A stretch of DNA of 64,000 nucleotides, taken from Eledone cirrhosa. Lineage: Eukaryota. Below the pieces are notes generated by a model, which did no database searches, was not told the DNA's origin, and was given only the letters and a program-made list of their open reading frames with translations. The DNA is taken from NCBI GenBank assembly GCA_964016885.1, contig OZ024742.1, positions 284,642,001 through 284,706,000 of the forward strand. The letters are read 5' to 3'. The translations under genes and the position numbers were made by a program. Each line of letters starts with the position of its first letter. Position 1 is the stretch's first letter. Shown one piece after another: positions 1-64,000 of this stretch.

Positions 1-960
1 CCGAGGTGCTCGACACCATTACTGTCACGTCGTCGGCATAAGCCGACGCCGCTTTGCGCAGTCCCGGTTCTAGGGGGATGCCCTGCAACAGCTCCAATTT
101 CCGCAGTAGTGGCTCTAGAGTCAATATGTACAGAATGGAGGAGAGAGGGCATCCCTGTCGAATGGAACGCGTGATTGCGAACGGCTCCGATAGGTAGCCG
201 TTCACCTTGACCCTCGAGCAGATGCTGGTGTGCATCGCCTCGATCCATCCTCTGAACACGGGACCGAAACCGGCCGCCTTGAGAACCGCTTCCAAGTATC
301 GATGGTCGACCCTATCGAATGCCTTAGACTGATCCAAGTTGATCAGAGCCCCACCGAAGCCGGGTTTACTACCCACCCTCTCTATGATGTATCGCATGAG
401 GTGGAGGTTGTCGTGTATGGACCTGGTCGGGATTGCACACGTTTGCGCTTTCCCTACCAGGTTCTCGACGACAAGCGCTAACCTCGTCGCTAGCACCTTG
501 GCCAAAATCTTTAACTCTGTGTTGAGCAGAGTTATGGGCCTGAAGTTGTTAATTTCGTCCCCCTTGTTCTCGTCTTTCCTGATCAGCGTTACTACGCCCT
601 TGCCTGCAGAACTGGGAATTCTCCCGTTCTGCTGCCAATTGCAGTAGACGGCTTCGAGGACGCCAGAGAACAAGTCCGGCATGCCTATGTAAAATTCGTA
701 GGGTAGACCATCTAGACCGGGTGACTTGCGTTTCCCGCAGCGACCCAGAGCGTCCCGTATCTCAGTGTCCGTGATCGGTCTTTCGCAGAACTCGGCGTCC
801 GTGTTCGAGAGACGCGGCAGGCCGTCGAGGTATGAACTAAAGTCCATTGCCCCGTTTGGCTCACCGTCGTTCTGCTCAAACAGTCGCGCAAAGTGCCGCT
901 GAAAGGCCGCGCACATTTGCTTGGGGTCAAGTAGCACGCGTCCGTTTTGGTCTTTCAAAG
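1..960 (-). mobile_element. L1/Tx1-clade LINE, copy A: 5'-truncated ORF2 (RT region), continues past window start
   Basis: Minus strand encodes RT motifs (KSPGLDGLPYE, FRPITLLNTELKILAK, LDQSKAFDRVDH, RQGCPLS, AYADD). Collinear with but diverged from 2850-3810. Homology stops at 960, at the (GATA)n tail of the next copy. Confidence 0.9.
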
Positions 961-961
961 A

Positions 962-1261
962 GAGATAGATAGATATATTTCTTTATTAGCCACAGGGGCA
1001 CAAAAGAAGGGGACAAATACAAAGGGGGAAGTTTACATACAATAAAAACGTGTAAAATGTTATCACAGATGGAATTTAAAAGTTAGTCGATTTTCCCCAA
1101 TAGAGGGAGACAGTTTATATGGGTAACACAGACCCCCGAAAAAAATGTGCAACCCTCATCTCCAGGAGTACGAAGAGCTTGTACTCCTTTCCTCTCCTCC
1201 TCCTTTTCCTCAACCTACAGGCTGATATAGAGAGAAGGCCCATTCACTCGGGCCATTCTCG
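962..1261 (-). mobile_element. Tx1-type LINE 3'-end fragment, copy B (about 300 bp)
   Basis: End of ORF2, 3'UTR, AATAAA and (TATC)n tail on the minus strand. Appears identical to 7114-7409 (offset 6148). Confidence 0.9.
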
Positions 1262-1504
1262 AGATAGATAGATAGATAGATATATTTCTTTATTTACCAT
1301 AAAGGCATAAAAAGAAGGGACAAATACAAAGGGGGAGTTTACATACAATCGAGTAAAAAGGGTGTAACATGAAAATAATCGAAAATAACCTCAAAAGGGA
1401 GGGAACGTGATGGGGGTTGCACCCCCCCCCCTCCCGAAAAAGTGTGCAATGCTTTGCCCGGGGAGCACATGGAGAAGGTGCTCCCCTCTCCTTTACTTCT
1501 TTAC

Positions 1505-4500
1505 CTACAGGATGGTATACAGAGAAGGCCCATTTACACGAGCCATTCTCGACACTATCACCCACCTTTCATAAAACTGCCTGTGGCCAAGCACCTCTCT
1601 CTCCATTCTTATCCTTCTTCCGAAGTGATATCGGAAGAAGTAGACCAGACTATGGCCAGAGAGGAAGTTGCCTGACCTCAGACCTTTCAATCGTGTCCAC
1701 CAAACAACCTCTTTCAACATGGCTATTACGCACAGAAAAACCGCCTTTGCTTCCTTTGTGAAGAGGGGAGGCGGTTTAATTGTCATCACGGACTCGGCGG
1801 TCAATTGAATCGGCGCCACCCGCGACAGCAGTCGTTCGGCGTAGCCCCACAGATCAGCCACGCCCGGACATTGCACCAATGCGTGCGCAACGGTTTCTTC
1901 GTGACGCACGCATCTAGGGCAAATCTTTTTTGAGGGATCCCTGCCCGGGCGCCCGTGTCTGTAGAGCCTCTCTCGAACGGGTAGAGCCCCTCGGTAGCAC
2001 TACCAGGCCAGTGACTTCTGGAAGTTGTCCATTGGTCCTGGGCCGAAAGTCCTACCGAAAAGGCTGGCCAGTTCGTCTTCTTCCATGTCCAGCGACTCTC
2101 CAAGGGTGTCATCGCCCCTGCTAGCCACCAGCCCTCTATAGAATGATGAGGTGGATTCTCCACCGATGGCCTAGCCCGCTTGCCAGAGAGCCCTGAGCGC
2201 CTGAGCACACTCAGTGTGCCAGTCTTCCAGTTTTCCGGATCTTTGCTTGACCCAGGACTGTAGCTCGGTGAGCGAGACGAGTCTCGGAAAGGCTCGTTTC
2301 ACGAACGGAGCCCACACCGGTTGACCAGTGAGGAATACCTGTAGGTGCCGTAGCCTTAATGCGTGCCTACGCATCATCAACCACGGCATCCCCAGCCCTC
2401 CTTTCGAAGGTTGTTGGCAGCAGATGGATCTTCTCACCATAGGAGGGCGCTTCTTCCAAAGAAATTGGAAGAGCATGCGTTCCATGGTGGTGAGTGTTTC
2501 CTTAGGGCAAGGCACGACAGTCAGGCGGTAGTAAGTGACGGACGCTATGTAAATGTTCGCCACCTCCGCCCGGCCTTTTAGGGACAGCTTACACTTGGCT
2601 CATTTCTGGGTTAGTGCAAACACCTTGTTCGTAACCTCGTTCCAGTTCTTTTCCACCTGGAGGTCCGGTCCAAACCAGACCCCAAGCAACTTTACCGGGC
2701 CCTCCGTCCAGTGTCCGACGACACCGTCGGGAGGCATCGGTCTGCCTCTCCACGTTCCGAGTTGCAGCCCGATGGATTTTTCCCGGTTCAGTTTCGCTCC
2801 TGACAACCTTTCGTAATCCTGCAGTAAGGTACCGATCGCCTCGATCTCCGAGTCGGTCGATACCATTACTGTTACGTCATCGGCGTAAGCCGACACCGCT
2901 TTGCTCAATCCTGGTTCCAGAGGGATACCCTGCAACAACTCCAACTTCCTCAGTAAAGGCTCGAGAGTCAATACGTACAGAAGGGAGGAGAGAGGGCACC
3001 CCTGTCGAATGGATCGTGTGATTTCGAACGGCTTCGAAAGGTAGCCGTTCACCTTGATCCTAGAACAGATGTGGTTGCTATGTAAGGCAGTGATCCAGCC
3101 TCTGAAAACAGGACCGAACCCAGCCGCCGCTAGCACCGCATCCAGGTAACCATGGTCGACCCTATCGAAGGCCTTAGACTGATCCAAGTTGATCAGGGCC
3201 CCACCGAAGCCGGGTTTGTTGCCAACCCTCTCTATGATGTATCGCATGAGGTGGAGGTTATCGTGAATGGACCTGGATGGGATATCACATGTCTGCGCAT
3301 CTCCCACCAGGCCACCCACGACAAGCGCCAACCTCTTTGCTAACACCTTGGCCAAAATCTTTAACTCTGTGTTTAGCAGGGTTATGGGCCGAAAATTATT
3401 TATACTATCTCCCTTGTTCTCGTCCTTCCTCACCAGCGAGACTACGCCCTTGGCTACAGAACAAGGAATTCTCCCGTTCTGCTGCCAATTGCAGTAGACC
3501 GCTTCGAGGAGTTCGGAGAAGAAGACCGGCATTGCTAAATAAAGTTCGTAAGGTATACCATCGAGACCTGGAGATTTGCGTCTGCTGCATTGGCTCAGCG
3601 CATCTCCGATCTCATCAGCCGAGATTGGTCCCTCGCAGGACTCTGCCTCTTCGCTCGAGAGACGCGGCAGGCCGTCGAGGTATGGACCGAAATCCACGCC
3701 CCCGCCCGGACCCTCGCCTCCCCCGAACAATCGGGCAAAGTGCCTTTGAAAGGCCTCGCACATCTGCTTAGGCTCCCGGATCACCCGTCCATCTTCGTCT
3801 TGCAACGACCGGATGGTGGATCGATTTCCACTCTTAGCTTCTGTCACGCGGGCCCAGCCAACGGCTTTGGCCCCCTCATTACCTAGAGCACGTATTTTAC
3901 TTCGAATGACGCAGCCTTCGTGCTTTGCATCGAAAAACTGGTTCAAGGCCGTCCTCGATGCCAGCACTCTGGCCACATCTTCGCTCTTGATTGCCTCTTC
4001 TAATTTACCTGTTAATTCTTTCTCGTTTCTATTCCTATCGGCAGCTAACATCTTGCTATAACTTATTGATTCTGTTCTAATCTCTCTTTTGAGAGATGCC
4101 CACCATCGGTTGTTGACGATTGCACCCGTCAACCTCTCCTTAACTAATCTGCTAATCCAGTTTCTGTAAGTTTCTTTTGCCGGTAAAGACAAATTAAGTT
4201 TCCAGTAACCGGGACCCTGTTTATGTGTTTTCTCGAGATTGACTACGCAGGTCACTAATTTGTGATCCGTGTAGCCAACCGTGCGCATTTCTGGACAGCT
4301 TAATATGTCCCTATCCTTACTTCTAACTAAGAATCTATCTAAGTACGATCTAGATTGACCACTGTGGTTTCTCCAAGTCCAGGTAGGCACAGTTGGAAAA
4401 TCTAGTCGATATCTATCGACCAAGTTAAAACGGTTGAGTAACCCCTTGAGGCTGTTACACGCCCCTCTATTAGGACATGCTCCTGCATAGTCCCAACGTG

Positions 4501-4947
4501 CATCTAGGATGTCATTCCAATCCCCCGCTAGAAGCAGGGAACGCGACGTTCCCAGAAAAGTCTCCAAACGCTGGAAGAAGTCGGGCCGTTCAGCTCCGAA
4601 AGGGGAGTAGACGGCGACCAGTCTCAAGGCCGCACCTTCACTACTGCCAACGTCTAGCACCAACAAACGACCCTCTGGGTCCGAGTGCACAACCTGTACG
4701 GCAAGACCCAGGTGTTTTTGCAGCAGTACGACAACCCCACCCCCACCTCCAGGTTGACAGAGATCTCTCTGTCATGCACCTCAAAGTCATCGAAGGTAGG
4801 GGCCAGCTGCCGCACGACGCTGATCCGAGTCTCACAGATAACCATTACATTTATACCACATGACCTGAGGTCATTTAGAAGCTTTGCTTGCTTCCAAGTT
4901 GAGCCCAGGCCACGTGCATTCAAACATCCTACTCTTAACACATCCAT
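1505..4947 (-). pseudogene. ORF2: APE endonuclease, reverse transcriptase and zinc finger; frameshifted
   Basis: MDVLRVGCLNARGL (APE start), GDWN, SYLDRFLV, TDHKLV, GPGYWKLN, RQGCPLS, YADD, GGLGMP, EETVAHALVQCP. Split across ORFs 4654-4947, 2600-4690, 2171-2563 and 1505-1909. Confidence 0.92.
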
Positions 4948-4980
4948 GTGGGCGGCAAAGCCAAAGGAGAGTGTAGAGAC

Positions 4981-6920
4981 CTACCTTTCCACTTCCCGGG
5001 GTTCGGGTCGCACGACTTCCATGGGGTCGGGGGTGTTGGGTGAAGGGGTGTCTTGTGGTGGTGTGGGGTCGTCAGTGTGTGGTGGGGTTGGGGTGTTTGG
5101 AGTTGTGTTGGGGAAGGGAAGGGGAGAGGGAAAGCTTTTTAGTAGGACGCGGTTTATGGGTTTGACAGAGGGTGGTCCTACGTCCTCCTTAAAATCCTTT
5201 TTTAGTTTTTGGTAGAGGTTCATTGGGATCTTTATTAATTTTAAATGTGGGTAGTTTTCTGAAGAAACAAAGTTTACACCTTCGGTTTGTACCGAAGGAT
5301 TATTGTATATGAGTTCATTTAATTTATTATTGTTTCTGTTGATGTAAGTATAGTGTAATGTCTTTTTTTCGGGTGGTGTGAGTGTTTCGAAGAGGGGAGG
5401 GGCAGGTTTGGTTTTGTTTGTTGCTGGAGGGGTGTTTTCTGTTTTGTTGGATTGTGTTGAGATTTGGGTGGGGGTTGTTTGGCCTTGTGTGTTTTGCACA
5501 TGTTTTCTTTTTTTCCTTTTAATCTGTCTGAAGGACTCCGTTTCTTCCTCCGAATTCGTTGGGTTATCTTCAGTGTTGGAGGGAAGATGTATGTTTGCTG
5601 GTAATGTTTCCGTGTTGGTTTTCTTTGTGGGGGAGATGGATGTCACTATGTTAGACTGTGTTGTGTGTTGTGTCTGCGGTGGTTGTGTTGTTTTATTGAG
5701 TGAGGGGTTGGGTGGGCCTGTATTTTGTTTTGGGGTAATGTGTTGTGACTGTTTGTGTTGTGGTGGTGGTGTAGTTTTACTGAGGGACGGGTTGGGTGGG
5801 ACTGAGTTTTGTTGTTTGTTTATCTGTTGTGGTGGTGGTGGTGGAGCTGGTGTTGGTAGCAGGGTTTTCTTTTTGTTGAGTTGGGGACAAGCGGCCTTCA
5901 GGTGCCCTCTGCCTGCACAGATATGACAGGACGGCCTTCTCCCCTCCACGCTAATGTTTATATACCCGTGGCCCTCTAATAGGATTCTGTCGGGTATTTG
6001 GGCGATGCGTTCAGGCTTCATTTGCACTACCAGCTCTATACCTGTTCCACTGAACGCATTGCCTGTGGTTTTCCCAATGGAAATCACGTTGTCATTCACT
6101 AGATCGATGAAGCCAGCTATGAGCCAGCAGTAGTCCACATCTGGCATCATTGCATCCAGCCATATGCGTTGAGTTCTTTTACCCATATAAGATGGATAAA
6201 AGGTAAAATTTTTTGAACGAATCGGTGACAAAGCACATTCTTTTGCCGCCGATTCGTTCTTCATAATAATTGCTAGGCTTCCATACAGTCTGTCTTTTCT
6301 TATGAAAGTGGTTTCATTAAGTACTTCTGTGAGTACTGTTTTGATATCTGCCTGAGTTGGTTGTTCAGGTTATTTTGAAGTGTTGTTGATGGTGCGGAAC
6401 ACGACCGTTCGACTTTCAATGTCTTTGGTGAGTTCTTGAGGCATTTTTACCGATAAAATACCATTCTCTCCTTCACTTATGTATTGTTTGGCGTCTGTGA
6501 TTCTTCGTGCCACATCTGAAATATTTTCAGGTATATATGTCAAAGATTTCTTTGTTGTTTGTGCAAATGAAATCTTGTTGACTCTGTCGTCTGCTTTGCT
6601 TTCTGTTATGGTGTTATTTTCAAATGTTATTTTTGTGTTTGTTGTGTCTTTGTTTGTGGTATTAGTATTGTCATGTAATTTTTCAAATTTTTTTTTTTTT
6701 CGTTGTTGGAATCCATGTCCAGATTTGTGTTTTCGTCATTTTTCTCCGCCGATTCGTCTGTTTTTATTTTATTTTTTCCTTCCTTCTCTATGACGTTAGT
6801 TGGGAAGGAAGGGGGGACTAAAGCGTGCGAGCTTACAACTCTTACCGCTGTCCCCCCACCACTATTTTCGTTCGCTTCGTTTAACATTTCTGTCAGACGA
6901 TTGAAATTTTTTTGCCACAA
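4981..6920 (-). pseudogene. ORF1 (gag-like nucleic-acid binding protein), disrupted at the N-terminus
   Basis: ORF 4981-6264 has a CX2CX4HX4C knuckle (CHICAGRGHLKAAC) and a Pro/Thr-rich tail, and ends 33 nt before the ORF2 ATG. The upstream part is broken near the poly-T at about 6690 and a stop near 6370. Start position is uncertain. Confidence 0.8.
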
Positions 6921-7113
6921 AATTTTTTAAAACAGGTTTTTCACCTCTAGGAGGGGTAAAGATGAGCTGACCCACCGCCTGACAGTTCAGACGGGGGGTC
7001 AAGCTACACAATAGTATCAAAATTAAATTTGAACTCACAAAATTTCCGCAATAAATTTGAACAAAACTTCTGCGCTAAGTGAATTACATCCACACTGTAG
7101 AACAGACGACAGC

Positions 7114-8007
7114 TAGATAGATATATTTCTTTATTAGCCACAGGGGCACAAAAGAAGGGGACAAATACAAAGGGGGAAGTTTACATACAATAAAAACGTG
7201 TAAAATGTTATCACAGATGGAATTTAAAAGTTAGTCGATTTTCCCCAATAGAGGGAGACAGTTTATATGGGTAACACAGACCCCCGAAAAAAATGTGCAA
7301 CCCTCATCTCCAGGAGTACGAAGAGCTTGTACTCCTTTCCTCTCCTCCTCCTTTTCCTCAACCTACAGGCTGATATAGAGAGAAGGCCCATTCACTCGGG
7401 CCATTCTCGCCACTTTCACCCACCTTTCATAAAACTTGCTGGGGTACAGCACCTCTCTCTCCATCCTGATTCTTCTTCCAAAGTGGTATTTGAAAAAAAG
7501 AATCAGTTGTTGGCCGGAGAGAAAGGTGTCTGACCTCAGCCCTTTCAACCTTGTCCACCATACAACCTCTTTCGCCATAGCTATCACACAAAGGAAAACC
7601 GCCTCTCCTTCGTTTTTGAAGGAGGGTGGCGGTTTGATCATGACAATGGACTCGGTGGTCAACTGGATTGGTCCCACCCGCGACAATAGTCGTTCCACAT
7701 AGCCCCACAGGTCAGTGACGCCCGGGCAGTGTATGAATGCGTGCGCGACGGTTTCTTCGTCTCGCACGCACCTCGGACAGATCTTTTTTGCAGGGTCCCT
7801 GCCCGGGCGCCCATGTCTGTAGAGCTTGTCTCGAACTGGTAGAGCTCCTCGGTAGCACTGCCAGGCCAGGGACTTTTGGAAGTTGTCCATCGGTCCCGGG
7901 CGGAAGGTCCTACCGAACAGACTGGCCAGTTCATCTTCCTCCACGCCTAGAGTTTCACCGAGCGCGTCGTCGCACTTGCTGCGGACCAACCCTCTATAGA
8001 ATGACGA
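7114..8007 (-). mobile_element. Tx1-type LINE 3' portion, copy D (5'-truncated)
   Basis: ORF 7363-8028 encodes the ORF2 C-terminus (CPRCVRDEETVAHAFIHCP), homologous to 1505-2150. Same tail as B and C. Truncated at the junction with the 310-bp repeat. Confidence 0.9.
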
Positions 8008-8170
8008 ATATTCTATGTCTATATTCACATATATATCGCTATTTCAGAGCATTTATTCCAATTTCTAATTTCTGCCGGACCGGCAACCGCTCTTTCAAAC
8101 CAGTTCCTGTACACAGCTAAGTATTCTATAAGTCTCTAGCTGTGTCATTCTCGATAAAAGCACTGGATAT

Positions 8171-8213
8171 GTAGTCCTGATGATTTCTAACGAGAATGAA
8201 ACGCGTAGATTAC
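8171..8213 (+). ncRNA. Type I hammerhead ribozyme (family 1, copy 1)
   Basis: Stem I GTAGTC/GATTAC, CTGATGA (8177-8183), stem II TTCT-AACG-AGAA, GAAA (8198-8201), CGCG, then TA; predicted GUA cleavage after 8207. Stem I is extended by a perfect 16-bp helix 8147-8162/8220-8235. Confidence 0.88.
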
Positions 8214-8480
8214 TTCCCTTGCTTTTATCGAGAATCTAATTGTAATACGTGACGTATTCTATTCTATAGCGATTAGGTCTTCAAAATGTTTATTATAAAC
8301 ATACAGAATATTTTCGAATATTCTATGTCTATATTCACATATATATCGCTATTTCAGAGCATTTATTCCAATTTCTAATTTCTGCCGGACCGGCAACCGC
8401 TCTTTCAAACCAGTTCCTGTACACAGCTAAGTATTCTATAAGTCTCTAGCTGTGTCATTCTCGATAAAAGCACTGGATAT

Positions 8481-8523
8481 GTAGTCCTGATGATTTCTAA
8501 CGAGAATGAAACGCGTAGATTAC
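8481..8523 (+). ncRNA. Type I hammerhead ribozyme (family 1, copy 2)
   Basis: Identical to 8171-8213, offset +310. Confidence 0.88.
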
Positions 8524-8790
8524 TTCCCTTGCTTTTATCGAGAATCTAATTGTAATACGTGACGTATTCTATTCTATAGCGATTAGGTCTTCAAAATGTT
8601 TATTATAAACATACAGAATATTTTCGAATATTCTATGTCTATATTCACATATATATCGCTATTTCAGAGCATTTATTCCAATTTCTAATTTCTGCCGGAC
8701 CGGCAACCGCTCTTTCAAACCAGTTCCTGTGCACAGCTAAGTATTCTATAAGTCTCTAGCTGTGTCATTCTCGATAAAAGCACTGGATAT

Positions 8791-8833
8791 GTAGTCCTGA
8801 TGATTTCTAACGAGAATGAAACGCGTAGATTAC
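8791..8833 (+). ncRNA. Type I hammerhead ribozyme (family 1, copy 3)
   Basis: Identical to 8171-8213, offset +620. Confidence 0.88.
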
Positions 8834-9145
8834 TTCCCTTGCTTTTATCGAGAATCTAATTGTAATACGTGACGTATTCTATTCTATAGCGATTAGGTCT
8901 TCAAAATGTTTATTATAAACATACAGAATATTTTCGAATATTCTATGTCTATATTCACATATATATCGCTATTTCAGAGCATTTATTCCAATTTATATAT
9001 ATATATATATATATGTATATGTAGGAGGTGAGTTTTATTGTAGTACAATAAAGCAATGCAGATATCGGATAAGAAGCACTCTAAAGTATGTGGAACTGGA
9101 GTATGCATAATATAAGATCAAAAGATGGTTAAAGGAGTTCAATAT

Positions 9146-9214
9146 ATTTTATTATGCGCATTTCAAAAACAAACATCATCAAACAATAATATTTGTGTTT
9201 TCATCAGATAAAAC
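9146..9214 (-). ncRNA. Type I hammerhead ribozyme (family 2, inverted arm copy)
   Basis: Reverse complement of 12634-12702; TCATCAG at 9201-9207. Confidence 0.85.
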
Positions 9215-9977
9215 AGGAGAACATGATATGAAGGCTAAAAAAAAAAAACACTTGTTGATAGTGCAGTTTTAAATCAACATATGAAAAGTGGTTTTAGATT
9301 GATGTGTGATATTGGGAAAAATATTTTATTTAGAGAGGGGGGGAGAGAAAAGGATGAAAAGGGAAGGAGATGAGAGGGAGAGATGGGTGATAGAGAGAAA
9401 GAGATAGTTTTTATAACTGAGAGGAGATATATTTTATATAGAGGGGTTGAAAACCGTTGGAAGATACTGTATAAATTAAAAATTTTGAAAATTAACGAAG
9501 GGAGGATATGTGCGAGGAAAAAATATATTATATTTAGGGAGGGGTGGGGGTGGAAAGGATGAAAAAAAGGGGAGGAGATGAGAGTGAAGGTGGAAAGGGA
9601 GAGATGGGTGATAGAGAGAAAGAGATAGTTTTTATAACTGAGAAAAAGATATAGAGAGGTTGGGAACCGTTGGAAGATAATGTATAAATTAAAGGAATTT
9701 GAAAATTAACGAAGGGAAATTATGTATGGAGATAGAGAGAAAAAAATAACGAAGGGAAATTATGTATGGAGATAGAGAGAAAAAAATAATAATTGTGGGT
9801 TAATATTCTAACGTCAAAAGAAGAAATGTAGGAATTTTAAAATTAGCAAAGAGAAAAAGTTTATGTGTAGAAGGATTTGGGAAAAATAATGTGAAGTTAA
9901 AGTTTTTATATTGAATTCATATGTATTAATAATGAGTTCGTTGATGGGGAGAAAAAAATAATAATAAATTAAGGATG

Positions 9978-11401
9978 CATCCGATTCATCCCAATTGACT
10001 GATTTAATTGGTATCTTCATTTTGAACTCTTTGAGTCGGAAAATTCCTCAACTTCGCGGTGGAATTTATCGTGACGATGGACTCTTTACTATCCTAAATT
10101 GCAATACAGTTAAACTTAATATTATTAAGAACAATATACGTAATCTCTTTAACCAACATAACCTAAAAATTGAATTTGATAATAGTACCAAACTAGCTAA
10201 TTTCTTGGATGTATCTCTTAATCTTGACACTGGCCTATATTACCCTTACCATAAAAACAATGAGAATCTTAATTATGTTAACTTTAAATCTAACCATCCT
10301 ACCAATATCAAGAATGCTATAGTTAATAATATTGGAAATAGAATATCTAACATATCTTCTAATAAAAACATCTTTGATGCTAACGCCAATTACTATAATA
10401 ACGCACTTTCTAAAGCCGGCTATCCAGATAAAATCAAATATAATAAAGAAACAAATTCTAGGAAAACTTACAGTAGAATATTTAATCATAACCATTCCAA
10501 TAATTTTAATAAAAGACCTAGATACAAAAACATAATCTGGTATAATGCTCCTTTCTCCATCTCTATTAATAACAATATTCCTAAATTATTTTTTAGTGCC
10601 TTAAATAAATGCTTCCCTCCCTACCATATCTATAGTAAAATATTTAACAAACACACCATCAAATTTTCGTATTCTACATCCTCCAATATTTCCAACATCA
10701 TCTCTAAACACAACAACAAAATAATAAATACTAAATCTCTTCCTTCCAATATTGAATCTCATAATAACAATAATAGTACTCCTGACGTCATTGTAAACCC
10801 TAGGCTAACTTCTGTAAACCCAAATGCAACGTCAAACACAACTTCGCTAAATGTTCATAATCCAACTCTAAATCAAGAAACTATTATTCCTATTATTCCT
10901 ATCGCAAACAACTTCTCCAATCCAATTCCTTCTATAGATAACACTAGATCACTCATTAATAATCTCTCTAATTGCAACTGCCGCATTAAAAATAAATGTC
11001 CTCTCAACAACCATTGCCTCGATAAAAACTTAATTTATGAATGTAAAATTATAACTAGCACCAATTCCTTCACCTATTTTGGCTCCACTTCCACCTCTTT
11101 TAAAGCTCGTCTCTATAATCATCATTCATCTTTCAAATACAAACTTAAAAGAACTAACACTGCTCTCTCAGAACTCATATGGTCCTTAAAAGACAAAAAC
11201 ATTAAATATAACATCTTTTGGAAAAAGATTTCTTCTGCATCCTCGTACTTGAACAGCTCTCTATCTAAAATCTGTAATCTCTGCCTAAATGAAAAATTTA
11301 CCATTATTTCTAACCTAGAATCCATAATAAATAGACGCTCGGATTTGTTTTCCATCTGCCTGCATAAATTCCATAGAACTTTTCACAAAGTATACAGTTA
11401 A
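9978..11401 (+). CDS. PLE polyprotein C-terminal part: RT (YRDD), Cys-rich linker and GIY-YIG endonuclease; 5'-truncated but uninterrupted
   Basis: SDSSQLTDLIG, GGIYRDDGL, NFLDVSL, YYPYHK, IIWYNAPFS, CNCRIKNKCPLNNHC, LIYECK...YFGST..FKARLYNHH, CNLCLNEK, CLH. Confidence 0.9.
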
Positions 11402-11454
11402 TATTCAATTCTTTATCAATTTAGAATCTTTTCTCAAAGGCACATATACATACA

Positions 11455-11895
11455 CCTCTTTAAAATATACCCATCTACCTTACTTTAAAGGGCATTATAC
11501 ACTCTATAATACTCGTTTACTCATTACCCTCATCCTATCTTCTCGTAAAACAATAACATTTGTTTTTGACATTTTGAATATTCATCCGCAATCATTATTA
11601 TTTTTTTCCCTCTATCATAAATCTTTTTAATCTCAATTTCATCCTTAATTTATTATTATATATTTTTTTTTAATATATACTCATATATTCTTTAAAATAT
11701 ACCCATCTACCTTACTTTAAAGGGCATTATACACTCTATAATACCCGTTTACTCATCACCCTCATTATATCTCCTCGTAAAACAATAACATTTGTTTTTG
11801 ACATTTTGAGTATTCATCCGCAATCATTATTATTTTTTCTCTCTATCATAAATCTTTTTAATCTCAATTTCATCCTTAATTTATTATTATTTTTT
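11455..11895 (+). repeat. About 232-bp tandem duplication in the PLE-A 3'UTR
   Basis: TAAAATATACCCATCTACCTTACTTTAAAGGG occurs at 11461 and 11693. Confidence 0.85.
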
Positions 11896-12633
11896 TCTCC
11901 CCATCAACGAACTCATTATTAATACATATGAATTCAATATAAAAACTTTAACTTCACATTATTTTTCCCAAATCCTTCTACACATAAACTTTTTCTCTTT
12001 GCTAATTTTAAAACTCCTACATTTCTTCTTTTGACGTTAGAATATTCACCCACAATTATTATTTTTTTCTCTCTATCTCCATACATAATTTCCCTTCGTT
12101 ATTTTTTTCTCTCTATCTCCATACATAATTTCCCTTCGTTAATTTTCAAATTCCTTTAATTTATACATTATCTTCCAACGGTTCCCAACCTCTCTATATC
12201 TTTTTCTCAGTTATAAAAACTATCTCTTTCTCTCTATCACCCATCTCTCCCTTTCCACCTTCACTCTCATCTCCTCCCCTTTTTTTCATCCTTTCCACCC
12301 CCACCCCTCCCTAAATATAATATATTTTTTCCTCGCACATATCCTCCCTTCGTTAATTTTCAAAATTTTTAATTTATACAGTATCTTCCAACGGTTTTCA
12401 ACCCCTCTATATAAAATATATCTCCTCTCAGTTATAAAAACTATCTCTTTCTCTCTATCACCCATCTCTCCCTCTCATCTCCTTCCCTTTTCATCCTTTT
12501 CTCTCCCCCCCTCTCTAAATAAAATATTTTTCCCAATATCACACATCAATCTAAAACCACTTTTCATATGTTGATTTAAAACTGCACTATCAACAAGTGT
12601 TTTTTTTTTTTAGCCTTCATATCATGTTCTCCT

Positions 12634-12702
12634 GTTTTATCTGATGAAAACACAAATATTATTGTTTGATGATGTTTGTTTTTGAAATGCGCATAATAAA
12701 AT
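12634..12702 (+). ncRNA. Type I hammerhead ribozyme (family 2) near the PLE-A 3' end
   Basis: GTTTTAT, CTGATGA (12641-12647), about 16-bp stem II, GAAA (12684-12687), TGCGCA, TA, ATAAAAT. Predicted AUA cleavage after 12695. Confidence 0.87.
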
Positions 12703-12766
12703 ATATTGAACTCCTTTAACCATCTTTTGATCTTATATTATATATATGTATATATATATATAGAGA

Positions 12767-13459
12767 GAGAGAATTAGTATATCTACCAACATATGTATAC
12801 AGATGTATACCCATGCTAGCAAATATATATGTTATGTCTTAGTACCTTTGTGGTTCTATGCAGGGGGATGCAGAACAATTATATGAAAGACGTAAAATAA
12901 GAAAATTTTAAAATTAAAAATTAACTTACTTACTAAAATTTTCACTCCAACTAATTAGTTTCTGTAAGGGAATAAATATAGTTGCGTAATGTAACTATAG
13001 AGAAGTCCTTACGTCATCAGGGAGTCTATTCTCAGCTAAGTTCCCAGGCAATGCGCGGACACTAGGAACCCATATAAAAATAATAATTCAGTGGATGGAA
13101 TAAAATTAGCGGGGACTAAATTCCAGGGCACTGAAAAAATTCACTGCCTACTTGGTCAGTGGCAAATTCTAAAGAATCTCAATCACGTGACACTGAGGTT
13201 AATCAGTGAGGAGTGGGGTGGTATTATGACAAGAGCCTAACTACTACCATGAACCATAGCAGTAAATTTTGGCAAGTTTCGCTCAACAAATAATTTGGAG
13301 ATAAATATAGAGAATTAGTATATCTACCAACATATGTATGCAGATGTATACCCATGCTAGCAAATATATATGTTATGTCTTAGCATCCCCCTGCATAGAA
13401 CCACAAAGGTACTAAGACATAACATATATATTTGCTAGCATGGGTATACATCTGTATAC
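12767..13459 (-). mobile_element. Non-coding HHR-containing element: 541-bp unit, partial second unit and a 77-bp inverted segment
   Basis: 12771-12842 is directly repeated at 13312-13383. 13383-13459 is the reverse complement of 12795-12871. Minus-strand 3' end abuts (TC)n(TA)n. Confidence 0.8.
12944..13025 (-). ncRNA. Type I hammerhead ribozyme (family 3)
   Basis: Minus strand: ACTCC, CTGATGA, stem II GTAAGG...CCTTAC with an inner TATAGTT/AACTATA helix, GAAA, palindromic CTAATTAG, TT, GGAGT. Predicted GUU site. Confidence 0.83.
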
Positions 13460-13718
13460 CCATCTGTATACTAGCTTAATTAAAACATCGAGTGAGTGGG
13501 AAAGCGATCAAAGATTTGTGTGTGTGTAAGTTCGCTCCCGAGCGCTACTGGTAATATGTAACCCAGAACATGTTACACTGTGTGGTCGTCGGTGACTAAA
13601 CCGGCAACCCCACCAAGCTTGCTTATTGAGAAGAGTGGGTATTGGACAACCTGCGGGACGAAAAGCAAAACCCGTTGAAGGGCGGAAGAACTCATGTGAA
13701 TCAACGGCCACCCATTAG

Positions 13719-13721
<3 letters not shown>

Positions 13722-13806
<85 letters not shown>
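13722..13806. repeat. (TA)n microsatellite, left flank of PLE-B
   Basis: Direct observation. Confidence 0.95.
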
Positions 13807-13810
<4 letters not shown>

Positions 13811-13895
13811 AAAATTGAACAGGAACAAAACAGAGAGGCAGTACAAACAAAGGTTTATTAATTTCACGCTCTTGAGAGTGGGGTGGTGGTGGGGA

Positions 13896-13930
13896 ACGAC
13901 GTTTCGGGCATAAGCCCTTCTTCAGGTGAA
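13896..13930 (-). ncRNA. Minimal type I hammerhead ribozyme (family 4)
   Basis: Minus strand CTGAAGA-A-GGGC-TTAT-GCCC-GAAA-CG-TC. Palindromic ACGT stem III, GUC site. Adjacent stem I is only about 2 bp. Confidence 0.75.
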
Positions 13931-14845
13931 AAGTGTGTGGGAAGAGAGTTCAAAGGGTGTGTAGGGGAGTGGTGGAGAGACATATAGCAAAAAGGGGGTG
14001 AGAGGAAACGGTGCAAATGAAATTAAAAATAAAGGCATGATCAAAATAAAATTAAAATGGGGTAAAACAGGTGGTGGAAGGGTGTGGGGCGTGTAGGGGT
14101 GGTGGCGGGTGGAGTGGGGAGAGGGAGATGGGGTGTCCGAGCGGGGAGGGCTGAAGGTGGTGTGTGTGTGTAGGTGTACGTGTGTGTGTGTGTGTGTGTA
14201 TGTGAAAGCAAGGGTTGGGGGAAGAACGGGGTTGCATGTTCTGGAAGAGGTGTGTGTGGGGTGGGGTGTAGGTCGGAGTGTGTGTGCGTGTGGGGGTAGA
14301 GGGGTGGGGGGAGAGGATTCCGGAGGTTGAATGTGTAAATATGTGGTGGTACGCACGTGTGTGGGTGGTGTTTATGCGTGTTGTGGATGTAGGTGGCGTG
14401 TGGGAAAAAAAATGTTTTGGGGTGTGTGTGGGGTGAGTCATAAAGGTAATTCCGTAAAAAGATGTGGTGGAATGCTGAGTAAAATCCTGGGATGCGGTGG
14501 ATTCTCGGGATCAAGGTTCACATATGTGTAATCCGTGAAGAGATTGGTCGGAAGAGGGGAAATGTGGGGTGGGCGCGCAACAGGAAGTGGTCAGAGGGTC
14601 AAGGCAGGAGGAGTGTTGTGTATATGTGTGTGCGGGGAGGTGGTCAGAGGGAATAGCAGCAGTAGGGTAGAATGGTAAGTGAAGGTGTGTTGTGTGTCTG
14701 TGTGTGCGGGGAGGTAGTCAGAGGCATAGCAGCAGTAGGGTAGAATGGTAAGTGAAGGTGTGTCAGTGTGTGCGGTGGACAGGGGAGAGGATGGGTAGGT
14801 GTGAAAGTTGGAGTGAGGTGAGGGGGGGAGGGGGGTGGTCGAAGG

Positions 14846-17603
14846 CTAAAGGAATAAGGGTGGGGAGTTCAGGCCGGGGGGAGTGTGGGTCTGTAAGATG
14901 AAGATGGTTCGTTGTTCGACTCTTAGGAGATTGGCGGGTGTTCCGTGGCATTGGAGTAGGTCACAGACTGTGAGATGGTGTGCGGAATGTCCAGGGGCAC
15001 CAAAGTGGCGGGCGATGGGGGAACTACCACCGAGACGAATATCCCGGAGGTGCTCAGTAAATCTGTCCGCCAGGCGACGTCCAGTCTGTCCGACGCAAGT
15101 CGCGCTGCACTCCGTGCAGCGAAGTCCGTAGACTAGGTTGGAGGAGGTGCAGCGGAAGGCATGCCGGACAGAGAGAGAGTGGCCGTTGGGACCCTGGAAG
15201 GTGGTGGTGTTGGTGATGTGGGGACAGGTGTTGCAGCGGGGCCTAGAACAGGGAAAGGAACCGGGGGGGGGGCGTGAGTTGGGAGGTAGGGAGCTGTGGA
15301 CGAGGAGGGTGCGGAGATTGCGTGCGCGTTTGAAGGAGGGGAGTGGTGAGGCTGGGAAGATGTGGGAGGTGGAGGGGTCGGACTGGAGGCGTCGGAAGAG
15401 GCGGAGGATGGTGCGGTGGAGGGGTATGGTGGAGGGGTGGTAGGTGATGGGGAAGGGGAGACGTTGGGTGGGTGTGCGGTGGCGTGGGGTGAGGGTGATG
15501 GAGCGGTGGACAGCACGGGCGCGGGTGAGAGCGGTGTGGACGAGAGAGGGGGGGTAACCTCTGCGGATGAAATGGCTGACTAGGGAAAGGGCCTGGGACT
15601 CAAAGTCGGCATCTCGGCTACAGAGGCGGCGGATCCTGAGGAGTTGGGAGTAGGGAATAGAGTGTTTAGTGTGTGTGGGGTGGGAAGAGGTGAAGTCGAG
15701 GTAGGAGTGGGAGTCGGTGGGAGGGGTCGAAGGCGACGGAGATGTCTAAGAAGTGGACGTGGGTGGTGGAGATAGAGGTGGTGAAGTGGAGGGAGGGGTG
15801 GAAGGAGCAGAAGAAGGAGAGAAAGGAGTCGAGCTGTTCTCGGGTGAGGGTCGTGGCTCCGATACAGTCGTCGATGTAACGACCGTACAGTTCGGGCGTG
15901 GGGCCGGTGTACTGGGCAAAGATTTGGGCCTCAATATGGCCAACAAAAAGGTTGACATAGTTTGGGCCCATTATTGTACCCATGGCTACCCCCGTGACCT
16001 GTTGGTAAAACTCACCCGAGAAGGAGAAACAGTTGAGGGTGAGGACCAGTTCGGCGAGGCGAAGGAGGGTGGGGGTGGAGGGAATGGGGGAGGGGCGAAG
16101 GTCGAGGTAGTGTTTGAGGGCGCGTAGGCCGTCGGCGTGGGGGATGACGGTATAGAGGGACTTGATGTCTAGGGTGAAGAGGAAGGGCTGTGGGCCGGGT
16201 GGGTAGGTGAAGGAGTCGAAAAGGCGCAGGGCGTGGTTGGTGTCGGAGATGTGGGAGGGGAGGGTGGTGACAAGGGGGGCGAGGATGGAGTCGAGAAAGG
16301 CGGAGATGAGTTCGGTGGGGCAGTTGCAAACGGAGACGATGGGGCGGCCGGGGTTGTCGGGTTTGTGGAGTTTGGGGAGGAAGTAGATGGTGGGGGTGAG
16401 GAGGGTGCGAACGATGAGGTGGGAAGCGGTGGGGGGAGGAGGGAGGAGGAGACAAGGTGTTGGATGGTGGAGGAAACTTGTTGTTGGTAGAGGGGTGTGG
16501 GATCGGAGGGTAGAGGGCGGTAGAAGAGGAGCTGCCTGAGGGCTTCGGCCGTGTAGAGGTTCGCGCACCACACCACCACGGCGCCTCCCTTGTCCGCCGG
16601 TTTGATGACGATGTCCTCTCGGCTACGGAGGGAGCGGAGAGCGAGGAGTTCGCCCCGTGAGATGTTACTCCGTTTGGAACAGTGGCGGAAGTCGAAACGA
16701 TTTACGGCGCTACGGCTGGCATCGACGAACGTGTCCAGGGTGCTAAATTGCCCTGGGGCCGGCGTCCAAGAAGATGGTCGTCGGCCCAGGGCGAGAAACG
16801 GGTCTGGGGCGTTCGGAGCCGGTGGCGTTCGGCCGAAATGTGCCTGTAGCTTCGTGCGTCGCACGAATCGCTCGACTTCCGTTCGGGTGCGGAACTCGTC
16901 GCTGTGCGGAGTGTGGGGTATGAAGCGAAGGCCTCTACTAAGAAGTGAGCGCTCAGGTGCGGAGAGGGGGAGGTCAGGGGGTATGGTGACAACAAGTGGT
17001 GGGGTTTGGGGGTGTGAGGGGGAAGGGAGGGTGTGGTGAGGGGTGAGATGGAGGGTGGAGATTGGGTAGGGGTGTGTGTCGAGGGAGGGGTGGAAAGTGG
17101 TGGGCTCATAGGGATGGGCGGGTGGTGGTGGATGGGGGTGGTTGGGAGGAGTGAGTGTAGCTTGCGGGCTTTGGTGGAGGTGAGGAAGAAGAGGTCGTGG
17201 TTGAGGTTTTGGATGAATAGGAGGATGGCTTGGGCGAGGAGGGGGTGGCAGGTGGAGTTAAGGAAGAGGAGGGTGGGGGTCAGTTGGTGGTCAAGTTTGC
17301 GGAGGGTGGAACGGGAGGCGTGGATGGAGTTGCGCATTAGGAGGCGTGAGGATCGGGTGAGGATACGTTGCGTGGAGGGGGAAGCGGCGGGGGAAGTGTG
17401 GAAGGTTAGACGGAAGCCGAGGGGGATAAGGTGGAGGCGGAGGCAGTGGCTGAGGAAATGGATGTGGCTGGAGTGCCGGGTTTTGGCGAAGAGAAGGTAG
17501 GAGAGTTGAAGGGCAGAGGGGAGATAGCAGGGTAGGAGGAGGGGGTGAGAAAAAGTTTGAGGCTAGTGTGTAGTTGGTGGAGAAAGGATCTCAGGCTGGG
17601 CAT
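14846..17603 (-). pseudogene. PLE-B ORF: RT, CX4CX2C linker and GIY-YIG endonuclease; several frameshifts
   Basis: IVIKPADKGGAVVV, YFLPKLHKPDNPGRPIVS, DIKSLYT, GVAMGT, RYIDD, FLDI, then PCSRPRCNTC, NLVYGLRC..C...CVGQTGRRLADRFTEH, PPGLN; stop at 14846-14848. Confidence 0.9.
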
Positions 17604-17658
17604 GGTGGGCGTTGGGTGAAAGCAGGGGGAGGGATGAGAAAGCAGGTGTGTGAAGCGG

Positions 17659-17699
<41 letters not shown>

Positions 17700-17800
17700 T
17701 TAAGGTAAATATTGATGCAATTCAATTCAAGCACTGAACGTACTTATTCCACATAGGAAAAGCGAAATAGTTTCAGATGTTCCAGTCCTTTAATAATAAT

Positions 17801-17874
17801 GCTGTGATACATATTTCAATGGTGACAGTGGCCACACTGTTCCGTGCGCCAGTGCCGCGACATCGTCAGACAGC
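17801..17874 (-). ncRNA. Type I hammerhead-like motif (family 5, minus copy)
   Basis: Reverse complement of 18007-18080. Confidence 0.6.
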
Positions 17875-18006
17875 TTGTTACATAATAAGGTTATGGAATT
17901 GGTACTCACAAGGGAACGGACGAAGAACCCAAGAGCACACACTTCGTCCGTTCCCATGTCGATTCAATTTAGATTGCCTCGGAAACATAACCTTATTATG
18001 TAACAA

Positions 18007-18080
18007 GCTGTCTGACGATGTCGCGGCACTGGCGCACGGAACAGTGTGGCCACTTTCGCCATTGAAATATGTATCACAGC
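18007..18080 (+). ncRNA. Type I hammerhead-like motif (family 5)
   Basis: GCTGT, CTGACGA, 45-nt irregular stem II, GAAA (18064-18067), TATGTA, TC, ACAGC. AUC site. Stem II pairing is imperfect. Confidence 0.62.
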
Positions 18081-18135
18081 ATTATTATTAAAGGACTGGA
18101 ACATCTGAAACTACTTTGCTTTTCCTTATTCTCTC

Positions 18136-18236
<101 letters not shown>

Positions 18237-18879
18237 ATTGTGTGTGTATCTAATTGTAAACAATTTTTTTTATCCTTTTAGCTTTTAACTTTTTTTTTTT
18301 TATTTATTTTATTTCATTTTCTTTCTTATATATGTTGATATGTTGTATATTATTATTTTACTATATGCCATTATTTTATAACTCTGATATAATACCAGGT
18401 CTCTAACTGCTGAGGTCCCCTTAATAGGGTGGTACTATCAGTAATCTTTGTCTCATAGGGTAGACTAGACACTGTAGTTTGGTTATGGCAACTAGTCTAG
18501 GAGATGGTAAGCTCTGAAATAAAAACTTGAGGTTTCTGAAGTTCTTGGTCTTGTCATTCTATATGTCACACCAATGAAATCGTCTATGGTCAAGTAGTGG
18601 GCGTTGTTCTGAGCAAGCTATGTCCACTCAAAATAGGTTCAGCTGCAGAGATACTTCTTGTACACTACAAGCTCAGTTAACACCAGTTGTATGGTTGTCA
18701 GTAATCTTAAAATGTGTTTTAAACTCATTTGAAATGTCTCAAACAAAATTAGTAGATGGCAATAAGGACTTGGGAACAACAGGTGAACAGGTCTGACTCG
18801 GCAAGTAACCCAGTGCGTTGTAGGAAGGGCCAGGTCGTTATCCTACTAATGTGGTCAATCAACAACACGAAAACGTTAA

Positions 18880-19720
18880 TCACACTAGGAAATTTGCTTG
18901 TTGAAATGTGCACACTCTAGTGAATGTCAATTTGATTCAAAGACCAGAGAAACGAACTGCATTAATCGCTCGTAAATTGATATTCATTGGATCTAGTAGC
19001 TCTCTCTATGACACACCTACAAGGTCAGCTCAATGAACGTGGATTTAGTTACACTTTCTTTTGGAAAGGTATAGCAGAAGTTCAAATTAGGTGTTGGCTT
19101 GGCTGTTAGAAACTCTCTCAACTCAGTTTTTTTTTAATTATCCCAGTGGTTCCTCAGAACGTATTATATCATGTCGTCTGCATTTGAATAAAGCAAGATG
19201 TCACTCCCAGAAGAATATATTGAACAATTTTACAATGAACTTGAAGAATTAGTGAGAATTGTGCCAGCTGCTGATAAACGATGAACTAGTAATTATGGGT
19301 GGCTTCAATTCGAGGGTTGGATCTGATCTCATGGCCCGTCGTGGGTAGACATGGTGTAGGAAAGTGTAACCGAAATAGTGTTTCACTCCTCATTTTTTGC
19401 GCTGAACATCAACTTGTAATAACAACACTTTCTTTCTGCAGAAAGATAAATGTAAGACAATTTGGATGCACCCAGGGATTGGCTTCTCATTGATTACATT
19501 TTAGTTTTAAAATGTGATGTAAACGATGCATGTATCTTATTAAAAGATCGGAGGCCATAATCAAATGATTCAGGTTCATTTAAAACTCGTTATAGATATT
19601 TCACTGAGGACTATCAGTTATGATAGCCGACGCTCTTCAGACGGCAAAACCTATAAAAACTTGAAAACATTGAAACTTCAAATGTGAAAAGAATCGAATA
19701 ATTTCCTCGAAAAAGATCTG
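18880..19720 (+). pseudogene. Decayed RTE-clade LINE, APE endonuclease region (5'UTR probably extends to about 18390)
   Basis: Fragments translate to [58 protein letters not shown]. Many stops and frameshifts. Confidence 0.75.
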
Positions 19721-19731
19721 TTCTTGATACA

Positions 19732-19905
19732 GGGGACGACCGACCGCGTCGTGTTGTTTCTTCGACGGTTGGGAATTCATCGCGGGAGACCACTGCCTCA
19801 TCTGGAGTGGCCCTGGGGGTAGGACGGGCTTCTGCGGTGTGGCACTGGCCATCCCCAAGCACGTCCGCAAGTCACTCATCAGCTGGAACCCGGTGAGTCA
19901 CCATT
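19732..19905 (+). pseudogene. GC-rich fragment of a second LINE APE endonuclease
   Basis: Translates to HCLIWSGPGGRTGFCGVALAIPKHVRKSLISWNPVSH, resembling the RTE-type GV...ISWNPVS segment. Abrupt GC shift at both ends. Confidence 0.55.
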
Positions 19906-20358
19906 TTCTGTCCATCCAATACGAGACAGTAAAAAGAAAAAACAAATCAGCGAAGTTACAAGACAGTATCGTAAAGAGCTACACAAGCGGTGCTTTCATG
20001 TCTAATTGTCTTTGGAAAGCTCTAATGTTGTGCTAAAGTCCAAACTGATGATACCAATGCTAACAGAAATCATATAGGTTTGACAGGGAATTTAAAATTC
20101 GTTATTATTAACCACTGACCAGGTCTGAACATTAGCCGGTTTCTTCCAGATAATATTTATATTTTCTCAAGATGGTAACAGATTGATCGAACGCTCACAG
20201 ATTTTAAATCTATGCAGACATGCTTCGGAATTCCTACTTCCATTATGTGTCTCCAAACGAACGAAAATTGAAATAGTACGAACATATTTATATTTAGTAC
20301 CTTACTTTTTAATGATTCATAAAAACACTTATCCGACACGAGTTATTTTCCCTGCACC

Positions 20359-20404
<46 letters not shown>

Positions 20405-20436
20405 TAGTTATGTAATAAACAACATAAGGCAATTAT

Positions 20437-20494
20437 TCCATTTACCAGTGGTTTCTTAAAAGCAAAAAAATTTTCTTTCAATCATCAGAATGAA
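20437..20494 (-). ncRNA. Type I hammerhead ribozyme (family 6, minus copy)
   Basis: Reverse complement of 20583-20640. Confidence 0.82.
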
Positions 20495-20582
20495 AAAATG
20501 CTGGTCTGTTTATTGAATTTGGATTTTAAAAACAAAAATTTTTGTTTTTAAAATCCAAATTTAATAAACAGACCAGCATTTT

Positions 20583-20640
20583 TTCATTCTGATGATTGAA
20601 AGAAAATTTTTTTGCTTTTAAGAAACCACTGGTAAATGGA
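20583..20640 (+). ncRNA. Type I hammerhead ribozyme (family 6)
   Basis: TTCATT, CTGATGA (20589-20595), TTGAAAG...CTTTTAA, GAAA (20622-20625), CCA-C-TGG, TA, AATGGA. Predicted GUA cleavage after 20634. Confidence 0.85.
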
Positions 20641-20797
20641 ATAATTGCCTTATGTTGTTTATTACATAACTATTAAGCTCTGTTACCTACATAGAGCACT
20701 CTTTTTTCCTGGACTTTTCCGACGGAATTACTTCATTTATACAGCTCCAACCGGGATTGATTGAAGCATATTCTATATTACATATACGATTGGCACT

Positions 20798-20838
20798 ATA
20801 CATATATATATACATATATATATACATATATATACATA

Positions 20839-20903
<65 letters not shown>

Positions 20904-20941
20904 TATACATATATATATATATATACATATATATATACATA

Positions 20942-21028
<87 letters not shown>

Positions 21029-21054
21029 CATATATATATACATATATATACATA

Positions 21055-21103
<49 letters not shown>

Positions 21104-21141
21104 TATACATATATATATATATATACATATATATATACATA

Positions 21142-21238
<97 letters not shown>

Positions 21239-21264
21239 CATATATATATACATATATATACATA

Positions 21265-21309
<45 letters not shown>

Positions 21310-21358
21310 TATACATATATATATATACATATATATACATATATATATTATATATATA

Positions 21359-21443
<85 letters not shown>
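20798..21443. repeat. Compound (TA)n/(TACA) microsatellite followed by (GA)n
   Basis: Direct observation. The interruption pattern recurs at 210 bp (20991 vs 21201). Confidence 0.95.
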
Positions 21444-21449
<6 letters not shown>

Positions 21450-21734
21450 GAGTATGTATATAATTATATACATATACAATAAGATATAACATTTTCAGAC
21501 AACGTTGTTTGCTATAGCCATGCTTCCAATTAGCTAAATTTGACAGTATACAAAAGGGAGGTCCATGGCTGGGTTGGTAGACTTGTTCAGCTCCTGGTGG
21601 TCCTTCCAGTTGGCACTTAATTGAATCAGACGCCAAATTAGCTTTCATAGAATTACACATGTGTGTAACAGAATCCGTTGATGAGACAGCTTTAAACGAC
21701 TTAATTTCTCTCTGAGGAGATACTAAAACACATA

Positions 21735-22096
21735 CACCCCTCTCTTACTCTCCCTCTTTCTACCCTCTCTCTCCCTCTCTCTCTCCTTCTCTCCGTTACT
21801 CTTTTTTCTCTCGCGCGGTCTCTCTCTCTCTCTCCTTTTCTATTTCTCATACACTCTCTCTCTCCCCAGACTTATGGATTTATGAATGCTATTGTTCTAA
21901 TCCCTCACTCACCCCCCTATCTGTCCCTCTCTCCTCTCTCTCTTACTCCTTTCTATCTTGTGCACTCTCACTCGCATTCTCTCTCCAAATCTCTGAATTT
22001 AGGAACGCTATTGTACCTTTCTTTCTCCTTCTCCTTGTCCCTCTCCATCTTTCTCTCCCTCTCTATCTCTCTCTGTTGCTTCTTTCTATCGTACGC

Positions 22097-22146
<50 letters not shown>

Positions 22147-22360
22147 TCTCTCTCCCTTCCTCCCTCTTTCTCACAATTTCCCTCTCCCTCTTTCTCTCAC
22201 CCTCTGTTTCTTTATTTTACACGTTTTCTCTCTCACCCACTCTTTCTCTCTTTCTCTTACGCGCTTTCTCTTTCTCTCTTTACCTCACCCTCTCTCTTCT
22301 TTTTCACCTTGTCCCCCCTCTTTCATTCTTTATCTCTGTCTCTATCTCTATCTCTTCAAA
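21735..22360. repeat. CT-rich low-complexity region / (CT)n
   Basis: Direct observation. Confidence 0.9.
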
Positions 22361-22824
22361 CCTATGGATTTAGATACTCTATTATTCTAAACCAAACGTA
22401 AACAACTAATAAGGAAATATAGATTATCTTCTTTGTGATACGGTGGAGTTTACTTGTACTGATGTCAGTGGTTATGCTTTTATCAACCATCTTGACTACC
22501 TGATAGGGGGGGGGGGGGGACACGATAGCAGCCTTCTCCTAAGAGCTTTGGACAGCTAAGGTGGAAATGTTCTAAGGACTACCATCACTTTTCGGAATAC
22601 AATGGGCAGGGAGATATCTTGGCCCATAGATATAAAGTTTAGCCGGGCACGGTAGGGCAGCTAAGACTTCATGATGCATAAGGAGCTGGACACAATGGAA
22701 GTCTGCCTGCATGGTGTTTGTCCATGCTGTACATGGTGTGTGATTGTTGGACCTACGTCGATTTTGACGACGAGTGTTCTAATTGTTCGTTCAATGGAAT
22801 ACCCTTTTCGTTAAATTAACGGCC

Positions 22825-23070
22825 AAGTGACTGAGCATTCTACAAACACGTAATTCTCAGGGAGGTTCAGCGTTATACAATATGGGGCAAGCCCGGTCCT
22901 TTGACTCACAGACACAACTCATTTTTCCCAGCTAAATGGATTAGAGCAACGTGAAATAAAGTGTCTTCACCAAAGACAACGCGCTAGAAGGAATTGAGCA
23001 TGCTATCTACCGAACACCTTAATCATAAAGGTGATCCGAACACCTTAATCATAAAGCCACAAGACTTCAT
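22825..23070 (-). mobile_element. Decayed SINE-like repeat
   Basis: Shares CAGCT..A.TGGA....AACGTGAAATAAAGTGTCTT with 28476-28515. Resembles tRNA-derived SINEs I recall from cephalopods. Confidence 0.55.
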
Positions 23071-23287
23071 ATGACCAGAGAGTCAAGTACTGAGGCACAC
23101 TCTTCCATCTTGTCTATGGCCCTTCCTGTCAGATCTCCAACTGCTTTACTCAATCGTTTTATGTCAGTCGTTATTAAAGTTGCAGTCATTTAGTTAGAAA
23201 TTAAAATCTTTCATTTAAAATCCAAACGCTTCAGAATTTTTTTTTTTTTTTAAAGAAATATCATATAGCACACGTATGTACATACAC

Positions 23288-23546
23288 AGAGGCTGTGGAA
23301 CTGGGGGGAGGAGTAGCATGGGGCTATGTCCCTCACCTACCCAATAATTATATTTTTCTTCCCAAACTACCAAAAACACATCTATTTGTATATACACTAC
23401 AATTTATCTACATGTTATGTTTATCGCATATCAAAGTTTTTTTATATTTTGGTTGATATTTGATAATAACAACTAAAGTAATCACTACAACTAAATTGAC
23501 CAAATTTGGCTCTCCCCCAATTCAGAAATGCTTCCACTGCTCCTGG
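23288..23546. mobile_element. Possible decayed MITE
   Basis: Degenerate terminal inverted repeats: CAGAGGCTGTGGAAC versus the reverse complement of the right end, CAGGAGCAGTGGAAGC. Confidence 0.3.
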
Positions 23547-23551
23547 TACGT

Positions 23552-23732
23552 ACGTACATACATACATACATACATACATACATACATACATACATACATA
23601 CATACATACATAAATGCATGCACGCATGTATACATACATACATACATACATACATACATACATACATACATACATACATACATACATACATACATACATG
23701 CACGCATGTATACATACATACATACATACATA
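23552..23732. repeat. (TACA)n microsatellite
   Basis: Direct observation. Confidence 0.95.
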
Positions 23733-23834
23733 CAGTATGCGGCATAGATTAATGACATAGATGCATGCAGATTTGACATAATGGTAGCACGCCATGCGTG
23801 GTAGGATGTCAGGCAGTTTAGCATTACATACATA

Positions 23835-24243
23835 TCACCACCACCACTACCACCACCAACAACAACACCAGCTACAACACCAACTACAACACCACCACCA
23901 CCAATACCATCACCAACAACAACACCAGCTACAACACCACCACCAATACCACCACCACCAACAACACCACCAACAATACCACCACAACAACAGCAGCTAC
24001 AACACCACCAACAACAACAACAACACCAGCTACAACACCAGCTACAACACCAGCTACAACACCAGCAACACCAACAACAGCAGCTACAACACCAACAACA
24101 ACACCAGCAACAATAGCAACACCACCACCAACAACAACAACAACACCAGGTACAACACCACCACCAACCACAACACCAGCTACAACACCATCAACAATAC
24201 CACCACCAATACCCCCCCCCCCCCCCTCCCCCCATCACCACCA
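23835..24243. repeat. (CAC/CAA)n cryptic trinucleotide repeat
   Basis: Direct observation. Confidence 0.9.
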
Positions 24244-24309
24244 CTGTTAGCAGTTCAATCAGCCACGTAGAGGTTCTGTGGTTAGCTCGTCAGTGTATGT
24301 ATAATTAAT

Positions 24310-24430
24310 GGTTTCTGATTAAAGCACAAGGCCAACAATTTTTGGGGAAAAGTCGATCAGATCCACCCCAGTTCATTACTGGCACTTTACTTTATCGACC
24401 CCGTAAGGATGAAAGGCAAAGCTGACCTCT
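24310..24430 (-). mobile_element. SINE-like fragment
   Basis: Roughly reverse-complementary to 34500-34610 (GAGGTC..CTTTGCC.TTCATCCTT...ATAAA....GT.CCAGT...CTGGG). Confidence 0.55.
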
Positions 24431-24769
24431 ATGTATGTGTGTCTGTGCGTGTGCCTTTGTGTGTATGTGAGCTTTTGTGTATGGACGTGGTTGTGTGTGT
24501 GCGTCAAAACAGAACTCTCTCCGACATCTTCACATTAACTCTAGCGTCATCATCTCGTCTTAATGACATCCCAGCTTGCCACCTCCAGTTAGACACAATC
24601 ATCTGCTAATCAAATCACTTTACATTCTTCACTTAATCTCCAGTCAAAAGCACCACCATTTCACAAATTTCACATGCTCCCCACCTCTTCCGATTTCATC
24701 TTTACACCCCTGACCGTATTTTTAATGACCACATATTCCGTAATGAAATTCGACAATCTGGTAACATTA

Positions 24770-25215
24770 AATAGGTGGCGAATTGGTAAAGTCTAGAACG
24801 TTAGATAGAGAGCTTTTCAGGTATTCGTTATGGCTCGCTGCGTCCTAAGTTTTAATCCCGACGGTTCTATGAAACAAAATCATCCATTTTAAAGGATCTT
24901 AATAATTTTAGTAAATCCCTTCAGTAAATTCTTCATTTATTTATTGAACGGAAAATGGAAAGAGGCCGATCATGACATTTCTCTTTCCATCTCTCATACT
25001 ATCTGCCGATCGCAAGTCCTGGCGTAAGGAGGTGGGATTTGAACTCAGAACCTACAGATTTGGATCTGATACCGCTAAGCATCCTGTCCGATTCTTTAAC
25101 AATTCCGCCAATCCACAGCCTGAAAGTTGATTTCAGCGGGATTTTAACCCAGATAGCAGTAGGCCGGAATAATTACCGAAATATTTAATCCGGCGTCTTA
25201 ACGATTCTACCTATT
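24770..25215. mobile_element. Several decayed tRNA-derived SINE heads on both strands
   Basis: A/B-box-like pieces (GGGATTTGAACTCAG at about 25035, GGGATTTTAACCCAG at about 25138), similar to 34090-34410. Confidence 0.45.
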
Positions 25216-25429
25216 GCCTGTCTTATCTTAGTAATGAACTAGTCAAATTCTTCATAACCTTTCATTGACTGATCCATGCTGCCGTCGTTAGTCATACAGT
25301 GATTAATTTTACGTGCAGTTGAGCCCTGCTTATATAGTTCTAAATCTAACTGTGTACAGCAAGTTTACATTTTGTGTCAAATACTACATGTGCTCACATA
25401 GTACTAAATGATGGTTTAAAGCAGGTGTT

Positions 25430-26470
25430 TACACACATATATAACTTCTTTGTGGATGACCTGAAACTTTATGCCAAGAATATATATGGTATAAAAAATC
25501 TTGACCTGGTTACGACGTTCTCGAAAGATATTGGAATGTAGTTTGACCAGGATAAATATGATTGTAAAGCGAGGAAAAAAATAAAGCTAGCAACATCTCT
25601 ATTAATGGCTTGACTGTTTCACCGGTATCTGGCGAGGACTGCTACAGATACTTAGGGAGAATGAAAATATATCCTATGATGGAATTTGTAACAAGGTACG
25701 AGTAACCAGGGAATATAACATCCGAATAAGAAAAACATGATCTTCTGAACTCTCTGCACACAATAAATCAGTGACCCACAATGTGTTTACTATGTCTGTG
25801 CTGACACCAACATTTGGACCACTTGACTGGACGCTTGATGTGATCAGAGCCATTGATGTTAAAACCGAAAAGTTCTAACCGGCACCGGAAATTTCCACAT
25901 CACCAGTGACCGCCTCTGCCTGAAACGTAAACAGGGAGACAAAGGCTTAACATCAATTCAAATAGCATTTGAATGGCACATTATATCCCTCAGAAAACAT
26001 CTACAAACCACCAAGCGTAGAAGCCCAATTATAGAACAAGCCTGTCTACACGAGGCAGATAACATCATGAGAGTTGAGAAGGAACGCCTTGAGAAATGCT
26101 CACACCGGGAAATTGCATAGTAATACCGCAATGAATCCACAGATGAAAAGCTACATGCTCATCAGTCAAAACTCCAGCATGCCTGTGTTGAACAGAAAGC
26201 TTTACAGAGAGACTAATATAGATAAACAAAATAGTCTATTTGGACTAACAACCGCCAAATCAGCTCTCTCTCTCTCTCTCTCTGAAGGGTATGCTTTTTG
26301 CAATCCAAGAACAGGAAATAACAACGAAATAACGAATGTACAAAAGAGATACGGATGCAGGTAAAACACCTAGATGTGACAACAGATGCAGACTCTGGAC
26401 ATATAATAAAACAAAAACATTGTTTACATTTTCAGCACCTGTCTGACGATAACGCATTAAATAACTATTA
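25430..26470 (+). pseudogene. Decayed R4/Dong-like non-LTR retrotransposon (RT C-half)
   Basis: FFVDDLKLYAKN, FSKDIGM, YRYLG, SELSAHNK, LTPTFGPLDWT...IDVKT, RKQGDKGLTSI, AIQEQEITTK. Heavily frameshifted. Confidence 0.72.
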
Positions 26471-26784
26471 TAATGTCTTTAAAATGTACATAAACTGGAG
26501 TAGAATATATGTAACTGTCTCTCTTCTTCAAAGTTCATATTGATACTCCGTCTGATACCATATACATAATAACTTATGGATACCTATGACGTGGAGTGCT
26601 CATGCTTAATTACACTATAATTAGTTCATTGTTTGGATCAACTAACACGGGTTATCGAAACACACACACACATACACGTACATACATACACACATACACA
26701 CACACATACATACACGTACATACATACACGCATACACACACATACACATACACACGCATACATACACACACAAATATGTATATA

Positions 26785-27110
26785 TCATCATCATCATCGT
26801 AGTTTTTACGTCCGTTTTTCTACACTTGCATAGGTTGGACGGGTCCTTCTCAGCACAGTATCTCTCCTTTGTGAGTCTCTGTGATTTGAGGTCAGTTCTC
26901 ACAACCTCTGCCCAGATCTTTCTTGGTCTACCTCTATTGCGACTTCCTTTCATTGGCATTTCCTAGCATTTCTTCACCTATTGGTCATCGTTCATGCGCA
27001 TCACATGTCCGTACAAAACACAGTCTTCTCGCCTGCACACCACTTCGGATTCCTCTTAAACCCAGTTTCTCCCTAAATTCATCCAAGCTCTGCCTTTCTC
27101 TCACGTTTAC
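26785..27110 (-). mobile_element. RTE-like LINE 3' fragment with a (GAT)n tail
   Basis: Minus-strand peptides EFREKLGLRGIRSGVQARRL and GSRNRGRPRKIWAEVVRTDL. (TCA)n on + at about 26785-26798. Confidence 0.7.
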
Positions 27111-27245
27111 AACCAACAACCAACGAGCAGATGGTACTGGAGTCAGGTCTTTCATATCGATAAAGACTTCAAGCCAATCATCTGTAACATATATATAAAG
27201 TGTGTATATATAATATACATACACACACAGACATCTATATATATT

Positions 27246-27276
<31 letters not shown>

Positions 27277-27605
27277 GGTAAAAACCCGACCGCGACGCCT
27301 AGCGGTTTAGGCTTGTATTCGGCATCACGGTCGGATTTTTGCCTTCCTCTATACTCACTCTGCTTCTTCCCATGCATAGAGTACTCCCCTGATTTGTGGT
27401 CTCCTCGGTCGCGTTACCGAAGACTGTCGAAATTGCCAAAGTCAACCTCAACGGCCGATGACCCTGGAATTCTGTGTCTTTCGTTTGTATTTTTATTTTT
27501 AAAAAAAAAAAAAAATGTTTAAAGGTTCCCTTAAAAAATTGTTTTTCCTTTTGCCTTGTTTTCGTTCGTTGTTTTGTCCTCTCTTATAATTTTCCTAAGT
27601 TTGGA

Positions 27606-28255
27606 CTTTTCGCTCCATTGAGTGCTTTGTGATTGCCTCAAACAAATCGAATAGTACATGCTGTACGGCAGCTACAACTTCGGTTTATTCATAATATAAT
27701 TTATTCTCCTAGATTCATGTATACGATCGATGACGGTTTAGTTATTTTTTGTTTGCAAACACAAGTGGAGAGCTTTTGTTTTGCGGCTATGAGAATTCCT
27801 TTGTTTTCACACCTCGAAAATAACCGCCATAACTTCGGCCAACTTAACCTTCCTCTTTTGAAAAAGGCCACATGACGATACAGGCAGAATTACTACTGTA
27901 GGTAAAATGCCTCTGTCGCCAAACCGAAATTTGGATTAAAACGAACAAAACCAGACGAAAATGGTTTACTCCAGTTCCATCGTGGAAGTGCACACATGTA
28001 TTGCATATGCATTATGCAACTTGTTATGTAGGTTCCAAGAAACCTATCTGAGATTTTTATCAATTTTAATCAACAAGAGTAGGTGCAGGTTAGTGTCATC
28101 CTTTCTGTATCTATTGTTTTTATGGTATACGTATGGCCACTGCCTTGGTGTCTTGTTTACTCTGGAGGATAAAGCTTTTCACTCCATTGAGTGCTTTGTG
28201 ATTGCCTCAAACAAATCGAATAGCACATGCTGTATGTACTACAACTTCGGTTTAT
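27606..28255 (+). repeat. About 80-bp direct repeat with a 569-bp period, ending near (TA)n
   Basis: CTTTTC.CTCCATTGAGTGCTTTGTGATTGCCTCAAACAAATCGAATAG occurs at 27606 and 28175. Confidence 0.8.
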
Positions 28256-28269
28256 ACCTAATATGTGTG

Positions 28270-28368
<99 letters not shown>

Positions 28369-28459
28369 CAGCTCACACCTATGCGGGTTTAGCTGGTCTC
28401 CTCTAAGGTATATCTCGTTGGCGGTGTCTTGGGTAATTTAATGATAGGGACTCTAGTCC

Positions 28460-28600
28460 TATCATCTCATTTCTACAGCTGAGTAAACTGGAGTAACGTG
28501 AAATAAAGTGTCTTGCTCAACACATCACCCGATCCGAGAATTGAACTCACAACCTTTAGATTTCAAGCCCAATGCTCTAACTACTAAGCCATGCGCCTTC
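28460..28600 (-). mobile_element. tRNA-derived SINE 5' part
   Basis: Minus strand reads GGCGCATGGCTTAGTAGTTAGAGCATTGGGC...GTGAGTTCAATTCTCGG, an A-box/B-box-like tRNA head. Related to 22825-23070. Confidence 0.65.
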
Positions 28601-29393
28601 ACATGGAATTGGTGTCAGTTATAACTGACACCAATTCCTTTACCTATTTTGGCTCCACTTCCACCTCCTTTAAAGCTCGTCTTTATAACCATCATTCGTC
28701 TTTTAAATACAAACTTAAAAGAACCAACACGGCTCTCTCAGAACTCATATGGTCCTTGAAAGACAAAAATATTAAATATAGCATCTTTTGGAAAAAGGTT
28801 TCTATTAGTTCTCTATCCAAGATTTGTAATCTCTGTCTAAATGAAAAATTTACCATTATATCTAATTTAGATTCTATAATAAATAGACGCACTGACTTGT
28901 TTTCTCTCTGCTTGCATAAATTCCACAAAACATTCCACAAAGTATACAGCTAATATCCAAAACTTTATCAATTTAGAATCTTTTTCTCAAAGGCACATAT
29001 ATATACTTCTTTAAAAATATACCCATCTTTCTACCTTATTTCAAAGTTATTTATTATACATTATATAATACTTGTTACTCATTCTATATCACTCCTATTT
29101 ATCACTTCCCTTTCTTCATTTTCCCTTTCTTCTCTTTTTCTTTTAATGTTTAACCCCTAATCTGTACCTTTTCTCACTGTTGCCTAACATAGAAACAATT
29201 ATTACACAATACAATACATTCTTACTTTATATTACCTTGCAAAAATCCTTCGTAAACATAAACATTTTTTGACGTTAGATTATTCATCCTCAATTCATTA
29301 TTTTTTTTCTCCCTTTCATCTAACTTATTCATGCTCATCTCACAATATATCCTTACTTACATTACTTGTTGTTCTTTTTAATAATACATATCA

Positions 29394-29550
29394 ACATTTT
29401 CTTTCCATCGCACATATTATTAGACCCTTAAATATTATTCTTAATACATATTAACATTTTCTTTCTATCGCACATATTATTAAACCCTTAAATATTATTC
29501 TTAATACATATTAACATTTTCTTTTCATCGCACATATTATTAAACCCTTC
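29394..29550 (+). repeat. 60-bp tandem repeat (about 2.6 copies) within the PLE 3'UTR
   Basis: CTTT..ATCGCACATATTAT at 29401, 29461 and 29521. Confidence 0.85.
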
Positions 29551-29907
29551 AATATACAAACCTTAACTTTACATTATTTTTTCCTTCGTTAATTTTCAAA
29601 TTCTTTTAATTTATACATTATCTTCCAACGGTTTTTCAACCTCTCTATGTAAAACAATATATTTCTCTCAGTTATAAAAGCTATCTCTCTCTCTCTATCA
29701 GCCATCTCTCCTCCTATCTCATCCTTCCTCATTATACTCCTCCCTCTCCACTTTTTACTCTCATCTCCTCCTCTTTTTCATCCCCTCCCCCCCTTAAAAA
29801 ATATATATTTTTCCCAATATCACACATCAATCTAAAACTACTTTTCATATGTTGATTTAAAACTGCACTATCCACAAGTGTTTTTTAACCTTCATATCAT
29901 GTCTTCC

Positions 29908-29978
29908 TATTTTATCTGATGAAAACACAAATATTATTGCATGATGATATTTGTTTTTGAAATGCGCATAATAAAATA
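29908..29978 (+). ncRNA. Type I hammerhead ribozyme (family 2, third copy)
   Basis: TATTTTAT, CTGATGA (29916-29922), stem II, GAAA (29959-29962), TGCGCA, TA, ATAAAATA. Confidence 0.87.
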
Positions 29979-30006
29979 CATGGAACTCTTTTAACCATCT
30001 TTTGTT

Positions 30007-30156
<150 letters not shown>

Positions 30157-30211
30157 AATATACATATATATATATATAGAATTCACAAGAATCAAAGATA
30201 TGTTCAAAGCA

Positions 30212-30262
30212 TTTATTCACTTACAATTGTTTCATCCAAACCTAGGCTTGGGGTCTTCGAAC
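30212..30262 (-). ncRNA. Degenerate hammerhead-like motif plus AATAAA (possible family 7)
   Basis: Minus strand TCGAAGA, CCAAGCC/GGTTTGG stem, GAAA, palindromic CAATTG, TA, then AATAAA and (TA)n about 35 nt later. Core is non-canonical and there is no clear stem I. Confidence 0.4.
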
Positions 30263-30530
30263 CATTTTTCAATGTTTGTACATATAATTGACCTCCTTTC
30301 CAACGCAAGAGACATACAGATACATATATATATATTGATGTACAGTGACATATATTATACTATACTATTTGTGTACAGCAATTCAAATTCAAAATCAAAA
30401 TCAAAATCAAAGTTAAAATAAAAATCAAAATGCAAGAGGATAGTTTGATAGTCAGATCTATGATATGAATAAGTAAAATAACTTGACTTTGTTATTATTT
30501 TCATTGTTAAATTAATAGCTTATATCCTCT

Positions 30531-30627
<97 letters not shown>

Positions 30628-30781
30628 GTAGATAAATCTACCAAGAGTTTACGGTAGTGTCCAATCCGTATGAAGAACTCAATGTATTCCGGAAATCATG
30701 GAAAGAAGAGATGTAATGAAAAATCACTTTCGGTGAAAGATAAACGGTATACAGAGTCAAGATATTGTTTAATATTTTATA

Positions 30782-31621
30782 TTTATATATATATAAAACT
30801 GAGGATGTCTGTCTCTGTGTGTGTGTGTGAGTTTGAATCCCTAAAGCTCGAGAACCACCCAACCGACTGTTTTCAAACTTTACACATGTACTACTTATGT
30901 TTCAGGGAGTGTTCTGAGCAAAACAAATTTCAAATTTTCAATGCCCTAAGGACCGCATTAGGCGATTTAGCGATATCTCTCTTTAATTCTTAGTCTTTCT
31001 CTTTTTAGATAGATACATACATATAACGTCGCGCCCTTAAAATATCTGTCTGTATGTCTGACTGTCTGCATTACGTCACTTCCCTGGGGATGTGTGTGTG
31101 TGTGTGTGTGAGTTTGAATCCCTTAAACTCGAGAAGTACCCAACCGATTTTTTCAAACTTTACATGTGTATTACTTGTTTGGGGGGGGGGTGTTATGCAC
31201 ATAAAAAAAATTCAACTTTTTCATCCCCTAGGTATGTATTAGTCAGTCTCTTCTTCATACCGTGAGCAAAGAAAATTCAACTTTTTTATGGCCTAGGGCC
31301 CTCATTAGGTGAAAAACTTTTTTTTTTCAGCTTTTTATGTCTTTTTGGAGGCGTTACGTCTAGCCGATTTTCCCGAAATTTCAAGGCATATTATGCACAT
31401 AAAAAAAATTCATTTTCTTGAATCCCTAGGGCCCGCATTAGGTGAAAACCTGCATTTTTCCTGCTTCATCGAGGAAAATCTTAAAGATTATGCAGCCATC
31501 AGAGTATTCGGTTTATATATTTTACATATTGTCGACGCATGCAGTTTTTCCACGATAAGGTCTGTTGGCAGTCCGCGTTCCTAAATACCACATCCCGTGC
31601 AACGCCGGGTACTACTGCTAG
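30782..31621 (+). mobile_element. Non-autonomous Helitron (about 840 bp)
   Basis: 3' hairpin CCCG-TGCAACGC-CGGG (31594-31609) 8 nt before a terminal CTAG (31618-31621) followed by T. 5' end TTTATATATATATAAAACT preceded by A (A|T target; TT instead of canonical TC). Internal sub-repeats. Confidence 0.72.
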
Positions 31622-31924
31622 TATATCATATAAAGAGAGAGGAAGGGACAGAGATACAGGGAGAGAGATGGGGTTTAGAAATGTGTATATTTCCTTAGAA
31701 ATATAACGACGAAAGAGTTAATCTGGTTGTTGGCTGCTAGCTGCATGGTATCACGAAGACAGAGGTTAAGAATGCCATCAGGGCTGGAAGGCTGACGAGA
31801 TGATAAACTATGGAAGTCAATTAGTGTCATATGATGAAATGTTCATCTTGAAGTGTCGGATTTTTTGTTGTGGACCGGAGCAAGACATGTTATAACCACG
31901 GTAGTGATAACCATCTATCTCCGT

Positions 31925-32417
31925 GTATATGTAATGTGTGTATCTCTGTATGTATATGGAGTGTGTGTGGGAGTGAATGTCCGTATGTGTGGTGTAGGTG
32001 TATGTATGTGTGTATGTGGGTGTGTTTGGTGTATGTGTATACGTGGTGCGTGTGTAGGGTGAATGTGGTGTGTGTGAATATGGTGTGTGTGTGTATGGTG
32101 TGTGTGCGTGTGTGTCTATATATGTACGGGTGTGGTGTGTGTGTATGTGTATGTATGGTATGTGTGTGTGTGATACGTATGTGAATCAAGGCGGGTGTGT
32201 GGTGTGAGTGTATGGGTGTGTATATGTGAATATGTGTGTATGTAGTGGGTGTGGTGGGTGTAGGTGTGTGTATGGGTGTGTGCATGTGTCACTAGTAGCA
32301 GTTGGTAATGGTGGTGTTGTGGCGGTGATGATGGTAGTAGCGTTGTGGTTAGTGGTGGTGGTAGCGGTGATAATTGTCTTGTTACTTGTGGCCTTCCTAG
32401 TGGCAAGCTCTTGTATC

Positions 32418-32458
<41 letters not shown>

Positions 32459-32780
32459 AATTGCGGTATTGGTGGTGACGACACTCGGTTGAAACTGGGT
32501 GGTGGTGGTGGTGGTGGTGATGATGGTGGTGGTAGTGGTGGTAGTGAAAATATTCGCGGCGGTGATAATAAAATATGATACTACTAATGTTAGTGTGTGT
32601 ATGTTTGTGTGTCTGTGTGTGTATGAATGTATATGTGTATGTATGTGTGTATGTGTGCGTGTATATGGGTGTGTGTATTATGTTTGTATGTACGCATGTG
32701 TGTATGTAAGTGTGTGTAACTGAGCATGTGTGTATCTATATGTGTGTATGTATGTGTGAGCTAAGTATTTGTATGTATGA
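31925..32780. repeat. GT-rich low complexity with (TAG)n and (GGT)n
   Basis: Direct observation. Confidence 0.9.
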
Positions 32781-32916
32781 AGTAAAAGCCCTTCCGTTGC
32801 ATTACCGACCACCATGTAAGCCTCTGCACACAACCTTTCGATCTGCTGGAAATATCAGCTAAATCTCTCTCAAACGACACACTACGGTTTTAGAGTATGA
32901 AGAACACTAAGCCAGC

Positions 32917-33884
32917 GATTCCCAGCCTGTGTTTCACAGATCCCTGGATTCCCAGCCTGTGTTTCACAAGTCCCTGAATTCCCAGCCTGTGTTTCACAGA
33001 TCCCTGGATTCCCAGCCTGTGTTTCACAGATCCCTGGATTTCCAGCCTGTGTTTCACAGATCCCTGGATTCCCAGACTGTGTTTCACGGATCCCTGAATT
33101 CCCAGCCTGTGTTTCACAGATCCCTGGATTCCCAGCCTGTGTTTCACAAGTCCCTGAATTCCCAGCCTGTGTTTCACAAGTACCTGGATTCCCAGCCTTT
33201 GTTTCACAGATCCCTGGATTCCCAGCCTGTATTTCACAGATCCCTGGATTTCCAGCCTGTGTTTCACAGATCCCTGGATTCCCAGACTGTGTTTCACGGA
33301 TCCCTGAATTCCCAGCCTGTGTTTCACAGATCCCTGGATTCCCAGCCTGTGTTTCACAAGTCCCTGGATTCCCAGCCTGTGTTTCACAAGTACCTGGATT
33401 CCCAGCCTTTGTTTCACAGATCCCTGGATTCCCAGCCTGTATTTCACAAGTCCCTGGATTCCCAGCCTGTTTCACAAGTCCCTGGATTCCCAGCCTGTGT
33501 TTCACGGATCCCTGAATTCCCAGCCTGTGTTTCACAGATCCCTGGATTCCCAGCCTGTGTTTCACAAGTCCCTGGATTCCCAGCCTGTGTTTCACAAGTA
33601 CCTGGATTCCCAGCCTTTGTTTCACAGATCCCTGGATTCCCAGCCTGTATTTCACAAGTCCCTGGATTCCCAGCCTATTTCACAAGTCCCTGGATTCCCA
33701 GCCTGTGTTTCACAGATCCCTGGATTCCCAGCCTGTGTTTCACAGATCCCTGAATTCCCAGCCTGTGTTTCACAAGTCCCTGGATTTCCCTGGATTCCCA
33801 GCCTGTGTTTCACAGATCCCTGGATTCCCAGCCTTTGTTTCACAGGTCCCTGGATTCCCAGACTGTGTTTCACGGATCCCTGGA
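32917..33884. repeat. 30-bp minisatellite (about 32 copies), unit GATTCCCAGCCTGTGTTTCACAGATCCCTG
   Basis: Direct observation. Variant pattern recurs every 210 bp. Confidence 0.97.
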
Positions 33885-34084
33885 AACACGCAAATGCTGT
33901 TGCATTGGGCTACTGTGCGCTTGTGTTGACATACCTATCAAAAGTCAGGATTGCCATGGGAAAATGTGTTGTTATTGTGCCGCTAACTGATCCGGAGTAT
34001 AGAGGATGGCGAAATCTGATTAGCTAAAATATCGTTAAAATTCAGTTTTTAAAGTAACTTTTTCATATAATTAATTTCTGTGGG

Positions 34085-34680
34085 CGCTGTGGATTGGCAG
34101 AATCGTTAGAACGTCAGGCAAATGCGAAGCAGTATTTGTCCTGATTCGTAGCAATGCTTTCGTCATCTTGTCCACGGGGTGCAGCCGTGATATACCGTCC
34201 AGCTGTGGGTGTAGAGATTTCCGTTCCCTATTACTCACCCATTTTTCTTTTATCTTTCCTTAACTTTTTCCTCAATAAAATAGTATTTCCTTCTAATATG
34301 CATCAATACGTAGAGTGGTGGATTGGTAGAATTTGTAGAACGTCCGATAAAATGCCCTTGTGATATTTGTTCTGGCTCTTTACATTCTAAGTTCAAATCC
34401 CGCTGGAATCAACCGATGTCGATAAAATAAAATACCAGCCTGGGGTTGTTTTGCTCGGTATTTGTTCTGGCTCTTGCCATTCTGTGTTCAAATTCCGACG
34501 AGGTCGCTTTGCCGTTCATCCTTCCAGGTTCAATAAAATAAAGTACCAGTTAAGTACTGGGATAGAAGTAACTGACTTTCTTTTTGCCTAAATTGTTGGC
34601 GTGGTGTCTAAATAAAAAATGATTATTAATTTCTCTGCGAGGCAATAGAATGGCAGAATTGCGCCTAAATTAGAAGCAAA
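34085..34680 (+). mobile_element. Cluster of decayed SINE fragments
   Basis: Repeated TGGCAGAATCGTTAGAACG-like heads (about 34095, 34325, 34651), GTTCAAAT(C/T)CCG B-box-like motifs (34391, 34487) and a shared body. Confidence 0.55.
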
Positions 34681-34754
34681 TACTTTTAATCATTGGGATT
34701 TTCGTAATCAGCATGCAAAACTACAAACTCTGATACTTCATTTAAATAAATAGA

Positions 34755-37700
34755 TAACATATTCGCTTCAATAGTCAACATATTCACTGCAATAGTCAAC
34801 ATATTTACTGCAATAGTCAACATATTAGCTTCAATAGTCAACATATTTACTGCAATATTCAACATATTCACTGCAATAGTCAACATATTTACTGCAATAG
34901 TCAAACATATTCACTGCAATAGTCAACATATTCACTGCAATAGTCAACATATTTACTGCAATAGTCAACATATTTACTGCAATAGTCAACATATTAGCTT
35001 CAATAGTCAACATATTTACTGCAATATTCAACATATTCACTGCAATAGTCAATATATTTACTGCAATAGTCAATATATTTACTGCAATAGTCAACATATT
35101 TGCTGCAATAGTCAACATATTTACTGCAATAGTCAATATATTTACTGCAATAGTCAACATATTAGCTTCAATAGTCAACATATTTACTGCAATAGTCAAT
35201 ATATTTACTGCAATAATCAACATATTTACTGCAATAGTCAACATATTTACTGCAGTAGTCAACATATTTACTGCAATAGTCAACATATTAGCTTCAATAG
35301 TCAACATATTTACTGCAATATTCAACATATTCACTGCAATAGTCAACATATTCACTGCAATAGTCAACATATTCACTGCAATAGTCAACATATTTACTGC
35401 AATAGTCAACATATTCACTTCAATAATCAACATATTTACTGCAATAGTCAATATATTTACTGCAATAGTCAACATATTCACTGCAATAGTCAACATATTT
35501 ACTGCAATATTCAACATATTCACTGCAATAGTCAACATATTTACTGCAATAGTCAATATATTTACTGCAATAGTCAACATATTCACTGCAATAGTCAACA
35601 TATTTACTGCAATAGTCAATATATTTGCTGCAATAGTCAACATATTCACTTCAATAATCAACATATTTACTGCAATAGTCAATATATTTACTGCAATAGT
35701 CAACATATTCACTGCAATAGTCAACATATTTACTGCAATAGTCAACATATTCACTGCAATAGTCAACATATTTACTGCAATAGTCAACATATTCACTGCA
35801 ATATTCAACATATTTACTGGAATAGTCAACATATTCACTGCAATAGTCAACATATTTACTGCAATAGTCAACATGTTTACTGCAATAGACAACATATTCA
35901 CTGCAATAGTCAACATATGTACTGCAATAGTCAACATATTTACTGCAATAGACACCATATTTACTGCAATAGTCAACATATTCACTGCAATAGTCAACAT
36001 ATTTACTGCAATAGACAACATATTTACTGCAATAGTCAACATATTTACTGCAATAGTCAACATATTTACTGCAATAGTCAACATATTTACTGCAATAGAC
36101 AACATATTTACTGCAATAGTCAACATATTTACTGCAATAGTCAACATATTTACTGCAATAGGCAACATATTTACTGAGATATTAAACATATTCACTGCAA
36201 TAGTCAACATATTTACTGCAATAGTCAATATATTTACTGCAATAGTCAACATATTTACTGCAATAGTCAACATATTTACTGCAATATTCAACATATTTAC
36301 TGCAGTAGTCAACATATTTACTGCAATAGACAACATATTAGCTTCAATAGTCAACATATTTACTGCAATATTCAACATATTCACTGCAATAGTCAACATA
36401 TTTACTGCAATAGTCAACATATTTACTGCAATAGTCAATATATTTACTGCAATAGTCAACATATTTACTGCAATAGTCAACATATTTACTGCAATAGTCA
36501 ACATATTTACTGCAATAGTCAATATATTTACTGCAATAGTCAACATATTAGCTTCAATAGTCAACATATTTACTGCAATATTCAACATATTCACTGCAAT
36601 AGTCAACATATTCACTGCAATAGTCAATATATTTACTGCAATAGTCAACATATTTACTGCAATAGTCAACATATTTACTGCAATAGTCAACATATTAGCT
36701 TCAATAGTCAACATATTTACTGCAAATATTCAACATATTCACTGCAATAGTCAACATATTTACTGCAATAGTCAACATATTTACTGCAATAGTCAATATA
36801 TTTACTGCAATAGTCAACATATTTACTGCAATAGTCAAACATATTCACTGCAATAGTCAACATATTCACTGCAATAGTCAACATATTTACTGCAATAGTC
36901 AACATATTTACTGCAATAGTCAACATATTAGCTTCAATAGTCAACATATTTACTGCAATAGTCAATATATTTACTGCAATAATCAACATATTTACTGCAA
37001 TAGTCAACATATTTACTGCAGTAGTCAACATATTTACTGCAATATTCAACATATTCACTGCAATAGTCAACATATTCACTGCAATAGTCAACATATTCAC
37101 TGCAATAATCAACATATTTACTGCAATAGTCAACATATTCACTTCAATAATCAACATATTTACTGCAATAGTCAATATATTTACTGCAATAGTCAACATA
37201 TTCACTGCAATAGTCAACATATTTACTGCAGTAGTCAACATATTTACTGCAATAGTCAACATATTAGCTTCAATAGTCAACATATTTACTGCAATATTCA
37301 ACATATTCACTGCAATATTCAACATATTCACTGCAATAGTCAACATATTCACTGCAATAGTCAACATATTTACTGCAATAGTCAACATATTCACTTCAAT
37401 AATCAACATATTTACTGCAATAGTCAATATATTTACTGCAATAGTCAACATATTCACTGCAATAGTCAACATATTTACTGCAATATTCAACATATTCACT
37501 GCAATAGTCAACATATTTACTGCAATAGTCAATATATTTACTGCAATAGTCAACATATTCACTGCAATAGTCAACATATTTACTGCAATAGTCAATATAT
37601 TTACTGCAATAGTCAACATATTCACTTCAATAATCAACATATTTACTGCAATAGTCAATATATTTACTGCAATAGTCAACATATTCACTGCAATAGTCAA

Positions 37701-40700
37701 CATATTTACTGCAATATTCAACATATTCACTGCAATAGTCAACATATTTACTGCAATAGTCAATATATTTACTGCAATAGTCAACATATTCACTGCAATA
37801 GTCAACATATTTACTGCAATAGTCAACATATTCACTGCAATAGTCAACATATTTACTGCAATAGTCAACATATTCACTGCAATATTCAACATATTTACTG
37901 CAATAGTCAACATATTCACTGCAATATTCAACATATTTACTGCAATAGTCAACATATTCACTGCAATAGACAACATATTCACTGCAATAGTCAACATATG
38001 TACTGCAATAGTCAACATATTTACTGTAATAGACACCATATTTACTGCAATAGTCAACATATTCACTGCAATAGTCAACATATTTACTGCAATAGACAAC
38101 ATATTTACTGCAATAGTCAACATATTTACTGCAATAGTCAACATATTTACGGCAATAGACAACATATTTACTGCAATAGTCAACATATTTACTGCAATAG
38201 TCAACATATTTACTGCAATAGGCAACATATTTACTGAGATATTAAACATATTCACTGCAATAGTCAACATATTTACTGCAATAGTCAATATATTTACTGC
38301 AATAGTCAACATATTTACTGCAATAGTCAACATATTTACTGCAATATTCAACATATTTACTGCAGTAGTCAACATATTTACTGCAATAGACAACATATTA
38401 GCTTCAATAGTCAACATATTTACTGCAATATTCAACATATTCACTGCAATAGTCAACATATTTACTTCAATAGTCAACATATTTACTGCAATAGTCAATA
38501 TATTTACTGTAATAGTCAACATATTTACTACAATAGTCAACATATTTACTGCAATAGTCAAACATATTCACTGCAATAGTCAACATATTCACTGCAATAG
38601 TCAACATATTTACTTCAATAATCAACATATTTACTGCAATAGTCAAAATATATGCTGCAGTAGTCAACATATTTACTGCAATAGTCAACATATTAGCTTC
38701 AATAGTCAACATATTTACTGCAATATTCAACATATTCACTGCAATAGTCAACATATTTTCTGCAATAGTCAAATATATTCACTGCAATAGTCAACATATT
38801 CACTGCAATAGTCAACATATTCACTGCAATAGTCTACATATTTACTGCAATAGTCAACATATTAACTTCAATAGTCAACATATTTACTGCAATAGTCAAT
38901 ATATTTACTGCAATAGTCAACATATTCACTGCAATAGTCAACATATTTACTGCAATATTCAACATATTCACTGCAATAGTCAACATATTTACTGCAATAG
39001 TCAATATATTTACTGCAATAGTCAACATATTCATTGCAATAGTCAACATATTTACTGCAATAGTCAACATATTCACTTCAATAGTCAACATATTCACTGC
39101 AATAGTCAACATATTTACTGCAATAGTCAATATATTTACTGCAATAGTCAACATATTTACTGCAATAGTCAACATATTTACTGCAATAGTCAACATATTT
39201 AGTGCAATAGGCAACATAATTACTGCAATAGTCAACATATTTACTGCAATAGTCAACATATTTACTGCAATAGTCATCATATTAGCTTCAATAGTCAACA
39301 TATTTACTGCAATATTCAACATATTCACTGCAATAGTCAACATATTTTCTGCAATAGTCAAACATATTCACTGCAATAGTCAACATATTCACTGCAATAG
39401 TCAACATATTCACTGCAATAGTCTACATATTTACTGCAATAGTCAACATGTTAGCTTCAATGGTCAATATATTCACTGCAATAGTCAATATATTTACTGC
39501 AATAGTCAACATATTAACTTCAATAGTCAACATATTTACTGCAATAGTCAATATATTTACTGCAATAGTCAACATATTCACTGCAATAGTCAACATATTT
39601 ACTGCAATATTCAACATATTCACTGCAATAGTCAACATATTTACTGCAATAGTCAATATATTTACTGCAATAGTCAACATATTCATTGCAATAGTCAACA
39701 TATTTACTGCAATAGTCAACATATTAACTGCAATATTCAACATATTCACTGCAATAGTCAATATATTTACTGCAATAGTCAACATATTTACTGCAATAGT
39801 CAACATATTTACTGCAATAGTCAACATATTAGCTTCAATAGTCAACATATTTACTGCAAATATTCAACATATTCACTGCAATAGTCAACATATTTACTGC
39901 AATAGTCAACATATTTACTGCAATAGTCAATATATTTACTGCAATAGTCAACATATTTACTGCAATAGTCAAACATATTCACTGCAATAGTCAACATATT
40001 CACTGCAATAGTCAACATATTTACTGCAATAGTCAACATATTTACTGCAATAGTCAACATATTAGCTTCAATAGTCAACATATTTACTGCAATAGTCAAT
40101 ATATTTACTGCAATAATCAACATATTTACTGCAATAGTCAACATATTTACTGCAGTAGTCAACATATTTACTGCAATATTCAACATATTAGCTTCAATAG
40201 TCAACATATTCACTGCAATAGTCAACATATTTACTGCAATAGTCAACATATTCGCTTCAATAGTCAACATATTTACTGCAATAGTCAACATATTCACTGC
40301 AATAGTCAACATATTCACTGCAATAGTCAATATATTTACTGCAATAGTCAATATATTCACTGCAATAGTCAACATATTCACTGCAATAGTCAACATATTT
40401 ACTGCAATAGTCAACATATTCAGTGCAATAGTCAACATATTTACTGCAATAGTCAAAATTTTCACTGCAATATTCAACATATTTACTGCAATAGTCAACA
40501 TATTCACTGCAATAGTCAACATATTTACTGCAATAGTCAACATGTTTACTGCAATAGACAACATATTCACTGCAATAGTCAACATATTTACTGCAATAGT
40601 CAACATATTTACTGCAATAGACACCATATTTACTGCAATAGTCAACATATTCACTGCAATAGTCAACATATTTACTGCAATAGACAACATATTTACTGCA

Positions 40701-43700
40701 ATAGTCAACATATTTACTGCAATAGTGAACATATTTACTGCAATAGTCAACATATTTACTGCAATAGACAACATATTTACTGCAATAGTCAACATATTTA
40801 CTGCAATCGTCAACATATTTACTGCAATAGGCAACATATTTACTGAGATATTAAACATATTCACTGCAATAGTCAACATATTTACTGCAATAGTCAATAT
40901 ATTTACTGCAATAGTCAACATATTTACTGCAATAGTCAACATATTTACTGCAATAGTCAACATATTTAGTGCAATAGGCAACATAATTACTGCAATAGTC
41001 AACATATTTACTTCAATAGTCAACATATTTACTGCAATAGTCAAAATATTTGCTGCAGTAGCCAACATATTTACTGCAATAGTCAACATATTAGCTTCAA
41101 TAGTCAACATATTTACTGCAATATTCAACATATTCACTGCAATAGTCAACATATTTACTGCAATATTCAACATATTCACTGCAATAGTCAACATATTTAC
41201 TGCAATAGTCAATATATTTACTGCAATAGTCAACATATTTACTGCAATAGTCAACATATTAGCTTCAATAGTCAACATATTTACTGCAATGGTCAATATA
41301 TTTACTGCAATAATCAACATATTTACTGCAATAGTCAACATATTTACTGCAGTAGTCAACATATTTACTGCAATATTCAACATATTAGCTTCAATAGTCA
41401 ACATATTTACTGCAATATTCAACATATTCACTGCAATCGTCAACATATTCACTGCAATAGTCAACATATTCACGCAATAATCAACATATTTACTGCAATA
41501 GTCAACATATTCACTTCAATAATCAACATATTTACTGCAATAGTCAATATATTTACTGCAATAGTCAACATATTCACTGCAATAGTCAACATATTTACTG
41601 CAATATTCAACATATTCACTGCAATAGTTAACATATTTACTGCAATAGTCAATATATTTACTGAAATAGTCAACATATTCACTGCAATAGTCAACATATT
41701 TACTGCAATAGTCAACATATTCACTTCAATAGTCAACATATTCACTGCAATAGTCAACATATTTACTGCAATAGTCAACATATTCGCTTCAATAGTCAAC
41801 ATATTTACTGCAATAGTCAATATATTCACTGCAATAGTCAACATATTCACTGCAATAGTCAATATATTTACTGCAATAGTCAATATATTCACTGCAATAG
41901 TCAACATATTCACTGCAATAGTCAACATATTTACTGCAATAGTCAACATATTCACTGCAATAGTCAACATATTTACTGCAATAGTCAACATATTCACTGC
42001 AATATTCAACATATTTACTGCAATAGTCAACATATTCACAGCAATAGTCAACATATTTACTGCAATAGTCAACATGTTTACTGCAATAGACAACATATTC
42101 ACTGCAATAGTCAACATATTTACTGCAATAGTCAACATATTTACTGCAATAGACACCATATTTACTGCAATAGTCAACATATTCACTGCAATAGTCAACA
42201 TATTTACTGCAATAGACAACATATTTACTGCAATAGTCAACATATTTACTGCAATAGTCAACATATTTACTGCAATAGTCAACATATTTACTGCAATAGA
42301 CAACATATTTACTGCAATAGTCAACATATTTACTGCAATCGTCAACATATTTACTGCAATAGGCAACATATTTACTGAGATATTAAACATATTCACAGCA
42401 ATAGTCAACATATTTACTGCAATAGTCAATATATTTACTGCAATAGTCAACATATTTACTGCAATAGTCAACATATTTACTGCAATAGTCAAACATATTC
42501 ACTGCAATAGTCAACATATTAACTGCAATAGTCAACATATTTACTGCAATAGTCAACATATTTACTGCAATAGTCAACATATTTACTGCAATAGTCAATA
42601 TATTTACTGCAATAGTCAACATATTTACTGCAATAGTCAACATATTTGCTGCAATAGTCAACATATTTACTCCAATAGTCAATATATTTACTGCAATAGT
42701 CAACATATTAGCTTCAATAGTCAACATATTTACTGCAATATTCAACATATTCACTGCAATAGTCAACATATTCACTGCAATAGTCAATATATTTACTGCA
42801 ATAGTCAACATATTTACTGCAATAGTCAACATATTTACTGCAATAGTCAACATATTAGCTTCAATAGTCAACATATTTACTGCAAATATTCAACATATTC
42901 ACTGCAATAGTCAACATATTCACTGCAATAGTCAACATATTCACTGCAATAGTCAACATATTTACTGCAATAGTCAACATATTTACTGCAATAGTCAACA
43001 TATTAGCTTCAATAGTCAACATATTTACTGCAATAGTCAATATATTTACTGCAATAATCAACATATTTACTGCAATAGTCAACATATTTACTGCAGTAGT
43101 CAACATATTTACTGCAATAGTCAAAATATTAGCTTCAATAGTCAACATATTTACTGCAATATTCAACATATTCACTGCAATAGTCAACATATTCACTGCA
43201 ATAGTCAACATATTCACTGCAATAGTCAACATATTTACTGCAATAGTCAACATATTCACTTCAATAATCAACATATTTACTGCAATAGTCAATATATTTA
43301 CTGCAATAGTCAACATATTCACTGCAATAGTCAACATATTTACTGCAATATTCAACATATTCACTGCAATAGTCAACATATTTACTGCAATAGTCAATAT
43401 ATTTACTGCAATAGTCAACATATTCACTGCAATAATCAACATATTTACTGCAATAGTCAATATATTTACTGCAATAGTCAACATATTCACTTCAATAATC
43501 AACATATTTACTGCAATAGTCAATATATTTACTGCAATAGTCAACATATTCACTGCAATAGTCAACATATTTACTGCAATATTCAACATATTCACTGCAA
43601 TAGTCAACATATTTACTGCAATAGTCAATATATTTACTGCAATAGTCAACATATTCACTGCAATAGTCAACATATTTACTGCAATAGTCAACATATTCAC

Positions 43701-46700
43701 TGCAATATTCAACATATTTACTGCAATAGTCAACATATTCACTGCAATAGTCAACATATTTACTGCAATAGTCAACATGTTTACTGCAATAGACAACATA
43801 TTCACTGCAACAGTCAACATATGTACTGCAATAGTCAACATATTTATTGCAATAGACACCATATTTACTGCAATAGTCAACATATTCACTGCAATAGTCA
43901 ACATATTTACTGCAATAGTCAACATATTTACTGTAATAGTCAACATATTTACTGCAATAGTCAATATATTTACTGCAATAGTCAACATATTTACTGCAAT
44001 AGTCAAACATATTCACTGCAATAGTCAACATATTCACTGCAATAGTCAACATATTTACTGCAATAGTCAACATATTTACTGCAATAGTCAACATATTAGC
44101 TTCAATAGTCAACATATTTACTGCAATAGTCAATATATTTACTGCAATAATCAACATATTTACTGCAATAGTCAACATATTTACTGCAGTAGTCAACATA
44201 TTTACTGCAATATTCAACATATTAGCTTCAATAGTCAACATATTTACTGCAATATTCAACATATTCACTGCAATCGTCAACATATTCACTGCAATAGTCA
44301 ACATATTCACTGCAATAATCAACATATTTACTGCAATAGTCAACATATTCACTTCAATAATCAACATATTTACTGCAATAGTCAATATATTTACTGCAAT
44401 AGTCAACATATTCACTGCAATAGTCAACATATTTACTGCAATATTCAACATATTCACTGCAATAGTTAACATATTTACTGCAATAGTCAATATATTTACT
44501 GAAATAGTCAACATATTCACTGCAATAGTCAACATATTTACTGCAATAGTCAACATATTCACTTCAATAGTCAACATATTCACTGCAATAGTCAACGTAT
44601 TTACTGCAATAGTCAACATATTCGCTTCAATAGTCAACATATTCACTGCAATAGTCAACATATTCACTGCAATAGTCAATATATTTACTGCAATAGTCAA
44701 TATATTCACTGTAATAGTCAACATATTCACTGCAATAGTCAACATATTTACTGCAATAGTCAACATATTCACTGCAATAGTCAACATATTTACTGCAATA
44801 GTCAACATATTCACTGCAATATTCAACATATTTACTGCAATAGTCAACATATTCACTGCAATAGTCAACATATTTACTGCAATAGTCAACATGTTTACTG
44901 CAATAGACAACATATTCACTGCAATAGTCAACATATTTACTGCAATAGTCAACATATTTACTGCAATAGACACCATATTTACTGCAATAGTCAACATATT
45001 CACTGCAATAGTCAACATATTTACTGCAATAGACAACATATTTACTGCAATAGTCAACATATTTACTGCAATAGTCAACATATTTACTGCAATAGTCAAC
45101 ATATTTACTGCAATAGACAACATATTTACTGCAATAGTCAACATATTTACTGCAATCGTCAACATATTTACTGCAATAGGCAACATATTTACTGAGATAT
45201 TAAACATATTCACTGCAATAGTCAACATATTTACTGCAATAGTCAATATATTTACTGCAATAGTCAACATATTTACTGCAATAGTCAACATATTTACTGC
45301 AATAGTCAAACATATTCACTGCAATAGTCAACATATTAACTGCAATAGTCAACATATTTACTGCAATAGTCAACATATTTACTGCAATAGTCAACATATT
45401 TACTGCAATAGTCAATATATTTACTGCAATAGTCAACATATTTACTGCAATAGTCAACATATTTACTCCAATAGTCAACATATTTACTCCATTAGTCAAT
45501 ATATTTACTGCAATATTCAACATATTAGCTTCAATAGTCAACATATTTACTGCAATATTCAACATATTCACTGCAATAGTCAACATATTCACTGCAATAG
45601 TCAATATATTTACTGCAATAGTCAACATATTTACTGCAATAGTCAACATATTTACTGAAATAGTCAACATATTAGCTTCAATAGTCAACATATTTACTGC
45701 AAATATTCAACATATTCACTGCAATAGTCAACATATTTACTGCAATAGTCAATATATTTACTGCAATAGTCAACATATTTACTGCAATAGTCAAATATAT
45801 TCACTGCAATAGTCAACATATTCACTGCAATAGTCAACATATTTACTGCAATAGCCAACATATTTACTGCAATAGTCAACATATTAGCTTCAATAGTCAA
45901 CATATTTACTGCAATAGTCAATATATTTACTGCAATAATCAACATATTTACTGCAATAGTCAACATATTTACTGCAGTAGTCAACATATTTACTGCAATA
46001 GTCAACATATTAGCTTCAATAGTCAACATATTTACTGCAATGTTCAACATATTCACTGCAATAGTCAACATATTCACTGCAATAGTCAACATATTCACTG
46101 CAATAGTCAACATATTTACTGCAATAGTCAACATATTCACTTCAATAATCAACATATTTACTGCAATAGTCAATATATTTACTGCAATAGTCAACATATT
46201 CACTGCAATAGTCAACATATTTACTGCAATATTCAACATATTCACTGCAATAGTCAACATATTTACTGCAATAGTCAATATATTTACTGCAATAGTCAAC
46301 ATATTCACTGCAATAATCAACATATTTACTGCAATAGTCAATATATTTACTGCAATAGTCAACATATTCACTTCAATAATCAACATATTTACTGCAATAG
46401 TCAATATATTTACTGCAATAGTCAACATATTCACTGCAATTGTCAACATATTTACTGCAATATTCAACATATTCACTGCAATAGTCAACATATTTACTGC
46501 AATAGTCAATATATTTACTGCAATAGTCAACATATTCACTGCAATAGTCAACATATTTACTGCAATAGTCAACATATTCACTGCAATAGTCAACATATTT
46601 ACTGCAATAGTCAACATATTCACTGCAATATTCAACATATTTACTGCAATATTCAACATATTCACTGCAATAGTCAACATATTTACTGCAATAGTCAACA

Positions 46701-49700
46701 TGTTTACTACAATAGACAACATATTCACTGCAACAGTCAACATATGTACTGCAATAGTCAACATATTTATTGCAATAGACACCATATTTACTGCAATAGT
46801 CAACATATTCACTGCAATAGTCAACATATTTACTGCAATAGTCAACATATTTACTGCAATAGTCAACATATTTACTGCAATAGTCAACATATTTACTGCA
46901 ATAGACAACATATTTACTGCAATAGTCAACATATTTACTGCAATAGTCAACATATTTACTGCAATAGGCAACATATTTACTGAGATATTAAACATATTCA
47001 CTGCAATAGTCAACATATTTACTGCAATAGTCAATATATTTACTGCAATAGTCAACATATTTACTGCAATAGTCAACATATTTACTGCAATAGTCAACAT
47101 ATTTACTGCAGTAGTCAACATATTTACTGCAATAGACAACATATTAGCTTCAATAGTCAACATATTTACTGCAATATTCAACATATTCACTGCAATAGTC
47201 AACATATTTACTGCAATAGTCAACATATTTACTGCAATAGTCAATATATTTACTGCAATAGTCAACATATTTACTGCAATAGTCAACATATTTACTGCAA
47301 TAGTCAACATATTTACTGCAATAGTCAATATATTTACTGCAATAGACAACATATTAGCTTCAATAGTCAACATATTTACAGCAATATTCAACATATTCAC
47401 TGCAATAGTCAACATATTCACTGCAATAGTCAATATATTTACTGCAATAGTCAACATATTTACTGCAATAGTCAACATATTTACTGCAATACGCAACATA
47501 TTAGCTTCAATAGTCAACATATTTACTGCAAATATTCAACATATTCACTGCAATAGTCAAAATATTTACTGTAATAGTCAACATATTTACTGCAATAGTC
47601 AATATATTTACTGCAATAGTCAACATATTTACTGCAATAGTCAAACATATTCACTGCAATAGTCAACATATTCACTGCAATAGTCAACATATTTACTGCA
47701 ATATTCAACATATTAGCTTCAATAGTCAACATATTTACTGCAATATTGAACATATTCACTGCAATAGTCAACATATTCACTGCAATAGTCAACATATTCA
47801 CTGCAATAGTCAACATATTTACTGCAATAGTCAACATATTTACTGCAATAGTCAACATATTTACTGCAGTAGTCAACATATTTACTGCAATAGACAACAT
47901 ATTAGCTTCAATAGTCAACATATTTACTGCAATAGTCAACATATTCACTGCAATAGTCAACATATTCACTGCAATAGTCAATATATTTACTGCAATAGTC
48001 AACATATTTAATTCAATAGTCAAACATATTCACTTCAATAGTCAGCATATTAGCTTCAATAGTCAACATATTTACTGCAATAGTCAAACATATTCACTGC
48101 AATAGTCAACATATTAACTGCAATAGTCAACATATTTACTGCAATAGTCAACCTATTTACTGCAATATTCAACATATTCACTGCAATAGTCAACATATTC
48201 ACTGCAATAGTCAATATATTTACTGCAATAGTCAACATATTTAATGCAATAGTCAAACATATTCACTTCAAAAGTCAGCATATTAGCTTCAATAGTCAAC
48301 ATATTTACTGCAAATATTCAGCATATTCACTGCAATAGTCAACATATTTACTGCAATAGTCAACATATTTACTGCAATAATCAAACATATTCACTGCAAT
48401 AGTCAACATATTCACTGCAATAGTCAACATATTTACTGCAATAGTCAACATATTTACTGCAATATTCAATATATTTACTGCAATAGTCAACATATTTACT
48501 GCAATAGTCAACATATTTACTGCAGTAGTCAACATATTTACTGCAATAGTCAACATATTAGCTTCAAAAGTCAACATATTTACTGCAATATTCAACATAT
48601 TCACTGCAATAGTCAACATATTTACTGCAATAGTCAACATATTTACTGCAATAGTTAATATATTTACTGCAATAGTCAACATATTTACTGCAATAGTCAA
48701 CATATTTACTGCAGTAGTCAACATATTTACTGCAATAGTCAAAATATTAGCTTCAATAGTCAACATATTTACTGCAATATTCAACATATTCACTGCAATA
48801 GTCAACATATTCACTGCAATAGTCAACATATTCACTGCAATAGTCAACATATTTACTGCAATAGTCAACATATTCACTTCAATAATCAACATATTTACTG
48901 CAATAGTCAATATATTTACTGCAATAGTCAACATATTCACTGCAATAGTCAACATATTTACTGCAATATTCAACATATTCACTGCAATAGTCAACATATT
49001 TACTGCAATAGTCAATATATTTACTGCAATAGTCAACATATTCACTGCAATAATCAACATATTTACTGCAATAGTCAATATATTTACTGCAATAGTCAAC
49101 ATATTCACTTCAATAATCAACATATTTACTGCAATAGTCAATATATTTACTGCAATAGTCAACATATTCACTGCAATAGTCAACATATTTACTGCAATAT
49201 TCAACATATTCACTGCAATAGTCAACATATTTACTGCAATATTCAATATATTTACTGCAATAGTCAACATATTCACTGCAATAGTCAACATATTTACTGC
49301 AATAGTCAACATATTCACTGCAATATTCAACATATTTACTGCAATAGTCAACATATTCACTGCAATAGTCAACATATTTACTGCAATAGTCAACATGTTT
49401 ACTGCAATAGACAACATATTCACTGCAACAGTCAACATATGTACTGCAATAGTCAACATATTTATTGCAATAGACACCATATTTACTGCAATAGTCAACA
49501 TATTCACTGCAATAGTCAACATATTTACTGCAATAGTCAACATATTTACTGCAATAGTCAACATATTTACTGCAATAGTCAACATATTTACTGCAATAGA
49601 CAACATATTCACTGCAATAGTCAACATATTTACTGCAATAGTCAACATATTTACTGCAATAGTCAACATATTTCCTGCAGTAGTCAACATATTTACTGCA

Positions 49701-52700
49701 ATAGGCAACATATTAGCTTCAATAGTAAACATATTTACTGCAATATTCAACATATTCACTGCAATAGTCAACATATTTACTGCAATAGTCAACATATTTT
49801 CTGCAATAGTCAATATATTTACTGCAATAGTCAACATATTTACTGCAAATATTCAACATATTCACTGCAATAGTCAACATATTTACTGCAATAGTCAACA
49901 TATTTACTGCAATAGTCAATATATTTACTGTAATAGTCAACATATTTACTACAATAGTCAACATATTTACTGCAATAGTCAAACATATTCACTGCAATAT
50001 TCAACATATTTACTGCAATATTCAACATATTAGCTTCAATAGTCAACATATTCACTGCAATAGTCAACATATTTACTGCAATAGTCAACATATTCGCTTC
50101 AATAGTCAACATATTTACTGCAATAGTCAACATATTCACTGCAATAGTCAACATATTCACTGCAATAGTCAATATATTTACTGCAATAGTCAATATATTC
50201 ACTGCAATAGTCAACATATTCACTGCAATAGTCAACATATTTACTGCAATAGTCAACATATTCACTGCAATAGTCAACATATTTACTGCAATAGTCAACA
50301 TATTCACTGCAATATTCAACATATTTACTGTAATAGTCAACATATTCACTGCAATAGTCAACATATTTACTGCAATAGTCAACATGTTTACTGCAATAGA
50401 CAACATATTGACTGCAATAGTCAACATATTTACTGCAATAGTCAACATATTTACTGCAATAGACACCATATTTACTGCAATAGTCAACATATTCACTGCA
50501 ATAGTCAACATATTTACTGCAATAGACAACATATTTACTGCAATAGTCAACATATTTACTGCAATAGTCAACATATTTACTGCAATAGTCAACATATTTA
50601 CTGCAATAGACAACATATTTACTGCAATAGTCAACATATTTACTGCAATCGTCAACATATTTACTGCAATAGGCAACATATTTACTGAGATATTAAACAT
50701 ATTCACTGCAATAGTCAACATATTTACTGCACTAGTCAATATATTTACTGCAATTGTCAACATATTTACTGCAATAGTCAACATATTTACTGCAATAGTC
50801 AACATATTTAGTGCAATAGGCAACATAATTACTGCAATAGTCAACATATTTACTTCAATAGTCAACATATTTACTGCAATAGTCAAAATATTTGCTGCAG
50901 TAGCCAACATATTTACTGCAATAGTCAACATATTAGCTTCAATAGTCAACATATTTACTGCAATATTCAACATATTCACTGCAATAGTCAACATATTTAC
51001 TGCAATATTCAACATATTCACTGCAATCGTCAACATATTCACTGCAATAGTCAACATATTCACGCAATAATCAACATATTTACTGCAATAGTCAACATAT
51101 TCACTTCAATAATCAACATATTTACTGCAATAGTCAATATATTTACTGCAATAGTCAACATATTCACTGCAATAGTCAACATATTTACTGCAATATTCAA
51201 CATATTCACTGCAATAGTTAACATATTTACTGCAATAGTCAATATATTTACTGAAATAGTCAACATATTCACTGCAATAGTCAACATATTTACTGCAATA
51301 GTCAACATATTCACTTCAATAGTCAACATATTCACTGCAATAGTCAACATATTTACTGCAATAGTCAACATATTCGCTTCAATAGTCAACATATTTACTG
51401 CAATAGTCAATATATTCACTGCAATAGTCAACATATTCACTGCAATAGTCAATATATTTACTGCAATAGTCAATATATTCACTGCAATAGTCAACATATT
51501 CACTGCAATAGTCAACATATTTACTGCAATAGTCAACATATTCACTGCAATAGTCAACATATTTACTGCAATAGACAACATATTCACTGCAATATTCAAC
51601 ATATTTACTGCAATAGTCAACATATTCACTGCAATAGTCAACATATTTACTGCAATAGTCAACATGTTTACTGCAATAGACAACATATTCACTGCAATAG
51701 TCAACATATTTACTGCAATAGTCAACATATTTACTGCAATAGACACCATATTTACTGCAATAGTCAACATATTCACTGCAATAGTCAACATATTTACTGC
51801 AATAGACAACATATTTACTGCAATAGTCAACATATTTACTGCAATAGTCAACATATTTACTGCAATAGTCAACATATTTACTGCAATAGACAACATATTT
51901 ACTGCAATAGTCAACATATTTACTGCAATCGTCAACATATTTACTGCAATAGGCAACATATTTACTGAGATATTAAACATATTCACAGCAATAGTCAACA
52001 TATTTACTGCAATAGTCAATATATTTACTGCAATAGTCAACATATTTACTGCAATAGTCAACATATTTACTGCAATAGTCAAACATATTCACTGCAATAG
52101 TCAACATATTAACTGCAATAGTCAACATATTTACTGCAATAGTCAACATATTTACTGCAATAGTCAACATATTTACTGCAATAGTCAATATATTTACTGC
52201 AATAGTCAACATATTTACTGCAATAGTCAACATATTTGCTGCAATAGTCAACATATTTACTCCAATAGTCAATATATTTACTGCAATAGTCAACATATTA
52301 GCTTCAATAGTCAACATATTTACTGCAATATTCAACATATTCACTGCAATAGTCAACATATTCACTGCAATAGTCAATATATTTACTGCAATAGTCAACA
52401 TATTTACTGCAATAGTCAACATATTTACTGCAATAGTCAACATATTAGCTTCAATAGTCAACATATTTACTGCAAATATTCAACATATTCACTGCAATAG
52501 TCAACATATTCACTGCAATAGTCAACATATTCACTGCAATAGTCAACATATTTACTGCAATAGTCAACATATTTACTGCAATAGTCAACATATTAGCTTC
52601 AATAGTCAACATATTTACTGCAATAGTCAATATATTTACTGCAATAATCAACATATTTACTGCAATAGTCAACATATTTACTGCAGTAGTCAACATATTT

Positions 52701-55700
52701 ACTGCAATAGTCAAAATATTAGCTTCAATAGTCAACATATTTACTGCAATATTCAACATATTCACTGCAATAGTCAACATATTCACTGCAATAGTCAACA
52801 TATTCACTGCAATAGTCAACATATTTACTGCAATAGTCAACATATTCACTTCAATAATCAACATATTTACTGCAATAGTCAATATATTTACTGCAATACT
52901 CAACATATTCACTGCAATAGTCAACATATTTACTGCAATATTCAACATATTCACTGCAATGGTCAACATATTTACTGCAATAGTCAATATATTTACTGCA
53001 ATAGTCAACATATTCACTGCAATAATCAACATATTTACTGCAATAGTCAATATATTTACTGCAATAGTCAACATATTCACTTCAATAATCAACATATTTA
53101 CTGCAATAGTCAATATATTTACTGCAATAGTCAACATATTCACTGCAATAGTCAACATATTTACTGCAATATTCAACATATTCACTGCAATAGTCAACAT
53201 ATTTACTGCAATAGTCAATATATTTACTGCAATAGTCAACATATTCACTGCAATAGTCAACATATTTACTGCAATAGTCAACATATTCACTGCAATATTC
53301 AACATATTTACTGCAATAGTCAACATATTCACTGCAATAGTCAACATATTTACTGCAATAGTCAACATGTTTACTGCAATAGACAACATATTCACTGCAA
53401 CAGTCAACATATGTACTGCAATAGTCAACATATTTATTGCAATAGACACCATATTTACTGCAATAGTCAACATATTCACTGCAATAGTCAACATATTTAC
53501 TGCAATAGTCAACATATTTACTGCAATAGTCAACATATTTACTGCAATAGTCAACATTTTTACTGCAATAGACAACATATTTACTGCAATAGTCAATATA
53601 TTTACTGCAATAATCAACATATTTACTGCAATAGTCAACATATTTACTGCAGTAGTCAACATATTTACTGCAATATTCAACATATTAGCTTCAATAGTCA
53701 ACATATTTACTGCAATATTCAACATATTCACTGCAATCGTCAACATATTCACTGCAATAGTCAACATATTCACGCAATAATCAACATATTTACTGCAATA
53801 GTCAACATATTCACTTCAATAATCAACATATTTACTGCAATAGTCAATATATTTACTGCAATAGTCAACATATTCACTGCAATAGTCAACATATTTACTG
53901 CAATATTCAACATATTCACTGCAATAGTTAACATATTTACTGCAATAGTCAATATATTTACTGAAATAGTCAACATATTCACTGCAATAGTCAACATATT
54001 TACTGCAATAGTCAACATATTCACTTCAATAGTCAACATATTCACTGCAATAGTCAACATATTTACTGCAATAGTCAACATATTCGCTTCAATAGTCAAC
54101 ATATTTACTGCAATAGTCAATATATTCACTGCAATAGTCAACATATTCACTGCAATAGTCAATATATTTACTGCAATAGTCAATATATTCACTGCAATAG
54201 TCAACATATTCACTGCAATAGTCAACATATTTACTGCAATAGTCAACATATTCACTGCAATAGTCAACATATTTACTGCAATAGTCAACATATTCACTGC
54301 AATATTCAACATATTTACTGCAATAGTCAACATATTCACTGCAATAGTCAACATATTTACTGCAATAGTCAACATGTTTACTGCAATAGACAACATATTC
54401 ACTGCAATAGTCAACATATTTACTGCAATAGTCAACATATTTACTGCAATAGACACCATATTTACTGCAATAGTCAACATATTCACTGCAATAGTCAACA
54501 TATTTACTGCAATAGACAACATATTTACTGCAATAGTCAACATATTTACTGCAATAGTCAACATATTTACTGCAATAGTCAACATATTTACTGCAATAGA
54601 CAACATATTTACTGCAATAGTCAACATATTTACTGCAATCGTCAACATATTTACTGCAATAGGCAACATATTTACTGAGATATTAAACATATTCACAGCA
54701 ATAGTCAACATATTTACTGCAATAGTCAATATATTTACTGCAATAGTCAACATATTTACTGCAATAGTCAACATATTTACTGCAATAGTCAAACATATTC
54801 ACTGCAATAGTCAACATATTAACTGCAATAGTCAACATATTTACTGCAATAGTCAACATATTTACTGCAATAGTCAACATATTTACTGCAATAGTCAATA
54901 TATTTACTGCAATAGTCAACATATTTACTGCAATAGTCAACATATTTGCTGCAATAGTCAACATATTTACTCCAATAGTCAATATATTTACTGCAATAGT
55001 CAACATATTAGCTTCAATAGTCAACATATTTACTGCAATATTCAACATATTCACTGCAATAGTCAACATATTCACTGCAATAGTCAATATATTTACTGCA
55101 ATAGTCAACATATTTACTGCAATAGTCAACATATTTACTGCAATAGTCAACATATTAGCTTCAATAGTCAACATATTTACTGCAAATATTCAACATATTC
55201 ACTGCAATAGTCAACATATTCACTGCAATAGTCAACATATTCACTGCAATAGTCAACATATTCACTGCAATAGTCAACATATTTACTGCAATAGTCAACA
55301 TATTCACTTCAATAATCAACATATTTACTGCAATAGTCAATATATTTACTGCAATAGTCAACATATTCACTGCAATAGTCAACATATTTACTGCAATATT
55401 CAACATATTCACTGCAATAGTCAACATATTTACTGCAATAGTCAATATATTTACTGCAATAGTCAACATATTCACTGCAATAATCAACATATTTACTGCA
55501 ATAGTCAATATATTTACTGCAATAGTCAACATATTCACTTCAATAATCAACATATTTACTGCAATAGTCAATATATTTACTGCAATAGTCAACATATTCA
55601 CTGCAATAGTCAACATATTTACTGCAATATTCAACATATTCACTGCAATAGTCAACATATTTACTGCAATAGTCAATATATTTACTGCAATAGTCAACAT

Positions 55701-58700
55701 ATTCACTGCAATAGTCAACATATTTACTGCAATAGTCAACATATTCACTGCAATATTCAACATATTTACTGCAATAGTCAACATATTCACTGCAATAGTC
55801 AACATATTTACTGCAATAGTCAACATGTTTACTGCAATAGACAACATATTCACTGCAACAGTCAACATATGTACTGCAATAGTCAACATATTTATTGCAA
55901 TAGACACCATATTTACTGCAATAGTCAACATATTCACTGCAATAGTCAACATATTTACTGCAATAGTCAACATATTTACTGCAATAGTCAACATATTTAC
56001 TGCAATAGTCAACATTTTTACTGCAATAGACAACATATTTACTGCAATAGTCAACATATTTACTGCAATAGTCAACATATTTACTGCAATAGGCAACATA
56101 TTTACTGAGATATTAAACATATTCACTGCAATAGTCAACATATTTACTGCAATAGTCAATATATTTACTGCAATAGTCAACATATTTACTGCAATAGTCA
56201 ACATATTTACTGCAATAGTCAACATATTTACTGCAGTAGTCAACATATTTACTGCAATAGACAACATATTAGCTTCAATAGTCAACATATTTACTGCAAT
56301 ATTCAACATATTCACTGCAATAGTCAACATATTTACTGCAATAGTCAACATATTTACTGCAATAGTCAATATATTTACTGCAATAGTCAACATATTTACT
56401 GCAATAGTCAACATATTTACTGCAATAGTCAACATATTTACTGCAATAGTCAATATATTTACTGCAATAGACAACATATTAGCTTCAATAGTCAACATAT
56501 TTACAGCAATATTCAACATATTCACTGCAATAGTCAACATATTCACTGCAATAGTCAATATATTTACTGCAATAGTCAACATATTTACTGCAATAGTCAA
56601 CATATTTACTGCAATAGGCAACATATTAGCTTCAATAGTCAACATATTTACTGCAAATATTCAACATATTCACTGCAATAGTCAACATATTTACTGTAAT
56701 AGTCAACATATTTACTGCAATAGTCAATATATTTACTGCAATAGTCAACATATTTACTGCAATAGTCAAACATATTCACTGCAATAGTCAACATATTCAC
56801 TGCAATAGTCAACATATTTACTGCAATAGTCAACATATTTACTGCAATAGTCAACATATTAGCTTCAATAGTCAACATATTTACTGCAATAGTCAATATA
56901 TTTACTGCAATAATCAACATATTTACTGCAATAGTCAACATATTTACTGCAGTAGTCAACATATTTACTGCAATATTCAACATATTAGCTTCAATAATCA
57001 ACATATTTACTGCAATATTCAACATATTCACTGCAATCGTCAACATATTCACTGCAATAGTCAACATATTCACTGCAATAATCAACATATTTACTGCAAT
57101 AGTCAACATATTCACTTCAATAATCAACATATTTACTGCAATAGTCAATATATTTACTGCAATAGTCAACATATTCACTGCAATAGTCAACATATTTACT
57201 GCAATATTCAACATATTCACTGCAATAGTTAACATATTTACTGCAATAGTCAATATATTTACTGAAATAGTCAACATATTCACTGCAATAGTCAACATAT
57301 TTACTGCAATAGTCAACATATTCACTTCAATAGTCAACATATTCACTGCAATAGTCAACATATTTACTGCAATAGTCAACATATTCGCTTCAATAGTCAA
57401 CATATTTACTGCAATAGTCAACATATTTACTGCAATAGTCAACATATTTACTGCAATAGTCAACATATTTACTGCAATAGTCAACATATTTACTGCAATA
57501 GTCAACATATTTACAGCAATATTCAACATATTCACTGCAATAGTCAACATATTTACTGCAATAGTCAATATATTTACTGCAATAGTCAACATATTTACTG
57601 CAATAGTCAACATATTTACTGCAATAGGCAACATATTAGCTTCAATAGTCAACATATTTACTGCAAATATTCAACATATTCACTGCAATAGTCAACATAT
57701 TTACTGTAATAGTCAACATATTTACTGCAATAGTCAATATATTTACTGCAATAGTCAACATATTTACTGCAATAGTCAAACATATTCACTGCAATAGTCA
57801 ACATATTCACTGCAATAGTCAACATATTTACTGCAATAGTCAACATATTTACTGCAATAGTCAACATATTAGCTTCAATAGTCAACATATTTACTGCAAT
57901 AGTCAATATATTTACTGCAATAATCAACATATTTACTGCAATAGTCAACATATTTACTGCAGTAGTCAACATATTTACTGCAATATTCAACATATTAGCT
58001 TCAATAGTCAACATATTTACTGCAATATTCAACATATTCACTGCAATCGTCAACATATTCACTGCAATAGTCAACATATTTACTGCAATAGTCAACATAT
58101 TTACTGCAATAGTCAACATATTTACTGCAATAGTCAACATATTTACTGCAATAATCAAACATATTCACTGCAATAGTCAACATATTCACTGCAATAGTCA
58201 ACATATTTACTGCAATAGTCAACATATTTACTGCAATAGTCAACATATTTACTGCAGTAGTCAACATATTTACTGCAATAGTCAACATATTAGCTTCAAT
58301 AGTAAACATATTTACTGCAATATTCAACATATTCACTGCAATAGTCAACATATTTACTGCAATAGTCAACATATTTACTGCAATAGTCAATATATTTACT
58401 GCAATAGTCAACATATTTACTGCAATAGTCAACATATTTACTGCAATAGTCAATATATTTACTGCAATAGTCAACATATTTACTACAATAGTCAACATAT
58501 TTACTGCAATAGTCAAACATATTCACTGCAATAGTCAACATATTCACTGCAATAGTCAACATATTTACTTCAATAGTCAACATATTTACTGCAATAGTCA
58601 ACATATTTACTGCAGTAGTCAACATATTTACTGCAATAGTCAACATATTAGCTTCAATAGTCAACATATTTACTGCAATATTCAACATATTCACTGCAAT

Positions 58701-61700
58701 AGTCAACATATTTACTGCAATAGTCAACATATTTACTGCAATAGTCAATATATTTACTGCAATAGTCAACATATTTACTGCAATAGTCAAACATATTCAC
58801 TGCAATAGTCAACATATTCACTGCAATAGTCAACATATTCACTGCAATAGTCTACATATTTACTGCAATAGTCAACATATTAACATCAATAGTAAACATA
58901 TTTACTGCAATAGTCAATATATTTACTGCAATAGTCAACATATTCACTGCAATAGTCAACATATTTACTGCAATATTCAACATATTCACTGCAATAGTCA
59001 ACATATTTACTGCAATAGTCAATATATTCACTTCAATAGTCAACATATTCACTGCAATAGTCAACATATTTACTGCAATAGTCAACATATTCACTGCAAT
59101 AGTCAACATATTCACTGCAATAGTCAATATATTTACTGCAATAGTCAATATATTCACTGCAATAGTCAACATATTCACTGCAATAGTCAACATATTCACT
59201 GCAATAGTCAACATATTTACTGCAATAGTCAACATATTCACTGCAATAGTCAACATATTCACTGCAATAGTTAACATATTTACTGCAATAGTCAACATAT
59301 TTACTGCAATAGTCAACATAATTACTGCAATAGACAACATATTTACTGAAATAGTCAACATATTTACTGCAATAGTCAATATATTTACTGCAATAGTCAA
59401 CATATTTACTGCAATTGTCAACATATTTACTGCAATAGTCAAACATATTCACTGCAATAGTCAACATATTCACTGCAATAGTCAACATATTTACTGCAAT
59501 AGTCAACATATTAACTGCAATAGTGAACATATTTACTGCAATAGTCAACATATTTACTGCAATAGTCAACATATTTACTGCAATAGTCAACATATTAGCT
59601 TCAATAGTAAACATATTTACTGCAATATTCAACATATTCACTGCAATAGTCAACATATTTACTGCAATAGTCAACATATTTTCTGCAATAGTCGATATAT
59701 TTACTGCAATAGTCAACATATTTACTGCAAATATTCAACATATTCACTGCAATAGTCAACATATTTACTGCAATAGTCAACATATTTACTGCAATAGTCA
59801 ATATATTTACTGTAATAGTCAACATATTCACTGCAATAGTCAACATATTCACTGCAATAGTCAACATATTTACTTCAATAGTCAACATATTTACTGCAAT
59901 AGTCAAAATATTTGCTGCAGTAGTCAACATATTTACTGCAATAGTCAACATATTAGCTTCAATAGTCAACATATTTACTGCAATATTCAACATATTCACT
60001 GCAATAGTCAACATATTTACTGCAATAGTCAATATATTTACTGCAATAGTCAACATATTTACTGCAATAGTCAACATATTTACTGCAATACTCAACATAT
60101 TTACTGCAATAGGCAACATAATTACTGCAATAGTCAACATATTTACTTCAATAGTCAACATATTTACTGCAATAGTCAAAATATTTGCTGCAGTAGCCAA
60201 CATATTTACTGCAATAGTCAACATATTAGCTTCAATAGTCAACATATTTACTGCAATATTCAACATATTCACTGCAATAGTCAACATATTTTCTGCAATA
60301 GTCAAACATATTCACTGCAATAGTCAACATATTCACTGCAATAGTCAACATATTCACTGCAATAGTCTACATATTTACTGCAATAGTCAACATATTAACT
60401 TCAATAGTCAACATATTTACTGCAATAGTCAATATATTTACTGCAATAGTCAACATATTCACTGCAATAGTCAACATATTTACTGCAATATTCAACATAT
60501 TCACTGCAATAGTCAACATATTTACTGCAATAGTCAATATATTTACTGCAATAGTCAACATATTCATTGCAATAGTCAACATATTTACTGCAACAGTCAA
60601 CATATTCACTTCAATAGTCAACATATTCACTGCAATAGTCAACATATTTACTGCAATAGTCAACATATTCGCTTCAATAGTCAACATATTTACTGCAATA
60701 GTCAACATATTCACTGCAATAGTCAACATATTCACTGCAATAGTCAATATATTTACTGCAATAGTCAATATATTCACTGCAATAGTCAACATATTCACTG
60801 CAATAGTCAACATATTTACTGCAATAGTCAACATATTCACTGCAATAGTCAACATATTTACTGCAATAGTCAACATATTCACTGCAATATTCAACATATT
60901 TACTGCAATAGTCAGCATATTCACTGCAATAGTCAACATATTTACTGCAATAGTCAACATGTTTACTGCAATAGACAACATATTCACTGCAATAGTCAAC
61001 ATATTTACTGCAATAGTCAACATATTTACTGCAATACACAACATATTTACTGCAATAGACAACATATTTACTGCAATAGTCAACATATTAACTGCAATAG
61101 TCAGCATATTCACTGCAATAGTCAATATATTTACTGCAATAGTCAACATATTTACTGCAATAGTCAACATAATTACTGCAATAGACAACATATTTACTGC
61201 AATAGTCAACATATTTACTGCAATAGTCAATATATTTACTGCAATAGTCAACATATTTACTGCAATTGTCAACATATTTACTGCAATAGTCAAACATATT
61301 CACTGCAATAGTCAACATATTCACTGCAATAGTCAACATATTTACTGCAATAGTCAACATATTCACTGCAATAGTCAACATATACACTGCAATAATCAAC
61401 ATATTTACTGCAATAGTCAATATATTTACTGCAATAGTAAACATATTTACTGCAATAGTCAACATATTTACTGCAATAATCAACATATTTACTGCAATAG
61501 TCAATATATTTACTGCAATAGTCAACATATTTACTGCAATAGTCAACATATTTACTGCAATAGTCAACATATTTAGTGCAATAGGCAACATAATTACTGC
61601 AATATTCAACATATTCACTGCAATAGTCAACATATTTACTGCAATAGTCAATATATTTACTGCAATAGTCAACATATTTACTGCAATAGTCAACATATTT

Positions 61701-64000
61701 ACTGCAATAGTCAAACAGATTCACTGCAATAGTCAACATATTCACTGCAATAGTCAACATATTTACTGCAATAGTCAACATATTTACTGCTATAGTCAAC
61801 ATATTTACTGCAATATTCAACATATTCACTGCAATAGTCAACATGTTTACTACAATATTCAACATATTTACTGCAATAGTCAATATATTTACTGCATTAG
61901 TCAACATACTTACTGCAATAGTCAACATATTTACTGCAATATTCAACATATTCACTGCAATAGTGAACATGTTTACTACAATAGTCAACATATTTACTGC
62001 AATAGTCAAACATATTCACTGCAATAGTCAACATATTCACTGCAATAGTCAACATATTCACTGCAATAGTCAACATATTTACTGCAATAGTCAACATATT
62101 CACTTCAGTAGTCAACATATTTACTCCAATAGTCAATATATTTACTGCAATATTCAACATATTCACTGCAATAGTCAACATATTTACTGCAATAGTCAAC
62201 ATATTCACTTCAATAGTCAACATATTCACTGCAATAGTCAACATATTTACTGCAATAGTCAACATATTCGCTTCAATAGTCAACATATTTACTGCAATAG
62301 TCAACATATTCACTGCAATAGTCAACATATTCACTGCAATAGTCAATATATTTACTGCAATAGTCAATATATTCACTGCAATATTCAACATATTTACTGC
62401 AATAGTCAATATATTTACTGCAATAGTCAATATATTCACTGCAATAGTCAACATATTTACTCCAATAGTCAACATATTTACTGCAATAGTCAACATATTT
62501 ACTGCAATAGTCAAACATATTCACTGCAATAGTCAACATATTTACTGCAATAGTCAATATATTTACTGCAATAGTCAATATATTTACTGCAATAGTCAAC
62601 ATATTTACTGCAATAGTCAACATATTTACTGCAATAGTCAACATATTTACTGCAATAGTCAACATATTAGCTTCAATAGTCAACATATTTACTGCAAATA
62701 TTCAACATATTCACTGCAATAGTCAACATATTTACTGCAATAGTCAACATATTTACTGCAATAGTCAACATATTTACTGCAATAGTCAACATATTTACTG
62801 CAATAGTCAAACATATTCACTGCAATAGTCAACATATTCACTGCAATAGTCAACGTATTTACTGCAATAGTCAACAGATTTACTGCAATAGTCAACATAT
62901 TTACTGCAGTAGTCAACATATTTACTGCAATAGTCAACATATTAGCTTCAATAGTAAACATATTTACTGCAATATTCAACATATTCACTGCAATAGTCAA
63001 CATATTTACTGCAATAGTCAACATATTTACTGCAATAGTCAATATATTTACTGCAATAGTCAACATATTTACTGCAAATATTCAACATATTCACTGCAAT
63101 AGTCAACTTATTTACTGCAATAGTCAACATATTTACTGCAATAGTCAATATATTTACTGCAATAGTCAACATATTTACTACAATAGTCAACATATTTACT
63201 GCAATAGTCAAACATATTCACTGCAATAGTCAACATATTCACTGCAATAGTCAACATATTTACTTCACTAGTAAACATATTTACTGCAATAGTCAACATA
63301 TTTACTGCAGTAGTCAACATATTTACTGCAATAGTCAACATATTAGCTTCAATAGTCAACATATTTACTGCAAATATTCAACATATTCACTGCAATAGTC
63401 AACATATTTACTGCAATAGTCAACATATTTACTGCAATAGTCAACATATTTACTGCAATAGTCAACATATTTACTGCAATAGTCAAACATATTCACTGCA
63501 ATAGTCAACATATTCACTGCAATAGTCAACGTATTTACTGCAATAGTCAACAGATTTACTGCAATAGTCAACATATTTACTGCAGTAGTCAACATATTTA
63601 CTGCAATAGTCAACATATTAGCTTCAATAGTAAACATATTTACTGCAATATTCAACATATTCACTGCAATAGTCAACATATTTACTGCAATAGTCAACAT
63701 ATTTACTGCAATAGTCAATATATTTACTGCAATAGTCAACATATTCACTGCAATAATCAACATATTTACTGCAATATTCAACATATTCACTGCAATAGTC
63801 AACATATTTACTGCAATAGTCAATATATTTACTGCAATAGTCAACATATTCATTGCAATAGTCAACATATTTACTGCAATAGTCAACATATTCACTTCAA
63901 TAGTCAACATATTCACTGCAATAGTCAACATATTTACTGCAATAGTCAACATATTCGCTTCAATAGTCAACATATTTACTGCAATAGTCAACATATTCAC
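34755..64000. repeat. 21-bp satellite array, consensus CAATAGTCAACATATT(T/C)ACTG; more than 29 kb, about 1,400 copies, continues past window end
   Basis: Direct observation. Recurrent variant monomers and occasional +1/-1 indels. Confidence 0.99.

Follow-up and report, generated by a model that had tools for sequence, protein, structure and literature searches.

What produced the short tandem array at positions 8005–8994 of the window (the 64,000-nt stretch of Eledone cirrhosa DNA analysed here), and which machinery placed it against a (TA)n tract? A preliminary description regarded it as a retrozyme, with one hammerhead per unit and a predicted circular RNA. Both the enzyme that moves such elements and the origin of their arrays, by rolling reverse transcription or by local amplification, are stated to be open in the accessible texts of two studies (PMC7229834; 10.64898/2026.07.22.740005), and a young family makes both readable from insertion ends and haplotypes. 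We consider it probable that the array represents a single insertion of a young, dispersed and ORF-free hammerhead retrozyme, made in one step when the reverse transcriptase of a Penelope-like element (PLE) rolled on one 310-nt monomer RNA for which a circular form is predicted. The family as a whole is likely to travel as a passenger without a protein of its own, a small RNA of predicted circular form serving repeatedly as its template.

TRF and unit alignment resolved 8005–8994 into 3.19 copies of a 310-nt unit (TRF: period 310, 3.2 copies, 99%) with a single mismatch over 990 nt, constituting a one-armed insertion (features lie on the forward strand unless marked −). No ORF of at least 90 aa lies inside the array, and the two that overlap it do so only within its first 116 nt, which bears out the claim of 3.2 near-identical, non-coding units. 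It starts 108 nt past a predicted cut site and finishes 167 nt past one, enclosing two complete predicted cut-to-cut monomers, at 8208–8517 (from sequence and fold, the RNA itself being a prediction) and 8518–8827 (from sequence); the cut coordinates proposed earlier (8207, 8517 and 8827) agree with the positions of the motifs. At 310 nt and a GC content of 34.5%, the non-coding unit falls within the 150–450 bp and <50% GC of non-LTR retrozymes.

Each of the three units carries a complete type I hammerhead motif (8171–8213, 8481–8523 and 8791–8833; predicted cuts after 8207, 8517 and 8827), and the intact core described for each unit is accompanied by all three stems in 3/3 units. Motif 1 is recognized from sequence and from covariation in relatives, motifs 2 and 3 from sequence. 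In motif 1, a 6-bp stem I (GTAGTC/GATTAC, 8171–8176/8208–8213) is followed by the core CTGATGA (CUGAUGA in RNA; 8177–8183), by a stem II with four base pairs above a T.T apposition (TTCT-AACG-AGAA; 8184–8197), by GAAA, and by a stem III consisting of the palindrome ACGCGT (8201–8206), in which one or two pairs can form, with GUA at 8205–8207. A 16-bp helix extending stem I beyond an internal loop (8147–8235, pairing 8147–8162 with 8220–8235) and a hairpin (8111–8145) with 9-bp arms (8111–8119/8137–8145) were also noted previously; both pairings are exact, and the former requires a multimer, a circle or a folded monomer in order to close. Folding of 8100–8245 gave a z score of −5.5 (0/200 shuffles as good) and that of the linear monomer −3.9 (1/100 shuffles), while the circular monomer reached −67.8 kcal/mol against −47.9 ± 4.6 kcal/mol for shuffled sequences (0/100), although stem II has a pairing probability of only about 0.15 in the predicted circle, which speaks against the favoured reading.

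An Rfam search returned no hammerhead in the window array, at the gathering score or at E ≤ 10, and a loose core pattern is by itself not significant (21 matches in the window, a figure that 5 of 100 shuffles reach); the ribozyme assignment is accordingly based on stem pairing and on the covariation seen among related subfamilies, not on a library match. Within the family, variation falls at tolerated sites, N7 being U, A or C and loop II AACG, AACA or AAUA; the base of stem II is either U.U or A-U, and stem I is preserved through G-U/A-U exchange. Older subfamilies keep the ribozyme fold with different helices I–III that still pair. Among 49 distinct motifs from fetched loci, positions 3/8 are C-G in 29, U-A in 19 and U-G in one, broken motifs being under-counted in this sample as extraction demanded a near-intact core; the U3-A8 swap is listed as a known hammerhead variant in the accessible text of PMC4209133. 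The U-U apposition at the base of stem II is present as first described, but is not atypical: it has been reported for the axolotl retrozyme motif HHR_Amex2 (PMC7229834, in its accessible text) and is replaced by A-U in other haplotypes.

The self-complementary stem III (ACGCGU, 1–2 bp) predicts a monomer that would cleave weakly and depend on dimers for cleavage; both the palindrome and this prediction are absent from the preliminary description. For metazoan type I motifs, helix III is described as too weak for efficient monomer cleavage, with tandem copies folding as dimers, and the layout of the unit's hammerhead is the one set out there as canonical (PMC4209133, accessible text).

By sequence criteria the family is a metazoan non-LTR retrozyme, a known class, its cleavage and circular RNA being predicted; the sampled loci are dispersed, multicopy and devoid of an ORF. 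A scan of the genome (3.0 Gb in 1,796 contigs) with the exact 43-nt core gave 4,033 matches, and 0 with the control. Unit-private differences amount to approximately 5 per 10,000 nt, so that the family is young and the earlier reading of near-identity as a recent event is upheld. Six sequencing runs contain the family, none of them recorded as RNA, and contigs of runs X1 and X2 provided one 340-nt piece (a unit plus overlap) in which a circle and tandem DNA are indistinguishable. No published account of this family turned up in the literature searched, most subscription journals being outside reach.

Older sister subfamilies of approximately 320 nt have phases ~60–235 in common with the 310-nt unit (phase being the number of nt after the predicted cut); they show the same tailed and tail-less ends as described below, a longer stem III and often U3-A8 cores (L072:5017–5819, L121–L132 and L133–L151). 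A 16-mer located 3′ of both end sites (8388–8403; 18,504 exact matches) is conserved in these subfamilies and is a candidate protein-binding signal. Another abundant, pLTR-like family, termed H (L188:884, L192:7791–7887 and L203–L232; 10,001 rows in the pattern search), has a hammerhead core and a U.U stem II that nearly match those of the 310-nt unit, while the remainder differs. Module exchange between family H and the retrozyme is possible on this similarity; no tie of family H to an ORF was established in the loci inspected.

Junctions between the unit and (TA)n fall into two classes genome-wide, i.e. a tailed class at phase 165 or 167 (1,218 junctions) and a tail-less class at phase 130 or 139 (1,307 junctions), both counts being lower bounds as they come from exact patterns that miss end variants. 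The modal 3′ ends (phase 130 or 139 vs. 165) therefore lie 26–35 nt apart (~30 nt). In the window, the tail-less site (8957–8966, phase 130–139, a ACATATATAT stretch), which forms a 3′ end at those 1,307 genomic places, is read through, and the insertion terminates in a PLE-type tail (8967–8994, phase 140–167) recognized by end comparison. The 3′ end of this tail would be the first reverse-transcription start and the tail-less site presumably the second. Arm 5′ ends are scattered across the unit, and the suggestion that other loci begin and end at permuted positions thus holds for the 5′ ends but fails for the 3′ ends, which sit at two fixed sites ~130–139 and ~165 nt past the cut.

Both classes of end meet within single insertions. 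Ten loci, the first encountered on contig C1, were picked by core and not by ends; in nine of them an inverted array meets a direct one head-to-head, and each of these nine has both a tailed and a tail-less end. Junctions listed up to 202 Mb of this contig comprise 86 tailed and 100 tail-less ones; outward-facing pairs ≤20 kb apart join one of each class in 65/65 cases, and of the 56 junctions without a partner, fetched as sites or regions, most have a second arm with a variant end. The 90 fetched regions contained 73 two-armed insertions, 70 of which were complete and all 70 mixed, together with 21 one-armed rows, some of these being clipped at the edge of the fetched region or hiding a very short second arm. 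After 20 regions were added, 85/85 scored complete two-armed insertions had one end of each type, a set that overlaps with the 65 pairs. This scoring omits the window, the incomplete or overlapping loci L050, L066, L233, L234, L236 and L243, the complex joins of L034 and L041, and one truncated duplicate in L058; all parsed family loci come from contig C1, the window excepted. In L058 an entire two-armed insertion is apparently duplicated in tandem ~3 kb apart, with an identical inner join.

Inner joins at the 85 loci show an overlap of 1–5 nt (36 loci), filler (33), a blunt junction (13) or a longer overlap (3). The median arm length is 3.6 units and the maximum ~45 units, 88% of arms exceeding one unit. 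Both flanks have at least 80% TA steps in 71/85 loci under a strict test, with several misses being parser edge effects caused by end variants. The non-integer array ending in (TA)n had been taken as a sign of rolling reverse transcription; rolling is supported by the within-locus haplotypes presented below, but (TA)n is the insertion target, found on both flanks. Target-site duplications >4 bp were seen at 3/85 loci against 1.8 in shuffled flanks (maximum 5), pure (TA)n masking duplications.

PLE insertions are described as carrying an inverted 5′-truncated copy and a tail of 30–40 bp at one end only (PMC8557442 and PMC3846280, accessible texts). In vitro, an anole PLE protein cuts AT-rich DNA and extends both strands, the tail being the gap between two internal reverse-transcription starts (PMC11167929). 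Autonomous PLE families in the genome analysed here have the identical two-end pattern in (TA)n, with tails of ~45–80 nt. The retrozyme insertions match this signature, with an inverted 5′-truncated copy, a one-sided tail and a (TA)n target, the window locus being one-armed. From these ends, mobilisation of the retrozyme by PLEs appears very probable.

The target tract of the window insertion (8995–9014, no strand assigned) is common to the retrozyme and to the tailed end of a neighbouring PLE, a separate two-armed insertion at 9024–12746 with a partial RT-GIY-YIG frame (9968–11401) and a perfect 876-bp inverted repeat. This PLE has its own hammerhead with a long stem II (~12635–12701) and a tail on its left end only, ~80 nt long vs. 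30–40 nt in print, and both its ends recur in other copies. Its architecture is like that of the retrozyme, but it has no sequence match to the 310-nt unit and was rejected as a partner. On the other side, the 5′ end of the array meets head-to-head, via a few shared bases, a 3′ fragment of a Tx1/L1-like LINE (zf-RVT; 7120–8004, −), a flank outside the element; that the sequence left of 8005 might be a short inverted arm was ruled out, as it continues the LINE. Four Tx1/L1-like LINE copies are stacked in 1–8004 (−); every copy terminates in a (GATA)n-type tract and borders directly on the following one, which suggests that they inserted into one another's tails.

Elsewhere in the window lies a second, GC-rich PLE (13898–17257, −), whose frames for RT and GIY-YIG are frameshifted and which has a minimal hammerhead-like motif (13898–13925). 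A small element at 12778–13463 has a palindromic end and includes two direct copies of an 83-bp repeat, 541 bp apart, together with overlapping inverted repeats of 77 bp. A weak tRNA-like match (28534–28591, −), probably a SINE head, adjoins a PLE 3′ fragment (28588–30013). A 30-bp minisatellite occupies 32917–33884, and a 29-kb satellite of ~1,390 copies of a 21-bp unit extends over 34749–63997.

The mode of copying was approached through sequence variants. Both arms carry the same haplotype at 55/58 loci of a first set and at 62/66 loci of a second one, in which ten loci chosen by exact core were left out and new loci added; in the latter, with 34 haplotypes, 10,000 shuffles gave a mean of 5.9 and a maximum of 16. 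Per locus, and at positions covered at least five times, 125 variants are present in all units, 98 in one unit and 8 at intermediate frequency. Seventeen fixed variants are confined to one sampled locus each, and new variants fixed across whole arrays in one step call for a monomer stage. In-register minority variants are found in one arm only in 74 cases and in both arms in five, the five sitting in two loci, a distribution that disfavours the second arm being a DNA copy of the first. The data being an assembly, arm identity could be inflated by inter-arm conversion or by assembly polishing, but the many one-arm singletons speak against this. Among sense-strand singletons, T>C changes outnumber A>G changes (18 vs. 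5; one-sided P = 0.019, post hoc), which fits what is expected of reverse-transcriptase errors. The within-locus haplotype patterns are consistent with the rolling reverse transcription of one monomer put forward in the preliminary description, and a circle is the form of that monomer template which we favour.

A minority of loci behave differently. In L237 the haplotype changes after two units from the 3′ ends, in both inverted arms, and in L091 one singleton is common to both arms; this in-register sharing (2/85 loci) points to an ordered multimer template at these loci. The haplotype changes part-way along one arm in L060, and variant patterns recur at 7 and 18 units in L235 and in the 45-unit arm of L233/L234. 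The recurring patterns indicate a contribution from later expansion or large multimers, and the exceptions as a group imply that these few loci were shaped by template switching, conversion, subsequent expansion or ordered multimers. The variants shared in L237 and L091 would be expected if the PLE machinery copied linear, multimeric read-through RNA from a genomic array, slowly cut by a weak ribozyme, with circles being rare or an occasional bottleneck; the weak stem III, the U.U in stem II and the observation that the anole PLE in vitro used mainly uncleaved RNA (PMC11167929) also agree with such a template. By itself, however, a linear multimer cannot homogenise arrays for new locus-private variants (17, with 34 haplotypes), and 74 of the 79 in-register minority variants occur in one arm only; we regard it as unlikely to be the general template.

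Quite improbable is a cleaved linear monomer as template, with the reverse transcriptase, on reaching its 5′ end, jumping each time to a 3′ end, either that of the monomer just copied or that of a different one. Such jumping would likewise give a monomer bottleneck and could account for the changes of haplotype in L237 and L060. However, the arms contain 793 crossings of the cut site, whereas just 4/162 5′ ends fall ≤3 nt from it (3.1 expected), and this lack of a run-off excess argues against a linear monomer template; moreover, mixed arrays are almost absent despite 34 coexisting haplotypes. For Xenopus retrozymes, local amplification has been proposed (10.64898/2026.07.22.740005, accessible text), whereby single pLTR-like monomers would insert and then expand into arrays by unequal crossing-over. 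Here it would explain the variant block repeats of the longest arrays (L235 and L233/L234) and the eight intermediate-frequency variants, but it is rendered highly improbable by the 88% of arms longer than one unit, by the presence of several units in both inverted arms, whose 3′ phases are fixed and whose 5′ phases are random, and by variants that are almost exclusively fixed or single, with strand-biased singletons.

An independent retrozyme had been expected to be free of PLE ORFs in at least some of its copies. No PLE frame was found upstream of an arm in sense when six window proteins were compared with 90 loci, and in two-armed loci the 5′ ends join each other, with arms of up to ~45 units containing no unique sequence, which supports independence. 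One locus has a PLE fragment head-to-head with a one-armed array. No RT plus GIY-YIG ORF attached to the repeat, as in an autonomous PLE, was present in the loci examined, nor did any of 50 GIY-YIG loci (of 150 scored, from 10,597 candidates) contain the 310-nt unit, the 30 top-scoring and 20 long-frame loci among them belonging to other PLE families with unrelated ends. Twelve loci with a lone 16-mer and 20 with tail variants yielded nothing beyond members of this family and of older sister subfamilies devoid of ORFs. It is scarcely credible that the loci are truncated 3′ ends of an autonomous PLE whose terminal repeats, in tandem, provide the units, for despite an end architecture identical to that of PLEs no arm of up to ~45 units in the sampled loci enters unique element sequence and none has a sense PLE frame upstream.

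The GIY-YIG loci L183–L202 comprise multiple PLE families with RT followed by GIY-YIG, L183 having a 938-aa frame between tandem pLTRs and some loci U3-A8 hammerheads. In L193:8061–9600, a hammerhead-bearing unit is repeated four times at a spacing of ~500 nt, with (TA)n between copies.

Under the favoured reading, a PLE enzyme rolling on one monomer, tandem loci would be transcribed and paired hammerheads would cut the transcripts into monomers of 310 nt; given the 1–2-bp palindrome of stem III, they would probably act as dimers. A ligase would then close the monomers, as in characterised retrozymes. A PLE protein would nick both (TA)n strands, and cDNA synthesis would start at two internal sites ~30 nt apart, one per target end, which are the end positions observed. 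Both cDNAs would then roll for a variable number of turns, their far ends being joined through the microhomology or filler seen at the junctions; the window locus would have retained the tailed arm only, and for the longest arrays some additional growth once inserted is probable. A more specific version is offered tentatively, in that we lean slightly against it as a whole: an enzyme dimer would prime both ends of the cut (TA)n on one ribozyme-made circle and both cDNAs would roll at once with strand displacement, across >1,200 insertions. If the proposal is true, the loci would document at the genomic level, as none of the papers searched was found to do, that PLE machinery makes animal retrozyme arrays directly as arrays out of circular RNA, and the tail plus the conserved 16-mer would constitute a compact cis-signal for the PLE enzyme. 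The exact start sites and the 310-nt substrate are now named for an in vitro PLE assay of circular vs. linear RNA, with a bearing on how the inverted-arm and tail structure of PLEs arises.

The closest known systems are the metazoan non-LTR retrozymes of coral, mussel and axolotl (Cervera and de la Pena, 2020; PMC7229834), which, in the accessible text, share with the 310-nt family non-coding tandem units of 150–450 bp, a GC content <50%, a type I hammerhead per unit, a self-paired fold and coexisting PLEs. The unit unites a weak palindromic helix III like that of axolotl Amex1 with the U.U helix II base of Amex2. Cleavage and circular RNA were demonstrated there in three species; both are predicted for the present family. 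That study considers PLEs strong candidate movers and offers rolling cDNA synthesis as a model; its main text does not mention inverted arms, tails or microsatellite targets. Li, Clavereau and Pollet (2026; bioRxiv 10.64898/2026.07.22.740005) treat vertebrate retrozymes as PLE-dependent derivatives on the basis of co-occurrence and pLTR homology, propose local amplification, and report cleavage in only 1/9 Xenopus retrozyme dimers tested, a result that weighs against the favoured reading; insertion tails and inverted arms of retrozymes are not mentioned in the main text, to which the comparison was confined. PLE dependence is concluded in both cases, but here the link lies in the insertion ends, the arrays seemingly arose during insertion, and the loci examined contained no homologous pLTR partner. 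A comparable analysis of retrozyme ends and haplotypes was not found in the searched literature, to which most subscription journals did not belong.

Among PLEs themselves, the algal Chlamys elements such as MRC1 (PMC8557442, accessible text) are likewise non-autonomous, multicopy and head-to-tail PLE-type insertions, but the group is described as lacking canonical hammerheads, and the 3′ ends of these elements resemble that of their autonomous partner. The EN+ PLEs (Arkhipova, 2013, PMC3846280; Craig, 2021, PMC8557442; Frangieh, 2024, PMC11167929), as far as their accessible texts describe them, share with the retrozyme an inverted 5′-truncated copy, a one-sided tail of ~30 nt, an AT-rich or (TA)n target and a hammerhead upstream of the ends. 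The retrozyme differs from them in having no ORF, in consisting entirely of one 310-nt repeat and in that both of its arms are long tandem arrays.

Follow-up and report, generated by a model that had tools for sequence, protein, structure and literature searches.

Organisation of the insertion

The window (the whole 64,000-nt stretch of DNA analysed) contains a minus-strand insertion, set in a (TA)n(GA)n microsatellite, that consists of a 541-nt unit with a hammerhead ribozyme (HHR), a partial copy of the 3′ end of that unit, and an inverted arm. Its parts are as follows.

12768–13471, minus: whole insertion (junction repeat, inverted arm, 75-bp partial copy and 541-nt unit)
12768–13308, minus: non-coding 541-nt unit, a putative monomer (541 period, no ORF above 66 aa, fold z-scores)
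12768–12842, minus: redundant 3′-terminal 75 bp (sequence alignment)
13309–13383, minus: pLTR-like partial copy of the 3′ end, upstream of the unit (74/75 identical)
13383–13459, plus: inverted arm, copied from 12795–12871 (77/77 identical)
13460–13471, plus: 5′ junction, one extra base and an 11-nt repeat of the end of the arm
12768–12794, minus: putative 27-nt tail, found at the primary 3′ end and missing from the inverted arm
12778–12827, minus: terminal hairpin of 22 bp (pair probability 0.97–1.0)
12742–12767, no strand: (TA)n(GA)n target microsatellite, common to the unit and the neighbouring element PLE-A

Along the minus strand, the junction (13471–13460) is followed by the arm (13459–13383), the partial copy (13383–13309) and the unit (13308–12768), and then by (GA)n(TA)n. 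The direct repeat (12768–12842 and 13309–13383) has a single mismatch (12799/13340) and a period of 541, or 1.139 monomers. The original prediction had given the same period and about 1.14 monomers, and its figure of 72 bp for the redundancy was 3 bp short. It had also placed a 77-bp inverted segment at 13383, and this matches the reverse complement of 12795–12871 throughout. The segment begins 27 nt inward of the 3′ end; 48 nt of it coincide with the direct copy, and a further 29 nt are unique sequence. The longest exact repeats expected by chance are 14 bp (direct) and 20 bp (inverted; 200 shuffles). Only one mismatch separates the three copies, suggesting that the insertion is young.

The 27-nt offset between the two 3′ ends forms a putative tail at the unit, slightly short for the 30–40 bp of PLE tails and with a boundary blurred by the (GA)/(TA) run. 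At the opposite end, the 11-nt templated repeat (13461–13471), absent from the earlier description, prolongs the insertion to 13471 and may reflect a stuttered initiation or a template switch. A 6-bp palindrome marks the end of the arm, and TA-like sequence lies at the 13308 junction. Two putative starts of reverse transcription can be placed from these ends, one at 12795 in the 3′ arm of the 22-bp hairpin and the other at 12768, just past the hairpin base. No target-site duplication longer than 6 bp was found for the insertion, all shorter matches lying inside TA-rich sequence. The miRNA-like Rfam matches at 13338–13457 were below the cut-off and correspond to the fold-back created by the inversion.

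The unit is non-coding, as had been proposed: the longest stop-to-stop frame is 66 aa and the longest Met-initiated frame 43 aa, even when it is read as a circle. An RT and GIY-YIG ORF was absent from the insertion by ORF scan and by tblastn, in which 25 query PLE proteins or ORF pieces gave zero matches to the unit, and tblastn with PLE proteins found no coding trace in the 280 nt upstream of the ribozyme. The GC content is below 50%, and there is neither an LTR/PBS/PPT layout nor a tRNA. Active non-LTR retrozymes are recognised by at least two complete HHRs in tandem, and the insertion has 1.14 units and one HHR. The marks of PLE-type insertion are present, namely an upstream partial tandem (pLTR), an inverted 5′-truncated copy and a (TA)n target.

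Ribozyme and RNA fold

The predicted ribozyme and the RNA features related to it are listed below.

12944–13025, minus: type I hammerhead ribozyme with a GUU site, cleavage predicted at 12949/12948 (descriptor scan)
12963–13013, minus: stem II region of 51 nt, an unpaired C and A flanking a G-C-closed 6-bp helix, an internal loop and a second helix
12949–12960, minus: perfect 12-nt palindrome spanning stem III (duplex −10.8 kcal/mol; double hammerhead possible)
13200–13215, minus: anti-ribozyme strand, 14-bp pairing with 12957–12943 across the cleavage site (−16.5 kcal/mol)

The minus-strand HHR that the original prediction had placed at 12944–13025 was recovered by the descriptor scan, which found such a motif in dinucleotide-shuffled 541-mers (both strands) in 1 of 20,000 cases with loose settings and in 0 of 20,000 with strict ones. 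Its identification rests on the descriptor, because Rfam gave no hammerhead match at the unit or elsewhere in 1–35000, the other local hammerheads included, at gathering and E-value thresholds. Stem I has 5 bp (13025–13021 paired with 12948–12944) and the core is intact, with CUGAUGA from 13020 and GAAA at 12962–12959. The cleavage triplet is GUU with N17 at 12949, which places the predicted cut exactly where it had been proposed.

Stem II comprises a 6-bp helix, a 7 × 7 internal loop and a helix of 7–8 bp (pair probabilities 0.94–0.98), beginning with an unpaired C and ending with an unpaired A around the G-C pair. Its length and two helices are as originally described, but it is not a rarity, since stem II regions of 36 and 45 nt occur nearby and one of 54 nt in a published PLE; those of the local neighbour hammerheads measure 13, 14, 26, 36 and 45 nt. 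Across 25 Hydra-clade families stem II regions reach at most 26 nt, GUU cleavage occurs in 10 of the 25 and a mismatch at the base of stem II in 15 (counted from PMC8557442 File S2). An extra base after A9 together with a G10.1–C11.1 pair is described as typical for PLE hammerheads (PMC4209133). The C·A at the stem II base and the GUU were considered as marks of a dead ribozyme and rejected as such, since precedents exist for both (PMC4209133, PMC8557442 File S2).

Folding of two copies gave −41.2 kcal/mol for a double hammerhead against −29.2 kcal/mol for two single ones, and the double geometry is the co-fold minimum. In the monomeric hammerhead, stem III forms with a probability of 0.04–0.28, and in nascent folds the probability of stem I is close to 0. 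As the palindromic stem III favours the double form, the predicted motif looks made for tandem transcripts.

The unit as a whole is predicted to be strongly folded and 60% paired (z −5.6 linear and −5.0 circular, against −1.7 on the opposite strand). The ribozyme strand beats shuffles in all four blocks (z −2.2 to −4.3) and the opposite strand in none (−1.5 to +0.2). Among the controls, a local 310-mer retrozyme gave z −4.1 with 60% paired, the 3′ end of PLE-B +0.1, and two short local PLE ends +0.7 and −0.6; in the background, 1 of 14 values was as low as −3.15 (10 shuffles each). The last 541 nt of PLE-A gave z −3.7 against −0.1 on the other strand, so that its 1.3-kb 3′ UTR folds strand-specifically and coding PLEs can have long structured non-coding 3′ ends.

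The best long-range duplex among all 16-mers of the unit is the one covering the cleavage site. It was equalled in 6 of 2,000 shuffles, a post hoc statistic, as the duplex was spotted after folding. Its pairing probability is about 0.55, and it is missing from shorter nascent folds; the active ribozyme fold costs 3.6 kcal/mol in the full unit. By this model, the unit can lock its own cleavage site. A circle gains no support from pairing across its would-be junction, where only about 1 bp forms. In the 5′ block of the unit (13093–13208, minus), six occurrences of a 6-base motif and its complement form a cluster of short hairpins.

Neighbouring elements and searches for relatives

The principal elements around the insertion are listed here.

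9102–12741, plus: PLE-A, a 5′-truncated Hydra-clade PLE that carries an HHR of its own (36-nt stem II) and an inverted arm of 871–876 bp
9968–11401, plus: ORF remnant of PLE-A (RT end, Asn-rich insert, GIY-YIG)
13807–17660, minus: PLE-B, a near full-length Neptune-like PLE (RT, CX4CxxC linker, broken frames)
8005–8994, plus: hammerhead array, 310 bp × 3.2, 99.7% identical, with a (TA)n end

In PLE-A, CxxC/CxH motifs flank a CxCX5C linker, a set that fits the Hydra clade (PMC8557442 section 11), and a homolog search with its ORF returned 20 PLE-like proteins. Its inverted arms differ at 2 of 871 sites, and duplications occur within its 3′ UTR of 1.3 kb. At 28619–30013, its 3′ part is present again as a diverged copy with the same end point in (TA)n. 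PLE-B is flanked by (TA)n on both sides and has a minimal hammerhead at 13925. The 310-bp array, 4 kb from the unit, is a standard non-LTR retrozyme with its 5′ side joined to a LINE fragment; each of its units has one minimal type I hammerhead (GUA, U·U at the stem II base), and it ends 167 nt after the last cleavage site, against 181 nt in the 541-nt unit. Two short head-to-head elements (17755–18126 and 20404–20673) carry a hammerhead-like motif in each arm, with stems II of 45 and 26 nt. One arm of each ends at (TA)n, and the first shares the (TC)n(TA)n 3′ junction of the unit.

Three other HHR elements in the window likewise have an inverted arm ending at or near their own 3′ end. Seven hammerhead-bearing elements, the unit included, have their 3′ ends at (TA)n, occupying 6 of the 13 such tracts in 1–35000. 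A microsatellite shared by the unit and PLE-A is therefore expected, and because (TA)n is identical on both strands, the unit, given this tract, had an even chance of facing PLE-A. PLE-A stops at about 12741, 26 bp short of 12768, in agreement with the roughly 25 bp of (TA)(GA) noted earlier. The tail-to-tail layout in one microsatellite thus stands, but as a positional link and not as kinship.

Similarity of the unit to seven local elements was not detected by nhmmer or blastn-short, the longest blastn-short match to PLE-A being 13 bp; PLE-A, its second copy, PLE-B and the three other local HHR elements all lacked similarity to it. Nor did its 3′ end resemble those of the two coding PLE families of the window. 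Self-BLAST found no second copy in 1–35000, and 34749–63997 is satellite. Searches of plasmids and phages (blastn) and an exact 25-base scan of prokaryotic genomes gave 0 matches to the unit, as expected for animal DNA; a bacterial promoter scan, which is not applicable to such DNA, was at chance level.

To the right of the unit, a SINE-like piece (13472–13724, plus) has several hairpins and motifs like degenerate A and B boxes (near 13490 and 13529, respectively), and ends in the (TA)n where PLE-B also ends; ARAGORN found no tRNA in it. A partial tRNA-like match at the Rfam threshold (28534–28591, minus) is probably a SINE head. The left end of the window (1–8007) holds a LINE with AP endonuclease and RT (2600–4771, minus) and duplicated fragments at 1–961, 1267–2149 and 7108–8007. 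A 30-bp satellite (32917–33884) precedes a 21-bp satellite of about 1,390 copies with 91% matches (34749–63997).

Origin and affinities of the unit

The locus is best explained, with a probability of roughly 0.6, as a recent 1.14-mer insertion of a non-autonomous PLE-derived ribozyme element, that is, a non-LTR retrozyme with a 541-nt monomer. In the partial tandems described for PLEs, the full copy comes after a truncated one; an inverted 5′ copy and a tail of 30–40 bp are often present, and insertion is biased to (TA)n (PMC8557442), and the inverted copy may overlap the direct copy (PMC3846280). The partial tandem, overlapping inverted 5′ copy, putative tail and (TA)n target found here match these published insertions, bearing out the PLE-type integration originally proposed. 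Since the full-length unit follows the partial copy in PLE tandems, the 541 nt would be the whole element, and since the whole is non-coding, it would be a non-autonomous unit, probably copied from a circle or a tandem RNA.

By this mechanism, a tandem source array elsewhere in the genome would be transcribed, and adjacent hammerheads, paired by way of the palindromic stem III, would cleave at GUU. The resulting monomer would then be ligated into a circle (by RtcB in published cases) or left oligomeric. A PLE RT/GIY-YIG protein would cut (TA)n DNA and prime on the RNA immediately beyond the terminal hairpin (12768), so that the first cDNA copies 541 nt and a further 75 nt beyond the start, giving 616 nt, a 1.14-mer. 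The other target end would prime at 12795, 27 nt further in, stutter over 11 nt and copy 77 nt to form the inverted arm, the two cDNAs meeting and joining at 13383. Purified PLE protein is reported to cut and extend both strands, with two adjacent starts in a stem-loop defining the tail; in vitro it primed without homology, and cleavage was not needed (PMC11167929).

Support for the retrozyme reading comes from the missing ORF, strand-specific folding in 4/4 blocks, the cleavage-site duplex and the double-hammerhead co-fold, as well as from the nearby 310-bp array with its like (TA)n end, and the published unit sizes and common monomers. Against it stand the single copy, with no array, in the 35 kb searched, the ~1 bp of pairing across the circle junction, the structured 3′ UTR of PLE-A, a background z of −3.15 in 1/14 and the post hoc nature of the lock statistic. 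The weak stems III and I of the monomer, priming in vitro without homology or cleavage, and 8 of 9 predicted Xenopus retrozymes that did not cleave also count against it.

The main alternative, less probable, is an isolated pLTR: a longer coding PLE would have left only its 3′ end of 541 nt after 5′ truncation, and the 541 period would be accidental. The first cDNA would then have halted at an AT-rich spot, primed on the 3′ end of a second RNA (75 nt) and then joined the inverted arm. Heavy 5′ truncation of PLEs is known (PMC8557442; Li et al. 2026) and solo pLTRs have been described (PMC3846280); two other short head-to-head HHR ends occur in the window (17755–18126 and 20404–20673). The TA-like 13308 junction is as a re-priming site would be, the GUU (10/25) and stem II base mismatch (15/25) recall the pLTR motifs of the Hydra clade, and PLE-A shows that a structured 3′ UTR can reach 1.3 kb. 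However, the 280 nt upstream of the ribozyme carry no coding trace, and the structure reaches the 5′ block and connects it with the cleavage site; the two short local ends show no structure of this kind (z +0.7 and −0.6). The unit also lacks similarity to PLE-A, its second copy, PLE-B and the three other local HHR elements. The original alternatives, a retrozyme-like unit or an isolated pLTR, were thus the right frame, and the first is favoured, but one copy does not separate them. Likewise, the terminal redundancy, taken originally to suggest a circular or tandem template, is no proof of it, since a re-primed truncated cDNA gives an equal pattern and junction pairing is ~1 bp; the suggestion is kept within the retrozyme reading.

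It is improbable that a solo ribozyme fragment later gained both extra copies at the DNA level, through replication template switching or end-joining at a quasi-palindromic hairpin. The arm does end on a 6-bp palindrome next to an 11-nt templated repeat, and such junction repeats resemble templated repair insertions. However, both extra copies derive from the 3′ end of the element, 541 bp away, and the same inverted arm at three other HHR elements in the window is the standard PLE layout (PMC8557442, PMC3846280). That the unit is part of PLE-A, through co-insertion or descent, or that the 75 bp are a target-site duplication, is very improbable: the 26-bp spacing, facing 3′ ends and youth of both (2/871 differences in the PLE-A arms) would fit the former, but nhmmer found no match, blastn-short reached 13 bp, both ends of PLE-A are taken up by its own sequence and 6/13 (TA)n tracts abut HHR-element 3′ ends, while the inverted arm crosses the repeat boundary and carries 29 nt beyond it, making the 75 bp part of the element and ruling out a duplication.

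The copy is most likely young and probably a dead end, because with one ribozyme, and at best one cut per transcript, it could not release a monomer on either of the two main readings. Judged from its sequence, it would behave as a retrozyme monomer: it lacks the two ribozymes of an active retrozyme and the ORF of an autonomous PLE, and bears the marks of PLE-type insertion. Neither its size nor its monomer state is new, since retrozyme units of 51–972 bp, frequent monomers and kinship with pLTRs are described by Li, Clavereau and Pollet 2026 (bioRxiv 10.64898/2026.07.22.740005), who report cleavage in only one of 9 dimers tested. Precedents also exist for GUU, the stem II mismatch and long stems II. 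The one aspect that may be unreported is the combination of inverted arms and tails on a retrozyme insertion, of which no description was found in a literature search that mostly covered papers outside subscription. At somewhat less than even odds, the unit represents a 541-nt retrozyme family in which the circle locks its own hammerhead by an internal antisense strand, with a two-helix stem II, a full PLE signature and both reverse transcription starts at one terminal hairpin.

Such a self-locking circle would be of the viroid and plant style, unusual in animals: self-blocking is described as the usual state of the hammerhead in plant LTR retrozymes and viroids, and among animals only for some mussel circles (Cervera and de la Pena 2020, PMC7229834). 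If the family is real, it would provide junction-level evidence that PLE enzymes mobilise retrozymes, which in the published accounts is backed by co-occurrence and phylogeny only; the enzyme that moves animal retrozymes and the role of the circle as template are still argued there from co-occurrence (PMC7229834; Li et al. 2026). The unit would also offer a minimal template, ready for use in PLE assays in vitro, and with its partial tandem, inverted arm and tail it predicts exact priming sites, 12768 and 12795. The copy is chiefly useful because its ends record the mode of insertion. If the unit is a mere truncated PLE end, it is one among millions of such fragments and of little importance.

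Like metazoan non-LTR retrozymes as described, the unit is non-coding with GC below 50%, has one type I HHR with a short palindromic helix III, a self-paired fold and a length within 51–972 bp, co-occurs with PLEs and is found as a monomer copy (PMC7229834; Li et al. 2026). It differs in being 1.14 units and not an array, in exceeding the 150–450 bp given in PMC7229834, in its helix II, which has 51 nt against about 4 bp, and in its self-blocking strand (PMC7229834), and in its inverted arm and tail, which are not among the features described for them in these sources (PMC7229834; Li et al. 2026).

With the pLTR ends of EN+ PLEs, especially of the Hydra clade, it shares the partial tandem, the overlapping inverted 5′ copy, the (TA)n target and, putatively, the tail (PMC8557442, PMC3846280, PMC11167929), the target preference being described for Hydra, Neptune and Naiad PLEs (PMC8557442). 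The lack of a clear target-site duplication, the HHR 181 nt from the 3′ end, GUU and the stem II base mismatch also agree with their described features. Unlike them, it has no RT/GIY-YIG ORF, its putative tail is 27 nt instead of 30–40, and its stem II is 51 nt against at most 26 in 25 Hydra families. Non-autonomous Chlamys PLEs such as MRC1 are similarly non-coding PLE derivatives with pLTRs and head-to-tail copies, but most Chlamys are described as lacking canonical HHRs and as having a 3′ end like that of an autonomous partner, whereas no partner of the unit was found in the window (PMC8557442). Hammerheads with similar features in the tables of PMC8557442 File S2, compared unaligned, are those of PLE-X1_sMoe, with a 54-nt stem II region and a long re-pairing loop, and PLE-X1_cBra, with an unpaired C and A around a G-C-closed stem II, although both belong to plant or algal EN-minus coding PLEs.
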